Below, one piece after another: positions 1 to 64,000 of a stretch of DNA of 64,000 bases (position 1 is the first letter of the stretch; each line of letters starts with the position of its first letter). The DNA is taken from assembly GCA_030167865.1 (NCBI GenBank), contig JALAGF010001848.1, positions 1 through 64,000 on the forward strand, given 5' to 3'. A program made the translations under genes and the position numbers. This stretch comes from Craspedostauros australis (lineage: Eukaryota). Below the pieces are notes generated by a model. That model saw only the letters and a program-made list of their open reading frames with translations, ran no database searches and was not told where the DNA came from.

Positions 1-186
1 CACCCCCTCAGCCTGTCGATCAGCAGTTCTGTGAGCCGTCTTCGTTCGTCTCTGTATCCTTCACAGGCATCATAGGTGCGATCTTGTTCCCACACATGCA
101 CCCCCATGACAATGTAGTCACCCTTGTGCTAGTCATCTCGCCACTGTTCCTGCCTCTCCCCTTTTGCTCTGTGTGCGGCTGTCGAG

Positions 187-238
187 NNNNNNNNNNNNNN
201 NNNNNNNNNNNNNNNNNNNNNNNNNNNNNNNNNNNNNN
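187..238. other. Assembly gap (N run)
   Basis: Run of N at 187-238. Confidence 0.99.
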
Positions 239-791
239 CTTGTATCCTCGGTTGCAGCCATTTCTCACAGCAACTCTACTATAGTGTGTACAACGATTCC
301 TACACGAAGATAGCTTCACCAGTCCCATGCACTTCGCTCGCACGCTCCCTTTCTTGGATCCGTTGCACTGGTCTGGTCCAAAGCAACACTTGTCAAGCAG
401 CCAGATTGGCTTCCTCCTTGGCGCCTCTGTATTCCTGGGTCCGCACAATGTGAAATCACACCTCCAGTATAGTAGCAGTGGCTCATTCAGCATACACAGT
501 CTCACAGAATCTCGGCATCATTTCTGGAGACATCGTTGGCAACTACGACTGTGTGGACACAATGCACCATGCACATACACTCCTCTGCAATTCTGTGTTG
601 GTTCACAGAAACATGTGTGCTCATTGCCCAAGCATACCATCGCATTGTTGTGTCGTATCAGTTTTTGGGGGGTCACCATTCCAGCGCCTCCATGCATCCC
701 CACGTGCTATCCAAATGGCAAGACACACCACTACAACACCAAGGGCTGTGAATTAAACCTGTACTCTATGAACCAATGTGTTATCTATGCA

Positions 792-1319
792 TTAGCTGTT
801 CTGCTCTGGATCTTCCACGAGCGAGGCAACCCAGGTTCTCACCTCCATTATGTTTGCCATTGTCTGGTGAATGTCGAACAAGGGGTTNNNNNNNNNNNNN
901 NNNNNNNNNNNNNNNNNNNNNNNNNNNNNNNNNNNNNNNNNNNNNNNNNNNNNNNNNNNNNNNNNNNNNNNNTCAAGACACCCCCAATTTTTGAACCTCT
1001 TGTGGACGGTCTCATGGCGGGCACGGACAACTCCATTGAAACGAGTGCGCTCCAAACAATATGCTGCCTTGCCTCTGTACCCTTTGTCTGTGACGACCTG
1101 CTCACCAGGATCCAGTTGCTGCCTGAGGGATTCACGGAAGATGGTGATGTCTGGGTATTCACCACAAACATAGGGTCCCTGCACCCACACAAGATGTCCA
1201 GTCTCAATACACACACCAGTTTCGTATCGAAGCCCAGCATGTCTGAATTTGTGAGAGTACCAGAGCTTGTTGAATGGCTTTGGTTCAACAATGCGGAAAT
1301 CCGTCCCATCAACAGACAT
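792..1319 (-). mobile_element. PIF/Harbinger-like (DDE_Tnp_4-type) transposase fragment, 5'-truncated and interrupted by an assembly gap
   Basis: Catalytic-core motifs occur in order: SVDGTDFRI, YSHKF..GLRYE.GVCI.TG.LVW..GP, YPDITIFR, VTDKGYRG, RARHETVHKRFKNW. An in-frame TGA lies six codons upstream of the ATG at 1319, so the N-terminal part is missing. No terminal inverted repeats were identified. Confidence 0.8.
888..972. other. Assembly gap (N run) inside the transposase remnant
   Basis: Run of N at 888-972. Confidence 0.99.
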
Positions 1320-2938
1320 GAGCTGAGTTGAGATTCAATAAGGGACAGACTACTACCGGACACGGTATCAACCCGATGGGAGAAATTCTTGTTTTGGCGC
1401 GAAATCTTCTGACTTGATTGACCACCAAATATTTTCTCCTCCTTTCTCTCCTCCATTCACGAATCCATCATGACTCAAGCATGACCGACCTGACTCACAC
1501 CTCACCTTGGGAACTATGTGCTCTTCAGATCCTTATACTACAACATACCTCGATTCCCTTCATGCTGTTGACTACTGCATCACAGCCGTAGTCATGACGC
1601 GTGTATCCAATCTGCTTCAACTCAAGCAATGGAATCCGAGGGTCAGCTCCAACCACAGCCACTGCTTCATGACCATCACTACCAGGAGTCATGACCTACA
1701 CTGCAGTGTGTCTACATGTATGGAGAGCAAGGCACTGTAATGATCGCCTACCCTGTGGCACTGAACCAAGTACATCAGTGCAGGGTCTCACCAAGTTGTG
1801 TGGCATTGTTTCTTCACCCTACTAACACTACAAAGCTAACCCATAATAAACAGACAAGGATTAGCTACAAAGCACTCTTCTACTCATCGCTACAGTAACA
1901 ACTCTTCAATCAGTACACCTCTCTTGAACTGCATCACATGGCTATCCCGAAGCCAGCAGATCCAAGAGGCATTCTCCACCAATTCGCGCCGTCTACGCCC
2001 GAATCCTAACTGTTTACACAAGATTATGAGCTGTTGTGCTCGTTTGCTTGTTTGCGTGTTTGTTGTTGTTGTTCGCCTCTTTGCTGCTGTTTGCCTTGTG
2101 CTGTGCAGCTTGGTGGTGATAATGACTGCCAGCCGCCGAATCAAATCTTTTGATGACTGGCACGTCCTTGCTCCGTCCGGTGTCTGTCCCGGCGGTATTG
2201 TTCCGATGAGAGTCTACTGCACCAACATGACTCGCGTCATCATCCTTGATTGACTGGAACAAGTACCCACGACCTAAGATTCTGGACGAAATTTCTGGTC
2301 AGGGACGATGACACTTCTTCGCAACACGATCGCTCCGTTTTGTGAGAGAGCGCCAAAGGGAGAGAAAGAGCAACGGACACAGACACAAACAAGAGAAGAA
2401 GCAGGCGACAACCCAAGGCGACGATGACAAGGACAACACATGACACCACAAGAGACGCTTGACTCGAGAAAATATACTTGTAGCCGCTGCCCTCTTTATT
2501 GGTGTGGAAGAGGCATACTCACACAATGTGACGTACGTCAAGACAACCAGATATAATACACAGGTTGAGTATGAGCCAACGTACAAGACCGTCCTTCCAA
2601 AGGGATTGAGATGAAGACAGCAGAAACGGCCGTCAAGTTTGACAGATTGTCATTGTCATCAACCGGAAGGGGCGGAGGATGCATCTCTGATGACAGCTAC
2701 GACTATGGCGGTGCCTTGTGATGATTGATGCTGTGCAATTGCCACAATCAAAGCACAGCAAGAGGCATGCAACAGATCGTCAGCCGCATCGCACAAGACA
2801 GCATTCAGAGCACCCTTCAAAGCGCCACACAAGGCACCACTCAGAGGAACGACCATTGATAGAGCTCTACACCAACGATTCACGATAGTCCACTGCGCAA
2901 CATTGCACTCTACTACAGCACAGATCCCAACTATCTCA

Positions 2939-5900
2939 ATGGTCTCAGCGCCGCAGCCGCCCATCCAATCATCAATCAACATGAGCCACACGCCACCACG
3001 AAAGAACCTCTTCGGCACCATCTTCCAGTATCCCCACTTGGTCGGTGATGTCGGTCAGTTTGTCTCCGGCACATCGCACACCCAAAGCCCCCATGCCAAC
3101 ACTGACCGCTCACCCCATGAGCGCAGTGCGAACAGGAGCGTAGGCACAAGTACTCCCCGAAGCGAAGCTTCCTCCGATTCGTCCAGCGTCACATCAAGTG
3201 CGGTGACGGCGGTGGCCTCTCACAACCTGAGTTCCAATGTCGCTTCACGCAAGAAGGTCAAGCGGAACAAGCTACCTCCGTCACGGTACCGCATGCCCAA
3301 TCAGTCTTCTTCCAATGTGAAGCCGTCGAAGAAGGGAAGCAATGGCGCCACGAACTCCGGCAGCAACAACAGCGACAAGGCCAGCAAACAAACTCGACAA
3401 CCATTCTTTGATATCACCAAGTCCATCCTCAATGTTGAGAATCCCATCGTAGCGTACGGGCGGTCTCTCCCGTTATCATTATCGCCTAGAGGCAACAGCC
3501 AATCCCATCAACCACCTGCGCCTGCACCAGTCGTAGAAGCAGTAGCAGAAGCAGAGAATACACCAAATGGGAACTATCGTCATGTCTACGATGTCGTGGA
3601 TGAGAATGCGAGCAGTGGAGGCATCGGCAGTATCACCACCAGCAGCAACAGCAACAGCAACAACGGCGAGAATATCCACCGCAGGGACCTTACTGTTGGA
3701 CGTAATCGTGATGATTATCGTGATCATGATCTTGACTGTAGCCAACAAAACAGCCAACTTCAAGATCCTGAGTTCCATTCTGACGATGGAGGGGAAGAAG
3801 AAGAGGATGACATCGTGTACATCGAAGAGCAGCCGCCAGAGGATGCCGTACCATCCTGCAGCGGCGCATTGAGCCTCACACCCAAGCAGCTGGCAGAGGT
3901 CTTCGTCGTCTTCGAAAACACCCGACGCATGTGGTATGGAGGTGCTGATGCTGACACGGACACTGGTGCAAAGGGTAACAACGAGGCCAATGATGACGGC
4001 CACAACGGTGGGAATGATGCGGCAGGTGTCGCCAGCCAGAACACTGTCGGTGAAGACCGCGGAAGAACCGCTCGCAAAACAGTCATCGCAAGCGATACCG
4101 TCAGTGACAACCAAGACAATCATACTCGCAGCAGCAAGAACGACTACGACAGCAACGCAGATGACGCGTCGGCCCAAGTGTCAGTTGGAGCATTGTCGCC
4201 AAACCAAGAAAGCCGCAACGTCACCAACTTCAACACCATTGCCAGCGGCAGCAACAGCAACAACGTGGGGGCCGAGCAAAACTCAAAAGCAAGATCATTC
4301 GCGACGAAAGTAGGCATTGGATCCTCCACAACTCCTCTACCAACAAGCGTGAAGAATGGAATGCGGTACCATCATTCGCAACCGATCACTACGACTCCAG
4401 AGACTGTCGCAAGCAGCAACAGCGACAACACCGCTGACACCAACCGCACCCCATCAACGCCGAACCAAGAAGACTACGCAAAGCCAGTACCACCAACCCC
4501 AATCACCTCTCCGCTGTCTCCGCCTGTCCTACCCTCGGCTACTTCGGGTCCTGTCTTTCTGGCGTACAGCCCGGACGTAGATGACAGTGACGATTCTGTT
4601 GGAGACTACGAATGGAAGAAGCGCGCAGAATCGCTGGAGATGGAGTGCGCCACGCTCAAGGAAATCATCAAAATCGACTCCTCCAACCTCTTCAAGCTGA
4701 AGCGTGCTGTCGAAGCTCAGCGATGCGAGAGCCAGCAGAAGCGCGCCAAGTTCAACCTCTTCCAAATCGAAGTCAAGAAGATGCAAACCCGTCTGGAGAC
4801 TATCCAGAAGGAGAGAAGCGCCTTCCGCCAGCGCGAAGCGGACTACCAGGAAACCATCGACGTGCTCAAGACCGAAATCGACAAGCTCTGCAAGGCTAGG
4901 GAGAGGACAAAGACGCTGCCCCGTCATCCCAGATCCAAGAACGAGATCGTGTCCGACATCAAGCTCCTGGCTCAGACGAAGCAGCTGATGGGAGAAAATC
5001 GAATGCATGTTTCACGCATCGCCGAGTACGAACTACGAGTTGCGGAGCTCAACCAATCCATCCAGCTGCACAGGGAAGAGAATGACGCGCTGCACGAACG
5101 GATCGCAGAGCTCGAAATGGAGCACCACATGTCTCTCAAGCCGGAGCTGAATGACGTGGACGGCATTCTCCAGCACTACAATCGTGACACAAATGCCTAC
5201 GGTGACGGTGACGATGACGTCGACGCTGAGAGTCGTTTCATGGACAGCGATGATGATGATGATGATGATGATAGGAGCTACGATGACACGAGTTACGATG
5301 ATACGAACGAAGGCAGGTCGTTCCATCATGATGCTGATTACATCAGCGAAGGTGGCAGCGGTTGTGGCCACAGTGGCGACATTGATGGAAACGACAGTCA
5401 CTACAACGATGACGGGTCCCTGTCGGAGTCATCATCATTGTACGGCACGAATGCAGCTTCAAGCACAAGTGCAAGTACATGCGAGCGTGAGGATGAACAT
5501 GATCACGCACATGATGCATCGCAAGGACGTGGTCTGGCGTCGCAATCTGATCCCAATCGCGAACCCTTCCCCACGCACCGCACCAATGGTCTCGCTCGTT
5601 CGCATACACCAACACAGGCATCAGCGCCCCACAGCATTGGTGAACTCGGCGAAATCTTGACCATCATCGCAAATCGGCTTGCGGTCGTCGAAAAGGGACA
5701 GGCAGACACGCGAGATCGGTTGGATAGGCAGTTGGCGAACAGCGACGGAGGCCTTGTTAACCGCGACGACGAGGAAGAAGGACCAGAAGCAGCCGCGACT
5801 GCAACTCCCATACCACAAGCTGTTCGGAAAGACCAATCGGCCTTGCAAGACTGCAGCATCGACTCCACGAACGATGAAATTGAAGTGCTCCTTGCCACCA

Positions 5901-6031
5901 AGCGCAGATCTGGAGGACGGGAGGATCGGCAACGTGCCAAGGCCACTGGCGAGTCATCCTACTGCTGCGACGCGGAGTCTTGCGAACCATGGAAGACAAT
6001 CGCGGACCGGCTCCGTGAAGCAGACGTCTGA
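2939..6031 (+). CDS. Uncharacterised ~1030 aa protein: long disordered regions around a central coiled coil
   Basis: Single long ORF; first in-frame ATG at 2939, alternative at 2981. Heptad-like region YEWKKRAESLEMECATLKEII...ALHERIAELEME at ~4605-5125. Ser/Asn/Asp-rich flanks. No family recognised. Confidence 0.8.
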   Translation: MVSAPQPPIQSSINMSHTPPRKNLFGTIFQYPHLVGDVGQFVSGTSHTQSPHANTDRSPHERSANRSVGTSTPRSEASSDSSSVTSSAVTAVASHNLSSNVASRKKVKRNKLPPSRYRMPNQSSSNVKPSKKGSNGATNSGSNNSDKASKQTRQPFFDITKSILNVENPIVAYGRSLPLSLSPRGNSQSHQPPAPAPVVEAVAEAENTPNGNYRHVYDVVDENASSGGIGSITTSSNSNSNNGENIHRRDLTVGRNRDDYRDHDLDCSQQNSQLQDPEFHSDDGGEEEEDDIVYIEEQPPEDAVPSCSGALSLTPKQLAEVFVVFENTRRMWYGGADADTDTGAKGNNEANDDGHNGGNDAAGVASQNTVGEDRGRTARKTVIASDTVSDNQDNHTRSSKNDYDSNADDASAQVSVGALSPNQESRNVTNFNTIASGSNSNNVGAEQNSKARSFATKVGIGSSTTPLPTSVKNGMRYHHSQPITTTPETVASSNSDNTADTNRTPSTPNQEDYAKPVPPTPITSPLSPPVLPSATSGPVFLAYSPDVDDSDDSVGDYEWKKRAESLEMECATLKEIIKIDSSNLFKLKRAVEAQRCESQQKRAKFNLFQIEVKKMQTRLETIQKERSAFRQREADYQETIDVLKTEIDKLCKARERTKTLPRHPRSKNEIVSDIKLLAQTKQLMGENRMHVSRIAEYELRVAELNQSIQLHREENDALHERIAELEMEHHMSLKPELNDVDGILQHYNRDTNAYGDGDDDVDAESRFMDSDDDDDDDDRSYDDTSYDDTNEGRSFHHDADYISEGGSGCGHSGDIDGNDSHYNDDGSLSESSSLYGTNAASSTSASTCEREDEHDHAHDASQGRGLASQSDPNREPFPTHRTNGLARSHTPTQASAPHSIGELGEILTIIANRLAVVEKGQADTRDRLDRQLANSDGGLVNRDDEEEGPEAAATATPIPQAVRKDQSALQDCSIDSTNDEIEVLLATKRRSGGREDRQRAKATGESSYCCDAESCEPWKTIADRLREADV

Positions 6032-6525
6032 TCGCAAAGCTGCGGAGGAATGCAGGAGTGGAGGAAGGAGGAAGAGGCCAGAAGGTTGCCATCTATTATA
6101 TGCCGCTGTTGGCAAAGGCCAAATCGAGATGCCCAAAATCATTCTATCTGCTCTTCTCTTTGGAGCATCACGGTCGAAATCGTCGGGTGAGCGGGGTCGC
6201 CTGTGACCGTGATCCAGAATCGCGAAGGAATGACGCTCGGCGAATCGACAGCATCAAAGGAAGCGAACTGGGAGAACCCTCGCTCTCCAGACGGGGTCTT
6301 TGCCTGGATGAGAGTTCGACACTTGAAGCACAGTGCAATAGAGTCATCCACAGCGGAGTAGATTATTCTGCGGTATCACTCAATGCCTTCAGGAACGCAG
6401 AGGAACACAGGGCATGAGTACTCGTAGAGAACAGTAACCTTTTTAGTCGTTGGCTCCTATCAGGCACAGGAACCGGAGTCCTCTAGAGAATGCGGTATTG
6501 ATCCGTGACTACGGTCTCTATTGGT

Positions 6526-9500
6526 TCATCTCTTCTTCGACTTGCCACCCTTCTGTTTGCCTTTGGATTTCTGATTCTTCGCCAACTTGCTCGCGCCTGC
6601 TGCTGAGATCTTCACGTCGCCCAAGCCCAGCGTCTGGACCCAGTCATTGTCGTTCAGCTGCTTGATCATGGCAAGGTTCCTTGTGGCGGAAGGGGCCTTG
6701 GAATTATCCTTCATGAACATTTCGACGCATTGCTTCGCGGCCTTGCCCCGCTTCATGTTGCCTGGTGTGAGCTTGACGCGGTAGGCGTACTTGGATAGAG
6801 TATGATACGGCGCGCACACGGGCACAGCGTGGAGCACCAAGTCCTTCGCGTCTGGCTGGGATGTCAGGCGGTTTAGTTCCAGGGTGTCGCCAAGGCCACC
6901 GTCTTCATCATCGTCGTCTGCTTCCACGATGCCCTCCTCGGCCAAGGTCTTCTTCCATTCCTCGTCTTCGGCAACCTTTTCAGCCTTCGTCTTCCGCTTC
7001 ATCTCAACGGAGTTGTTGGCGTTGCCGTTCTTGGTTTCCTCACCGGTGTCAAGGTTCTTGTGTCCGTACTTTCGGATCGTGCGAATGATGCCCGACAGGC
7101 TTCCGGAGAAGTTGTCGATTCTTGTCGTGCGCTTGAGATTGAGTAGCCGCTTGGCTGCTGCGACCTGCTGTTCTTCCAGCTGGAACGTCATGAGCTGCTC
7201 CAGGACATCTGCATCGAACTTGTCCCAGCGGATGTTGGTAACTGCCTCCACTGCTTTTGGTGCATCTGCGCTGTTTGTCGCATCTTTCCCACTGCCACCG
7301 TTGTTGCCTGGCACAGAGACGCACTCCGCCAGGATTTGGCGAACGCTGTCCGGGAGCCGGTCCGCGACCTTGGAAGGATCCTTTCGCAGCAATGCCAGCG
7401 TATCGTTGGCTGCCTTCACCTCGCTTGCGCTCGCGATGGGAGCCTTGAGCTTGTTGCGATCCTTGCGCTTCTGCTTTTCGCCACCGTGCAGCGCCATCAT
7501 GGCCAATTCTCGTTCCTCGTCATCTTGATCAGCGTACTTTCTCATCATCTTCTTCATCTTGGCCTTCTTGCCGCGCTTGCTGTTGCTGGTGTTGGCAGTG
7601 CTTGCTGATCGATTAGTTGATACGGAATCGACATCCGAAATCTGTTGCTTCTTGCCGGACTTCGAGTTGGCTTGTTGCCGGAGTTTTCTGGCTTCTTCCG
7701 CGCGAGTTCGTTCCTCCTCTGCCTTCGCAGCAGCCTCCAACGATCCGTGCTTCTTGATCAGCTTGCGTTCTTTGACGGAGAGTCCCTTCTTCGGCTTTGT
7801 TGCCGTTTTGGATTCTCCTGAGGCCTTTTCGTCGGCAGTGAAAACCGCTGTTGCCTTGTCCTCATCCGTTGCACCTGCTGTTGGCATGTTGTTCGTAGTC
7901 GCTGCTATCCTATCGTTCTGACCGTCCTGTGTCCATGTACTTCCTGCATCTGCAGTGCTGTTGGGTTGCGGTTCAGTCATGTCCGTTTTCGTTTGCTCGT
8001 TGCTGCTGCTTGTGTTCGCAGAAGCATTTTGGGTTGGCCGCAGCTCAGAGATGTCATGTACGCTCATGTCATCATCGTCGTCACCATCATCGACATTATC
8101 ATTAGCGGCGGTTGCTGCTGCTGCTGCTGGATTTCTCGCTCTCTGCTTCCCGGACTGTTGTTTGGGCTTGTCATGATTATCCTGCAGGAACAAAGCCTCT
8201 TCCTCTTCTTGTTCCTTGGCCAAAAGCGCAAAATCACGGCGTTCATTCTTGTGACGAGCGATGCTTTCATCGTCGCCCAGCCGAAAGAGGACGGCCAGGC
8301 CCATCTCCAAAGTCGATGGAGGCAGGAAGTTTTTCTTCCCGCGGATCATGAAGGAACCAACCACCAAGTACTCACCAGTCGGTGCCGTCTTGCTGACCTG
8401 GTGCGATTCCACCCACCACGCGGATGTCACCATGCGCGACTTCCAGGCCGATGATTTGCAGATGGTGAAGTTGCCCGCCTCTCGCAATGCCTGATCAGAC
8501 AATGGCAAGGGTTTGGTCCTGCCCGTGCTTGTATCGCGGTACCGTTTGGCACGCAGGATGCAGGACGCCGCACCATGCACATCTGCGTGGAGGTAGGCAT
8601 CGCCGGTTCGCAGATACCGTTTGACGAGCTGCTCATTCTGTTGTGCATCTTTTCCGGCAATCACCAGATAGTTATCGCTTGTGATGAACCAATGGAATTT
8701 CTCAAACCACATGGGCTTCCGTATGAGGGCAACATTTGAGGACAGACTTTGGGTCCGTTTCTGCGCTTCAGCCAGTTGACGTCGTGCTGTCTCCTCAGCG
8801 GCTTGCAACGCCTTCTCTGATGCCTCCATCGTCTTTTGGAATTTGTCCTTGCTGGCGCGGTACTTCGCAAACAGGGAACTCGAATTGCCAAACGCGCTTT
8901 CCTTCAGCGAGACAGTCACATCCAGTGTCTTCTCACTGTCACCGCCGTCATGGCCATCGTTTTTGTCGCTGTCACTGCTGCCTTCAGCGCCGTTGTGTTG
9001 GACAGGCAAGCGAAGTACCATGCAATCCTGCTCCAGTTGGAGCTTGTGGATGAGCAATGCGATGGGGTTTTGGTTCTGCTCCTGCTCGAGGGTAACGTAC
9101 TCCTGCAGCTGCGTCCAATCCATTCCCGAGTTCAACGCCGAGTTGATGACCTGCAGGGCATGATCGACCATCTCCGAATTTTGTTCGACGGCCATTGCTT
9201 GGTACTTGAGCTGATCCTGTTGTCGCAAGAGGTTCCGAATGCGCTGCTGCTGATCGTTCTGAATCTTCTCCAATCTCTGCTGGGCCTGCGCCTGCTGCGT
9301 TTGAGCGCGCTGCAGGTTGAGCTGGTTCTGAATGTGTGAGAAGAAAGCATCGACGGCGTCGTTGAATCTGGGGTACTCGATGTATTGGAGACCGTTGCCG
9401 GTGGCGCCTGTTTGATGCTGATGTAGCAAATGGGGCTGGAATTCCACGAGGTACTTGTCATCGAATTCGGATGGTGCCAGTTTGACATCCTCCTCTCCAT

Positions 9501-11019
9501 CCTTCTTGTTGGAATCTTTCCTTCCGTCCTTGTCATTGCCGGCTGCTGGTTCCCGTGGTTGGTAGATGATGTAACCCTTCGAGTCCTGCTGCTGCAGCTT
9601 GCCCAGCACCCGATCGCCCTCCTCCTGCAATGTGGTTTGCAACTGCTTCCAATCACTTGAGCTCATCTGCGATGGATGTATTGAATTCTGCGTCCCCTTG
9701 ACATTGCTGTTTTCTTCAGCGTTGTCGATTGAGTCGCGATGCTTGTTCTGAAAGATAGCAATGCAATGGTCCAGCAAGGATGGTCCGTAATGTGTGACGC
9801 CGGACGTTGGCTTCATGAGGTACCACTTGAGATTGTCGTTGCCATTCTTGTTCTTTCCTTTTCCCTTCTTCTTTCCCTTGTTGCCATTGGCAGACGAATT
9901 CGCGGCGTCGTGCCATTTCTGTTCGTCTTCAATGATACGCTGATACCACTGTTGAGGTTCTTTCGCGGCAAGCAAGGTAGAATCGGAATTAGTTTCGTCT
10001 TTGGAGGTTACAGCTTCGTCAAGATCACCTTCATTGATGTTGGTGGTGGTGGTGCTGCTGCTGCTGCTGCTGCTATTGGAGTTGACGGCTGTGGTGGTCG
10101 CGTATGTGATGGGGTAGACATGTCCAACGCGAACCTGAACTCTTTGACCATCCGTCGCGCTCTGGTCTCCGTTGCTTGCGCTCTTTTTGTTGGTTGCGGC
10201 GTCTTCGGTGCCATTCTTCTTCTTCTGTGCTGCAGTGTCGCCTTGGTCACTTTGATTCGCCGTGCCACCATCGGCACCTTTGGTGTTGCTGGTGCTGCCG
10301 GAGTATTCATGACCACGCAGAAGCGACAAGATTTCGTACTTGGAATTGGTGAGGATGATGTTGCCACGTGCATAGAACTCCAAAATGAGCGAGTGACGCT
10401 GGGCATCGCCGCTTCCGAAGATGAGGTTGACGACACGGTCGTAGTTTCCCAGCTGCTGCACCTGCTCCAATCGCAAGCCTCGTAAATGCTTGCGCAGCTT
10501 GGCGCAGAATGGGGTCGGCATGGTCCCAGCAAAGGACTGTCTCGTGGTCGCATGGAAACGAACTCCACTCTCGACGAGGAGCAGCAGGTGCTGATTGGCA
10601 TCGTCGTCCTTCTCAGTTTGAGCGTCATTTCCAGCATTGTTGGCAGCATTACTGCCTTCGATCATGTTGCCACCGGAAGCTAACTGCAGTTGTTTGGATG
10701 TAGAAGCAACAGGTGCGCTTGCGTCTCCAACAGCGTTACCACGTTGCTTTTCCAGCTTGAATATGTAAGTGTCACCGTTGGAACCATTGTAGATATTGAC
10801 CACGCGTCGTCCCAAGGCAACGCGTTTCCAATATGACACCATGGCCGCAACGTCCAAACCATCGAATCGGACCTTCGTCTTGTGCTTCTGTTTTTTCTGC
10901 TGTTGCTTCTGCTTGTCCTGTTGTTGTTGCTGCTGCTGTTGCTGCTGTGACTTTCGACCTCCAGTTTGTCCGGCTTGCTTGGAGGCCGCAACCGGCGCTG
11001 CATCACACTCTGGAGCCAT
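6526..11019 (-). CDS. NEMF: Ribosome quality-control factor NEMF/Rqc2 (NFACT family), single exon, 1497 aa
   Basis: NFACT-N: KVRFDGLDVAA, LLLVESGVRFH, F..KLRKHLRGLRL, YDRVV, LILEFYARGNIILT. NFACT-R: WFEKFHWFITSDNYLVIAGKDAQQNE, YLHADVHGA, SAWWV...QVSKTAPTGEYL..GSFMIRGKKNF. Also RGKKAKMKKM..KYADQDDEER and NFACT-C (VPVCAPY..YRVKLTPG..KRGKA). Confidence 0.96.
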   Translation of the reverse strand: MAPECDAAPVAASKQAGQTGGRKSQQQQQQQQQQDKQKQQQKKQKHKTKVRFDGLDVAAMVSYWKRVALGRRVVNIYNGSNGDTYIFKLEKQRGNAVGDASAPVASTSKQLQLASGGNMIEGSNAANNAGNDAQTEKDDDANQHLLLLVESGVRFHATTRQSFAGTMPTPFCAKLRKHLRGLRLEQVQQLGNYDRVVNLIFGSGDAQRHSLILEFYARGNIILTNSKYEILSLLRGHEYSGSTSNTKGADGGTANQSDQGDTAAQKKKNGTEDAATNKKSASNGDQSATDGQRVQVRVGHVYPITYATTTAVNSNSSSSSSSTTTTNINEGDLDEAVTSKDETNSDSTLLAAKEPQQWYQRIIEDEQKWHDAANSSANGNKGKKKGKGKNKNGNDNLKWYLMKPTSGVTHYGPSLLDHCIAIFQNKHRDSIDNAEENSNVKGTQNSIHPSQMSSSDWKQLQTTLQEEGDRVLGKLQQQDSKGYIIYQPREPAAGNDKDGRKDSNKKDGEEDVKLAPSEFDDKYLVEFQPHLLHQHQTGATGNGLQYIEYPRFNDAVDAFFSHIQNQLNLQRAQTQQAQAQQRLEKIQNDQQQRIRNLLRQQDQLKYQAMAVEQNSEMVDHALQVINSALNSGMDWTQLQEYVTLEQEQNQNPIALLIHKLQLEQDCMVLRLPVQHNGAEGSSDSDKNDGHDGGDSEKTLDVTVSLKESAFGNSSSLFAKYRASKDKFQKTMEASEKALQAAEETARRQLAEAQKRTQSLSSNVALIRKPMWFEKFHWFITSDNYLVIAGKDAQQNEQLVKRYLRTGDAYLHADVHGAASCILRAKRYRDTSTGRTKPLPLSDQALREAGNFTICKSSAWKSRMVTSAWWVESHQVSKTAPTGEYLVVGSFMIRGKKNFLPPSTLEMGLAVLFRLGDDESIARHKNERRDFALLAKEQEEEEALFLQDNHDKPKQQSGKQRARNPAAAAATAANDNVDDGDDDDDMSVHDISELRPTQNASANTSSSNEQTKTDMTEPQPNSTADAGSTWTQDGQNDRIAATTNNMPTAGATDEDKATAVFTADEKASGESKTATKPKKGLSVKERKLIKKHGSLEAAAKAEEERTRAEEARKLRQQANSKSGKKQQISDVDSVSTNRSASTANTSNSKRGKKAKMKKMMRKYADQDDEERELAMMALHGGEKQKRKDRNKLKAPIASASEVKAANDTLALLRKDPSKVADRLPDSVRQILAECVSVPGNNGGSGKDATNSADAPKAVEAVTNIRWDKFDADVLEQLMTFQLEEQQVAAAKRLLNLKRTTRIDNFSGSLSGIIRTIRKYGHKNLDTGEETKNGNANNSVEMKRKTKAEKVAEDEEWKKTLAEEGIVEADDDDEDGGLGDTLELNRLTSQPDAKDLVLHAVPVCAPYHTLSKYAYRVKLTPGNMKRGKAAKQCVEMFMKDNSKAPSATRNLAMIKQLNDNDWVQTLGLGDVKISAAGASKLAKNQKSKGKQKGGKSKKR

Positions 11020-12331
11020 CGTCGACCAAGGTTGTCAGCGAAATCAATGCCGCCACCGTCTTTCAATGATGACACCGCCTGTGATGCTCTTTTTACGATT
11101 GGTGTTATCTGCTACCGATCTGGCGCCAATGTCAACGTGCACGAGCGATCGTGCTCTGATGTACTCGTATGTGACTAAGATTGTGGTGTGGTGTTTGAAG
11201 ATTGGAACTCTTTTCTTTGGCATTCCCTGCTGCTCTCTGACCTTTCTCAGTTCCTCTTCAATGTTGTTGTGGTGATCTTGTGGGTTGATGATGACACCAC
11301 GCCATGGGAAGAGATTTCCAATGATGATGATGTGGTTTGTGTGGTCACCACAGTTGTTGTGGTTGGTGGCGTTGAGACATCACGATCGTGTTTCTTTTTG
11401 TACCAAACGTGTTTGTTCCTTTGAGTCGTACTGTTTTCTAGCTTCGATAGTCTACCCTCATCTTCTTTCGGCTTCCATTTGGTTCTGTTTGTGTTCGTGC
11501 CATCCGCGCCATCTCGTGAAGTACGTACATTCGACTAGTTGTGATCTTTCGAGATGCCGACGCAAGTGGATGCACATCGAAGATGGCGATGCAGAGGAGA
11601 TCAGATGCGGGAGGCCATTGCACTGTTCAGACGGGGGCGTCCTGGTGGAGTCCTCGATTAATCCGGAAGAGCATGATGGAGTGGAACTGAATGGAATGGA
11701 ATAGAATCGCAAGAAAAGGAAACCAAGACAAGGAGTCGTTGCGTCTTTCGCTGCCTCGCTACATGGAGACGCATGACGCAATACTCGCAAGGGGGTGTTC
11801 TACTACATTGCTGAAGCGGAGGGAGTCATGAGCATGGTATGGGCAACAAGCTTGGTTACTTCGCTATAAAGGACTGTATGTAATCCCTTCAATACGAGCA
11901 GTCCGCCTGCCACATACAAGGAATCCCCCGTGTGTTTTTGGGAGAGCACAATTCCTCTCTTGTTCGTCCACCAGCCATCTACTCTAGAGAGTGCTGCAAT
12001 GTGAACAGGCGCTTGCGCAAAGGGAATCTGGTTCGATGCGGTTTGAATCACTCTGGAATACTTCAGAGAAGAGCATGCTGTTTTCTCATGGCGTTCAGTC
12101 ATCCTGCTCGAACATGGTGATGGTTGTGGACGCGTGCCGCATTGTGTTGTGGGTTATGAACGGCAAGAGAAATGAAGGCATTGAAATTTGGCACCAAAGT
12201 ACGTAAGATAAAGCATATCAAAGCAGTTGTCACGATGCGCGATCGATTCATCCAATAACAATAGCAGGCATGGCTATTGGCAAAGCTGTGCTTCGATTGT
12301 CAAGCTTTGGAGATTCATCGTTGAGATCGCG

Positions 12332-14548
12332 TCAACTTACCTCGTCATCGCTGTCATCGGCACTGTCGTCGTCGCTACCATCGGCGCTCTCATCATCATC
12401 GTCATCGTCGTCATCGTCGTCGTCGTCATCGTCATCGTCGCCATTATCATCGTCCTGTAGAAATGCAATGTAATTAGTGTGAGTCAAATGATGGAGAAAC
12501 GTGTTGAGACAGGAGATGAGGAGAGTAGGTGAGCGTTGTTGCTACTGTTGCTTGCATGTTGTGTGTATTCCATGGCTTGCTTCAACAAACAAGCACGCTC
12601 AAGCACGCTGCTCGAGGTGCATATTGTCACACCAGGACGTAATCGCGACCACGTCGTCATTTGATTTGAAAAGGGAATGGCACAACACTTTTCACACGAC
12701 CTTTTGAACTTACGCTGCCGTTCTTTGTTGTCGATGTTGGTAGCAGCTCAGGCTGTTGGGCAACAGAGGATGATCAATTGCAAGTAATCCATATGCCAGA
12801 GTATTGGATGACGTGGTACCATCGTGCATCGTACCACCATGCCAAATGGAGATGGGGGAATGTGAATCAATGGACGGAGTAGAGTAGAGCAGACCAAGTA
12901 TGTTGGATTAGATGACGGGAGGCATGAACGTGCAGTTTCATCATGTACATCATGGACAAGAGCAGTCTGGGATCTGTGAACAAATCTGTGGGCGAAGCCC
13001 AATACAGCTCCCAACCCCAACATGAAACTCGATGCACCAGGCATTGGCAGACACTGGCCGATACTGGCAGACACTGGCAGGCAACTGTATGGTATATCAT
13101 CGAAGGAAGGGGTCGGCAGTAAGTATCTCGTCCTCGTGGTTCGCGCTTACCATTCCTGGGAATTGGGCAGTGCCGTCGGCACCAACATCGTCGTCATCGT
13201 CGTTGCCGAAACCTGGGAAGGTGACGCCTGATGGCGCGTCGCCGGAGAAGGTGATCGTTCCCTCTGGGCTTCCGAATGAAAACTCCAAGAACGGCTCGCC
13301 AACTTCCACCGTCAAGCCGGGGACGCTCTTTAACAGTTCGTGAGCCTTGTGCCCCCCTGGCGCTCGGACGACGAGTGATTTGAGGCCTCCCACCTCTGGG
13401 ATCTTGGTCGTGGGGTGGTCGCTGTTGTGCCAGTCGATGTAGAAGGGGACGCAGCCTCCGATGTTGTGACCGTGCATGTAGAGCATCTCCCACTTCTTGG
13501 GGGAGCCGTCGGAGTTGGTGCCGAACATGGAAATGTGATCAGGTTCCCAGCCGAGGTCGTTGGGGACATAGTCATCCTTCATGTCGGAAAGGTCCCGGCC
13601 GCGGATGGCAAACTGGAACGGGAGCAGCATGCCCTCTTCGAGATCTGCGAGCACTTCCCCAACCGGTCCTGAATTCTTCGGATCCGGGGCGATGATCTCG
13701 ATGTACACATTGTTGTCGAGACCCACGCGCGCGCATTTGGTGCCCAACCCCCGAAGCGCGCCGACGGACTGTGGCTTGATGCCGGTCATGTTTTCGAATT
13801 CCTGCAGGGCCTCCTGGAAGTCCGGGGCTGCCAAGATGATGTGGTCCACGGTGTTGTCTGGCAGGTCTATCTTGTTGCCCGATCCTCCCGCATATTCGTC
13901 ATTTTCATCCTCGTCGTCGCTGTCGTCGCTGGAGAGCGAGTCGTCGGAGTCATCCTCGTTGTCCCAGGTCTCCAGCAGCTCCTTCATTCTGGCGTCCTCA
14001 GAGTTCTCCTCCTCATCGTCGTCGTCATCGTCGTCGCCGCCATCGCTGGTCTTTGCAGGGGCCGAACGGTCTGGCATCTCCTTGGCCACCTCCTCGGGGA
14101 TCTCAATGATGGTCTCGTGCTTGGGTTCATCCTCTCCGCTGCCGGCCTCCTGCTCCTCGTCCCCTCCTTCGGCTGCGGCCTTGGCACGGTTCTTGCGCTT
14201 CTTCTTCTTCTCCTTCCTGTCCTTCTTCTTGCTCTTTTTCTTCTTGTCCTTCTTCTTTTTCTTTTCTTTCTTCTTCTTCTTGTCCTTCTTCTTCTTTTTC
14301 TTCTTGTCTTTCTTCTTCTTCTTCTTTTCGCCGCTGCCCTCGGCTGCTTCTCCCTCGCCGTCTCCATCGCCATCGCCATCGCCGTCCCCGTCGGCGTCGT
14401 CCCCTGCATCCGCGGCATCGTCGTCGTCGTCGTCGTCAGACTCATCGTCAGAATCATCGTCGGACTCGTCGGACGATTGCTCTCTCGTCCAGTTCTCCAT
14501 CATCTCCTTCATGCGCTCGTCATCTGAGTCACCCTCGTTCTCGCTCAT
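12332..14548 (-). CDS. Glyoxalase-like (VOC fold, Glyoxalase_3-type) domain protein with Asp/Glu-rich tracts and a poly-Lys block; multi-exon
   Basis: Main exon 14548-13151 has VDHIILAAPD..LGTK.A..L...YIEIIAPDP...W....VPFYIDW...HP. Donor GTAAGC at 13150. Probable further phase-0 exons at 12752-12714 (39 nt) and 12454-12341 (114 nt, poly-Asp). The 3' end is uncertain: stop at 13097 if unspliced, at 12332 if the last donor is unused, or a terminal exon 11641-11627 (DAPV*). An upstream in-frame ATG exists at 14818. Confidence 0.8.
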
Positions 14549-15331
14549 GGTTGCTGTTGCTCTTGACCTTGCTGCTAATGCTGCTATAGCTGCTGTTGCC
14601 GCTGCCGTTCCTGTGAGTGTTGGTCTCGGTCTTGGTCCTGATGATAGCCTTGTTGCTGTCCCCGTCTGGAGCCTCGGCGTCGCCTGACTGCAGCGCTGTT
14701 TTGCTCTCTGCTCTGCCTGCTGGTATCTCTGTGCCGCACGAGTGAGTATCTTGCCCTGTGGTGGTGTCTGCTTGTTGCTGCTGCTCTTCTCGCGCGTCGG
14801 TGCCGCTCCATTCGCCATCACAGGGACCTCCTCGATGCCTTTTCGCCAGAGAGCGAGAGAGAGACAGCAACGACCCAAAAGCGCCACGACACCAACAGAG
14901 ACACACCAAGACCAGCCAAAACAGCGGAAGGAACAACACAAACACGAAAGGTTCGGATCCAACGCGCACCCAGTCATGCAGAGATACGCCAAAGTCATTT
15001 GTGAAGATACTGACGAACAATGACTGTCGCCACCAGCTGCGACCGGCTCGAACCAATTGAATACTGTGACTAAATCGAATTGGGATATAAGGAATATGAT
15101 AATAATATGCAGTTTATCTGCAACACCAACGTAGTCGGACAACAAAGCAAGAACAGTTGATACCGTGGCGGGCACTGCGTGACTGTCTTGCTCCTGGCAC
15201 CCGCAACACAGGCAATCACCAATCAATCATCGATCTCACATGTACGAGTACGAGCACGGACATCCGTATTCTACGGAAGTACGCTCATAATCGTAGCAGT
15301 CTTACCAGTGCTCTACGAGTACTCTCTCTCT

Positions 15332-17849
15332 CTAGTCAAACTCTTCGACTGTGGGTCCATCCCCCGCGATGTCCTCAAAGTAGGCTTCGTCTTCGCCGTT
15401 GGCTCCCATGTCTGGCATCGCATCGCCGGTGCCACCGTCCGCACCGGATGACGTTTCGTACGCTGCGCGGATGATAGGGTTTGCTAGGTTCTCCACTTCC
15501 TTCTGCTTGGCGTCGTATTCCTCCGTGTCTGCATTCGGGTTGTCCTCCAGCCATACCAGAGTATCTTCGATCTTGTTGGAAAGCTCCTCCTTGTCGCTGT
15601 CGGGGATCTTGTCAGCAAGAGCGTCATTGATCGAGTTCTTGAGGTTGTACAGGTAGGCCTCAAGTTGATTTCTGGCATTGACCTTGTCCTTCTCCTTCTT
15701 GTCCTGTTCGGCGAACTCTTCGGCTTCGGCGACCATCTTCTCGATCTCGTCATCCGAAAGGCGCCCCTTCTCGCTCATGATCGTCAGATCCTGCTGCACG
15801 CCGGTGCCCTTGTCCTGAGCGGCGATGTTCAGGATGCCGTTGGCGTCGACGTCGAAGCTCACCTCGATCTGTGGAACGCCGCGCGGGGCCGGCGGGATCC
15901 CGCTCAGCTCAAACTGTCCCAACAGCCGGTTGTGCTTCGTCATGCCTCGCTCGCCTTCGAATACCTGGATGTTCACGCCTGGTTGGTTGTCAGCGTAGGT
16001 GGAAAAGATCTGGGACTTCTTCACTGGGATGGTGGTGCCACGCTTGATAAGCGGCGTCATCACACCTCCGGCCGTCTCGATTCCCATGGACAGCGATGCG
16101 ACATCCAGCAGCAGCACATCCTTGGTCGCTTCGGCCGCATCTCCACTGAGGATGCCACCCTGCACGGCCGCTCCGTAGGCCTACATGGAGAAGAAGAAGT
16201 GGTATGGAGTGTAGTAAGCGAAAGTGGAACAACATATGCGTTGGGTAACGTATCAGTGTAAGTTGTAATGCAAGACGTGATGCGATGATGAGAAATGGCA
16301 GCAAATGAGCGTGAAATCGTCAAGATGCAGAGTGCGCATCAAGTGCAGAGTATGTTTACAGAGCTAGCGATGTCTCGTAAATGGCAAAGGAGGTCCCGGA
16401 ACACTCACACACACGCGCATGCACACGCGATTACGTGTAGAGTACGGCGGAGCATACGCTCGCACACACACCAACACGAGCCCATAGTCTATGCCAAAAC
16501 ACCATTCAGTGTGTTCCATCAAAAGCGTTGGATCAAACGCAACTTACCACTGCCTCGTCTGGGTTGATTCCCTTGTTCAGCTCCTTGCCTCCGAAGAAGT
16601 CAGACAGCATGTTTTGGATCTTTGGAATGCGCGTGGAACCACCCACCAAGATGATCTGATCGATGTCACCCTTGCTCATCCCACTATCCTTCAGCACCTG
16701 TGTGACTGGGGCCAACGTCTTCTTGAACAGATCGGAGTTGAGCTCTTCAAACTTGGCTCGCGAGATGACAGTGGAGAAGTCCTCCCCCTGCGCCAATGCC
16801 TCGCAATCGATCGTCGCCGACGTTTGCGTCGACAGCGTTCTCTTGGCACCTTCGCATTGCTTGCGAAGTCGCTGCATGGCACGTTTGTCGGCAGAAATAT
16901 CGATCCCCGACTTCCTCTTGAACTGGCTGATGCAGTACGCCATCAGTCTCTGATCGAAGTCCTCACCGCCCAAGTGCGTGTTGCCGGACGTTGCCAGGAC
17001 CTCGAAGACCCCGTTGTCGATGGAAAGGAGGGTGACGTCGAAGGTGCCGCCGCCGAGATCGAACACGAGGATGTTCTCCTCTCTATCCTGCTTGTCCAGA
17101 CCGTAGGCGATCGCCGCGGCTGTTGGTTCGTTGATGACACGCTCGATGGTGAGACCTGCGATTTTGCCCGCGTCCTTCGTCGCCTGTCTCTGCGCATCGT
17201 TGAAATAGGCTGGGACGGTGACCACGGCATGCTTGACTTCCTGACCAAGATAGGACTCCGCGATGTCCTTCATCTTCCGCAGCACCATCCCGCTAATCTC
17301 CTCTGGCGTGTATGTGGTCTTGGAGTGCTTGTCGCCGACGGCCTTGTCGAGCTTCACAACCGGATGGCCATGGCTGTCGTTGGAGATGTCGAACGGCACG
17401 AGTTTCTTGTCGCTCTGCACCGTGCTGTCCTTGTAGTCGCGGCCGATCAGACGCTTGACGTCGAAGAATGTTCCCGTGGGGTTTTGCGAGGCCTGGTTCT
17501 TGGCAGCATCTCCCACCAGACGCGTCCCGTCCTTCAGGAAGGCGACGTACGATGGGGTGATGCGATTTCCCTGCTCGTTGGCGCAGATATCGACGCGGTC
17601 GTTCCTCCAAACTCCGACGCAGGAGTACGTCGTTCCCAGGTCGATGCCAATGCAAGGGCCTGTGATGGGATTGCTGGCGCTGCTGTCGTCGGATGCCCCG
17701 CCTCGGAGGCAGGCGATGTCACGCAATAGAGTCGATGTCTTGCCGGCAACGGATCGGCCTTTGAATGCTGTGATGGATCTGCTGAAGGGACCTGCGTCCA
17801 CAGACAGTACCACCAACGCCGATGCAACACATCCAAGGAAGAACGTCAT
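15332..17849 (-). CDS. HSP70: Hsp70 with a bipartite (signal + transit-like) presequence, probably the periplastid-compartment Hsp70; 2 exons, ~716 aa
   Basis: Exons 17849-16548 and 16180-15332 (GTAAGT...TAG intron) join as [15 protein letters not shown]. Motifs [50 protein letters not shown]-terminus is GPTVEEFD, with no KDEL/HDEL. Confidence 0.95.
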
Positions 17850-18858
17850 CGTGTCGCGTCTCGGTGTTCCGCGCTCCTGGGGGGCTTCTGTTGTTTTGTT
17901 GGTTGGTTGGTTGATTGGTTGTTTTGTTGGTTGATTAATTGGTTGGTTAGTTTGAGATTTGTTGGTATAGCTCGTGCTCTATCGCAGAAATTTGTGGCAT
18001 TCCCCCTTGGGTGATGGGACAAGCAGTGTGCGAGCGTGGTAACTGCAATGTTTGTGAGCGTGTGTGCCTCGTGTTTTCGTGATGGGTCTTCTCATCCTCT
18101 TCGTCGAAGATCTTGGTGGATCTGCGCCTGGTTTCAGAATGTTCCACGCGGAACTCTTCCCCTTTCCTGGAAGGAAAACCTACGCTGAATCCCTCCGTGT
18201 GGGAATGTTCCAGGTCGTGGCTTGTATCATGGCAGCCCTCTTGGGAAGTTGTCACGTTGCAATGACCGAGCAGACTCAACGGTACTCTGTTGCATTGTGG
18301 TGTAGTCGTATCATGGTCACATTATATTCTACATAATACGAGTACGTATGGTACGACGAGTAGTACTCGCATGAATGTGTGAACCAAGCGTATTCGTACA
18401 GAGTTGAGAAGTATTCGGACATGTTTGGTTGAGCAGATAGATAGAGTTCCAAACAAGACAAGGCGAGGTGCTCTGCAGATTCAGATTGAGCACGGCGCCA
18501 TGAGTGGGATCATACTTGAGACATGGCACATTGGGACCGTCTACAGGATGTTGACCGCAGAGCCGGAGTTCTCAAATGCATCCTGCTACGAGTATTAGTG
18601 ATATGGAAAGCTACGAGTAGGGTGGGCTGATCAACATGTGCCATGCGTACTTCAGTCATCGACGTGAGCAGTCTGCATCACAGGATACATAGAGGCATGC
18701 GACTCCATACGTTCGTTTGTGCATCCGAGTCTGCGCTTTGTGCTGGGCCAGATGTGTTGAGCTACGCCCACTGCGCATTCATGATCCCACGGCAACACAA
18801 AGGAGTTTGCAAGATCTCATTCACACAGTGCTCAGATCTAGAAATCCAGATCTGGTGA

Positions 18859-20382
18859 TCAGCGGGCTCCTGGGGCACCGCCAACACCCTTGACGTAAGC
18901 GATCTGTCGGGTCTTCAGTGGGCTCCACTTCCAACGCTTGTAGTATCCGACGGAAAGGACCAAGAAGGCGACAACGGTGAGGTACTTGCAGGCATTCTTC
19001 TTGCGGTCCTCGGTCTCTGGCTCGGAGGTCCAGTTGAGGAACTGCGCAATATCGCGGGCTTGCTGCGAGACAGTGGCTTCAGTTCCATCCTCGTACTCCA
19101 CGCCGCCATCGGAAAGCGGTGGTGGCATGGAGATGGCGCCGCCGGGGAAGTATGGGTTGTAGTACAGACCTGCCATCATTTCCTTGCCGGCTGGTGCCTC
19201 GCAGTATCCCGTGAGGAGGGCGAAGACGTAGTCCAGACCGTTGTGTCGGGCCTTGACCATCAGACTGAGGTCAGGTGGGTAGGCACCGCCGTTGGCTGCG
19301 CGTCCTGCCTCCTTGTTTGCGTAAGGGCTTGGGATGGTGTCGTATGGCTTTCCTGGGCGCTCGAACATCTCTCCCTCTCCGTTTGGTCCGTCAAGGACGT
19401 CGACATCCTTGGCCATCTGCTTCACCTCCTCCGTGGTGTGTGTGACGCCAACCAACTCACGGAATCGGATGTACTCGAGGGAGTGGCAACTGGCGCAGAC
19501 CTCACGGTAGACCTGGAATCCACGTCGCAGGGCTGCGTGATCGAAAGAGGAGAAGTAACCACTGTGGCGCCATGGGTAATGTGGTGCGTGGACGACATCC
19601 TCCTCATCCAAGAATGTGACGGTTGCAGTGGAAGCAGCAACAGTTGCTGCGGCAACTGCGTACGCTGCTGGTCCGTTCTTGCGGATCTGCTCACGAGCAT
19701 GCCCGAGATTTGGATCAAGTGCGGAGTGCAGCAGAGTAGAATAGAGTAGAGCAGAGCAGAGTAGTGAAGTATGCGATCCGGTGTCGTGCATGAAATTGAA
19801 TGTGTGAGCGAGGCAAAGTGTTGGTCAGGAAGATGAATCGTCAATCATCAATCATCAGCCATCGATGGCCAATCGCCATTCGTGATGCATCAGGGACGAA
19901 GTCCAGCGCAATCGAGATGGAGGAATCCGCAGTATTGGCTCTTCAGTTCAGCCAAGCGACGCGCAATGAGAGGGGTTGTCTGTCGACGCCTACTGCTGCC
20001 CACAGCGGCATGCTCCAACACGCAACTCGGGGTGAGGCCAAAGTTGAAGCTCATATTGAATCCGCCGCTTCATCCATTGCCGCATGCGATTGCTGACGCC
20101 CATTGGATGGCAGCGCTGATCAAAGCCCGAAATGGCAATGCGCGATAGTGGTCCGATCCAGATGTTCAACTTTGCCGACGTGAACAGTGCTGTACCATAG
20201 ATCGTACTCGTGCGTGAACGGCACAAAAACGAAGCCAAACCAAACTCTGGCCAGACCCACTGAGGAACCATTCAGCATGCCGATTCACAAACGTCGTCGT
20301 TGCCGTTGCCGTTGCCATTGCCAACGTCTGCATCATTACGCAGTCTTGTCGCACTCACCAAACCTGGAAGACGTGTGAACAT
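18859..20382 (-). CDS. CYC1: Mitochondrial cytochrome c1 (complex III); 2 exons, ~283 aa
   Basis: Exon 1 20382-20359 (MFTRLPGL, donor GTGAGT); exon 2 19686-18859 (acceptor CAG). Contains RRGFQVYREVCASCH (CxxCH heme motif), ANGGAYPPDLSL, YNPYFPGGAISMPPPL, and a C-terminal TM helix followed by KRWKWSPLKTR. Confidence 0.96.
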
Positions 20383-21186
20383 GGTGGATCGGTTGCCTCA
20401 GTTGTGCTGTGATGTGATGTGCTGGACAGATGATGACGAAAGCAGGAAACGTCCCTGTATCATTGTCGCTGCCTGTTTTGCCTGCGTCGGGTGTCGTTGC
20501 ATACGTTGTTGCCTTGTGCCTTTTTTCGCCGCAGTTGCTTCTTCTCGTTTTTGCTGTTGGTGCCGATACATACGCTGTTTCGCCACTGTGGAGTGCGTGA
20601 ATAACAGCGTATTCTCTGTCGCCAACGGTTTTGCGTGGCCCCAGAAGCTAATCAAGTACCTATTGAAGCCATTTCGCTGCATCTGGTGAATTCTGTGGTG
20701 CTGAGTTTGACCTGCGAAAAAGACAAAAACCGAACAGAACAGGAGAAATCTGAAAACTCAAAATGAAACTACGCGCACTGGAGTAGAAGGAGCAGTCAAG
20801 CAGAGGGCAGCAGGGCCCTCGTCCCTCCCCAAGTGTCCGCATGCGCATGATGTGTGAGTATAGTAGTCTGAAACAGGATGTCCTGCTCCATTCTGTGTGC
20901 GTGGTTCCCTTCTCCGTCCCAAGGAGTACGTGCCTCTCAGATCAGCATGGAGGAAATCAGAGCAGAGCGGAGCAAGCACTCTGGATTTAACTTGGTCTTT
21001 CTACGGATATGTCGTTTTCATCTCTCTTTATCAGTTCTTGGAGTGCAAATACTGTTGTTCGTCTGTGGAACTGCTGGCATTGGTGTGGTCGGTGTTGTCG
21101 CTGCCGTTGTCTCTATCGATGCTGTCGATCATGATGATGATGATGAGCACGCTTGGGTATGGCCAAGAAAAGCCGTCAAAGATTGT

Positions 21187-24100
21187 TTACATGTTCATCT
21201 TCTCGCACTCGGCGGCGATCAGACGCGTGTTGAGACGGTCGTTCTGATCGCGCAGATCCTCGTTGTCCATGAGGAGCGTCTCAAGCTTCTTACTGAGCTG
21301 CATGATGAGCTTCGAGTCGTTGGCCTGAACGCGGTCCTTCTCCTGGGATTCCTCGACCACGCTCTCGAGGCTGCTGCGCATCTTCGTCAGCTCGTCCTCC
21401 TTGGCCTTCACATCTTCGCCGGATTGCAGCATCATGAGGAGGATGCGATCGTACGCCTCGCGTTCTCTGTTGAGCACAGTCTTGACGGCACCGAGCGGCA
21501 CCATCATCTCATCCTCATCGACGCTTGGATCGGCGTGGAGGTTCGACACGCTCACGCCTTCGTTGGTTTGCATGTCAGCGAGGACTGCACGGAGACCGGT
21601 GAGCACGTCGTTTCTTGCGGATCGGGACTTGAAGCGCAGGATGTACGATCTGGATGCAGCCATCGGCGTTGGCGTGGCAGTCAAGGTGATGAAGAGGTTG
21701 CCCTGCTTGTTCTCGCTCTTGGAGCGGCTCTTGGACTTGGAGCGGCTGGTTGCAGATGGCAGCTCAGTGTGGTCGTGGCCGGAGCAACCAGCACGCACCT
21801 CGAGGATATCTCGAAGCGAGAGCGGTTCCAGTGCCGACTTGTTGACTGCGGAAACAATTGTCAAAGAAACGCGGTTGTGTGCAAGTCATCGATCGGGTGA
21901 GAGCCAATATAGCGAAGCAGAGCATTCGTTGGAGCAATGGAGGGATGATGGGGAGCCATGGAGAGTAGAGGAAAGTACCACATGTGTGATACATGCATGC
22001 AATATGACAAGTGTGCGCAAGCGATCAACAACAGGAAACATAGTCAGTTTGTTGTTCGTCAAGAAAACAATTCACATCATGTCACTGCATGCAATCAAGT
22101 ACTCACCGCCGCGGTTGCGTCCGATGGCCTTGCTGAGGTATCCACCACGCAGGATGAAGTTGAGCACGGCCTGCACATGCAGGTCGCCGTTGCGTTGCAT
22201 CTTGATTGTAACGTGAGATGCCTTGAGTGGGAACTCAGACGGGGCGTGCTTGTCCTCGGCGGACTTGTTCATTTGCCACATAACGACATCGAAGCCGTCC
22301 TCGAGGGAGTTGATGGACTTCTTCATGCGGGCCTCCATGCGGTGTGCACCGTCGCGGAGGACCTCCTCTCGTTCCTTGCGGCTTCGCACTTCCGTCTTCC
22401 AACCAGAGGACACGACCTCCTCTTCCTTGGTCTCTCCTCCCTTGCCTCTTCGGATCTTGGGGAGGAGCTTCATGGTGAATCTTGTTGAATCCGCCTCTTC
22501 TTGCAGCGAACTCTTTGGGCTGAACGCAGATGCGATGCCCTGTGTGACGGATGCCAACACAGACGTAGGCTTGTTCTCGCCATCTGTCGCGGCAGTTTTG
22601 CTGTTAGCGTCAATGGAAATGACGACGATGTGGCCGTTGCGCAAGAAGACGCACACGCAAAAACAAACAACCAATCGCAATTGTAGTCACAGGAATGACA
22701 ATGAACCGCAATTGTAGTAGCCGAGTGAATACAATACAGTGATGGCAGTGATGATGATGATGATCACGAAGACCATGGCAAAGCCAGACGAAAGATGAAA
22801 ATGAATGCACGGATGGACGAATGTACGGAGGAACGAAAGATTGAGGAAATGAGTGAGATTTCTGCTTATTCTACGATGATGTTTCCATACCCCAAAGACC
22901 CATTCTGTGCCCCTGCGGATAAGGGTCTGACTTTGGCACTCCCCCAACGAAGGTACCACCGCGTCCGATCATTGCATCACCGAACGAGGCGTCACTCGAA
23001 CTGTTTCCCCAGCTCTCGAGTTCAGCCTCGGAGGATCGCAACGAAGCGGAGAGATGGCACAACGCGAACCAGCAGATTGCCACCACAACCATCCATGCAA
23101 TCAAAACATACAGCAACAATCTGTGATGGCAAAGACATGAGAACGGGACCACAGTAGGCATGGTGTGCGGAAGTGCTGATGGTACCGACCACCCCCGACG
23201 ATCTCCAGACCCCAAGCGCTTCTGGCGATTGGGGGTGGCCATGGAAGGTGCCAGCGCTGCCTGGAGTGAAGGAGCACAAAATGGGAAGCACAGCAGCAAA
23301 TCTCCAAGGCAACGCATGCATTGACATCTGTGTAGCGTTATGACCCGCAGCAGTGTCGGTTCCAATGCCAACATCAACAACATCACTGACAATCGTTTCT
23401 GAACATACCTGAGGGCAGCAGCCTGGTCGCCATCTGTCAAGAGCCCGGCGAGATCGCTTTCGCTCAGTTCCACACCGTTCACTTGCGCTCGGAGCTTGAT
23501 GATCTCCGCGTCGGTCTCCCGACGGGCCCGCTTCTCCGCCTTCAACTGCGATTCCAACTGGTTCACGCGCGCCTTGTGCTGCGCCAATACTTCCGGGCTG
23601 GCAAAGTTGGATGGGAGGTTCGGAAGAGAGAGCTGGCTCATAACATCGGCATCTGACGAGATGGGATGCGCCAATGATGGCCTTGATGCCGGGGATGGAT
23701 GACCCATACGTCCCGCTGCTCGTGGTGATCCAGGCGCGTCCGCACGCCTGTACTGGGCGGCTGCTTGAGCTGCCTGAGCCGCTTGCGCTGCTTGGTCCTT
23801 GGCAGTCTTCAAGTCTTCCTCCATCTTCTTGATAATGGCCTTTTCTTCGGCAAGCTTCTTTTCCAGCTCCGCCACACGCTTTTCCAACGCGTCGATCTCT
23901 GCCTGCTTGGCCTCGATTTCGGATTGGTGCAATGCATTGGAGGCTCCTTCCTTGGCCTGCGCTGCAAGCATTGCCTTGAGACTGTTCATTTCCATCTTGA
24001 GGCGTTCGTTGTTCTCCTTCAGCTTGCCAATATCCTTCTGCTCGCCGGTGAGGCTCTTGAGGACCTTCTTGGCGATGCGCACACGAATGGAACATTGCAG

Positions 24101-27100
24101 TGCGATGCTGGCAGACTTGAGCATTTGGAAATTCTTGCGAAGGCGGTACATGCGGTACAATGTCTGCAGCCTGATGCCCGCAAGGATGCGACGGGTGGTG
24201 AACCCACGGAACAATGCCTGGTACCGGACTGTCCCGCGGCGAGCCCTGTTGTACTTTCGACGATGAATTTGCATTCGGTAATGCGTCGTGAACAACAGAC
24301 CTGCCTTGGCTTTTCGCAAACGCCACCAGCTGTGAAGAATTGGACCAAAGGAATCAAATGTGCAGGCGGACGTGCACGTGCAAGTTCACAACGAACATGT
24401 CGGTTTGAAGATGATGACCAGGTTCAATAAAGAGAAAGAGCGGAAGAGGGAGATGGAATAGTGTTAGGGATCTGCATCGTCACGTCACGTCACGTCACAT
24501 CAATCGGCGTGGTGTGATGCAGTGCGCATATTGCAAGTACCGTACGAGACCACCGCCAGGATCAAGTCGAAAATGGCAGGTATGCCATTTAGAGAGTATA
24601 ACACAAGTGGCCACGACGAATGGGAGTGGTATGCACACATTGGACACACCAACTACACGCGTTTTGTAGCAAAACGCTGGCATTGCAATGTGAATGCGAT
24701 CGCGATGACAGGCTTTGTGCTGTGGACGTACCGTTCTCTGCCCCTGCAGCCACGGTACCATCGTTGGATGGTGAGCATGGCGTCGTCGATGATGAGGAAC
24801 TTCTTTCGCTGTTGCAGTCCGCGAACCCAGCACTGGATCATGGTGGCAGAAGCGTGCTGGTGGAACACTCTGTGCGCTTCGAGGGCATCGTGCGGTGGCT
24901 TTCTCATGAACACCTTGGTGAGACCGAGCTGCACATCTGTCTGTGGGAAGATCATGGCGATGGGTTGGTTTTGCATTCTGCGGATCTTCTCGGACCGAGA
25001 GATACCCGGTTCCTTCGGATCGACCTTGCCATCTGCCTTGAGCTGCTCCTGCTTCTTGCCCTCCTCGAGGCATGCGACAAGGAGAGACACACACAGAGTC
25101 TGAGCATCCTGTCCCTCCATGCTCCACGGGATCTTCTCGTCGGGGACGGAAGGGAGGAGCATGCGGTATCTCTGGAAGAACGAAGTGTGCGTCAACCGCA
25201 CAGGGTATCCAGCACGGGCAACACGCACGGCCTCCAAGACACCACCGTACCGGAGCTGTTCTGTGAGGCGCTTGCGGGTGAGCATCTTTGGCTTCGCTGC
25301 ATCGTTGGGCTTCAGACAACGGATGTAATGCGGATCCGTCTTTTCGACGCTAGCGATCAAGCTCGTCAGCTGGCTCTTGAATTGCTGTCCGACGGTCTTG
25401 GATCGGGCTGGACCCTTTGCTGGTTTGTCGCCTGGCGAGCGATCCTCCGTCTCGCGTTTCTGGATGGAGTACACGTCCTTCATCAGTTGTGATGGCGCGG
25501 TCTCGAACAAGGTCTGTGCAGCAAGGGGGATCTCGTCCTTGTTCTTCTCCATGAAGTTGGTTTCGGCTCTGTACTCCACCAGACCGGCGAAGTGACGCAC
25601 GCAGAAGAAGGCCTTCGCCTGTTGGATCTTGGTTGCATGGAAGCGTGTGTTGTCGGAGACGGACTGGTTCTTGCTGGGGAGGTACTGCTGGTACATGCGC
25701 TTCGCCCAGTTCCTGTCGCTACCTCGTGGCAGACGGCATTCATCGTCAAGCATGGACAGGATTCCGACCTTGCTCTTCTGGATGGTGTCGAGACAGTCCT
25801 GGTTATCTGGGAAGGAAATGAACGCCCATTCGATCTGTTCGCTCTCGTACTCGGCCTGTTCGAGCTTGAAGATGAACTTGTTGAACTGTTGTTGCAGTGC
25901 TTCGTTCGTGAAGTTGATACACAGCTGTTCGAAGGAGTTGATGGCGAAGCATTCGAATCCGAAAATATCCAACACTCCGACGGAGGATCGGACGTCGCCG
26001 TCGTTCTTCCAGCAGATACTCTTGTTGACCTGCTCCACGATCCAGAGAAAGAGCGCTCCGTAGATGGTCTTCGCGAGCGCATCTCTTGCGTCGTTGGCAC
26101 TCTCTGGAGTCAGCTCCTTTCGAATTTCTTCGCCACGAGTCACCATGACCTTCTCGGTGAGGGCTGTCTTCATTCCCTCCACGTCCACACCAAGCAAGGA
26201 TGCGGCGCGGTCCATGGGTCCCGTGTCCTCGATGTCGGCCGCATCCTGTCCGGAGTCACTTGGCTTCGTTTTGAAGGCGATCTCTCCGAGATGCACGATA
26301 CCGGCGATGATCGAAAGCACGGCGTCGACGAGGTCGTCGCCCCAACCAAGGGCCCGCATGGCCTTGAGTGTGTACGCCAGACCATCTTCGTCCGTGAATT
26401 CTCGCAGCTGCGGCGCGCCTCCCTGCTTTGTGTAGTAGTAGTGGTTGCAAAGTTCCACGCCGCCGGTGCTTCCCTCCATGAGGCCGAATTTCTGCTTCTG
26501 CTCTTCCGTGGCACCGCGAAGAAGCTGGTAGAAGATGTGGTAGTTGCGTTCTCCAGAGGCGTGGAAGGCGAGGCGGACCTTCTCAAGGAGGTAGGTCTGG
26601 ACCTTGGCTCCCAGCAGATGACCTGCGCGGCTGAAGCCGAGCTCGATGAATTTACCGAAACGTGAGGAGTTGTCATTTCGCAGGGTCCGGGCGTTACCGA
26701 AGGCCTCGAGGACGGGGTTGGATTGCAGGACACGCTGCATGATGGAGAGCTCTCCGCTCTCGTCCTGTTCCACACCCATACCTCCGAGCTTGGTGAGATA
26801 CGACATGACGATCTTGGTGGATTCGGTTTTTCCTGCTCCAGACTCTCCTGAAATGAGGATGGATTGAGATTTGCGCTTCTCGCTCATCATTTGACGGTAG
26901 GAACGGTCGGCGATGGCGAAGATGTGCGGGTCCAAGTCAGACTTGCCTCCTCCCATTCCCTGGGAACGGAAGAGACCCTCACTACGGTACGATTCCAAGA
27001 TTTCCTGTTGTTCGGATGGTCAAATGGAGTTGGTCACATGTGTCGGTCCATTTCGTTGGTTAGATGGTCCAATGCATGGGCATGAATCGAGTCATCGTCG

Positions 27101-27824
27101 CCATCCATGTTCATGATGGATACGAGTGGAGTGATTGAATTGGGATCCATAGAGCAGGTAAAGTGAGAATATTGATGTCTCGTGCTTGCGATGGAGGACC
27201 AATGAAGGGCGCCAAGGCGAGATACGCCATGACATTGCAAGGCACCAAACCGGAATCGATGGATGAAAGATGCCTGCATGCAATGCTGCATCCTGTATTC
27301 CGCATACTGAACGTCCAACGTTCGGTGCAGGGTGTACCAGAGCAGTGGTAGCAAGACAGACAGCGAGATTGGTGGCAAGACAGGTAGCAAAGCACGAAGG
27401 AAGGAAACGAATGACCCTGATGGCGGTCACAACAACTTACATCGGAGTACAGGGGAAGGCGCTGGAACGGATTGACGGCGATGAGCACAGGGCCAGTCCA
27501 TGTGTAGATCTTGCCGCGAAAGAAACGCTCCGCGATGGCATGCAAGATTGCCGGTTCGTGCAAGTGGGGAAGCGCGATGAGGTCATTGTCCAGACCTTCG
27601 GCTTGCTCCTGCTCGCTGAGCGGTGTGTTGGCCAGCTCGACACCCTGGAACTTCTTGACGGCGCTCTCCTCGGCCTGTTCTTCCGGAAGGCGGGTGAACA
27701 CGTTGTCCTTCTTGTTGACCTGCTGGAGTTCGAGCTTGTCGTCGCCTTTCTTCAAGACCTCCGCGAGCATCCATGCTTCGTCGCCGGTGGAGTCGGAGCA
27801 CCACACATAGGCACCCTCCTCCAT
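21187..27824 (-). CDS. Myosin heavy chain: motor, ~6 IQ motifs, coiled coil, PH-like domain, terminal coiled coil; 5 exons, ~1576 aa
   Basis: Exons 27824-27441, 27004-24732, 24329-23409, 22600-22107 and 21845-21187; all GT-AG and phase-compatible (total 4731 nt). Motifs LPHLHEPAIL, IAVNPF, GESGAGKTES, NDNSSRFGKF, LDIFGFE, HYIRCLKPN, QLRYGGVLEAVRV. IQ-like motifs IQCWVRG, IQRWYRG, YQALFRG, LQTLYRM. Confidence 0.93.
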
Positions 27825-30259
27825 GGTTTAGCCGTTGTTGTTGTTGCTGTTGCTACTGCTGCTGCTTCTGTCACTATGGCTCGGTAGGATGAGGGGTCAC
27901 TGGTGTTGTGACAAGCTTTGTCAGTGTGGCGTGGGTGAGATCCGACGCTGACAAGAGTCACGGAATCGGCACAGGTGGGATGATGTGCCGCCGCAGCTTC
28001 CGTTTGGATACGGTGGAGCAGTTTGTTGGTCAGTTGGATGGAGGTTTGGATGGATCCAGCGGCAACCGCTCGTCTATGCGCTCTGGAGAGAGAGAGAGCT
28101 GTCTCCGGAAACACTTCCAAGGGTCGTCGGGAATGAGGTCGGCGCTGCTGCGTTGAAGACCAACAACCTTGGAAGCCTGATGTGGGCGTTGGCTTTGGTC
28201 TCTGCGGCTGCGTCTGTGTTGTGATTGATGATGGAGCAACCTCGACGCAAAGATTATTTTTGGTTGTTTGGCTGTTTTTCGCTGTTGTTGTTCTTGTTGG
28301 CTTTGGCAAACAGAAGATTGCGCGGAGCGAGCGAAGTTTTCTCGTGCCACAGTGACCACACGGTCCGTGTCTCTCTCTGCCTCCCTCTTTGGTGTTCGCT
28401 GTCCTTGCCAGTTGTTTCCCTTTCTCTCTTTGGCTCTTTCGCGTTGATTCTTGTTCGATCCAGCGGAACTCACAAATGACGGTTGCGCCTCACTTTCTCG
28501 CGTGGATCCGTCCTTGTGTGTTCCAGTCCCGTTCCGTCAGAATTGATTTGCGCGGTGTCACCGTCACGGATAATAATTTCGCGACGTGTCAAGCCGACTC
28601 CCTCCAACACCTGATTCATTCGACTTGACATCCTTGCTCGTCTGGCTCGCTCAACGGGTGGAAAATAGGATTTGCATGCGACAGATGTTACACATCGACG
28701 TTAAATGGAGGTTAACAACGACAGGAAGATCTCGTTCGAGCTGCGCGATGTTGTGCTCACGCTGCGTGATGGGGCACATCAAGGTTCCTCTTGGAAGACT
28801 ACGCGAAGAGTCTGCGTGGAGTATTCTTCTCATCTCTCTCTCTCTTTGTCTCCATTCTCCACTCGCAGAGGTCGACTCTCTATTGATTGCAGCATGCCCA
28901 ATGCACTCAGTAATACCACATACCGTCTCCCATGCATGTGAGGAGAATAGAGTAGGGAAGGGTGCTTGCACAAACAGCATTCCATACTTCAATGATCTCG
29001 AACTGCGTTGCTGATCGTGAGGCGTTCCCTCCTCTCTCTCACTCTGTGCCTGTCCAACTCTTCATGGGAAGATCTGGACATGGCACCATGCGATCCTAAA
29101 AAAGCAAAGAAGTGGACTCACCAGAGTACTCCATGAAATTATTGCCACAGGATCGTCATCCCAGCAAGGCAGCTATCAACGGAGGAGATTCATGTGCGCA
29201 CGGTGCAACTGCAACGGGCGTCGGGGTTGCGATGCACCACCAACATCCGATCACACATCTCCCAAGCAGACCATACTATATGTACTATTATGTACAAATA
29301 ATCACGCATTACCTGGACATCGTCATCTGACAGGCCACAAGAAAAGACGAGACGAGACAAGACAAGACAAGAGAGCAGGAACCAAGGATAGTGCATCATT
29401 TGATGTGAGTCTTCCCAATTTTGTGAGGCGAATCATTGGCAGCAACTTCGAGAGGGTATTACGGACATGGTACTGAAACAATACCAGTATACCATATTGG
29501 TGTTCAGAGTACCTCCATCTGAGTAACCGTTGTTGAAGAAGGGACGAACGAACGGCGGGAAGAATCTGTGCCGACGTCCAAGTGCGTCCATTCGCGTGAT
29601 GGATTCGATGTGCGCACGAGAACAAGAACACTGGAGCATGACCAGGCCCACCATTTCGTGGCTGTTCGTGGGAATCCGAAGACGAAGACAGTATTGCGCG
29701 TGAGGTGATGGCGTGGTGATGGCGTGGTGATGGCACGGTGATGTGATGTGAGCAACGTCGACATCCACGACGCTGCACCACACGCACACATGGCGCCACC
29801 AGATCACCAGATCACATCCATTCAGTACAGGTACTCGTGGCGTAGAGTTGAGTGAGTATGGTGCACAGGGCCCAGTTCTCTGTCTGTACTCGTGGGTATT
29901 GGTATGTTTGAGCCACCGTTGCATTCGTACGATCACCACACAAGCACAAGTCCTCACGGAACCAACCACCGCGGACTTTTCTGCCATCCGTAACTCATAC
30001 CCTCACGCCTTCTCGTATTCTCTCGTGCCTGTTCAGACAAGCACAAGCACTCGCGCTCTTCCTCATCATTTCCTTCCTTCAGAGAGTGCCGTAGCTCGTA
30101 ATTGTGCTCCGTTACTCGAGTAGAGTGTTGCAACGACCCATCAACTTTCCATCAACCAAGCAAGGAAGCAGAAAGCAAGAAAGAGACATCAACAGCCAAG
30201 CACCGAAGTGACATCAAGACTGGCCATCGCCACATCACATCATACCACACTACACCACC

Positions 30260-32494
30260 ATGAAGATCGCAACATCGGCACTCGCGCTTGCCATCGCTCT
30301 CCCATCGGCAGCGACTGGCTTTGTCTGTCCCAATGTTGGCATCGTCTCCAGCCACCGACAGGCACAGACGTCGGTGCCAACTTCGGCGCTCCTGTCCACC
30401 CTCAAACCTTCTCCGAACACGGCCGGTCAAACGATGGGGCCTGGTGATGACGGCAACAGCGATGGCAGCGATGCCAGCAACGACAAGGACATCAACGTCC
30501 AAATCGCATCTGGAAAGGAAATGGAGGGCGGCAAGGTCATCGACTTCGAAGCCGTCAAGGCATCCTCGCAGGCGGAGGCGGCCCTGCAGAAGGCAAAGGA
30601 CGAGATACTGGCCCGCATGAAGGATGGGTCTGCGCCAACGCCAGTGGCTGCTTCCACATCAGCGCCTCCACAGATTCTCGGAATCAACGACGAGGTCATC
30701 AAGGAGGTGGGCCACGAGCTGGCCACGTTCGCAACTCAGGAGGAAGTCCAGCAGTGCGCTACCTACCTCCGATCCAAGGCGCCCCAGGGTCTCTTCGAGA
30801 AGCGGGAGCAGCAGACAGACTCCGCCACCTACACATCGGGCGAATTGGACAGGATCAACGAGGTCATCCGAAAGGCCTACCTGGAATCTGGCGAGGTCAC
30901 TGGCGCATTCGCCAAGACCTTCTATCTCGGATCCCAGACCCTGCCGGAAGCCCCCAAGGAGGCCATCTGGGCCATCTACGTCTGGTGCCGACGAACGGAT
31001 GAAATCGTCGATGCGCCCCGCGACAACGACGACGAGATGCTCTCGGACCTGGCCCAGTGGGAGATGCGGCTGGAGAATCTTTGGAAGTACGGCGACGTCG
31101 TCGACGTCTACGATCTCTGCATGCTCGATGTTCTTGTCAATTACCCCACCCTGCCAATAACACCCTTCATGGATATGGTCCGCGGCATGCTCATGGACGT
31201 CCCTGACCTCGGCCAGAGTCGATACGACAGCTTCGACGAGCTGCATCTCTACTGCTACCGCGTCGCCGGAACCGTCGGTCTCATGAGTCTCCCCGTCTTT
31301 GGCTGCGCACAAGGTTACAACGAGGATATCGCACGGTACGTGTCGTCTCATCTTCATCTTCATGCGCTGCACTTGCGTTGAACTTGTGTTCAAGTTGCGG
31401 CATTTCAGTGAACTCATCGTTGGGACCAGCATCCAGCTCAGTCATGATGATGATGTTACCATTGCCACTGCTGCTGTCTTGTGTCCATCCAGGCTCAAAG
31501 CAAGCCCATGGTTCCACTGTCATCTCACACCAATGTATTGTCCTCCATTCCCTTCTCGCTTCTCTGGATTCACTGTCTCATCGGTTTTCACTGATGTTGG
31601 TTGGAACGACATCGATTGGCTTCGGCATTGGCATTCGTGTCGTTGTCTTCCTTCGAATTGGCAACGACCGGCCTACCCGCCCCGATCTTCCTGCCTTCCG
31701 TCATTATTCGAAACATGACGGTCATGTGCCGCTCGTCTCCATCAAACCACATGCGCACATTCAAACATGGACGCCTGACGCGGGATATCCTCAATCTTGA
31801 CGATACTTGATCTCATCGTGGCCATCATGGCAATGCCGACGGCGCGGCATCCATAACGTAAACAACAAACGATGTGTGGGCAACCCCTCTTGTTTTTGCT
31901 TTGCTCGGATGCAACCGCTGCACATCACATCTCTCTGGACTCGCCAACTTTTCTGGGTCTTTTCGTTCATCAATTCTGGCCCGCACGTCTGCGCGACATT
32001 GGAACCACTCCCCAACCGCAACTCCTTGATGATCCGACAGTGAGCCAGCTCTCTCGCTGGGCGTTGCCTTCCAGCTCACCAACATCCTGCGCGACGTCGG
32101 TGAGGATGCTGTTCAGAGAGGGCGGGTGTACTTACCGTACGACGACATGGCAAAATTCGGCGTCACAGAAGAACAAATACTTGCCCAAAAGCTGGATCAG
32201 AATTACGTGGACATGATGAAGTACCAGATCGACAGAGCGAGGATGTACTACCGAAGAGCACGGCGAGGTGTCTTCATGCTCGCCCCCGAGAGCCGCCTTC
32301 CCGTCCAGCTGTCGTTGGATGCGTACGGCGCCATCCTGGACAAGATCGAGGCCAACGGCTACGACACTCTCACCACGAGAGCGTACGTCGGCAAGTGGGA
32401 GAAGATCAGCAAGATCCCATTCTCATGGTACCGTACCTTGGACATCTCCAAGACCGTTCCATTCCCAGGTGACGAGCCCGTCGTTGACGAATAG
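30260..32494 (+). CDS. PSY: Phytoene synthase, plastid-targeted; 2 exons, ~509 aa
   Basis: Exons 30260-31335 and 32041-32494 (GTACGT...CAG). Motifs FAKTFYLG, WAIYVWCRRTDEIVD, YCYRVAGTVGLM, LGVAFQLTNILRDVGEDA..RGRVYLP, RAYVGK. Signal peptide ends ...SAATG followed by Phe (G|FVCP), an ASAFAP-type cleavage site. Confidence 0.97.
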
Positions 32495-33488
32495 ACAAAG
32501 ACTGGTGTTGTGCTGGACTCCAGCGCGGCGAGACAGACGACGATGGCAAAAAGAGCGGATCACAAAGTAACGCATCCCAGAACATTTTACCTACACTCTG
32601 CGTGCTTGTGAATTCGTGCAGAATAGCAGCAGTTGTTGACGAGCTTACCAGAGAAATGCACTCAGCTTCGCTCGGCATGGTGGAGCATTTGCATCGTATT
32701 ACATTATACTCGTACTCTACACACGCTGACGTACGAGCATAATACCATGCAATGCTCCACCTTTCCGAGGTCTGCCTCTTTGTGATTCCATTGTTGACAA
32801 CCGAAGCAACCGCAAGCAACAGCGAATGGAGAATCCCTTCCGATAGCCCTGCGTCGATCGTATTGTGGAGTGCAGCCACGACTTTACGGCCGCCACTGCT
32901 GTCGCTGTTGCTGCCATTGGTACTTCCACGAGTACTCGTACAATGAGCTTGCCAAATCATCATCCTCCCTTCGCACAAAATGCAGTTTTGAATAATACTA
33001 TTGCACTTCTTGCTGAAATAAATAAGCAAGCGACGTTGCACAAGGGCGTGCGACACACTCCACGAACACTCACCACTTAGACGGTAATTGCATGCTGGCA
33101 AAGGAGATGGCATGGCATGACATTGCATAACATGACGAGTATCATATTGATAATAAGTGCTATTTTGCCATTCTCTCTCTCCGAGCAGAAAGACCCAGAT
33201 CACTGAAAATAGGTTGCGTGAATCTGGATTGATTTCCTGTGTGTGATTTCGGAGAAAAGAGTGTTCGTACTTGTATGTACTCCCGCAGTGCGTCCTCTCG
33301 TGATGCTGTGTCAAGAGTTCGACCTGTGGCTGTCGTCTTCGCTGTGCTCCATGTATGGCTTGTTCTCACCAAGTGATATCCAGGAATATGGCAGGGACAC
33401 GAACCATTGGATACCGCAGCCATGCGGAAATTGACTGTTCTGCCATACTCGTACCAATGTATACCATCGAGCACTTCGCTTCATCCTC

Positions 33489-35517
33489 TCACTTCATTGT
33501 GTTGGATGAGCCTTGGAAGGCGGTGCCGGAATTCTTCAAGCGCGAAAACTTGGATCCTATCCGCGACTTGCGCTTTGCCGCTGGTGCAGGCTTCGCTGCT
33601 GCTGCTGCTTCAGGTTGCAACGACCCGGCATCCGCCCCATCCGCAAGGAGCTTTCCGCTCGTGGAGGATAACGAGGATTTCGCCATGCGCTCCGCCATTT
33701 CCTTTTCTCGCCGAGCTGCCGCCTCGGCACGCAGCTGACGGATATCAACCTCGTTTCCATCCTTGTCCTTCAACGGCTTGTTCTTCTTGCCGTCCAGCCG
33801 TGCTCCGTCTCCAGCCACGACAGCCCAGTAGTCCACCTCCGGAGCGGCCTCGGGTATGGCCGCGTTCTTTTGCACCCCAGTTGCACCTGTTCGTTTCGCC
33901 AGCATCTTGGACTGCGGGGCAGTGTCTTCTTCGTCTTCATCCGGACGTAAGATCTTGCCGTCGATGATTTGCGTTCCCTTTGGCTTTGACGTTTCATCGT
34001 CGACCATCTGGGATGGTATGGACGATGCCGTCGAAAGCGTGGTGGGACTTGGGCATTGCGAAGATCTGGCATCGCCTGTGGAGCCAGGGCCCGATGTCTC
34101 TGACTTGTTGTAGTTTGGCTCCTGGTAACCAACCGGGGCATCAAAGTCGACGTTGCAATCCGTTTCGATGATGCACGCAGCGTCCTGTGGCTCGACCTCC
34201 TTCAATGCAAAGTGGAAGTTCTTGTTGTTGTATGGGATCTGTATGACGTCGCCCTTGGTCACGCAAGAGAAGTTGCGAAGAGCATGCTCCAACACAGCAC
34301 GCGGGTTGGAAATCTCGAGGAAGTCGACATGTTGCGGTTGGAGCTTCACGAAGGTGGCCTTGGGCAGGCTGACGTTGCTGACTGTGATGACGGCACCTTC
34401 CTCAATGAGCAAGTTCTGCATCATCCAGAAGGGGATGTAGCACGTGCCTTCCTCTGCTGTGAATTCCAGCACGCCACAATGTGTCATGTTCGTGTCTGTT
34501 GTTGATGTGAGACGAAACAGCATGGGATAATCCACCTGCAGCCGTGCCAGCTGATCGAATGCGGACGGAGGGAGTAGGATCTTGTCACCTTTCTGTTTGT
34601 GCGTAGATGTCCGGAGTTTTCAGATTGATGCGCAAGAACAAAATCCAATTGGTTTGGAAAAGTGTGCTTGGCAATTTGAAGCCAACCAATCGAATAGATT
34701 GTTGATGGAATAGTCAACAAGAAAAGACGCCACCACCGACATGGTTCATTCCGCCGTCGTGAATGATGATAGTTCGTGCCCGTGTCCATGTCCATGTTGA
34801 TGTACACATGAGCATATGCACGAATTGGTAAGTCGCCATCATCACATTCACCGCCCAAATCCACAAATGATGCAATCATGCGTCCGTTGTCGGTTCGTTT
34901 AATCGTTGATGCGTTTGATGTTGTTGGGCAAAACCCCACCATCACACAAAGTCATGAAGACGATAGTCGTAGAGTGGAGTATTTGCATGTGAAGCACAAG
35001 TGCGCATCCATGGCATCGCCATTGTTGTCGCCATTTTCGTCGTCACATCCGTGTTTGGATTTTCCCATTCAAATCATTGTGCGAGCAGAGAAATAGAGCC
35101 GAGGTTGGTGAGCATGATGATGTGTTGACACATTCGGAGCAAAGATGTGGGATGGCGGAGCAACACACCCACGGTGTCTTCCATACAATCCTGAACAGTC
35201 TGCTGCTTACTCGCAATGGACTGCTCCATATCCGAGTATAGAATGAGTCTGCGCCCCATGAGGCGGGACGGCGAGGGATCGAATGGCCCGTATGCGACCA
35301 CAGCGACACAGAAGGCCATCGCACGAATGCGCATGGTGTTTATGTGATACAATACGCGCCATACGGGCACTCGTGTTCAGGGGTCATCCAAACTTACCTC
35401 CAAGTGCGATTTGTCAGCGTACGCGACGCTGTAGCAATGGTACTGCTCTTCGAAGCGCCGCGAGCTTCTGTAACCGCCCATGCCGCCAGCGCCGGGAAAT
35501 GCCCATGAGTTCATCAT
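33489..35517 (-). CDS. UFD1: Ubiquitin fusion degradation protein 1 (Cdc48/p97 cofactor), cytosolic type; 2 exons, ~407 aa
   Basis: Exons 35517-35398 (MMNSW...FEEQYHCYSVAYADKSHLE, donor GTAAGT) and 34592-33489 (KGDKILLPPSA...YPMLF, THCGVLEFTAEEG, FVKLQPQ..DFLEISNPRAVLE, IIETDCNVDF). SHP-like AFQGSSNTM at the C-terminus. No signal peptide. Confidence 0.96.
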
Positions 35518-36671
35518 CCTCGTGCTTTCCAGAGAGTATCCCTTGTCTCGTCTTCTCTCGGCTTGTTTCGTTGCTGTTTGAACACTGCGGTCGTGTCCAG
35601 CACCCTATTCTCGATTTTTCTGTGCAGTTTTGTTCTTGACCCACCAAGAAGTGATGCTCTTCAGTCTCCGGCTTCCTGCGTAGCACGAACGAGTTCAATT
35701 TCACACAAAATGTCTCCTTGGGATGGAATCAGCGTTGTTGTTGTTGTGTTGTTGCCGGTGGTGGTGATGATGATGATGATGATGAAGAAGATGGTGGTGA
35801 TGGTCCGCGGTGCTCTCTCGAGTTTGGTTTGCACGTCCTCTCACCCTCTCCGCGGAATGAAACAACACATCCGCGACGCTCCAAACCAAGTCAACGAAGA
35901 AAAAGAGGGAAGAAGAAGGAGATGGTAGAAGAACAAACCCAAACAACGCGGCATGGTCACGGCAACTGCGGCAACGTCTCTCTCCGTCTTTTTCTTCGTC
36001 CATCCCGTTTCGGTTTGTTGGAGTGACGATTCATACGACTACTCTGATGTGCGCAGCGGAAGCGTCTGCCCGTCGCACAAAAAAGAAGGCAGAAGAACTC
36101 GGTCGATCACCCGCGGCCGCCAAACGCGAGAAAAGACCTTCCAAGTACGCGAAACACAGGTGCAACGTCTCCAAACGGTCATTCCGCACAGCCACCCGAA
36201 AATTGTTGGCTCAAAGTCACAGACTTAACGCACATGTGCTTCAGATGACGCGCAATGACCCGCTGCTGATCGGCGGCAACGGGACAGGCTAACTTCGCCG
36301 TACGTGCAACATCGCGCAAGCCACCCAGGCTTATCGCGCCGACTCTGCCGCGCCGTGGACACCAACACGAGTACGTTCCTGCGCTGACACACCACGCAAC
36401 AAGGAGTGGAGGGAAAGCGCTGCGCAAAATTTCGCCTTCTCTCCTCCCCGATGTGTTGCAAACCACACAAAGGAGGACAACACGCCAAGAGATTCGCAAA
36501 GTCCGTCACAATCCTCCTCAGTTTGCAAACGTCGACTCATTCTGCAACATCGGAACTTTGTTGATTGTGCATTGCTCTGGCGCCAACAACAAACGCACAA
36601 CAGGAAGCACCAACCAACACAACATAACGCAACATAGCAGCGTTCAGTCGCAGGAGTAGGAACCGAGCAAG

Positions 36672-39600
36672 ATGCCGATGCATGTGGCACCAACGATGGC
36701 CGAGCGCGAGGCCGAACTCGCAGCTCTCCAGGCCGCCTTCGATGAATACATCGCCAGCTCTCGAGAGCTGGAGGAAGAGCTCGATGCTGAGCTTGCCAAG
36801 ATGCGTAAGTTACAAAGATGGTCACTGCCACCATCACCGACAACAACGCCGCGGACAACATCAGCAGCAGCAACGACGATAGCACCGGAGCAGTGCCAAC
36901 AAGAGCAGGAACGGTGAAAACAGATACCACCATGGCGAGGCGGTGGCGGCATTGTTCGTTGCGTTGTTTTTCTGAATTTCGACTGGATATTTTCCATCCT
37001 CCGACTCTTTTGGCCAGTTCTGGCCTAAAATGAGGTTGTTCCTATCAGAATGACCCAAATGACTTGGCATTTCTCGTCATTTCTGACTGATATCATCCAC
37101 CTCCTCCACCTTCGCCCATCCACCGCCGCGCTGCCACACATGCCGACGATATTCATCTTGCTTTTTTGGTGTTCACCACCGGCTATGCTCCTGCTACTAC
37201 AACGGCTGCAACCTATACCCATGCTCGCACTCGTAACTCGTACCTCATGCCCGAACGAATGCTCACCAACAATGATCGTTGCTGCGATTCCAACTCGTGA
37301 TGCTGACGTGAAACCCTCAACTCGGAACACAAATTCACAACAGAGGAGAAGCTTGCGGATTCGTCTGCCGCCAATGCTGCTCTGTCTGCCCAATTGGAAA
37401 ACATCGCGCCGCAGCTGGCATCATTGGAGAAGGCCCTCTCCGAAAGTCGCGCCAAAGTGAAGGAGGAGCAGAAGCAACGCAGACAGGCAGAGCAAGCTCA
37501 GGACGAATTGGAGGCCAAGTACCGCGAGGCTGAAGGATCCTTGCTTGCGGTCCGCGAGGAATGCGACGCCGTCCACGAAGAGCTCGCCTTCAAGGAAAGC
37601 GAGCTCGAGGAGACCAGGCTGGAGCTGGAAGTCGAGCGCGAAAGGTACCGTGTGGACGTCGAAGAGGTCCGCGCCGACGCCCTTCTGCGATCATCCCTGG
37701 ACAGGAAGGATGACGGAACCAACGACACCGACCAGGCCACATCGCCATCGGATGGTGCCGCCAACACCGCTTCGTCCAGCGTCATTTCCAACGCCGCAGA
37801 CAATGCCTACGTCAAGAAGCTTGAGGATGAGCTGGAGCTTGTCACCGAACAGCTCATCGAGACCGAACAGCGCCTGTCGCAGACCGAAGACAGACTCGCA
37901 AATGCCGAGGCCGCCTCCAAGAACACCCTGGTGGAAGAGGAGCGCAAGAAGGTCGAGGAGACCATGAAGAGCCGCGAGAAGGACACAGAACTCATCCGCG
38001 TTTTGCAGACAGAGAATGCCGGACGTTTGGAAGAGGAGCACAAGCTCCGCGAAGAATTGGAACTCACCCGAGAGGAGCTGTCGCTCACGCAGGAGGAGTT
38101 GCGCGCTGTCGAATTCGATGCCAAGGACGTGCAGAACCGCTTGGAGAAGCTCCGGTCGGAACACCGCGACGAAATCAACTCGCTTCGCGGCCTGCTCCAA
38201 AACTCAGAGGGAAGCGCCAAGGTGTCCGATGTCGAACTCGACACTTTCGAAAAGACCCTCCAACAGGCCGCCGAAGAGAATGAGACGCTCAAGACCGAGG
38301 TCGAAAATCTCAACGCCGCCTTGTCCAACGCCAAGCGTGATCACGAAGCCGTCGTTGACGAATTGGAGGCCGTCAACTCCAGATTCGACGAGGCCATCAC
38401 AGAGGCAGAGAAGCGCGGCCGTGACGCTGGCGGAAGCGACATCAAGGAGGTGATGAAGACCGAGCGCGAAGGCGAGCTCAACGACCTCAAGGAACAGTTC
38501 AAGAAGCTGACTGAGGAGAATTCCAAGCTGCAGACCAAGGTCGACGAATCCGACATGGCCATCGCATTGGCCAAGGACTCGCAATCCCGCAACCTCGAGG
38601 GTGTCGAGGTGCAGAGCGAGATGGTCAAGCAGCTCCAGTCGCAGCTCGGACGCGCCCGCGACGACCTGTCCAAGAAAGAATCAGAGATGGCCGTGCTTGC
38701 GTCAGACCTCAAGGAACGTGTCAGCAAGGCCGAAGACAATGTCACCAAGCTCGAGAAGGATCTCTCCCTCACCAAGGGAAAGCTCGCAGAGGCCGAGGCC
38801 CACCTCATCGTCTCGAAGCGCGAGAAGGAGCTCGCGGAGGCATCCTCCATCTCCAAGCGCACTTCCTCCATCCGGCCTGGATCATCCAGAACTGGACACA
38901 GCGGTACCTCCATCTACCATCCAGATCTCGACAATGTTCAGAAGCGTCAAAAGGTTAGCCGCCGACGCCGAACACGATCCAACTCGCCAAATGCGTACAA
39001 GCGCTTGGAGCTGCGCATCAATGACGAGAAGAAGAAGTTGGCTGAGCTCCAGAAGGAACACGAGAAGCTCAAGGACCAGAAGCGCATGGGCGAGGCCCAC
39101 GTGAAGAAGCTCGAGGATGACCTGGCCGTGCTCCAGAAGCAGCTCTTCTCCAAGGGAGAGGCCGGCATCACGACCGACATGTCCCGATTGAGCTCTCTCG
39201 GCAACGGCGGAGGTTCCACCGATCTGCTCGATGGCAGTGCCAAGTCCAAGGTGGCCGAAGTCATCGAATCTGGCGACGTTGGTCTGATGGGTCAGGAATT
39301 GCAAACGCTCGAGAAGAAGTGCAACGCCCAGCGTGACTACAACAACCAGCTTCTCAGCAAGATGCTCAGCCTGCAGGGTAACATCCAGGTGTTCTGCCGT
39401 ACCCGTCCAATGAGCATCAAGGAGGTCCAGAAGGGATGCAAGACCGTTGTTGAATCCTTGAGCGAGACCGAGCTCGGTTGCTTCGATGCTCGCACCAACA
39501 AGTGGAAGAGTTTCGCATTTGACCGCGTTTGGGGTCAAGACCAGTCTCAGCAGAGTATCTTCCAGGACGTCGAGCCAATCGCACTCAGTGTCGTTGATGG

Positions 39601-41615
39601 TTTCAACGCCTGTATCTTTGCCTACGGTCAGACGTAAGTGACTTCATTCATCTTTGTGTGCTGACTGCGGTGTTCCGTCACGTCAACTCAATTCAACGGA
39701 ATGAAATGAGACGAAATGAAATGAATTACGATGAGACAGGAAAGCGATTGCGCACGTGTTGCTTCCCAAGCCCATGCACTCACACAACCGCGTGCGTTTC
39801 TTTGCTTGCTTACTTTCAATACCATGCACGTCTACTCTTCATACCCATCTCTGTGTGAATGCGCGCTTTACTCTCGATGCCACTTTGGCGTCAATTTGAT
39901 GCACTACTCTGCATATGTACCACATGAATGCGCGCAGTGGAAGTGGAAAGACCTACACGATGGAGGGTGCGGAAGTTAACAACCAGCGTGGTATCAGCTA
40001 CCGCACCATCCAAAAGGTCTTCCATCTTCTTGACTTGAAGAGACAGCAAGAGAAGACTGCTGCCATCCTCCTGAAGTCTCAGGAAGAGCGTGAGGAGACC
40101 AAGGAATTCGACTTCGCCATCAAGATTGGTATGCTTGAAATTTACAACGACGAATGTTATGATCTGCTCGGATCTTCCGGCGCGACCCTGGCAGAGAAGA
40201 AGGCTGAGGCGCAGAAGGCCGGTGGCAAGGCGTCTCTCGAAATCCGACGTGACCAGAACGGACGCATCGACGTCCCCAACCTCACCAAGGAGGATGTGAA
40301 TTCCATCGAGGATGTGATCGAGCTGCTGAAGCGTGGTAACAAGAACCGTGCGACTGCTGCAACAAGCATGAATCAATCCAGCAGTCGCTCTCATATGGTC
40401 TTGCTCGTCGAGGTGTCCTCCGGATTCGAAGGTCAACCAGGCAACAAGGGTAAGCTCCTCCTCGTCGATCTCGCCGGATCCGAACGTGTCCGCAAGAGTG
40501 AGGTCGAGGGAGACCACCTCAAGGAGGCCGGTCATATTAACAAGTCGCTGTCCGCTCTCGGAAACGTCATGGAGGCTCTTGATCGCAAGGCATCCCACAT
40601 TCCATACCGTGACAGCAAGCTGACGTACCTGTTGCAGGATTCCTTGGGAGGCAACTCCCGAACAATGATGATCGTCGCGGTGACGCCCGTGGACACCGCC
40701 TACGACGAATCCATCCATGCGCTCCAGTTTGCGACACGCGTGCGTCGCATCCAAATCGGAGCTGCAAAGAGAAATATCACATCCAAGAACTTGGAGGAGA
40801 CCGTGAAGGCACTGACAGCAGAGATGAAGACCCTCACCATGCAAAAGCAGAAGACCGAGGGTCAGCTGATGTCGTTGAAGAGAGACAACAACCGTATCCA
40901 GGACAAGCTCCAGAACCTGTCCAGCTCGCGCAAGAACACGCAGAGCGACAGCAAGACGCTGGAAGTGCTGCGCAAGAACAATACCGAGATGGCCAACCGT
41001 TGGCAGAAGGAGAAGAGCCTGCGCGAAGAAACCGGCGAGGAGTTGGAGAAAGCGCAGAAGGAATTGCGCAAGTCTCAGCAAGTCCTCAAGAAGGCGCAGC
41101 GGGAGCAAGAGACACTGGAGCGCAAATTGGAAGAGAAGGAACGCCAGCTGGAGAAGAAGGCCATGGAGCTGCGAACCGCCAAGGACCAGTCCACGGCTGC
41201 CAATCTGCGTGCCAGAAAGGCCCAGGTTATCGGATCGCGTGCCAGACCAACACCGAGCCCATCGAAGGCTCCTCGTCCAGCCGCGAAGCCAACAGGAGCT
41301 GCATCCGTGGCATCTGCTACCACAAGCGTAAGTGCGGCATCGACCGAGGCCACAGAAGATGTGTCCGAGATCCGTGCGCAGGTCTTGAGCTTGCTCGAGA
41401 AGTACGACAAGGGCAAGGTGAATCGCATCGACATCATCATGGAGAAGTTCAAGGGCAAGGAGTCCCTGCTGCTCGAGAAGATGACCCAACGCTACGAGAG
41501 CGGTGCAGAGGCCACCCCAGAAGAAGCCGCTGCCGCACGATCCCGCAGTCATCTCGCGACCCAGCGTCACATGGAGCGCATGCGCAAGCTTCGCGAGGCG
41601 CGAGGTGGAAAGTAA
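36672..41615 (+). CDS. Kinesin-14 with an N-terminal NudE/NDEL1-like coiled coil, long stalk, internal motor and C-terminal tail; 3 exons, ~1360 aa
   Basis: Exons 36672 (or 36696)-36804, 37344-39633 and 39938-41615, phase-compatible. Kinesin-14 neck LSLQGNIQVFCRTRP; FAFDRVW; P-loop split by intron 2 (FAYGQT|GSGKT); MNQSSSRSH; LVDLAGSERV; INKSLSALGNV; HIPYRDSKLTYLLQDSLGGNSRT. Confidence 0.94.
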
Positions 41616-42223
41616 ATGCTCACCTTCATTTGCAGCGGCTGGTGCCCCTCAGAATCGAAGCAAGTCTGACCCGATCGTCACACGTCTGACTGACGACTGT
41701 TGGTTTGCTTACCAAGTCGTACTATGAATACCTCATGGGTATTGGGGCGCCGCGATGAAGATAGAGGAGCACGGGCGCAGCGCTGCACTCGCAAGTGAAT
41801 CACAACTCGCTTGCTCTACAGAGACAGATAGCCAATCAATCAATCGATCAATCAATCAATCCAACTAACCAGTCAACAAGAGTGAACAAAGAAATTAACG
41901 TAAACCATGTTACTTGTGCAAAGGAGTGGTCATCAGCTTGGCTTGGATCGAAGGGCAATCGCCGCTGTACATACTACAGTACGAGCGCATAGTCGTACAC
42001 ATGCAGGAGGGCGTACAGAGGCACTTTGCATATTCTCCGGATACTGTTTTGCACGAACAGCCTAGTGCAGGGGAGAAGAGGCATCGAGGACTGAATGGCT
42101 CTCCGAGCACATACTTGTACGAATCATCTGGTATGGTCATTCTATGTTTAGCCCTGCATCCGTCGCTGCGTCCTCTGTCAGTATAGTGCGCTTCCGTATC
42201 ACCAAACTTCATCTGCCCGGGGC

Positions 42224-43150
42224 CTACGCAGTCCCGCCCTCCTTGGCCCCTCCCTTGCCGTAGAGCGTCGCGAATCGGGTCTGCCAGGCAAAGAACTGCT
42301 GCTGGTGGCAGAAATTGCGGAACGAGATCTGCGCCAGCTCCCTGCCGAAGGTTTCATTGTTGATGAGCATGTTGAGGAAGTAGAGCGAGTGGGGATATAT
42401 GATGTACTGGCTGTACTCGGGCCTCGTCCACGTCTTGTACAAGTATCTGAGGAAGAGTCTGAAGTTGGCATCCTCCAAGAGCAGGTTGCCTTCGTTGGTC
42501 ACTGAGGTGGAGAGGAAGTGTAGATAGGCAGGCGAAGCCAACGATTGCACTGAGGGTTGGGTATCAGCGTGTACGAACACGATAGTTTAATACATGGGAT
42601 ACGTGGGATACGACGATGAGAGTTTACAGAGCACGGTGGGCGAACGTACAGATGGAGTATCACATATTATATTACATGATACAATAATAGAGAGATAGAG
42701 AGAAGAATACAGCAGATCAGATTAGAGAGATAGATGCATCGCGCGGTGATAGCTGTCCTGTTGTAATCTTGCGATGAATCTGAGAACGGCTTCATACCAT
42801 GAAGCTGTGCGGGTGGATTAGCACGGGTCCAACGCCGACAAGACTGCCAAGCAGAACAAAGTATGCTTGGTGTCCTCCATACGTTTGCGCACTACGGCCA
42901 TCATACCATCATGCCATCATGTCTTCGCACATTCACAGATCCACTCACCGAATTCCAACTCCAGCTCGAAGCGATTCTCGGGGAGGTCTGGAGAGGCATG
43001 CTCCTCCACGTGAGCAGCGCCGTCGGTTCCAGCTCCCGCGTCTTCCCCGGTTGGTGTTGCTTGAGCTTGGTCGCCTTTCGCATCCAGCTCGGTTGCGCTT
43101 GTTTGTGCCGGCGCTGACGCTGACGCTTCCGTTGTTGTGGTGTTGTCCAT
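42224..43150 (-). CDS. MED31: Mediator subunit MED31 (SOH1); 2 exons, ~175 aa
   Basis: Exons 43150-42949 and 42549-42224 join to give RFELELEFVQSLASPAYLHFL...FLRYLY.W.RPEYSQYIIYPHSLYFL..L, the SOH1 signature. Confidence 0.95.
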
Positions 43151-43734
43151 TGTTCTTCTTTATGTTCAAGGACTCTCTTTGTTCTCTGCCCCTGTTCCTC
43201 GTTTGTCTCTGATGGCGCGAGGGTGGGGGGTTTGGTCGTCCAAGGCCTGGCCATCTTGGCGCCTTGTTGTGTTTGCGTTTGTTGCTGGGACGTGTGAAGA
43301 TCCGTTCAGTCACGTGTGACATTCCCGGCTATCGACGAGGTCTGCACCACACATCGTTGTTCCCATGCCGCATCACGCGCCGCGCACCAGTCGTCAAGGC
43401 GCATCGCGTGGAAAACGCACCAAAGAGCCACAAGAGGCATGGCATCAACACCCACTGCTCGCTCCGCCTTTGCCCAAGAATCGGAACATCGCTTGCGGCT
43501 CTCCGCAACCACCCCTCACGCTATCCAGCGAATGGACAATTGAGCGTTCCACCTCCAACAACAGAAACACTAGAACAGTCTCATTGAGAATAGAGGAATC
43601 GTCGTGCAGAGTGGGGAGCGCAGAAAAGACGAGGGCAGTGCGCTTCCAATACTCTACACGCCACTCCACGAGTACAGAAGCACAGCATTGCAGAATACCT
43701 ACTCTGTTAGGTGCAGCGGGCCGTGAATTCGACC

Positions 43735-45816
43735 ATGCTTTCTCGAAGCGCGCAGGGATCATCCAGAGCGGGCCTTTCCAGGAACTTGCTCCGTTCCCGT
43801 GCAGGTGCCATGGCGCGCTTGGGTCTGGAAGATGGCAATCGACCATCATTTCCCTTGCCATCGGCACCCACCTTCAGACCGCTGTGTGCGTTCGTATCCG
43901 CATCATCGAGTGGTGGTATGGAGAGAAGAATCAAAGACCAGTCCCATGCTGCGCTTCGCCTCAGCATGAGCACATCACATTCACGAAATCACTCCAACAA
44001 TTACATCCGCAATGACGCGTCTCGCCTCGTACAAGATCATGATCAGATGGGCACGTCGCGCAGACGTTCTCAAAGTCAACGGGCATATTCAACTTCAACT
44101 GTAGCAACGGCTGCATCACCAGCAACTGCGGGCGACAATGATGCTCTGGACACCAACAGCACATCGGAAGATGATCAAATAGAAGTCCAGACAAAGCAAC
44201 AGACGCAGCAACAGACGCAGCAACAGATGCAGAGGCAGACGCAGACACAGGAACCAAAGCACCTGGTGGTCGACGACGTCATTTCCAACATCTCAGATGC
44301 TGCGAGCTTTCATCGCAAATGGGATGTCGAACTGGTGAGGCGCGCGGTTGACGAGTACGAACTGTGCCTGAAGCACTTCTACCACGAAAAGAAGGGAACC
44401 GCAGGTCAAGCACTCGGCGAGGTCGTCATCAGCGCGGCAAGTCCCGAAGCCAAAGCTCGACTCCTGTCTCCAATCGTCGCCAAAAAGGCATTCGTTGCCG
44501 TGCTACGATGCAAAATACCAACCAACAAGCTTTCTCGCAGGGTCCGCAGCATGGAGACCTACATCGGCACTCTCGGACAGACCGAGATGACTGACGCTCT
44601 GTCTTTCAGGATGCTGCAAGCCAATGGAAAATCGGGCAACATCGGACGCGCTTTGCAGCTCCTCTCCTTCCGAAAAAGCAAGGAGTACGAACCCCAAAAG
44701 GGCGAGTTCATCCACGCCATCGCCGCCATCAAGGTGGCCGGCACATATCTCAAGAAGGATCGCAACATCTTCCTCTCTGACCAGCAACAGCCCCCCATAG
44801 ACAATCCGACACGCTGGCTGGATGCCATCTTGCTGAACATGAGCCAACGCGGGTTCCCACTTACAACAGAACTCGCAAACCAGATGATCAACACATACAC
44901 GACGACGGGGAGCACTGGGAAAGCTTCTCATTACTTCTACACGGTCTTCCGCGAGGAGTCCGAACCAACAGATGGTGCAAATACTCTTGAGACCGCGGAT
45001 GGCCCGGATGAAGGGAAGTCCGCAAGCTATCGTGGGAAACCAATGAAGGTCACGCTCACCATGAGATCACCGCCGCCGTATCACAAAATCCCATCGCAAG
45101 TCAAGGGCAAGTTCGTACAGAAACCAGGATCTGACGCCCGACAACTGAAGCTCGACCGCGAGTGCGATCCCAGCTGGAGCGTTCCGCTGTCGGAAGCCTT
45201 TGCATTCGCAGACTCGTTATCGCACGGCGCCTGCGGTCATGATCCGGTCGAACTCAACTTGATCAGCTACACAACGTTGATGAAAGCCTGCGTCAATCGC
45301 GGCGGTCTCTGGCGCGCGATGCAGATCATCGATGAGATCATGCCAGCGAACAACATCCAACCTGATGCTATGGCGTACGATACTCTGCTCGGCGGATTGT
45401 CCAGGGTCGGTGATGTGCCCACCATGCACCAGTACTACGACCAAATGGTCGGCCAGGGCGTGGCACCCACACAACGCACGGTGGAGACGATCGCCGGCGG
45501 CATGCTCAATCTGGGTGACGTCCCCAACGCCATTACCATCGTCCAAGACTTTTTCAATCAGCATTCTGTCTTGCCACCCTATACGATGCATCTGAAGATC
45601 ATTGAATTCGCTCTCGGCCGGGGTTTGGTGTACGAGGCCAAACGCCACGTCTACTTCCTCCAGCAACTGTGGAAGTGGGAGAAGAACAAGTACCACACAG
45701 ACGAATTTGTGGAGCTCGTGACGCTCACCCAACTCAATCCCAAACTCTCCAAGGAGGCCCTCCAAAAGCTGTTCCGTTACTTCGGCGAAGAATTGGAGGA
45801 CGCTGACTTCTTTTAA
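43735..45816 (+). CDS. Pentatricopeptide-repeat (PPR) protein, probably mitochondrial
   Basis: Single exon. Arg/Ser/Leu-rich N-terminus (MLSRSAQGSSRAGLSRNLLRSR). Tandem ~35 aa PPR motifs ISYTTLMKACVNRGGLWRAMQIIDEIMPANNIQPD and MAYDTLLGGLSRVGDVPTMHQYYDQMVGQGVAPT. Confidence 0.85.
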   Translation: MLSRSAQGSSRAGLSRNLLRSRAGAMARLGLEDGNRPSFPLPSAPTFRPLCAFVSASSSGGMERRIKDQSHAALRLSMSTSHSRNHSNNYIRNDASRLVQDHDQMGTSRRRSQSQRAYSTSTVATAASPATAGDNDALDTNSTSEDDQIEVQTKQQTQQQTQQQMQRQTQTQEPKHLVVDDVISNISDAASFHRKWDVELVRRAVDEYELCLKHFYHEKKGTAGQALGEVVISAASPEAKARLLSPIVAKKAFVAVLRCKIPTNKLSRRVRSMETYIGTLGQTEMTDALSFRMLQANGKSGNIGRALQLLSFRKSKEYEPQKGEFIHAIAAIKVAGTYLKKDRNIFLSDQQQPPIDNPTRWLDAILLNMSQRGFPLTTELANQMINTYTTTGSTGKASHYFYTVFREESEPTDGANTLETADGPDEGKSASYRGKPMKVTLTMRSPPPYHKIPSQVKGKFVQKPGSDARQLKLDRECDPSWSVPLSEAFAFADSLSHGACGHDPVELNLISYTTLMKACVNRGGLWRAMQIIDEIMPANNIQPDAMAYDTLLGGLSRVGDVPTMHQYYDQMVGQGVAPTQRTVETIAGGMLNLGDVPNAITIVQDFFNQHSVLPPYTMHLKIIEFALGRGLVYEAKRHVYFLQQLWKWEKNKYHTDEFVELVTLTQLNPKLSKEALQKLFRYFGEELEDADFF

Positions 45817-48240
45817 GAAGAGGAGCTTACAGATTACGAATAGTTTCGAATATTGCATTCAATAACACAAGACTGGCATGTGCTCGTATGCTGGCACCGC
45901 TTGTACTACGAGTGGAGTCTGCGTTTGGCGTGGCACAGTGAGGACGATGCAACGGATAAAGCACAACTGCACCAAACGTACTCCAGTACAGTTTGGTCTG
46001 CGAAGGGGGCGCTTCACTTCCGCATGTTCTATCTGTGCCTTTTCCATTGTCAAGTTGAGGAGACGACTCATGTTGGTGTACTCTACTCGCACTTGCACGG
46101 ATGTGTTCCAGATACACCTTCGCATTTCACATCGACGTTGTGCAGGCAGACATTCTTCCACCTATCCAATCCATTCGTTTATCCATCTTCCTAGTATGTT
46201 CCATCCTGCATCATGAAGAGTTTCACCGTCAGTAGCAATTCGGCCCCGAGGCTGCGAGAATGAACATGATAGTATGGAAAATCCTTGGAGTATCAGACGA
46301 AGGTATCGTATTCACACCGGGCCATGGCCGAGAGTGGGCTGAGCCCGTTCGTTACATCGAATACGGGAACGATGGCAACATTAGGTGCGCGGAACCTTCA
46401 TGCTCTTAGATCGATGGATGTGAGGACCTATCGCGCAAGTGTCTTGTCGTGCGTTGTCAGGTGCGTGCAGAGCGAAGGAACCGAGTCGAAATAGGCAGCG
46501 CAAGCATGGAGAAGAGTTGCTTTCAATACAACCGCCCATAGTAGCACCAGGACCCAGTTCGAATGGATGGGCTGGATGCTTTTGGGCACAGGTCTCTCAC
46601 ACAGACCCCTTGCTCGTATCACTCAGGCCCGTGGCCATTGTTTTTCCACCATTTCACCACACCACTATGACTCCACCTGCGAATGATCTATCTCGAGCGA
46701 CCACTCGACTTCGGATCGACTCTCTCCCTTCCATTCTGTGCCAGATTCTTCACCAATGCACGGTGGGAATCTGCCAGTGTACCATACTCGTATTGAGAAA
46801 GAAGGATTGCCTTGGCGTTGTCATTCTCGCTTTCCACTCTTCGCACGTGAATTTGACTGCAGAGAGAGCCCCCTTCTTCGTTGAGTCGATGGGTCAGTTC
46901 GTTGGTTGGTTGGTTGGCTCGTTGAAACCCCGGTGGTACTTCGACCAAACTTCAAGAGCGGATCCCTGCTCCGCAGTCGTCTGTGCCATACATAGCCAAC
47001 GTGCGCTGCCGCCGCTGCCGCTGCCCATGACAACACGAAGAGATGGGGCGTTGGGTGTTGGACAGATGCCACAAATTAGAGTGTCTCACTTCTATCCAGC
47101 TTGTTCGCAGCGTCCTCGTATCCTCGTTGCATCTATGCACAGCAACGTAATTGCATCTCATTGCGAGTGCACGTACGTATGCTGCTGCTGATCAATGCAC
47201 ATGTGTTCGTCTCATCTCATCACCAGCCATCACTGACCATCACCGTCGACAACCAGTGGCGTGATCGTGTTGCTGTACGAGTGCGTATCGATGCGTGCAG
47301 AAACACCGAAATCGTGAAACACCTCCGATTTGCGACATCAACATGTTTCGTGAATCAAGTCGGCATTCAATGGCACTCGTGATTGGAATACCCATTGTAC
47401 TTACATAGTGCTTACTAGCAACCAACAATGGCGCCAACAAATTCAGACGTGTGGGAATCTTCGATCGTGTGCTGAGCTCCACATGAGTGAAGAGACAACG
47501 AATCGTGTTTGGAGAGTTCGTACGATTTCTCGCCAGAATTGTGTCTCGTAAGAACGGTGAGATGGAGGCTTGCACGTTGGAGCGAACGGACGATGGCAGT
47601 CGACAAAAGTTGCGACGTTGGCGACCATGACAACCCAAAGAGAAGCGAGACAGATGGCGACGGCGGTGAAGGTCGAGGATGGTCTGAACGAGGATGCACA
47701 CGGATGCCCACTCAAGTCTGCGAAAGAAGCAAAGAAAGCAATCCAGCCCTGGACGACCATTCGCCTTGATCGCGCGGGGAATGGGGTTTCCTTGATTGAT
47801 TGGTTGGTTCGTGAGATGATTCCAATGGGACTTGGAAAATAGTAGGAGCAGGGCACAGCCGCGCTGGTTCGTCCTCAGATTGATCACAACTAATCAAGAT
47901 ACGTTGTTGTCCAAGACACCACTCGCAGTCAACATGGAAAACCGAAGTGTGTGATGTGTGTTGCGTGCTAATCGCATTGAGTAGATCATTAGCCATTCGC
48001 TACGAACGCCGGGTCTAATGTAGACAATAGTCGAGAATCGAAATTTGCTGCGACCTCCAGGAGGAGAGATTCTGTCTCGCTTCAGAGGTATAACAGCTGC
48101 CCTCCTCGTATTCGTTGCACAGGTAGCATGTGGAGTGCTAATTTGCAAGTCATCCAACCCACTCTCTTCTCTTTGCTTGCAAAGATTGCCTCAACGAGAC
48201 TCGCCAGGCACGCAGCATCTGCCGCCCACCATGCCCAGGA

Positions 48241-50697
48241 TCACTCCTCGTCATCGTAAAGGACGTTGACGTCGGGGTATACCGTTTCGAATGAACCCGA
48301 TGGCATGCGGACGCGGTGGTACACTTCGGACCCCAGCACCAAGAGAATCAAGCATAGGAGGTGCAGGCCATCGATGGCCGGACCGTATTTGTAATCCGGC
48401 GTGTGCATATCGTACGTGTACAAGCAAAGGACGGAGACGATCACTGCTGCCGAGATTCCTCTGTACAGCAACTTCACGGCCCCTGCATTCACGAGCTTGT
48501 CGACGGCAACTCCCACTGACGTTACCGACAGCGCATACCATATCACCAGTAAGATGATGAATGAACAGTTGGCCTCTTCCTTGTACAGCTCATCATTGAC
48601 GTCGATGCCATCGTCATCGCCACCATCTGTGCTGGCAGCGGCGACATCATTCGCCGCGCTGACAGCAGCGCTGGCGATGGTGGTTGTGACGTTGTGGGCA
48701 GTTTGTCGTAGGAAGCAATCCATCCCTTCTGCAACATTTTGGCTGTACTCCATGGCGGGGTACAGCGTCTCCCAGCCCTTTCCGGCTCCCAGCCCCTGCA
48801 ATGGAAATGCCATCGGCGCAATCAGCGACGCAAAGATGAATTGCAAGAGCGAGAGGATGAAATTGAGGTTTGCGGGCTGGACTGGTTGCTTGTGACGGAG
48901 GAAGGTGCGCTCTTTGTAGAGCTGCGAAGCCGCAGCTGGAATGCAGCTCAGAACGAAGAGTATCGTGTTCCATGACGTCCTCATAGGGATGGCATCCGCA
49001 TAGACGAAGAATTCGGGATCCGCGAGAGAATATATGGCTGGGCATAAAGCCAGCAAAACCGCAAGGCACAAGATGACGGATCCGATCACGTGTTCTGTTG
49101 CAAGACGCGGTGCGCTGCTGTGGCTGAGGAGAATCGTCTCGTCCACATAGCGATGTGATTGGTGTTGGAATTGCGGTTGCTGTGATTGCTGTGGCATCTG
49201 TCGTTGGGGAGCCGTGTTTGAGTTGCCCCACATATCATCGTACTCCGAGTCACCTCCAACCCCAGCAAATGCCCCAGATCCTTGTTGATCGTCTTGCTCG
49301 CGGTCGTAGCCATGCGCATCCGTGCCGGATGCCATCGTTTCAGATTGAATCATGAGCATCTGCTCCTCGTCGGATACATCTGGGATGACTGGATAGACGT
49401 AATGCTCCAGGAACACCGAGAGCGGCAAGACGAACTGGGCCAGGATAACAGTGAGAGTGGGCGGGACGTGTATGCCGCTGAGGAACACCATCAGGATATG
49501 GACCGTGTCCAGCAGCGCCATTACTGAAGTCGCATTGTCGGTGATTGCGAGGGGGCGGCACATCATGAAATCGGAAATTGGAGCATCAGAGTACTCGTGG
49601 TCGAGTAGCATCCGTCAGGTGTCGAATGATCGAAGTTGCACCGTCAGGTTTGGTTTGGATGCACGCCACCGAAGAGGGAAGGAGACGAAAGGAAGGAGGA
49701 TAGCGGCGGTGGTTGAGGAATTCAAGTGTATTCAAGTTTCTTCAAGTGTGGAAGCCCAAAGAGAGCGAAGGAATGAACGAAAATGAATTTGTAATGTACG
49801 AGTATTGTATTCAACGGAACTCAAGACAAGTCAGGCCAAGTCAAGTCACACGATGCTGTACAACTCACATCCAACGTCCATGACCGGGATTCCCAGGGGC
49901 TGGAAGGGACTCTCCTTGCGAATGATGCTCGATACGATGATCTGCACCGCGAGCAGGAGAGCGTGGAAGAACGGCACCATCTGTGCGGCCAGCAAGCGGT
50001 AGGGACCAGACCAATCCACGAGGACCTTGAACGAGGACCGCTCGGACGTGTACGATGTGGATAGGGCGATGAACCAAAACCACACGATGATGCGATGTCG
50101 CCGCTGCTGCGGACCGGAGACCTGCGGCGAATCCCACAAATTGTCGACGTCCGCGATGAGCAGGAAGAATCGCTTGACTGTGCCGCAACATCGCAAGAAG
50201 GTCGTTGGCCGCCTCTGGGCATGAGCGTCCAGGCTTCCATCGCTGTCCGAATCAGAAGAGGAAGATCCCACGGAACTTCCATCGAACGAGGCGTTCTGAT
50301 CACTGTCCTGATCGATGTCTTCACCGGCCTTCACATTTGCATCCTCACGTGCATCACTGGCAGTTGTGAATTTCTGCAATCCAGCGATTGACTTGTAGTT
50401 GTGCGTCTGCGTCTGCGTCTGCGTCTGCGTTCGTGTTTGCGTTCGTGCGTCGTTTTGAGCTGCATACGCAGGAGTCCCATTGGCAATTGCGCCAAGCAGA
50501 CTGGTCCTCTCCCCCGCGGACTCCTCACCGAAGCCTCGACCAAATTCACCCTGACGAGAGGTCGAGGCATCCCCCGAAAGGGAGCGTCCTTCACCCTCGT
50601 TGGTGGCCGGTGCCGCTTGTTGCGAGGCCGATTCAAAAGCGTTCTGGTGGTCCGTTTCAGCAGCATCAGCAGCCTTCTGCATCTCCCTTCGCAACAT
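48241..50697 (-). CDS. CRT-like (chloroquine-resistance-transporter / DMT superfamily) membrane transporter; 2 exons, ~703 aa
   Basis: Exons 50697-49869 and 49523-48241 join as DVGL|MALLDTVH. About 10 hydrophobic segments. Family-like motifs LMALLD, VPPTLTVILAQFVLP, LFVLSCIPAAASQLYKE, LNFILSLLQF, and a Cys-containing loop (GMDCF...NCS). Confidence 0.75.
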
Positions 50698-51605
50698 GGT
50701 GCTTGCGTGTCAACCAACGGACCTTTGTTGTTCTGTGCGATTCTTGCTCTGCTCTGCTATGTTGTGTTATGTTTCGTTCTTTTGATTTGATTTGATTTGG
50801 TTTGGCTTGATTCGGTTGTGATGAGCGCACAGCGCGCCAAGCTGAGATCGCACTGTGTGAGATCGACGCGCAGATGATTGTTCTGGTGTGCGAGCAAGTA
50901 TGGAATCTTCGAGTGCTTGTGCTTGGGCTTCTCCTGTTATACTTCGCAATGATTACGACAAGGATGGCCAAGTAGGTATGGAGGCTGGGGCACCAGAGAT
51001 ACGACTGCACAATGGGAGTGTGCGTGTGTTGCTTTCTTGTGACAACAACACGCAAACAGGTCACACAACCACAAATCGCCAGTCGTGCTGTTTCTCCAGA
51101 GTTGTCAACGTTTCCACAGATTCGTCACTGTGACCCCTAGCCTTCCAACGAATGTAGTTGTTGCGACAAGTTCATGGAGACAAGCACACCACAATGAAAG
51201 ATACGATCGAGCTTGCATCACAACATACATAAGGGACAATCAGTGTACAGGCCAAAGCATCCAGAGAGCGCTCCACCTCCACTTCCAAAGCACGCGCACA
51301 GTGGTTGGTATGCATGAATAGGAGTGCGACTAAATTATTATAGATTAGAATGATATACAGTGTTGTGGGTACGAGGAGAGAAGCGTTGTTGGAACAAGTC
51401 TCCCAATGCTGTCGTGGTGGTGTGTTCGTGTATTCGTCGTGTCTTGGTATCGCGAGATGGGATCCAGTGGCTGAACAGAAACTGCGAGATGAGAGGCAGT
51501 CACTCTTTGGACACTGTCTCTGATGGTTCCACCTCCGCGTTTGGCAGAGCAGCGAATGAGTGAATGGAGTGCCTCGGCGAGTATGCATCGTGAGGTACGG
51601 TGCTA

Positions 51606-53556
51606 TTACCGCGAAAGCGTGTGCAGCGACGATTTTGCACCGATCACGAAGCTGGTGGAGATGCACAGGATGATGATCAAGATGGTGAACAACGTCGAGG
51701 GTCCGAAGAAGCCAACGACGTAGCCTGACATGATGGGGAATGTGATTCTGGCCAATGATCCCGCTGATGAAAACCATCCCATCAGGACGCCTTGTGGTCT
51801 TCTTCCGACGACTGTCATCGTGTTATCGTCATTGTTGTGGTGGTGGAGATGAGGATAATATAAAAAACAAGGTTGGATGATGATGGATGATTCAAGAAGG
51901 GTGAGCCTTTCGGATACTCGCACAAGAAGCGCAAATCTTGCAACAGCAAGCCGAGACAAGCCAACACAGTCCATGCCATGCCAAACTGTGTCTGTGCAAT
52001 GTGACGTACTTTTGGAGAAGAGACCGATGACGGCCGTGTGACCCACGGGGTATCCGACGGAGTAGATGCAACAGATGGCGAACCACCATCTCCAATCGGC
52101 GTTGTCGGCATCCTGCTGCAGCATGTGCAGACTGCCGATGCCGGCGGCCATGACGAGCATGCCTCCGCAGATGAGTTGGACGTCGCTGAATTGTCTTGAT
52201 AGGTGTCCCATGGAGAGCAAAACGACGACTCCGAGCGAGCCGCAGGTGCCGACGACCAGTCCCGCTTTGGTGGGCGACATGCCAAAGCTGGACATGGCCA
52301 GGGAGATGCCCAGCGTCTCGAAACTGCTGATGGATCCCTTCGTGCTAATATTGAGCAACATGCAGCCCAGGATGCAGCAATCGTACATGGAGAGACCAAT
52401 GGACGTCATTGCATTGCCATAATCTTCGATCATGGCACGTCTGGCCGAAATCTTCTTGCTCTTTTGCATCCTCTGACGATCTCTGAAGAATGTTTGCAGC
52501 ATGATCATGACGCACACGATGCACAGTGTAAGGAAGTAGGCTGGTGCTGTGAACATGTTCAGCCGGAAGATTCTGCATGTCGTCGAATTCAATGCAGCAG
52601 AAATTGAATTGTATTGAATACAATAAGAGTATGCCAATGGCAACGGCAATGGCAATGACGGTTGGGAAAGGAAGAGGAACAACGTTAGAGTGGATTGAGC
52701 GACGCAGATGGAACAAGGGATGTCAGATGAGACGATGGCTGCATGGATGCAGGATCGCATATGCTATCTGGACAAGGCAAAATAACCCAATGGAAGCAAC
52801 AATCGCGCAGCTTCGCGTCACATCACATCGCTGTACTCACCCGAACTTGTACTCCTTGTTGAGGAAGATGCTGTTGAACAACGCCCCGATGAATGGCGTG
52901 ACCGTGAAGCCAGCGTACTGCACGGCTGTGATCCAAGCAATGTAGGTAGTGCGGTTTCTCTGCGCCGTGACCTCTGCCACAAAGGCACGCGAAACGCCGA
53001 GCGTTCCGGAACCAATTCCCAGCAAGGTCTGCGCGACGACGAGGAATTCTATCCTCCCCACGTTTTGACATTGCCCATAGGCCAAGGATCCGATGAGAAG
53101 GCAGGCCGTTGCAAACATCAGCGTCTTGCTGTAGCCGTAGGTGACGCTCCAGTGGCCGTAGATTGGACTGACGAGGATGCGGCCAAGGGAGAAGGCAGCG
53201 ACGCAGTATCCCAATGAAATCGTCGTACCACCCACGGCGGCCACTAGCGGCCACAAAGATGGGAAGAAGATGCCGCGAGACATATCCCCTACCAGGATGA
53301 TCAAGCAGACGACGGTGAAGCCCGTCGTGTCGTGGATGCCGTCCGCCGTCATGACGGAACTGACGATAGATTCTGCCATCGACATGTTCTCAAAGTTCTC
53401 TATGCCGTCTGATTCATTGTCCCCCGGCTGACCGCCTGTCTCCATGGCGTAGTATGGTGTCGGTTCGGGCTCGTCGATCATCATGTGTCCCTCGCTCATG
53501 GCATCAGGGTCCGGGCGCCGCGGCTCATCTCCCGGCGGGGAAGTTGGTGAGGCCAT
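51606..53556 (-). CDS. Major facilitator superfamily transporter (MFSD8/CLN7-like); 3 exons, ~494 aa
   Basis: Exons 53556-52841, 52572-52010 and 51811-51606, phase-compatible. About 12 TM segments. Motifs IFFPSLWP, AAFSLGRILVSPIYGHWS, LLGIGSG, GFTVTPFIG, LFSKIVG.RPQG..MGWFSSAGSLARITFP. Confidence 0.88.
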
Positions 53557-55433
53557 TTTGGATAAGAGGGTAGGCTGCCTATCTTCCGACCGGTTCAAGG
53601 TCAGCTGTCAGCTTTCGTTTCGTGGAGGAAGATAATGTCAACCTCGCGCTGTCTCAATTGCTTCAAATGATCAGAGCTTCGACGTGCTGAACTGACTGCT
53701 CTTGTTGACAAGTGTCACACAAATGTGGCTGCGAAGGTAATGAATTGCGTCAATGCCTGCTTGTCCGTTGCGGCTGTTAGGACGGAATTCCGTGCGTGAG
53801 GCGCAGTCCGTATAGCGCAATGGTTGGATGGTGTTTCTGAGGGTGTGCGTCGCAGAGTACTTGTTCTCGTGCTTGCACTTGCGTTTGTGAGTTGAGATTG
53901 TTTGCCTGTGTTCCGATTGTGAGTGCAAAAGTGCGATGGCTTTCTTCTGCCGAATTGTTTCAAGATCCCTTCGCCGGCAGTCAGCGAGAGACGGAGAGAT
54001 ACAAGCGGTTGTGCGAAGACACGGAGACGGGGACGCGATGTTCAACTGCTGAAGAGTTCAGGAGGTTCTCAATGTTCCGTCGTTGCGATAGTTGTGGTTG
54101 CTCGCTGTTGTTGTGATCGACAATATGTCTGGTTGTGATCGACAATGTTTCTGGTTGGGATGGTCGATGGCGGATGGTGGGTGGAAGAGGTGGTGTTGTC
54201 TTTTCCGCTTCTGTAAATTCTTCAGTTGTTGGTCTTGCCTCCTGGTGACGACGGAGATGGCACCAATGCTGGCGTTGACGCCTCCAAGCACAGCGTGGTT
54301 GTTGCACGCTTCACGGGAACATTGGGACGAGCGTGGTCCAAAGAAGGATCCAACCATCAGATGTTCACGTAACTTTTCACCCCGACAAAACTGGCGACTA
54401 AAAGATGATTCTTAATTGCTGTAACATGACGACATCAGAATTCAATCCGTTGGGGTGACGGAGCGAAACTTCTGAAGAAACAAGCCTGGCGACCGTGCGT
54501 TTTGTTTCGGTTGAGCGTTTGAATTATATTCATGCTTGCATACTTTATTTGTACTGGTTGGCATTGCAGAAATCCAAATCAACAGAAAAAATGAAGGGGC
54601 GACGACTTTGCACCCCCACTTTTTGGCTGTTGTTCTTCAGTCGACGAAATTCACCTCCCACTTTCGTTGGCCGAAAGTTGTCGTGATTGTACGGTGCTCC
54701 TGCGTACTGACATGAGCTCCCACAAGAGCAAATTGTCTCTTTACGACCAACCATGGCCAAAAAATTGGGCGATTGAAGTTGCAAAATCAGACATTCGGAC
54801 TTTCGATCCGAACGCCAGAGGAGTGGGAACATCTTTTTGTTACGGATTCTGGATCCTTCCAAGAATCCAACCTGCTGCATCTATGTGCACTTCTAGAGAT
54901 CGTACTGCCATTGTCTCATAATTCTTGCGACGAGTACTCGTGAGTAATTTGTTCTTGCAGTCCCGAAACAGAATTCAGTGAACTGACACGATAACGCCAG
55001 TACCATAGTTTAGGTACACATTTAGTCTTTATGTGAACCCTTGGTTTGCGAATGCGTTCAAAAATACCTAGCGTCAATTTATCGCCCATGATACAGGCGC
55101 CAAGCCCTGGTCGGAAAGGGATAGGACTGTATAATGCGACTCATATAATACTTTGCTCCACTCCGCTCTACTCTTCACTTATTTGAATCATGCTCAAGGA
55201 GTATGCAGGAGTGGCACGCATGTATGGTATTCTAGAATAGTATTCTATGATGCAGGGCAGAGTCGAGAAGAGGAGTATAATAGATGTCGTCGAATGCCAT
55301 TGAACGTGATTCCGAGTGCCTCCTCATGGTGCCAGGTATTCACTCACAACAACCTTCATCTATCGCTTGTCTGACTCCCCTGATCTCCGAGTACAAGCAT
55401 GCTCTGCATCGAGAAGCTGCATCTGCAATCGTT

Positions 55434-57612
55434 TCATTTGGCTGGCTCAGCGCCAAGCACGAAGAGATCATCCACGGCAAGCTTGCCTCCCTTGAAGCAT
55501 TCCTCGATGATCCCACGTTCCGGAGCATCCAGCTTCTGCAGGAAACGGACCATCTTCTGCGCTGTCGCCACTTCGGCATCGATTGCCTGAATGGAGATGC
55601 TGGTGGCATCGGCCATATCGCTGAACGCCTTCGTTTGCTTTGTGTTCAATGATGATTCAAGTTGCTGTATTTCGCGTTGCTGGCGCTGTCTTGTTTCGTC
55701 CTCGGCTTGGATCTGCCGTTTGATGTCGGCAATCGATTCATCCAGCTTCTGACGGCTTGCGTCGCATTCCTTCGCGAAGTCTTGGCGTTGTCGGTTCACC
55801 GCCTCGTGTTCACGGTCCAGCTGGGCCAAAGAGGATACCACAGCTTCGCGCTCACGCTCGAGCTGCTCCTTGCGTGCGTGGAAGTCGGATTGCTGTGCTT
55901 GCGTGGCCTGGTTGATCTCTTCCACGGCCGACGACAGCTGCTTCTCTCGCACGAGATGCTTCTGCATCTCAGCCTTCGAAGCTTCGACGATTGCTGCCTG
56001 AGTGTCATTCTGTTGCTTCGCTTCCTCCAGACACTCCGACGTTTGTCGCTCAGCTCGAAGGAGCGTTCGCGCCTCCTCCTCGACCTTCTCGCAAACCGCT
56101 CGCTCGGCTTCTTTCGCCTCAATCTCCTGTCGCAGCAGGTCCGTCGAGTTGATTCTGTCCTGGAAGTCTTGCCCAATCTTCTTGCATTTCATGACCAATT
56201 CTTCGGCGTGGTCGCAGTCGGCGAGCAATCGTCGGAGGTTGGATCGGTACTGATCAAGGCCAGCCTTGCCTGCTTGTTCAGTTGCGAGGGACGCGTCTCT
56301 GCGGCTGCTGGCTTCGTCGAGTGCGGCCTGCGTCTTCGATGCTTGGCGGACATTTTCATCTTTGGCTTCATCCCAGTGAGCTCTCTGCGCCAAATGCAAT
56401 GAATATGGAAAAAGTGTAGAGAGTAGGGTGCCATCAAGGTGGAATGTGTTATGTTGAGTTGGATGTGCGTCGAGTGTGTCGTGAAGATGGTATGTTGTCA
56501 TGCATCTCAGAGAGGTGTTGGGAAGCGACATGCCCACGATGGCAGGAAACGTGCAGCAAAGCCAAACCAAACCAAGTGGAGTGGCATGAAGTACCGTGAA
56601 GATCATGAGATGCTGCTACATTGCTGCACTCCGAGGCACAACCATGCAGAACACAAAACCAGGCACGCGCACAACTTACCAACCGCGAGAGCTCGGCTTC
56701 GCATGCCACCGCACGTTGCTTGGCCTGTTCCATGCTAGCTTCCGAAGCCTTGGATCGTCGGATCTCCTTGCGAATCTGTTCGACCTGATCGGTTAGATGC
56801 GTCCGCAGATCGCGTTTGGTTCCACACAGGTTGTCCTGTTGCATGCGATTCAGGATACCACGGAGGCCGTCCTCCATCTCCTGATCCTGGCGTCTCGACT
56901 TTTGAATTTCCTCTGTGAGCGTGATGATGGATGCCTTCAACTTGTCCAGTTCTTGGCGCATCTCCGCCTTGGAGTTTCTGCGTGCCTTGATGTGGTTGGA
57001 GCGGCAAGGTTCATCATCGAGGAAGGGCTGTGTCGAAGCCACGTCGTTGCTACGAGAACTGGGCGAGCTTGCCATTGTTTCTTGCTGCTCAGCGGCTGGG
57101 CCTCGACTAGTGGGAGATGGGTCATGTGCGAGAGTCGCAGGATTGCGGGCGGCCAAGACGTCGTCTTGAAGAGACTGCTGAAAGCGGACGGTGAATACCT
57201 TGTGCACGTTCGTCGTTTCCAACGCCGCGCTCGACTGCTGGCAGATATCCCGCAGTTCTCGCTTGGCGTGGACGAGATCCGCGCGGAGCAACGATTCCTG
57301 CTTGGTTTCTTGCTGGAATGCCGTCTGGCCATCCTTGAGCCGCTGATCCAGCTCCGCGATCTCCGCTCGAATGCTGTGGCGCAATTCATCGTGGACGTTC
57401 ACGGAAGTGCCAAAGTCGAGCAAGAAAGGGTCCACGAAGGCGGATTCGCTTGATGATCGAGGAGCTGGTTCTGATGCCGGCGCAGCTGCTGTTGCGGATG
57501 CTTGCTCACGTATGCGCGCGGAGGAAGATGCCGACGTGGAAATGGTGGTGGATCTTGGTGTTGGCTGGCCACGTCTTGGCGCCGATCCTTCGTTTTTCTT
57601 CCAACGGAACAT
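55434..57612 (-). CDS. Uncharacterised long coiled-coil protein; 2 exons, ~627 aa
   Basis: Exons 57612-56680 (donor GTAAGT) and 56384-55434 (acceptor CAG), phase 0. E/Q/R/A/L-rich heptad pattern over most of the length. No family recognised. Confidence 0.75.
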
Positions 57613-58663
57613 GGCTCCGTTTTGTTGGGTGTGCTTGGCGATGCGCTTGGCGATGTATGGACGTGTGGATGGGAAGTGCGCCTTCGTCGATGCGCGTGGA
57701 GGAGATTTCAGCAACGAAGCACGCGTTTGCTCAGAGTAGTTCGTTCCTTGCCGATTTTGTGCTTGTACTGTGGTCTTGTTGTGTATGGAAATTTGAGGAG
57801 CGCAGTGCTCTTGACCACGCACAGTGGCAGTGAAACGAAGCTGGCGTGTTGTGGTGCGCGCCACCTTTCCACAACGAAAGTGGAAGATACTCCTTTGCGT
57901 TCCTCCAGATTCAGATCTGCCCACAACACCCACATCCGCAGAACAGTCAACCAAGAATGACGGGAGTGGCGGCAAATCCAAGTTTGCGCGCCAACAATCG
58001 CAATTTTGTTCTCTTTCTTGAAATTTGACGCCGACAAGGGCGAACAACGAACAGGAGACGAAATCTCCCACGAACATTCGCCTTCCCTCCATTCCAGCGA
58101 ACGGCGCAGAGCAGAGAAGTTCGCAGCGTCAAGAGAGCACGGAGACGCTCCCAGTTGGTGTCCCACCATACAATCGCTGGGAAGCTATGAGCAACGAGGT
58201 CGGTCAGCATTCGGCAGAGCACACGAGGATCGAAAACGGCGTGGTCGTTAGTATTGTTTTCGGTGTTTTCTCGCATCCGCGAATTTGTGTACTACACTTC
58301 TTCCCCCCAAACAACGAGGCTTCTTCCTCGACCTCGACCTCGACCTCCTCATCTGACATGAGAAAGGGACCCAATGAGCGCTGCCATCAAGCGCCAATCA
58401 TGCCGCCCGTATCATCAGCGTTCATCACTGCTGCTTATGTGTTTGCCTGCATGCATGCATGCATACTGTCTGACTGGATGACTCAGTTGACACGCGGAAT
58501 GGTGCATCTGACAAGTGAGCAGTGCGGAGAAAAAAAAGAATGCAACTCCCCACTGCTCCATCTCGTGGTGCCCACGTATTCTGTGCCCCGGTTCTCATGC
58601 TTCGTCGTCACCTACTGCTGCCACTGCTGGGTATGCCCATTGGATGGCGCCACAATTCTGCGC

Positions 58664-61600
58664 CTAAAAGCCAAAGTCGGAGGATGGACTCGCGCCGCCG
58701 AGGTCCTTGTCGACATAGCTTTGTTCGTATTCCTGCATCATGTTGCGCTGCTCTTCGAGATCCACGGTCTGTTGCACGGCGTCTCTCTCGGCTCGCGCAG
58801 CTTCTCGGGCGGCCTTGCGACGATCCTCAGCCTCCTTCTCCTGCTCTTCTCGGAGGCGGGCCTCCTTCTGCTTCTCCTTCACGCGCTGGGCGCGCAGTTC
58901 CTCGCCCTTGCGCTCGGCATCCGCCATGCGCTGTTTGTTGGCGAGCTCTGCCTCCACCTTCTGCTTCTCTTCGCGCTTCTTCCTATCTTCTTCGCGGGCC
59001 TTCGACGCTTCGCGCTTCTGCCTGGCAAGCTGCCATTCGGCGTCATCTTCCCCGCCCTTCTTTTCGGTACCGGCAGACTTCGTGTTCGACATGTTCCAGT
59101 CTGCCATCATACCATCATCGTCGTCGTCATCGTCGTCGTCATCATCATCCTCTTGGAATGCTCCGAAACCACCGGAGAGCTTGAATCCGCTACCCCCTTC
59201 GGACTTGTCCTTGTCGTTTTTCTGGTTGGATGAGCCGTTTGAACCTGCGGTTGAAACCGCAGCGGCTGCTGCTGCAGGCGCAGAAGTGACTGCCGACGAC
59301 GGCGGCGGTGCTGCCTGATTGGTTTCGGCCTCGTCGATCTCGCCCTCTGACTCGGAGTCGCTGTCATCTTTTCCACCAAAGGCAAAGAAGGACCCCGGAT
59401 CAGCCTTCGGTTTGGCTGGGGCAGGTTCAGGAGATGGCACGGGAGCTGGGGCAGGCGCGGGGGCCGGTGCTGGCGCGCTCTTCGCCTTCTGTGCAGCAGC
59501 TGTGGCTCCCTTCTCGCCCTTCTTCCCGGCTCCCTTCCGTCCTCCTCCAGATTTGCGCGTCGCCTTTGTCTGCTTCCGCTTTGGCGGCTTGATGAACTGT
59601 AGAGGAGGCAGTGTATTTTTTGTGACGAGTGTCGATGAGTGTTTGATGGGTATTGCGTGATATGGTTGAGGAACATTGCCGATGTTAGTCCGGCATGATT
59701 GGCGCAGAATTCAAATTCGAAGGAATGATGCAACAACAAAACAGAATAGGGCAGAGTGTGACCACGCTCCGAAGAACAGCAATTCAGCAAACAGCCCAAA
59801 CTGAACTCGTGTGCAACATGCGTGCGCACCACGCAACGGCGCGTTCTTTCTTTCGCCGTATCCTTCTTCTCCTGAACGCAAGCGCAATCACGTACCTTTG
59901 AAACATGACGAAGCAACTTGCGCTGTGTCGCCGTGTCCAATTGATCGATACCAAGATCGATCTGATCCTCGTCGTCGCCCAAATTCGCGGCCTCCCGAAT
60001 GATCTGAATGACGCCTGGTTGGTGCATGGGATCCAGATCGTTGATCGTTTCTGTGAGCAGCTCCTGCTCCTTCCACGTCAACGGCCTGTTGTCATCCAAC
60101 ACCTCAGGCTCCTTCGGCTTCTTCATGGGCGATTTCTTCTTTTGTGGCCTTGGTGCGGGCACCGGAGTAGACACCGGCACATGCGGGGTGGGTTCCGCCA
60201 CGATCGCCGCCAACGCTGGTTTCGCAGCGGCGCTGCTGGGTCCCGACCGGCCGATGTCATCAGGAGACAGTTCGGCGAGCGCCGTGTGCGTCTGGACAAT
60301 CTGCTGCTGCAGCTTCTGGACCAGTTCAAGCAATAACGTGAATTCGGCTCTGGAGACGTTGGAGCTGTGGGCGCTGGATGCACTCGCAGCTGCAATGGCT
60401 GCAATGGTGGACTGGTTCGTGGCGGCCATCTGCCTGGCCTCGTCGTATCGACGTCTCTTCAGGCTCTTGACCTCCTCGGGCGCCTTCTTTCGCTTGCGTT
60501 CGGCTGCCTGGACCTTCTTGCTCTTCTTCTCTTCCGGCAGCGTCTTTCGCACGCTCTGCAGCACCCGCTCGACCTCCTTGTACTTGTTGTTGAAGATGAT
60601 GAGTAGACTGCGGGCGGCCTGATGCACCGAATGGTTCGGATCCACGTTGAAGGTGATGGCGTTCTGGAAGACCAGACGACACAGCCGCGAGAACTCTTCC
60701 GGACCGCCGACCTTGTTCGTCTCCATGCGTTTGCGGATCGTCCCCAAATCCATGGGCTCCTTGATGACCTGCGAGTACGTCGGGATGTCAAGGGCGACGG
60801 GATCGACCTCTTCGCTGAAGTAAGCGCCGAGCTCGACGTCCTTCTTGCGAATGTCGCGCAGGATCTGGTTGCACTTCTCCATGATTCGTGATAGCTGCGC
60901 TTTCGGGTCGTCGTCCTCCAGCCTCATGGGAAGCTTGACGGTGCGAGAGGATTCACGACGCACGATTCTCGCCGGAGGCGTTGTGCTCGGGATGGGATTG
61001 TTGGATACTGCAGCCTTGGTCTTCGGGGCCTTCGCGGTGGAAGTTTCGACGGATGCTGCGGCCTTTGGCTTTGCTGCCGATGCTGCTGCTGCCGATGCTG
61101 ACGGTTCCACCGGCGGGTACGTGCGAAAGAGCTCGACTTGGCCGCTGGTGTTGCTCACGGCGACGAGCGTTCCGGCGAGGGTGAAGGTGCCGATGTTGTT
61201 GATGCCCTTGCCGTAGACGTTGTACGATCCCCCCGAGTTCTTGCGGAACTTCATCACGACCTGCTGATCGACGATCTTCTGATATCTCGTGCCCTGCTTT
61301 CGCAGCTGGAAGGAGCCCTTGTACATGGCAGCGTCCAGAGGGAACTGTCTGCTGCACGCCTTGCTTGCATCTTGCGCAAAATGAGATTCCAAGCGGAATG
61401 TGAAGTTGCTGGCGTGACCGTTCGAGAAATGCTCGCGCGTTATCGCCCAACGACCTTGGCACACGTGCGACCCGTCCTCACCGATTCGAAGGACGCCGCG
61501 TGAGACGGCGGAGTAGGCCGTGCTTTCCGGTGGCGTCAGTGCCTCCAGCTCGCCCTCAGGCACGTCAGGCACTACGACTTCATCCAGTTTCAACTTGGGT

Positions 61601-63069
61601 TCTGCCTGCGCCGGCAGACCACCACGCCTGGATTGGCCCGGTCCGTTGATCGGAGGCGGGGCCGTTGTCGCGCGCTTGGTGGATTTTATCTTCCTCTGTT
61701 GAAAGTGCCTGAATATCGTGACCACATGATCTGCCGTCATGGTTCCGCTGATGTCGTACTTGCCATACACGTTGTAACCCTTGCCCTCGATGTTGTGGTA
61801 CCCCTCGTTGTTCTTGCGGAATCGAAGCGTGATATCACGCTCATTGATGGTGACCTTGGAACCGTCCTCCTGTATGAGCTCGAACCAGCCATTGTACTTG
61901 CCGGAGACGGGGAATTTGCCGCTCGGCGTCGAACTCTTGTGCTCGTACTTGAATGGGCTGCAGAATCCCTTTTTGTTTTCAGGATCGCCAAGAATGAGGT
62001 TCAATCCAGGTGCCCACATTCCCTCAACACGATGCACCACCTCGCCGACGCCCAGCCCCGAGAATCCAGGAGACGATTCGTTGCGTGACAGCTTGCCCCT
62101 CAAACACACCACGCCTTTGTCGTATGTCCTCGACGGAGGCGGCAGAGGGCCTTCTGCAGCAGCGGCAGCAGCTGTGGATCCTGCCTTGGTGGAACTACTG
62201 GTGCCTCCACTACCTCCGTTGGCAGAGTTGTTGTTGCTGGGACCACCGGCGCTTGTTTCGCCCTTCTTGGGTGGCGTGGGAGTTGGTTCGTAGCGCTTGC
62301 GCAGTATGATATCGTACTGGCTGTCTCCGTGCTCACTTGGCTTAGCTGTGCCGTTGATACGGAAGATGCCGAACTTATTGGTTCCCTTGCCATCCACATT
62401 GTACACCGTGCTCCCGTTCTCCGCGCCTGGCTGCTTGGTGAACACGATGTTGACTCCGCGTTCGTTGATCACCTTGCTGCGTTCCTTCTTCTTCCCGCTG
62501 GACCTTTCATGAATGTAGGCAAGGCTGAAGGAACCGTGGAATTCCCCGTTCTTCGGGAAGTCCTTCGGGTCCTCGTCGGGGCCCAGCGTTCGGAGCAGCT
62601 CAAAGCGCTGGGCAGGAAAGGCGTTCGAATTCTCGTAATTCCAGTTTCCGCGGATGAGGTGACGGCGCATGACTAGATCGTACGAAAGGGTGCCACGGAG
62701 GACAGGAGGTGGTGGCGGGGCTGCTGCTCCTGCTGCTGTCCCTGCGGCACCACCCGTGCCCTCCGTCTTTGGCTTCGCAGCATCCGTCGAGCCTCCGCCA
62801 GCACCAGCACCAGAACCTTCGCCTGAAGAATTGTTAGCCGACTCGGTACCGTTTGCCTTTTCCTCATTCTGCTTGGTGTCTCCATTCAAGGCCTCGCTGG
62901 CGCTGCTGGTGGCAGTGGAGTCCGCGGCTTTTGCCTTGGATGATGTTCCATTGGGCTTGGGCTGCGTGGAACTCACATCCTCCATGACGACATCCTCGCT
63001 CTCTCCTCCTGCCCCCGACTTGGACTCTGTTGCGTTCATTGGTTGATTCTGGTGCGTCTCTGACCCCAT
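58664..63069 (-). CDS. BET/GTE-like chromatin reader: three N-terminal beta-rich repeats, one bromodomain, ET (NET) domain, charged C-terminal coil; 2 exons, ~1368 aa
   Basis: Exons 63069-59896 and 59596-58664, phase 0. Bromodomain ~60885-60590 (F...VDPVALDIPTY..VIKEPMDLGTI...LVFQNAITFN). ET domain ~60085-59900 (PLTWKEQELL..IN.L....PGVIQII...IDLGIDQLD..TQRKL). The tail REAARAERDAVQQTVDLEEQRNMM resembles BRD4/GTE C-termini. Confidence 0.92.
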
Positions 63070-63172
63070 GGTGTTCTATCAGAGCGCGTTGTTTGCAAGC
63101 TGCTGGCAAACCCTTGTTGATTTGCGCGTGCAACTCTTGGGATTGAATTGGTGGCAGGCAACGTTTCAACAC

Positions 63173-63233
63173 GCTTGCTCGTACGCTTGCTCGTGCTCGT
63201 ACTCTTGCTCGTGCTCGTACTCTTGTTCGTGCT
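63173..63233. repeat. Short tandem repeat upstream of the BET-like gene (18-nt unit CTTGCTCGTGCTCGTACT, two full copies plus partial copies)
   Basis: Exact copies at 63186-63203 and 63204-63221, with degenerate flanking copies. Confidence 0.85.
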
Positions 63234-64000
63234 GAAGCGAAACCAAACTCAAACTGTCGTCTCTTGACCAGCTGTCCTCGTCACACCACTGTGTTTTGGA
63301 AAATCTGGTCTTGTTGCTTCCTCGTTTGCGGCGAGGTGTATCCGCACAGTGTTGGTGTGGTACAGTACAATACGACACGACACGATACGTTGCGGCTTCG
63401 TGTGACTTGCTGCGTGTTTGTCCCGTGCGACCTGCTCTGGTCTGGTGCCCGAACGTGGTCTCTTCGTTTGCTGTCGTGTTTGTGTAGTTGCTGCTCCCAC
63501 AGTTGCTGCTCCCACAGTTGTTGCTGCTGTTCCTATTGGACTTCCGCGGCAAGTACCGTCTCTGCGCTGCTCAATCGTTGCTGCTCCACTCGATTACTGC
63601 TCGTGCTGATTCTACGCTGATCCTGCTCCCTCTTGTCTCCAGAGTTGCATCGTTCGCCGCCGATCTTCTTCTTCGATGATGTCGTTGATGTCGTTGTCGT
63701 TATTGATACCGTTGTTGCTGTTGCTGTTGCTGTTGCCGATGCCGATGCCAGAGAGAGACCAGCTGGCGAAGTGATCAATGGTGAGTGCGATGTCCGTTGG
63801 CGACGATGATGACGGAGATATAGTGATGATGCTGGGTTTTGGTCGTGCTCCTTGCTCTTCGTGCTTGTCCTTCCTCGTCCCCGCTGTTGTGCCCATGTTG
63901 TCAGTCGTTGTTGTCGTGGTGGTTGTCGTGGTGGTTGTCGCTGCTGTTTCGTTCCGCGTGTTGCGCTGTTCCTTCTCGTTGCGACATCTGCGAATTTTGT

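What the first reader, a model, noticed from the sequence alone, without database searches (positions are those of the whole stretch)
36672..41615. NudE/NDEL1 dynein-LIS1 regulator domain fused to a kinesin-14 motor
Seen: after splicing, the N-terminus reads FDEYIASSRELEEELDAEL...QLASLEKALSESRAKVKEEQKQRRQAEQAQDELEAKYREAEGSLLAVREECDAVHEELAFKESELEE. Recalled from memory: the human NDEL1 coiled coil reads LVEFQEGSRELEAELEAQL...[67 protein letters not shown]. The two align with a single ~11-residue deletion and are ungapped from LE..LS..RA through AF.ESEL.E. Positions equivalent to the LIS1-binding E119 and R130 and the dynein-binding E39 and E48 are identical; E52 is D and E36 is not conserved. 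The second half of this domain, the stalk and the kinesin-14 neck plus motor start all lie in one open exon (37344-39633), so the fusion is not an artefact of my gene model. NudE proteins are normally stand-alone and non-motor. Inference: a chimeric motor that could carry LIS1 and/or dynein along microtubules, or physically couple two minus-end motor systems, for example in the diatom spindle or in nuclear migration. I do not know of a description of this architecture.
Basis: partly seen in the sequence, partly recalled or inferred. Interest (0 to 1): 0.9.

Follow-up and report, generated by a model that had tools for sequence, protein, structure and literature searches.

The report
Kinesin-14 carrying a NudE coiled coil
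A diatom gene encodes a microtubule motor (kinesin-14) whose first 150 residues are a relative of the NudE/NDEL1 coiled coil that binds LIS1 and dynein in animals and fungi, which suggests that two minus-end motor systems are physically linked in these algae.

Summary
Window 36672-41615 (+) is a three-exon gene with GTAAGT donors and AG acceptors. It encodes 1366 aa with one terminal stop. A complete transcript of a close relative (89% identical) carries both junctions.

The motor is kinesin-14. Pfam Kinesin scores 6e-83. The best solved relatives are KIFC3, KCBP and Ncd, and the neck with its GN junction aligns to Ncd.

Residues 1-150 are a discrete domain, conserved as strongly as the motor. 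Profiles of this domain find the NDEL1 coiled coil first among 177,635 PDB sequences. The score rises as the profile broadens: 31, then 38, then 46 bits (E 5e-11). Generic coiled coils stay at 21-23 bits, and a control coiled coil from the same proteins finds no NudE.

The equivalents of NDEL1 E48, E119 and R130 are invariant in 18 of 18 motor-fused relatives.

The fusion is conserved across diatoms and in one PX-clade ochrophyte. Six literature searches found no description.

LIS1 or dynein binding is inferred, not shown. The region lacks NUDE_C, so it is a domain-level homologue and not a canonical NudE.

The parts
36672..36804 (+). Exon 1 (residues 1-44 plus the first base of codon 45). It encodes the first part of the NudE-like coiled coil, including the SRELE..EL block. 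E25 (36744-36746), E34 (36771-36773) and D38 (36783-36785) are equivalent to NDEL1 E39, E48 and E52, the dynein intermediate-chain site.
36805..37343 (+). Intron 1 (GTAAGT...CAACAG, phase 1). The exon-1 frame runs into a stop inside it. The intron position is kept in other diatoms: genomic gene models P0026, P0054 and P0234 read through it after ..AKM.
37344..37660 (+). Second part of the NudE-like coiled coil (residues 45-150). E94 (37490-37492) and R105 (37523-37525) are equivalent to NDEL1 E119 and R130, the LIS1 site. The AFKESELEE block is also here.
37661..39292 (+). Poorly conserved linker (about residues 151-200) followed by a long coiled-coil stalk. It lies in the same open exon as the NudE-like part and the motor start.
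39293..39382 (+). Kinesin-14 neck coiled coil ending in the G-N junction (39377-39382) directly before the motor (..SLQGN|IQVFCRTRP). It aligns to the Ncd neck.
   Evidence: (PF16796)
39383..39633 (+). Start of the kinesin motor domain (end of exon 2, up to FAYGQ).
39634..39937 (+). Intron 2 (GTAAGT...GCGCAG, phase 2). It splits the P-loop codon Thr.
39938..40751 (+). Rest of the motor domain: P-loop GSGKT, switch I SSRSH, switch II DLAGSE.
   Evidence: (PF00225 6.4e-83)
40752..41357 (+). Post-motor coiled coil and low-complexity linker. The motor is therefore internal, not C-terminal.
41358..41498 (+). Conserved 47-residue C-terminal box of unknown family.
41499..41615 (+). C-terminal end and stop codon (41613-41615).

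Best explanation
SHOWN. Window 36672-41615 is a real three-exon diatom gene for a 1366-residue kinesin-14 of the KIFC3/KCBP/Ncd kind. Its motor is internal and is preceded by the family's neck.

Its first ~150 residues are a separate, strongly constrained domain. This domain is homologous to the N-terminal parallel coiled coil of NudE/NDE1/NDEL1. In animals and fungi that part dimerises, binds the dynein intermediate chain through E48/E52, and binds the LIS1 propeller through E119/R130.

The NudE C-terminal region (NUDE_C) is absent. Its place is taken by a linker, a long stalk, the neck and motor, a second coiled coil and a conserved tail box. The architecture is conserved across pennate and centric diatoms and occurs in Chrysoparadoxa (PX clade), so it is old within Ochrophyta.

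INFERRED. The protein is a homodimer whose N-terminal coiled coil keeps NudE's scaffold function. It recruits LIS1, and probably cytoplasmic dynein-1 through its intermediate chain. The kinesin-14 motor then supplies microtubule attachment and, presumably, minus-end-directed movement.

The likely result is to concentrate or tether LIS1-dynein on microtubules and their minus ends. Candidate sites are spindle poles or the microtubule centre, and nuclear positioning. Equivalently, it couples the two minus-end motor systems mechanically during microtubule focusing.
For: Gene and mRNA.
- One continuous frame holds half of the domain, the stalk, the neck and the motor start.
- Splice sites are canonical and the product has a single terminal stop.
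- P0004 (JGI) and P0273 (Stauroneis constricta MMETSP transcript, 'type:complete') are 89% identical over the full length and read across both junctions.

Conserved architecture.
- 51 of 51 listed long relatives carry PF00225.
- 113 of 120 listed relatives carry PF00225.

Kinesin-14 identity.
- PF00225 scores 6.4e-83, and PF16796 also matches.
- The best PDB matches of the motor are KIFC3 and KCBP.
- For the neck plus motor start, the 14 best PDB sequences are all kinesin-14: Ncd x8, KCBP x2, KIFC3, an Ashbya Kar3-like chain and Kar3 x2. The Ncd neck is aligned.

NudE homology.
- Exon 2 alone gives NDEL1, NDE1 and NDEL1 as its three best PDB hits.
- Profile A1 (11 diatom kinesins) scores NDEL1 at 1.8e-6, 31 bits.
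- Profile A2 (17 sequences) scores it at 1.4e-8, 38 bits.
- Profile A4 (18 motor-fused members including Chrysoparadoxa) scores it at 5.3e-11, 46 bits. That alignment covers profile positions 18-160 and chain positions 26-181. NudE chains take ranks 1, 2 and 3.
- The best non-NudE hit stays at 21-23 bits in all three searches.
- Control profile A5, another 152-residue coiled coil of the same proteins, has a best hit of 2.2e-3 at 21 bits and finds no NudE.
- Language-model features, as a lead only: a NudE-like fragment cluster is at rank 3 with score 0.89 for P0004 residues 1-160. NUDE_C clusters take ranks 1-3 at 0.89-0.90 for family member P0068.

Constraint on the domain.
- Residues 1-150 have column conservation 0.71-0.93. 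The motor shows 0.50-0.97, mostly 0.74 or more. The stalk shows 0.29-0.77. This used 36 orthologues.
- Against P0273 the N-terminal domain is 97% identical, the motor 96% and the stalk 83%.
- The equivalents of E48, E119 and R130 are invariant in 18 of 18 sequences of A4.
- The roles of those residues come from passages of PMC3101096 and PMC9041303.

Dimer model.
- It predicts a parallel, in-register coiled coil over residues 5-158. The score is 0.51 and the best of 3 controls is 0.00.
- The mark was reached by 21 of 30 proteins solved as pairs of one chain and by 0 of 23 solved as single chains (microbes).
- On eukaryotes it was reached by 17 of 29, but by only 1 of the 7 with no older solved relative.
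- The runs agree in at least 98% of contacts and pLDDT is at least 88.
- The pass may be from memory, because the NDEL1 dimer is a solved structure.

A partner exists in diatoms. T. pseudonana encodes a canonical DYNC1H1 (PMC2239267 passages). P. tricornutum is not among the species listed as lacking dynein heavy chains.
Against: - No binding data of any kind exist.
- LIS1 and the dynein intermediate chain of this organism, or of any diatom, were not examined here.
- NUDE_C (PF04880) is absent at E up to 10. It is also absent from 0 of 30 family members scanned.
- The equivalent of E36 is Ala.
- The single-sequence search is only borderline. NDEL1 scores E 0.005 and ranks second, behind a Toxoplasma coiled-coil protein at 7e-4.
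- A profile of the four small stand-alone paralogues alone does not find NDEL1 at E up to 1.
- No canonical NudE appeared among the 150 and 120 relatives listed. Both lists were filled by diatom sequences.
- A reciprocal NudE-profile test could not be run.
- Atlas scores of about 0.9 are leads only.
- Direction of movement is assumed from the family. The motor is internal, with a 290-residue tail.
Confidence: 0.6

Rival explanations
1. The domain descends from NudE but no longer acts on LIS1 or dynein. It serves as a dimerisation and cargo- or microtubule-binding tail for another partner, much as other kinesin-14 tails bind a second microtubule.
For: NUDE_C is missing. The E36 equivalent is lost. 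Diatoms also hold non-motor paralogues (P0095, P0101, P0158, P0173, P0183, P0188). These keep only the first ~105 residues and have lost the R130 equivalent, so the module can drift to other uses. No binding test was possible.
Against: In the motor-fused family, the residues whose mutation abolishes dynein binding (E48; E52 as Asp) or LIS1 binding (E119, R130) are invariant in 18 of 18 sequences. This holds at overall identities down to 32%. Pure dimerisation does not predict that. R103 of P0004, the R130 equivalent, is not among the residues in the predicted dimer interface.
Confidence: 0.27
2. The likeness to NudE is convergent and comes from coiled-coil composition. The N-terminus is an ordinary kinesin stalk segment.
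For: The single-sequence search is borderline, and a generic coiled coil outranks NDEL1. Pfam gives only weak generic coiled-coil hits for exon 2. HMMER reports large composition bias terms on the NDEL1 hits.
Against: All three NudE coiled-coil sequences in the PDB rank 1-3 of 177,635 with profile A4, and the top hit is 24 bits above the best decoy. The NDEL1 score grows with profile diversity while decoy scores do not. A matched control coiled coil finds no NudE. The alignment is colinear over ~140 residues with one 11-residue gap. The domain is conserved like the motor and unlike the stalk.
Confidence: 0.08
3. The fusion is a gene-model artefact: a small NudE-like gene lies next to a kinesin gene.
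For: No RNA run for this exact organism could be listed, so the junction in this genome is inferred. Some database models are truncated or read through introns (P0006, P0010, P0026, P0054).
Against: Residues 45-150 of the domain, the whole stalk, the neck and the motor start lie in one uninterrupted frame of 776 codons. MMETSP assembled transcripts marked complete carry the whole architecture in several species. One of them, P0273, is 89% identical to the window's product.
Confidence: 0.03

Closest known systems
NudE / NDE1 / NDEL1 N-terminal coiled coil (PDB 2V71, 2V66, 7E1T)
   Same: About 140 residues align colinearly. The SRELE..EL block and the AF.ESEL.E block are shared. The equivalents of E39, E48, E119 and R130 are identical and E52 is Asp. 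A parallel in-register dimer is predicted. In Xenopus extract the coiled coil alone (residues 8-192) acts as the LIS1-dynein scaffold (PMC3101096 passages).
   Different: There is no NUDE_C region. There is an 11-residue deletion relative to NDEL1. The E36 equivalent is Ala. The domain is not stand-alone: the C-terminal regulatory and targeting half of NudE is replaced by a kinesin stalk, motor and tail.
Kinesin-14 motors (Ncd, KIFC3, KCBP, Kar3)
   Same: The motor motifs are present. The neck coiled coil and GN junction sit N-terminal to the motor. The best sequence matches are to these proteins.
   Different: The motor is internal, followed by ~290 residues with a second coiled coil and a conserved box. 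The N-terminal tail is a NudE-type domain. It is not a basic microtubule-binding tail (Ncd; recalled) or the MyTH4-FERM of KCBP (named in PMC1434745 passages).
Kinesin-dependent delivery of dynein-LIS1: yeast Kip2-Bik1-Pac1 (PMC4046564, search listing and start of abstract only) and kinesin-1 with NDEL1-LIS1 in neurons (recalled, not seen here)
   Same: A kinesin is linked to the dynein-LIS1 machinery. This is what the diatom architecture would achieve.
   Different: In those systems the link is non-covalent, uses plus-end-directed kinesins and serves plus-end delivery. Here the NudE module is part of the kinesin polypeptide, and the kinesin belongs to the minus-end-directed family.

Membership tests
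Kinesin-14 | Kinesin motor domain with P-loop, switch I and switch II | tested here: met
   PF00225 scores 6.4e-83 on exon 3. GSGKT, SSRSH and DLAGSE are read in the translation.
Kinesin-14 | Family-specific neck coiled coil N-terminal to the motor, ending in the G-N junction | tested here: met
   ..SLQGNIQVFCRTRP aligns to the Ncd neck and junction. PF16796 scores 4.3e-14.
Kinesin-14 | Closest relatives by sequence are kinesin-14 members | tested here: met
   KIFC3 and KCBP are the top hits for exon 3. The 14 best PDB sequences for the neck plus motor start are all kinesin-14. No tree was built.
Kinesin-14 | Motor at the C-terminal end | tested here: not met
   The motor ends at about residue 1080 of 1366, and a 290-residue tail follows. 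Internal-motor kinesin-14s are known in plants (PMC1434745 passages), so this does not exclude membership.
Kinesin-14 | Minus-end-directed motility | not testable with these tools
   This needs a motility assay.
NudE/NDE1/NDEL1 | N-terminal ~180-residue parallel coiled coil homologous to NDEL1 residues 8-192 | tested here: met
   Profile A4 against the PDB gives 2V71 at E 5.3e-11 (46 bits), 2V66 at 1e-6 and 7E1T at 4e-4, ranks 1-3. The best decoy is at 1e-3. The control profile finds none. The dimer model is parallel and in register (the pass may be from memory).
NudE/NDE1/NDEL1 | LIS1-binding residues E119 and R130 | tested here: met
   Window E94 and R105 align to them. Both are invariant in 18 of 18 sequences. 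Their role comes from PMC3101096 passages.
NudE/NDE1/NDEL1 | Dynein intermediate-chain site E36/E39 and E48/E52 | tested here: inconclusive
   E39 and E48 are identical, E52 is Asp and E36 is Ala. The E48 equivalent is invariant. In PMC3101096, E48A/E52A abolishes binding and E36A/E39A reduces it.
NudE/NDE1/NDEL1 | C-terminal NUDE_C region (PF04880) | tested here: not met
   There is no PF04880 match at E up to 10 in any exon. None was found in the 30 family members scanned.
NudE/NDE1/NDEL1 | Physical binding of LIS1 and dynein | not testable with these tools
This needs a pull-down or a multimer model.

The most novel reading that the evidence does not exclude
In diatoms and other ochrophytes the NudE scaffold has been built into a kinesin-14. 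One polypeptide then binds LIS1 and cytoplasmic dynein at its tail and walks on, or anchors to, microtubules with its motor. That would be a covalent coupling of the two minus-end motor systems. This motor-fused form may be the main or only LIS1-competent NudE of diatoms, because no canonical NUDE_C protein surfaced among the relatives listed. If so, it organises the unusual diatom spindle poles and post-mitotic nuclear migration.
Probability: 0.3. Interest if true: 0.85.

Novelty: new variant of a known kind. Interest (0 to 1): 0.66.

Why it matters
NudE/NDEL1 and LIS1 are central regulators of cytoplasmic dynein, and how they hand dynein over is still debated. To my knowledge they have only been described as soluble, non-motor proteins.

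A conserved family in which the LIS1- and dynein-binding coiled coil is the tail of a kinesin-14 would be a natural experiment on motor coupling. It predicts a direct complex of kinesin-14, LIS1 and dynein. It offers a candidate for the machinery that focuses microtubules in the diatom spindle or moves the diatom nucleus. [quoted passage not shown]

The idea is directly testable in transformable diatoms using four obvious point mutants.

Tried and rejected
- The whole genome of the window is not held. Stand-alone NudE, LIS1 and dynein in this organism could therefore not be surveyed.
- RNA runs: no RNA holder was listed.
- Earlier findings of the scan: nothing to show.
- Pfam holds no match for the N-terminal part beyond weak generic coiled-coil families, and no NUDE_C match.
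- The single-sequence PDB search is borderline.
- Profile A3 of the four small stand-alone paralogues found no NudE in the PDB at E up to 1. It found only its own four members in the big protein collection.
- The two large searches meant to reach canonical NudE returned lists filled with diatom sequences and exon-1 fragments (150 of 284 listed; 120 of 226 listed). No canonical NudE entered the session as a stored protein, and a reciprocal profile-profile comparison could not be run.
- A complex model with LIS1 or the dynein intermediate chain was not possible for the same reason.
- The C-terminal box has no Pfam match and no PDB match.
- No kinesin tree was built.
- P0068 carries a precomputed family PF27974.1 that is not in the local Pfam copy. 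I could not learn its name.
- Literature: six searches found no description of a NudE-kinesin fusion. 'NudE' is a poor search word because it matches 'nude'. PMC1434745 has 0 occurrences of NUDE and notes that its T. pseudonana kinesin models were short. Subscription journals and InterPro or UniProt annotations were not searched.


Full report
**Gene model**

The region holds one gene on the + strand. The first ATG is at 36672, and an in-frame stop lies 12 nt upstream.
- Exon 1 ends at 36804 before GTAAGT.
- Exon 2 runs 37344-39633. It follows CAACAG and precedes GTAAGT.
- Exon 3 runs 39938-41615 after GCGCAG.

The spliced CDS is 4101 nt and gives 1366 residues with a single terminal stop. Exon 2 lies in one open frame of 776 codons (37307-39637). 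That frame holds residues 45-150 of the N-terminal domain, the whole stalk, the neck and the first 84 residues of the motor.

**Support from relatives**

A search with the first 140 residues of exon 2 among longer proteins returned 51 proteins at E up to 0.01, out of 1837 candidates scored. They are 1335-2051 residues long, and 51 of 51 carry the kinesin family PF00225.

The closest is P0004. Its 90% cluster holds P0273, a Stauroneis constricta MMETSP transcript marked 'type:complete'. Both are 89% identical to the window's product over the full length. By region, P0273 is 97% identical in the N-terminal domain, 83% in the stalk, 96% in the motor and 88% in the tail. Both read ..AKM-Q-EKLA.. 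and ..YGQ-T-GSGKT.. across the two junctions.

Further rows marked complete transcripts come from other diatoms. Genomic gene models that read through intron 1 directly after ..AKM (P0026, P0054, P0234) show that the intron position is kept. No RNA run for this exact sequence could be listed. The junctions in this genome therefore rest on sequence and on relatives.

**The motor is a kinesin-14**

Exon 3 matches Pfam Kinesin at 6.4e-83. The end of exon 2 matches PF16796. GSGKT, SSRSH and DLAGSE are present.

The best solved relatives of exon 3 are KIFC3 (2.2e-50) and KCBP. For the 150 residues that end exon 2, the 14 best PDB sequences are all kinesin-14. The alignment to Ncd includes the neck coiled coil and the junction..LQGNIQVFCRTRP here against ..LRGNIRVFCRIRP in Ncd.

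Unlike the textbook form, the motor is internal. About 290 residues follow it: a second coiled coil, a low-complexity stretch and a conserved 47-residue box. Internal-motor kinesin-14s are known from plants (PMC1434745, passages). Direction of movement was not testable.

**The N-terminal domain is a NudE-type coiled coil**

With single sequences the signal is borderline.
- Exon 2 alone gives NDEL1, NDE1 and NDEL1 as its three best PDB hits, but only at E 0.026-0.2.
- The first 161 residues of P0004 give NDEL1 2V71 at E 0.005. This ranks second, behind a Toxoplasma coiled-coil protein at 7e-4.

Profiles settle the matter.

| Profile | Members | NDEL1 2V71 | Best non-NudE hit |
|---|---|---|---|
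| A1 | 11 diatom kinesins | 1.8e-6, 31 bits | 21.4 bits |
| A2 | 17, adding two further clades | 1.4e-8, 38 bits | 23.1 bits |
| A4 | 18, motor-fused only, down to 32% identity, including Chrysoparadoxa | 5.3e-11, 46 bits | 22.3 bits |

With A4, chain 2V66 scores 1e-6 and NDE1 7E1T scores 4e-4. The three NudE coiled-coil sequences thus hold ranks 1-3 of 177,635.

The target score rises with profile diversity while the decoy level stays flat. That pattern is what homology predicts. As a matched control I built a profile of the post-motor coiled coil of the same proteins (A5; 8 sequences, 152 positions). Its best hit was a myosin chimera at 2.2e-3 (21 bits), and no NudE appeared at E up to 1.

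Language-model features point the same way but are leads only. A NudE-like fragment cluster is at rank 3 (0.89) for P0004 residues 1-160. NUDE_C clusters hold ranks 1-3 (0.89-0.90) for family member P0068.

Some results go against a simple filing as NudE.
- There is no PF04880 (NUDE_C) match at E up to 10.
- None of the 30 family members scanned has one.
- A profile of four small stand-alone paralogues does not find NDEL1 on its own.

**Functional residues**

The PDB chain index plus 4 makes residues 36, 39, 48 and 52 Glu, 119 Glu and 130 Arg. This agrees with the six residues mutated in PMC3101096 (passages; alignments).

In that paper, E48A/E52A abolished dynein binding and E36A/E39A reduced it. 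E119A/R130A abolished LIS1 binding. PMC9041303 (passages) names E48A for the intermediate chain. It prints the LIS1 pair as E116A/R127A, a numbering I could not reconcile.

The equivalences in the window's protein are:

| NDEL1 residue | Window residue | State |
|---|---|---|
| E39 | E25 | identical |
| E48 | E34 | identical |
| E52 | D38 | Asp |
| E36 | A22 | Ala |
| E119 | E94 | identical |
| R130 | R105 | identical |

Among the 18 motor-fused sequences of A4, the equivalents of E48, E119 and R130 are invariant. The invariant set also includes the surrounding S-R-.-L-E-.-E-L block.

**The domain is a constrained unit**

In 36 full-length orthologues, column conservation in 30-residue bins is 0.71-0.93 for residues 1-150. 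It falls to 0.29 in the following linker. It is 0.44-0.77 over most of the stalk and returns to 0.74-0.97 in most of the motor.

These 36 were chosen from the 54 proteins stored at that point. The criteria were a length over 1300 residues and the SRELE motif in the first 45 residues. Four obviously mis-modelled rows were dropped.

A homodimer model of residues 1-161 of P0004 gives a parallel, in-register coiled coil from residue 5 to 158.
- The score is 0.51 and the best of 3 controls is 0.00.
- The mark was reached by 21 of 30 proteins solved as pairs of one chain and by 0 of 23 solved as single chains (microbes).
- On eukaryotes it was reached by 17 of 29, but by only 1 of the 7 without an older solved relative.
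- The runs agree in at least 98% of contacts, and pLDDT is at least 88.

The NDEL1 dimer is a solved structure, so this pass may be from memory. It shows likeness rather than proof.

**Distribution and relatives**

The profile search of 1.84 billion representatives found 284 proteins at E up to 0.001. Of these, 150 are listed, and many are exon-1 fragments.

Named holders of the motor-fused form, as printed, include:
- Nitzschia inconspicua
- Pseudo-nitzschia multistriata
- Epithemia clementina
- Fragilaria crotonensis
- Rhizosolenia setigera
- Stauroneis constricta
- further MMETSP diatoms

Of the 120 listed rows, 113 carry PF00225.

Outside diatoms, Chrysoparadoxa australica (PX clade) has a 1165-residue protein. 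It has the domain at residues 12-163 (E 1.3e-13) and a kinesin motor at 559-882. The fusion is therefore old within Ochrophyta.

Diatoms also hold two other kinds of relative.
- Long non-motor paralogues (P0095, P0101, P0158, P0173, P0183, P0188) keep only about the first 105 residues and have lost the R130 equivalent.
- Four small proteins of 280-366 residues from unnamed assemblies keep the E119 and R130 equivalents.

**Mechanism**

What is shown is the architecture, the homology and the conservation of the known binding residues.

What is inferred is the function. The dimeric N-terminal coiled coil would bind LIS1, and probably the dynein-1 intermediate chain, as the isolated NDEL1 coiled coil does (PMC3101096). 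The kinesin-14 part would attach this scaffold to microtubules and presumably move it to minus ends.

Diatoms have the partner motor. T. pseudonana encodes a canonical DYNC1H1, and P. tricornutum is not among the species listed as lacking dynein heavy chains (PMC2239267, passages). LIS1 in diatoms was not checked.

I give the functional reading about 0.6. The main rival, at about 0.27, is a NudE-derived tail that now binds something else. Convergence and a gene-model artefact are unlikely.

**Surroundings**

The neighbouring genes are unrelated housekeeping genes:
- a myosin (24.6-27.8 kb, - strand)
- a squalene/phytoene synthase-like gene
- UFD1 (33.5-34.6 kb, - strand)
- a PPR protein (43.7-45.8 kb, + strand)
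- a CRT-like transporter
- an MFS transporter

**Novelty**

Six full-text searches returned no description of a NudE or NDEL1 domain on a kinesin. The 2006 survey of kinesins in photosynthetic eukaryotes does not mention NUDE, and it notes that its diatom gene models were short. Subscription journals and database annotations were not covered.

I rate the finding as a new variant of known kinds: two well-known modules in an undescribed, conserved combination.

Noticed in passing
window 41358-41498 (+): A 47-residue box near the C-terminus (DVSEIRAQVL...MTQRYE) has conservation 0.77 across 36 diatom orthologues. It has no Pfam or PDB match. It may be a second cargo or regulatory site of this kinesin.
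   Followed up: partly
proteins P0095, P0101, P0158, P0173, P0183, P0188 (diatoms): These are long non-motor paralogues of 1005-2348 aa. They begin with the first ~105 residues of the NudE-like domain and share the LDELE.VTEQL motif of the stalk. They have no kinesin domain, and the R130-equivalent Arg is lost. One of them is annotated 'copper amine oxidase' in its source.
   Followed up: partly
proteins P0085, P0090, P0091, P0153 (unnamed assemblies): These are small stand-alone proteins of 280-366 aa with the whole NudE-like coiled coil, including the E119 and R130 equivalents, and a basic C-terminal KRKRG..VRKLGKK..WFR tail. Their own profile does not reach NDEL1 in the PDB. Their organisms are unknown.
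   Followed up: partly
protein P0068: It carries a precomputed Pfam family PF27974.1 that is absent from the local Pfam copy. If that family models the NudE coiled coil, it would be an independent confirmation. I could not learn its name.
   Followed up: no
window 36805-37343 and relatives P0026, P0054, P0234: Intron 1 is phase 1 and sits directly after ..AKM. It occupies the same position in other diatoms' genomic gene models. It separates the dynein-site block (exon 1) from the LIS1-site block (exon 2).
   Followed up: partly
window 43711-45813 (+) and protein P0016: A PPR-repeat gene lies downstream of the kinesin. A 2051-aa Nitzschia sp. Nitz4 gene model merges the kinesin with PPR domains. 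This suggests the same gene order there and a mis-merged model.
   Followed up: no
window 24656-27827 (-): A myosin gene lies here. Myosin_head scores 1e-197, there is an IQ motif, and a further upstream exon is present.
   Followed up: no
Thalassiosirales-type relatives P0250, P0251, P0247, P0068: This clade has an 8-residue insertion in the LIS1-site half of the domain, after the R130 equivalent. Its AF(L/V/I)E(S/G)E block is closer to the NDEL1 motif than the pennate sequence is.
   Followed up: no
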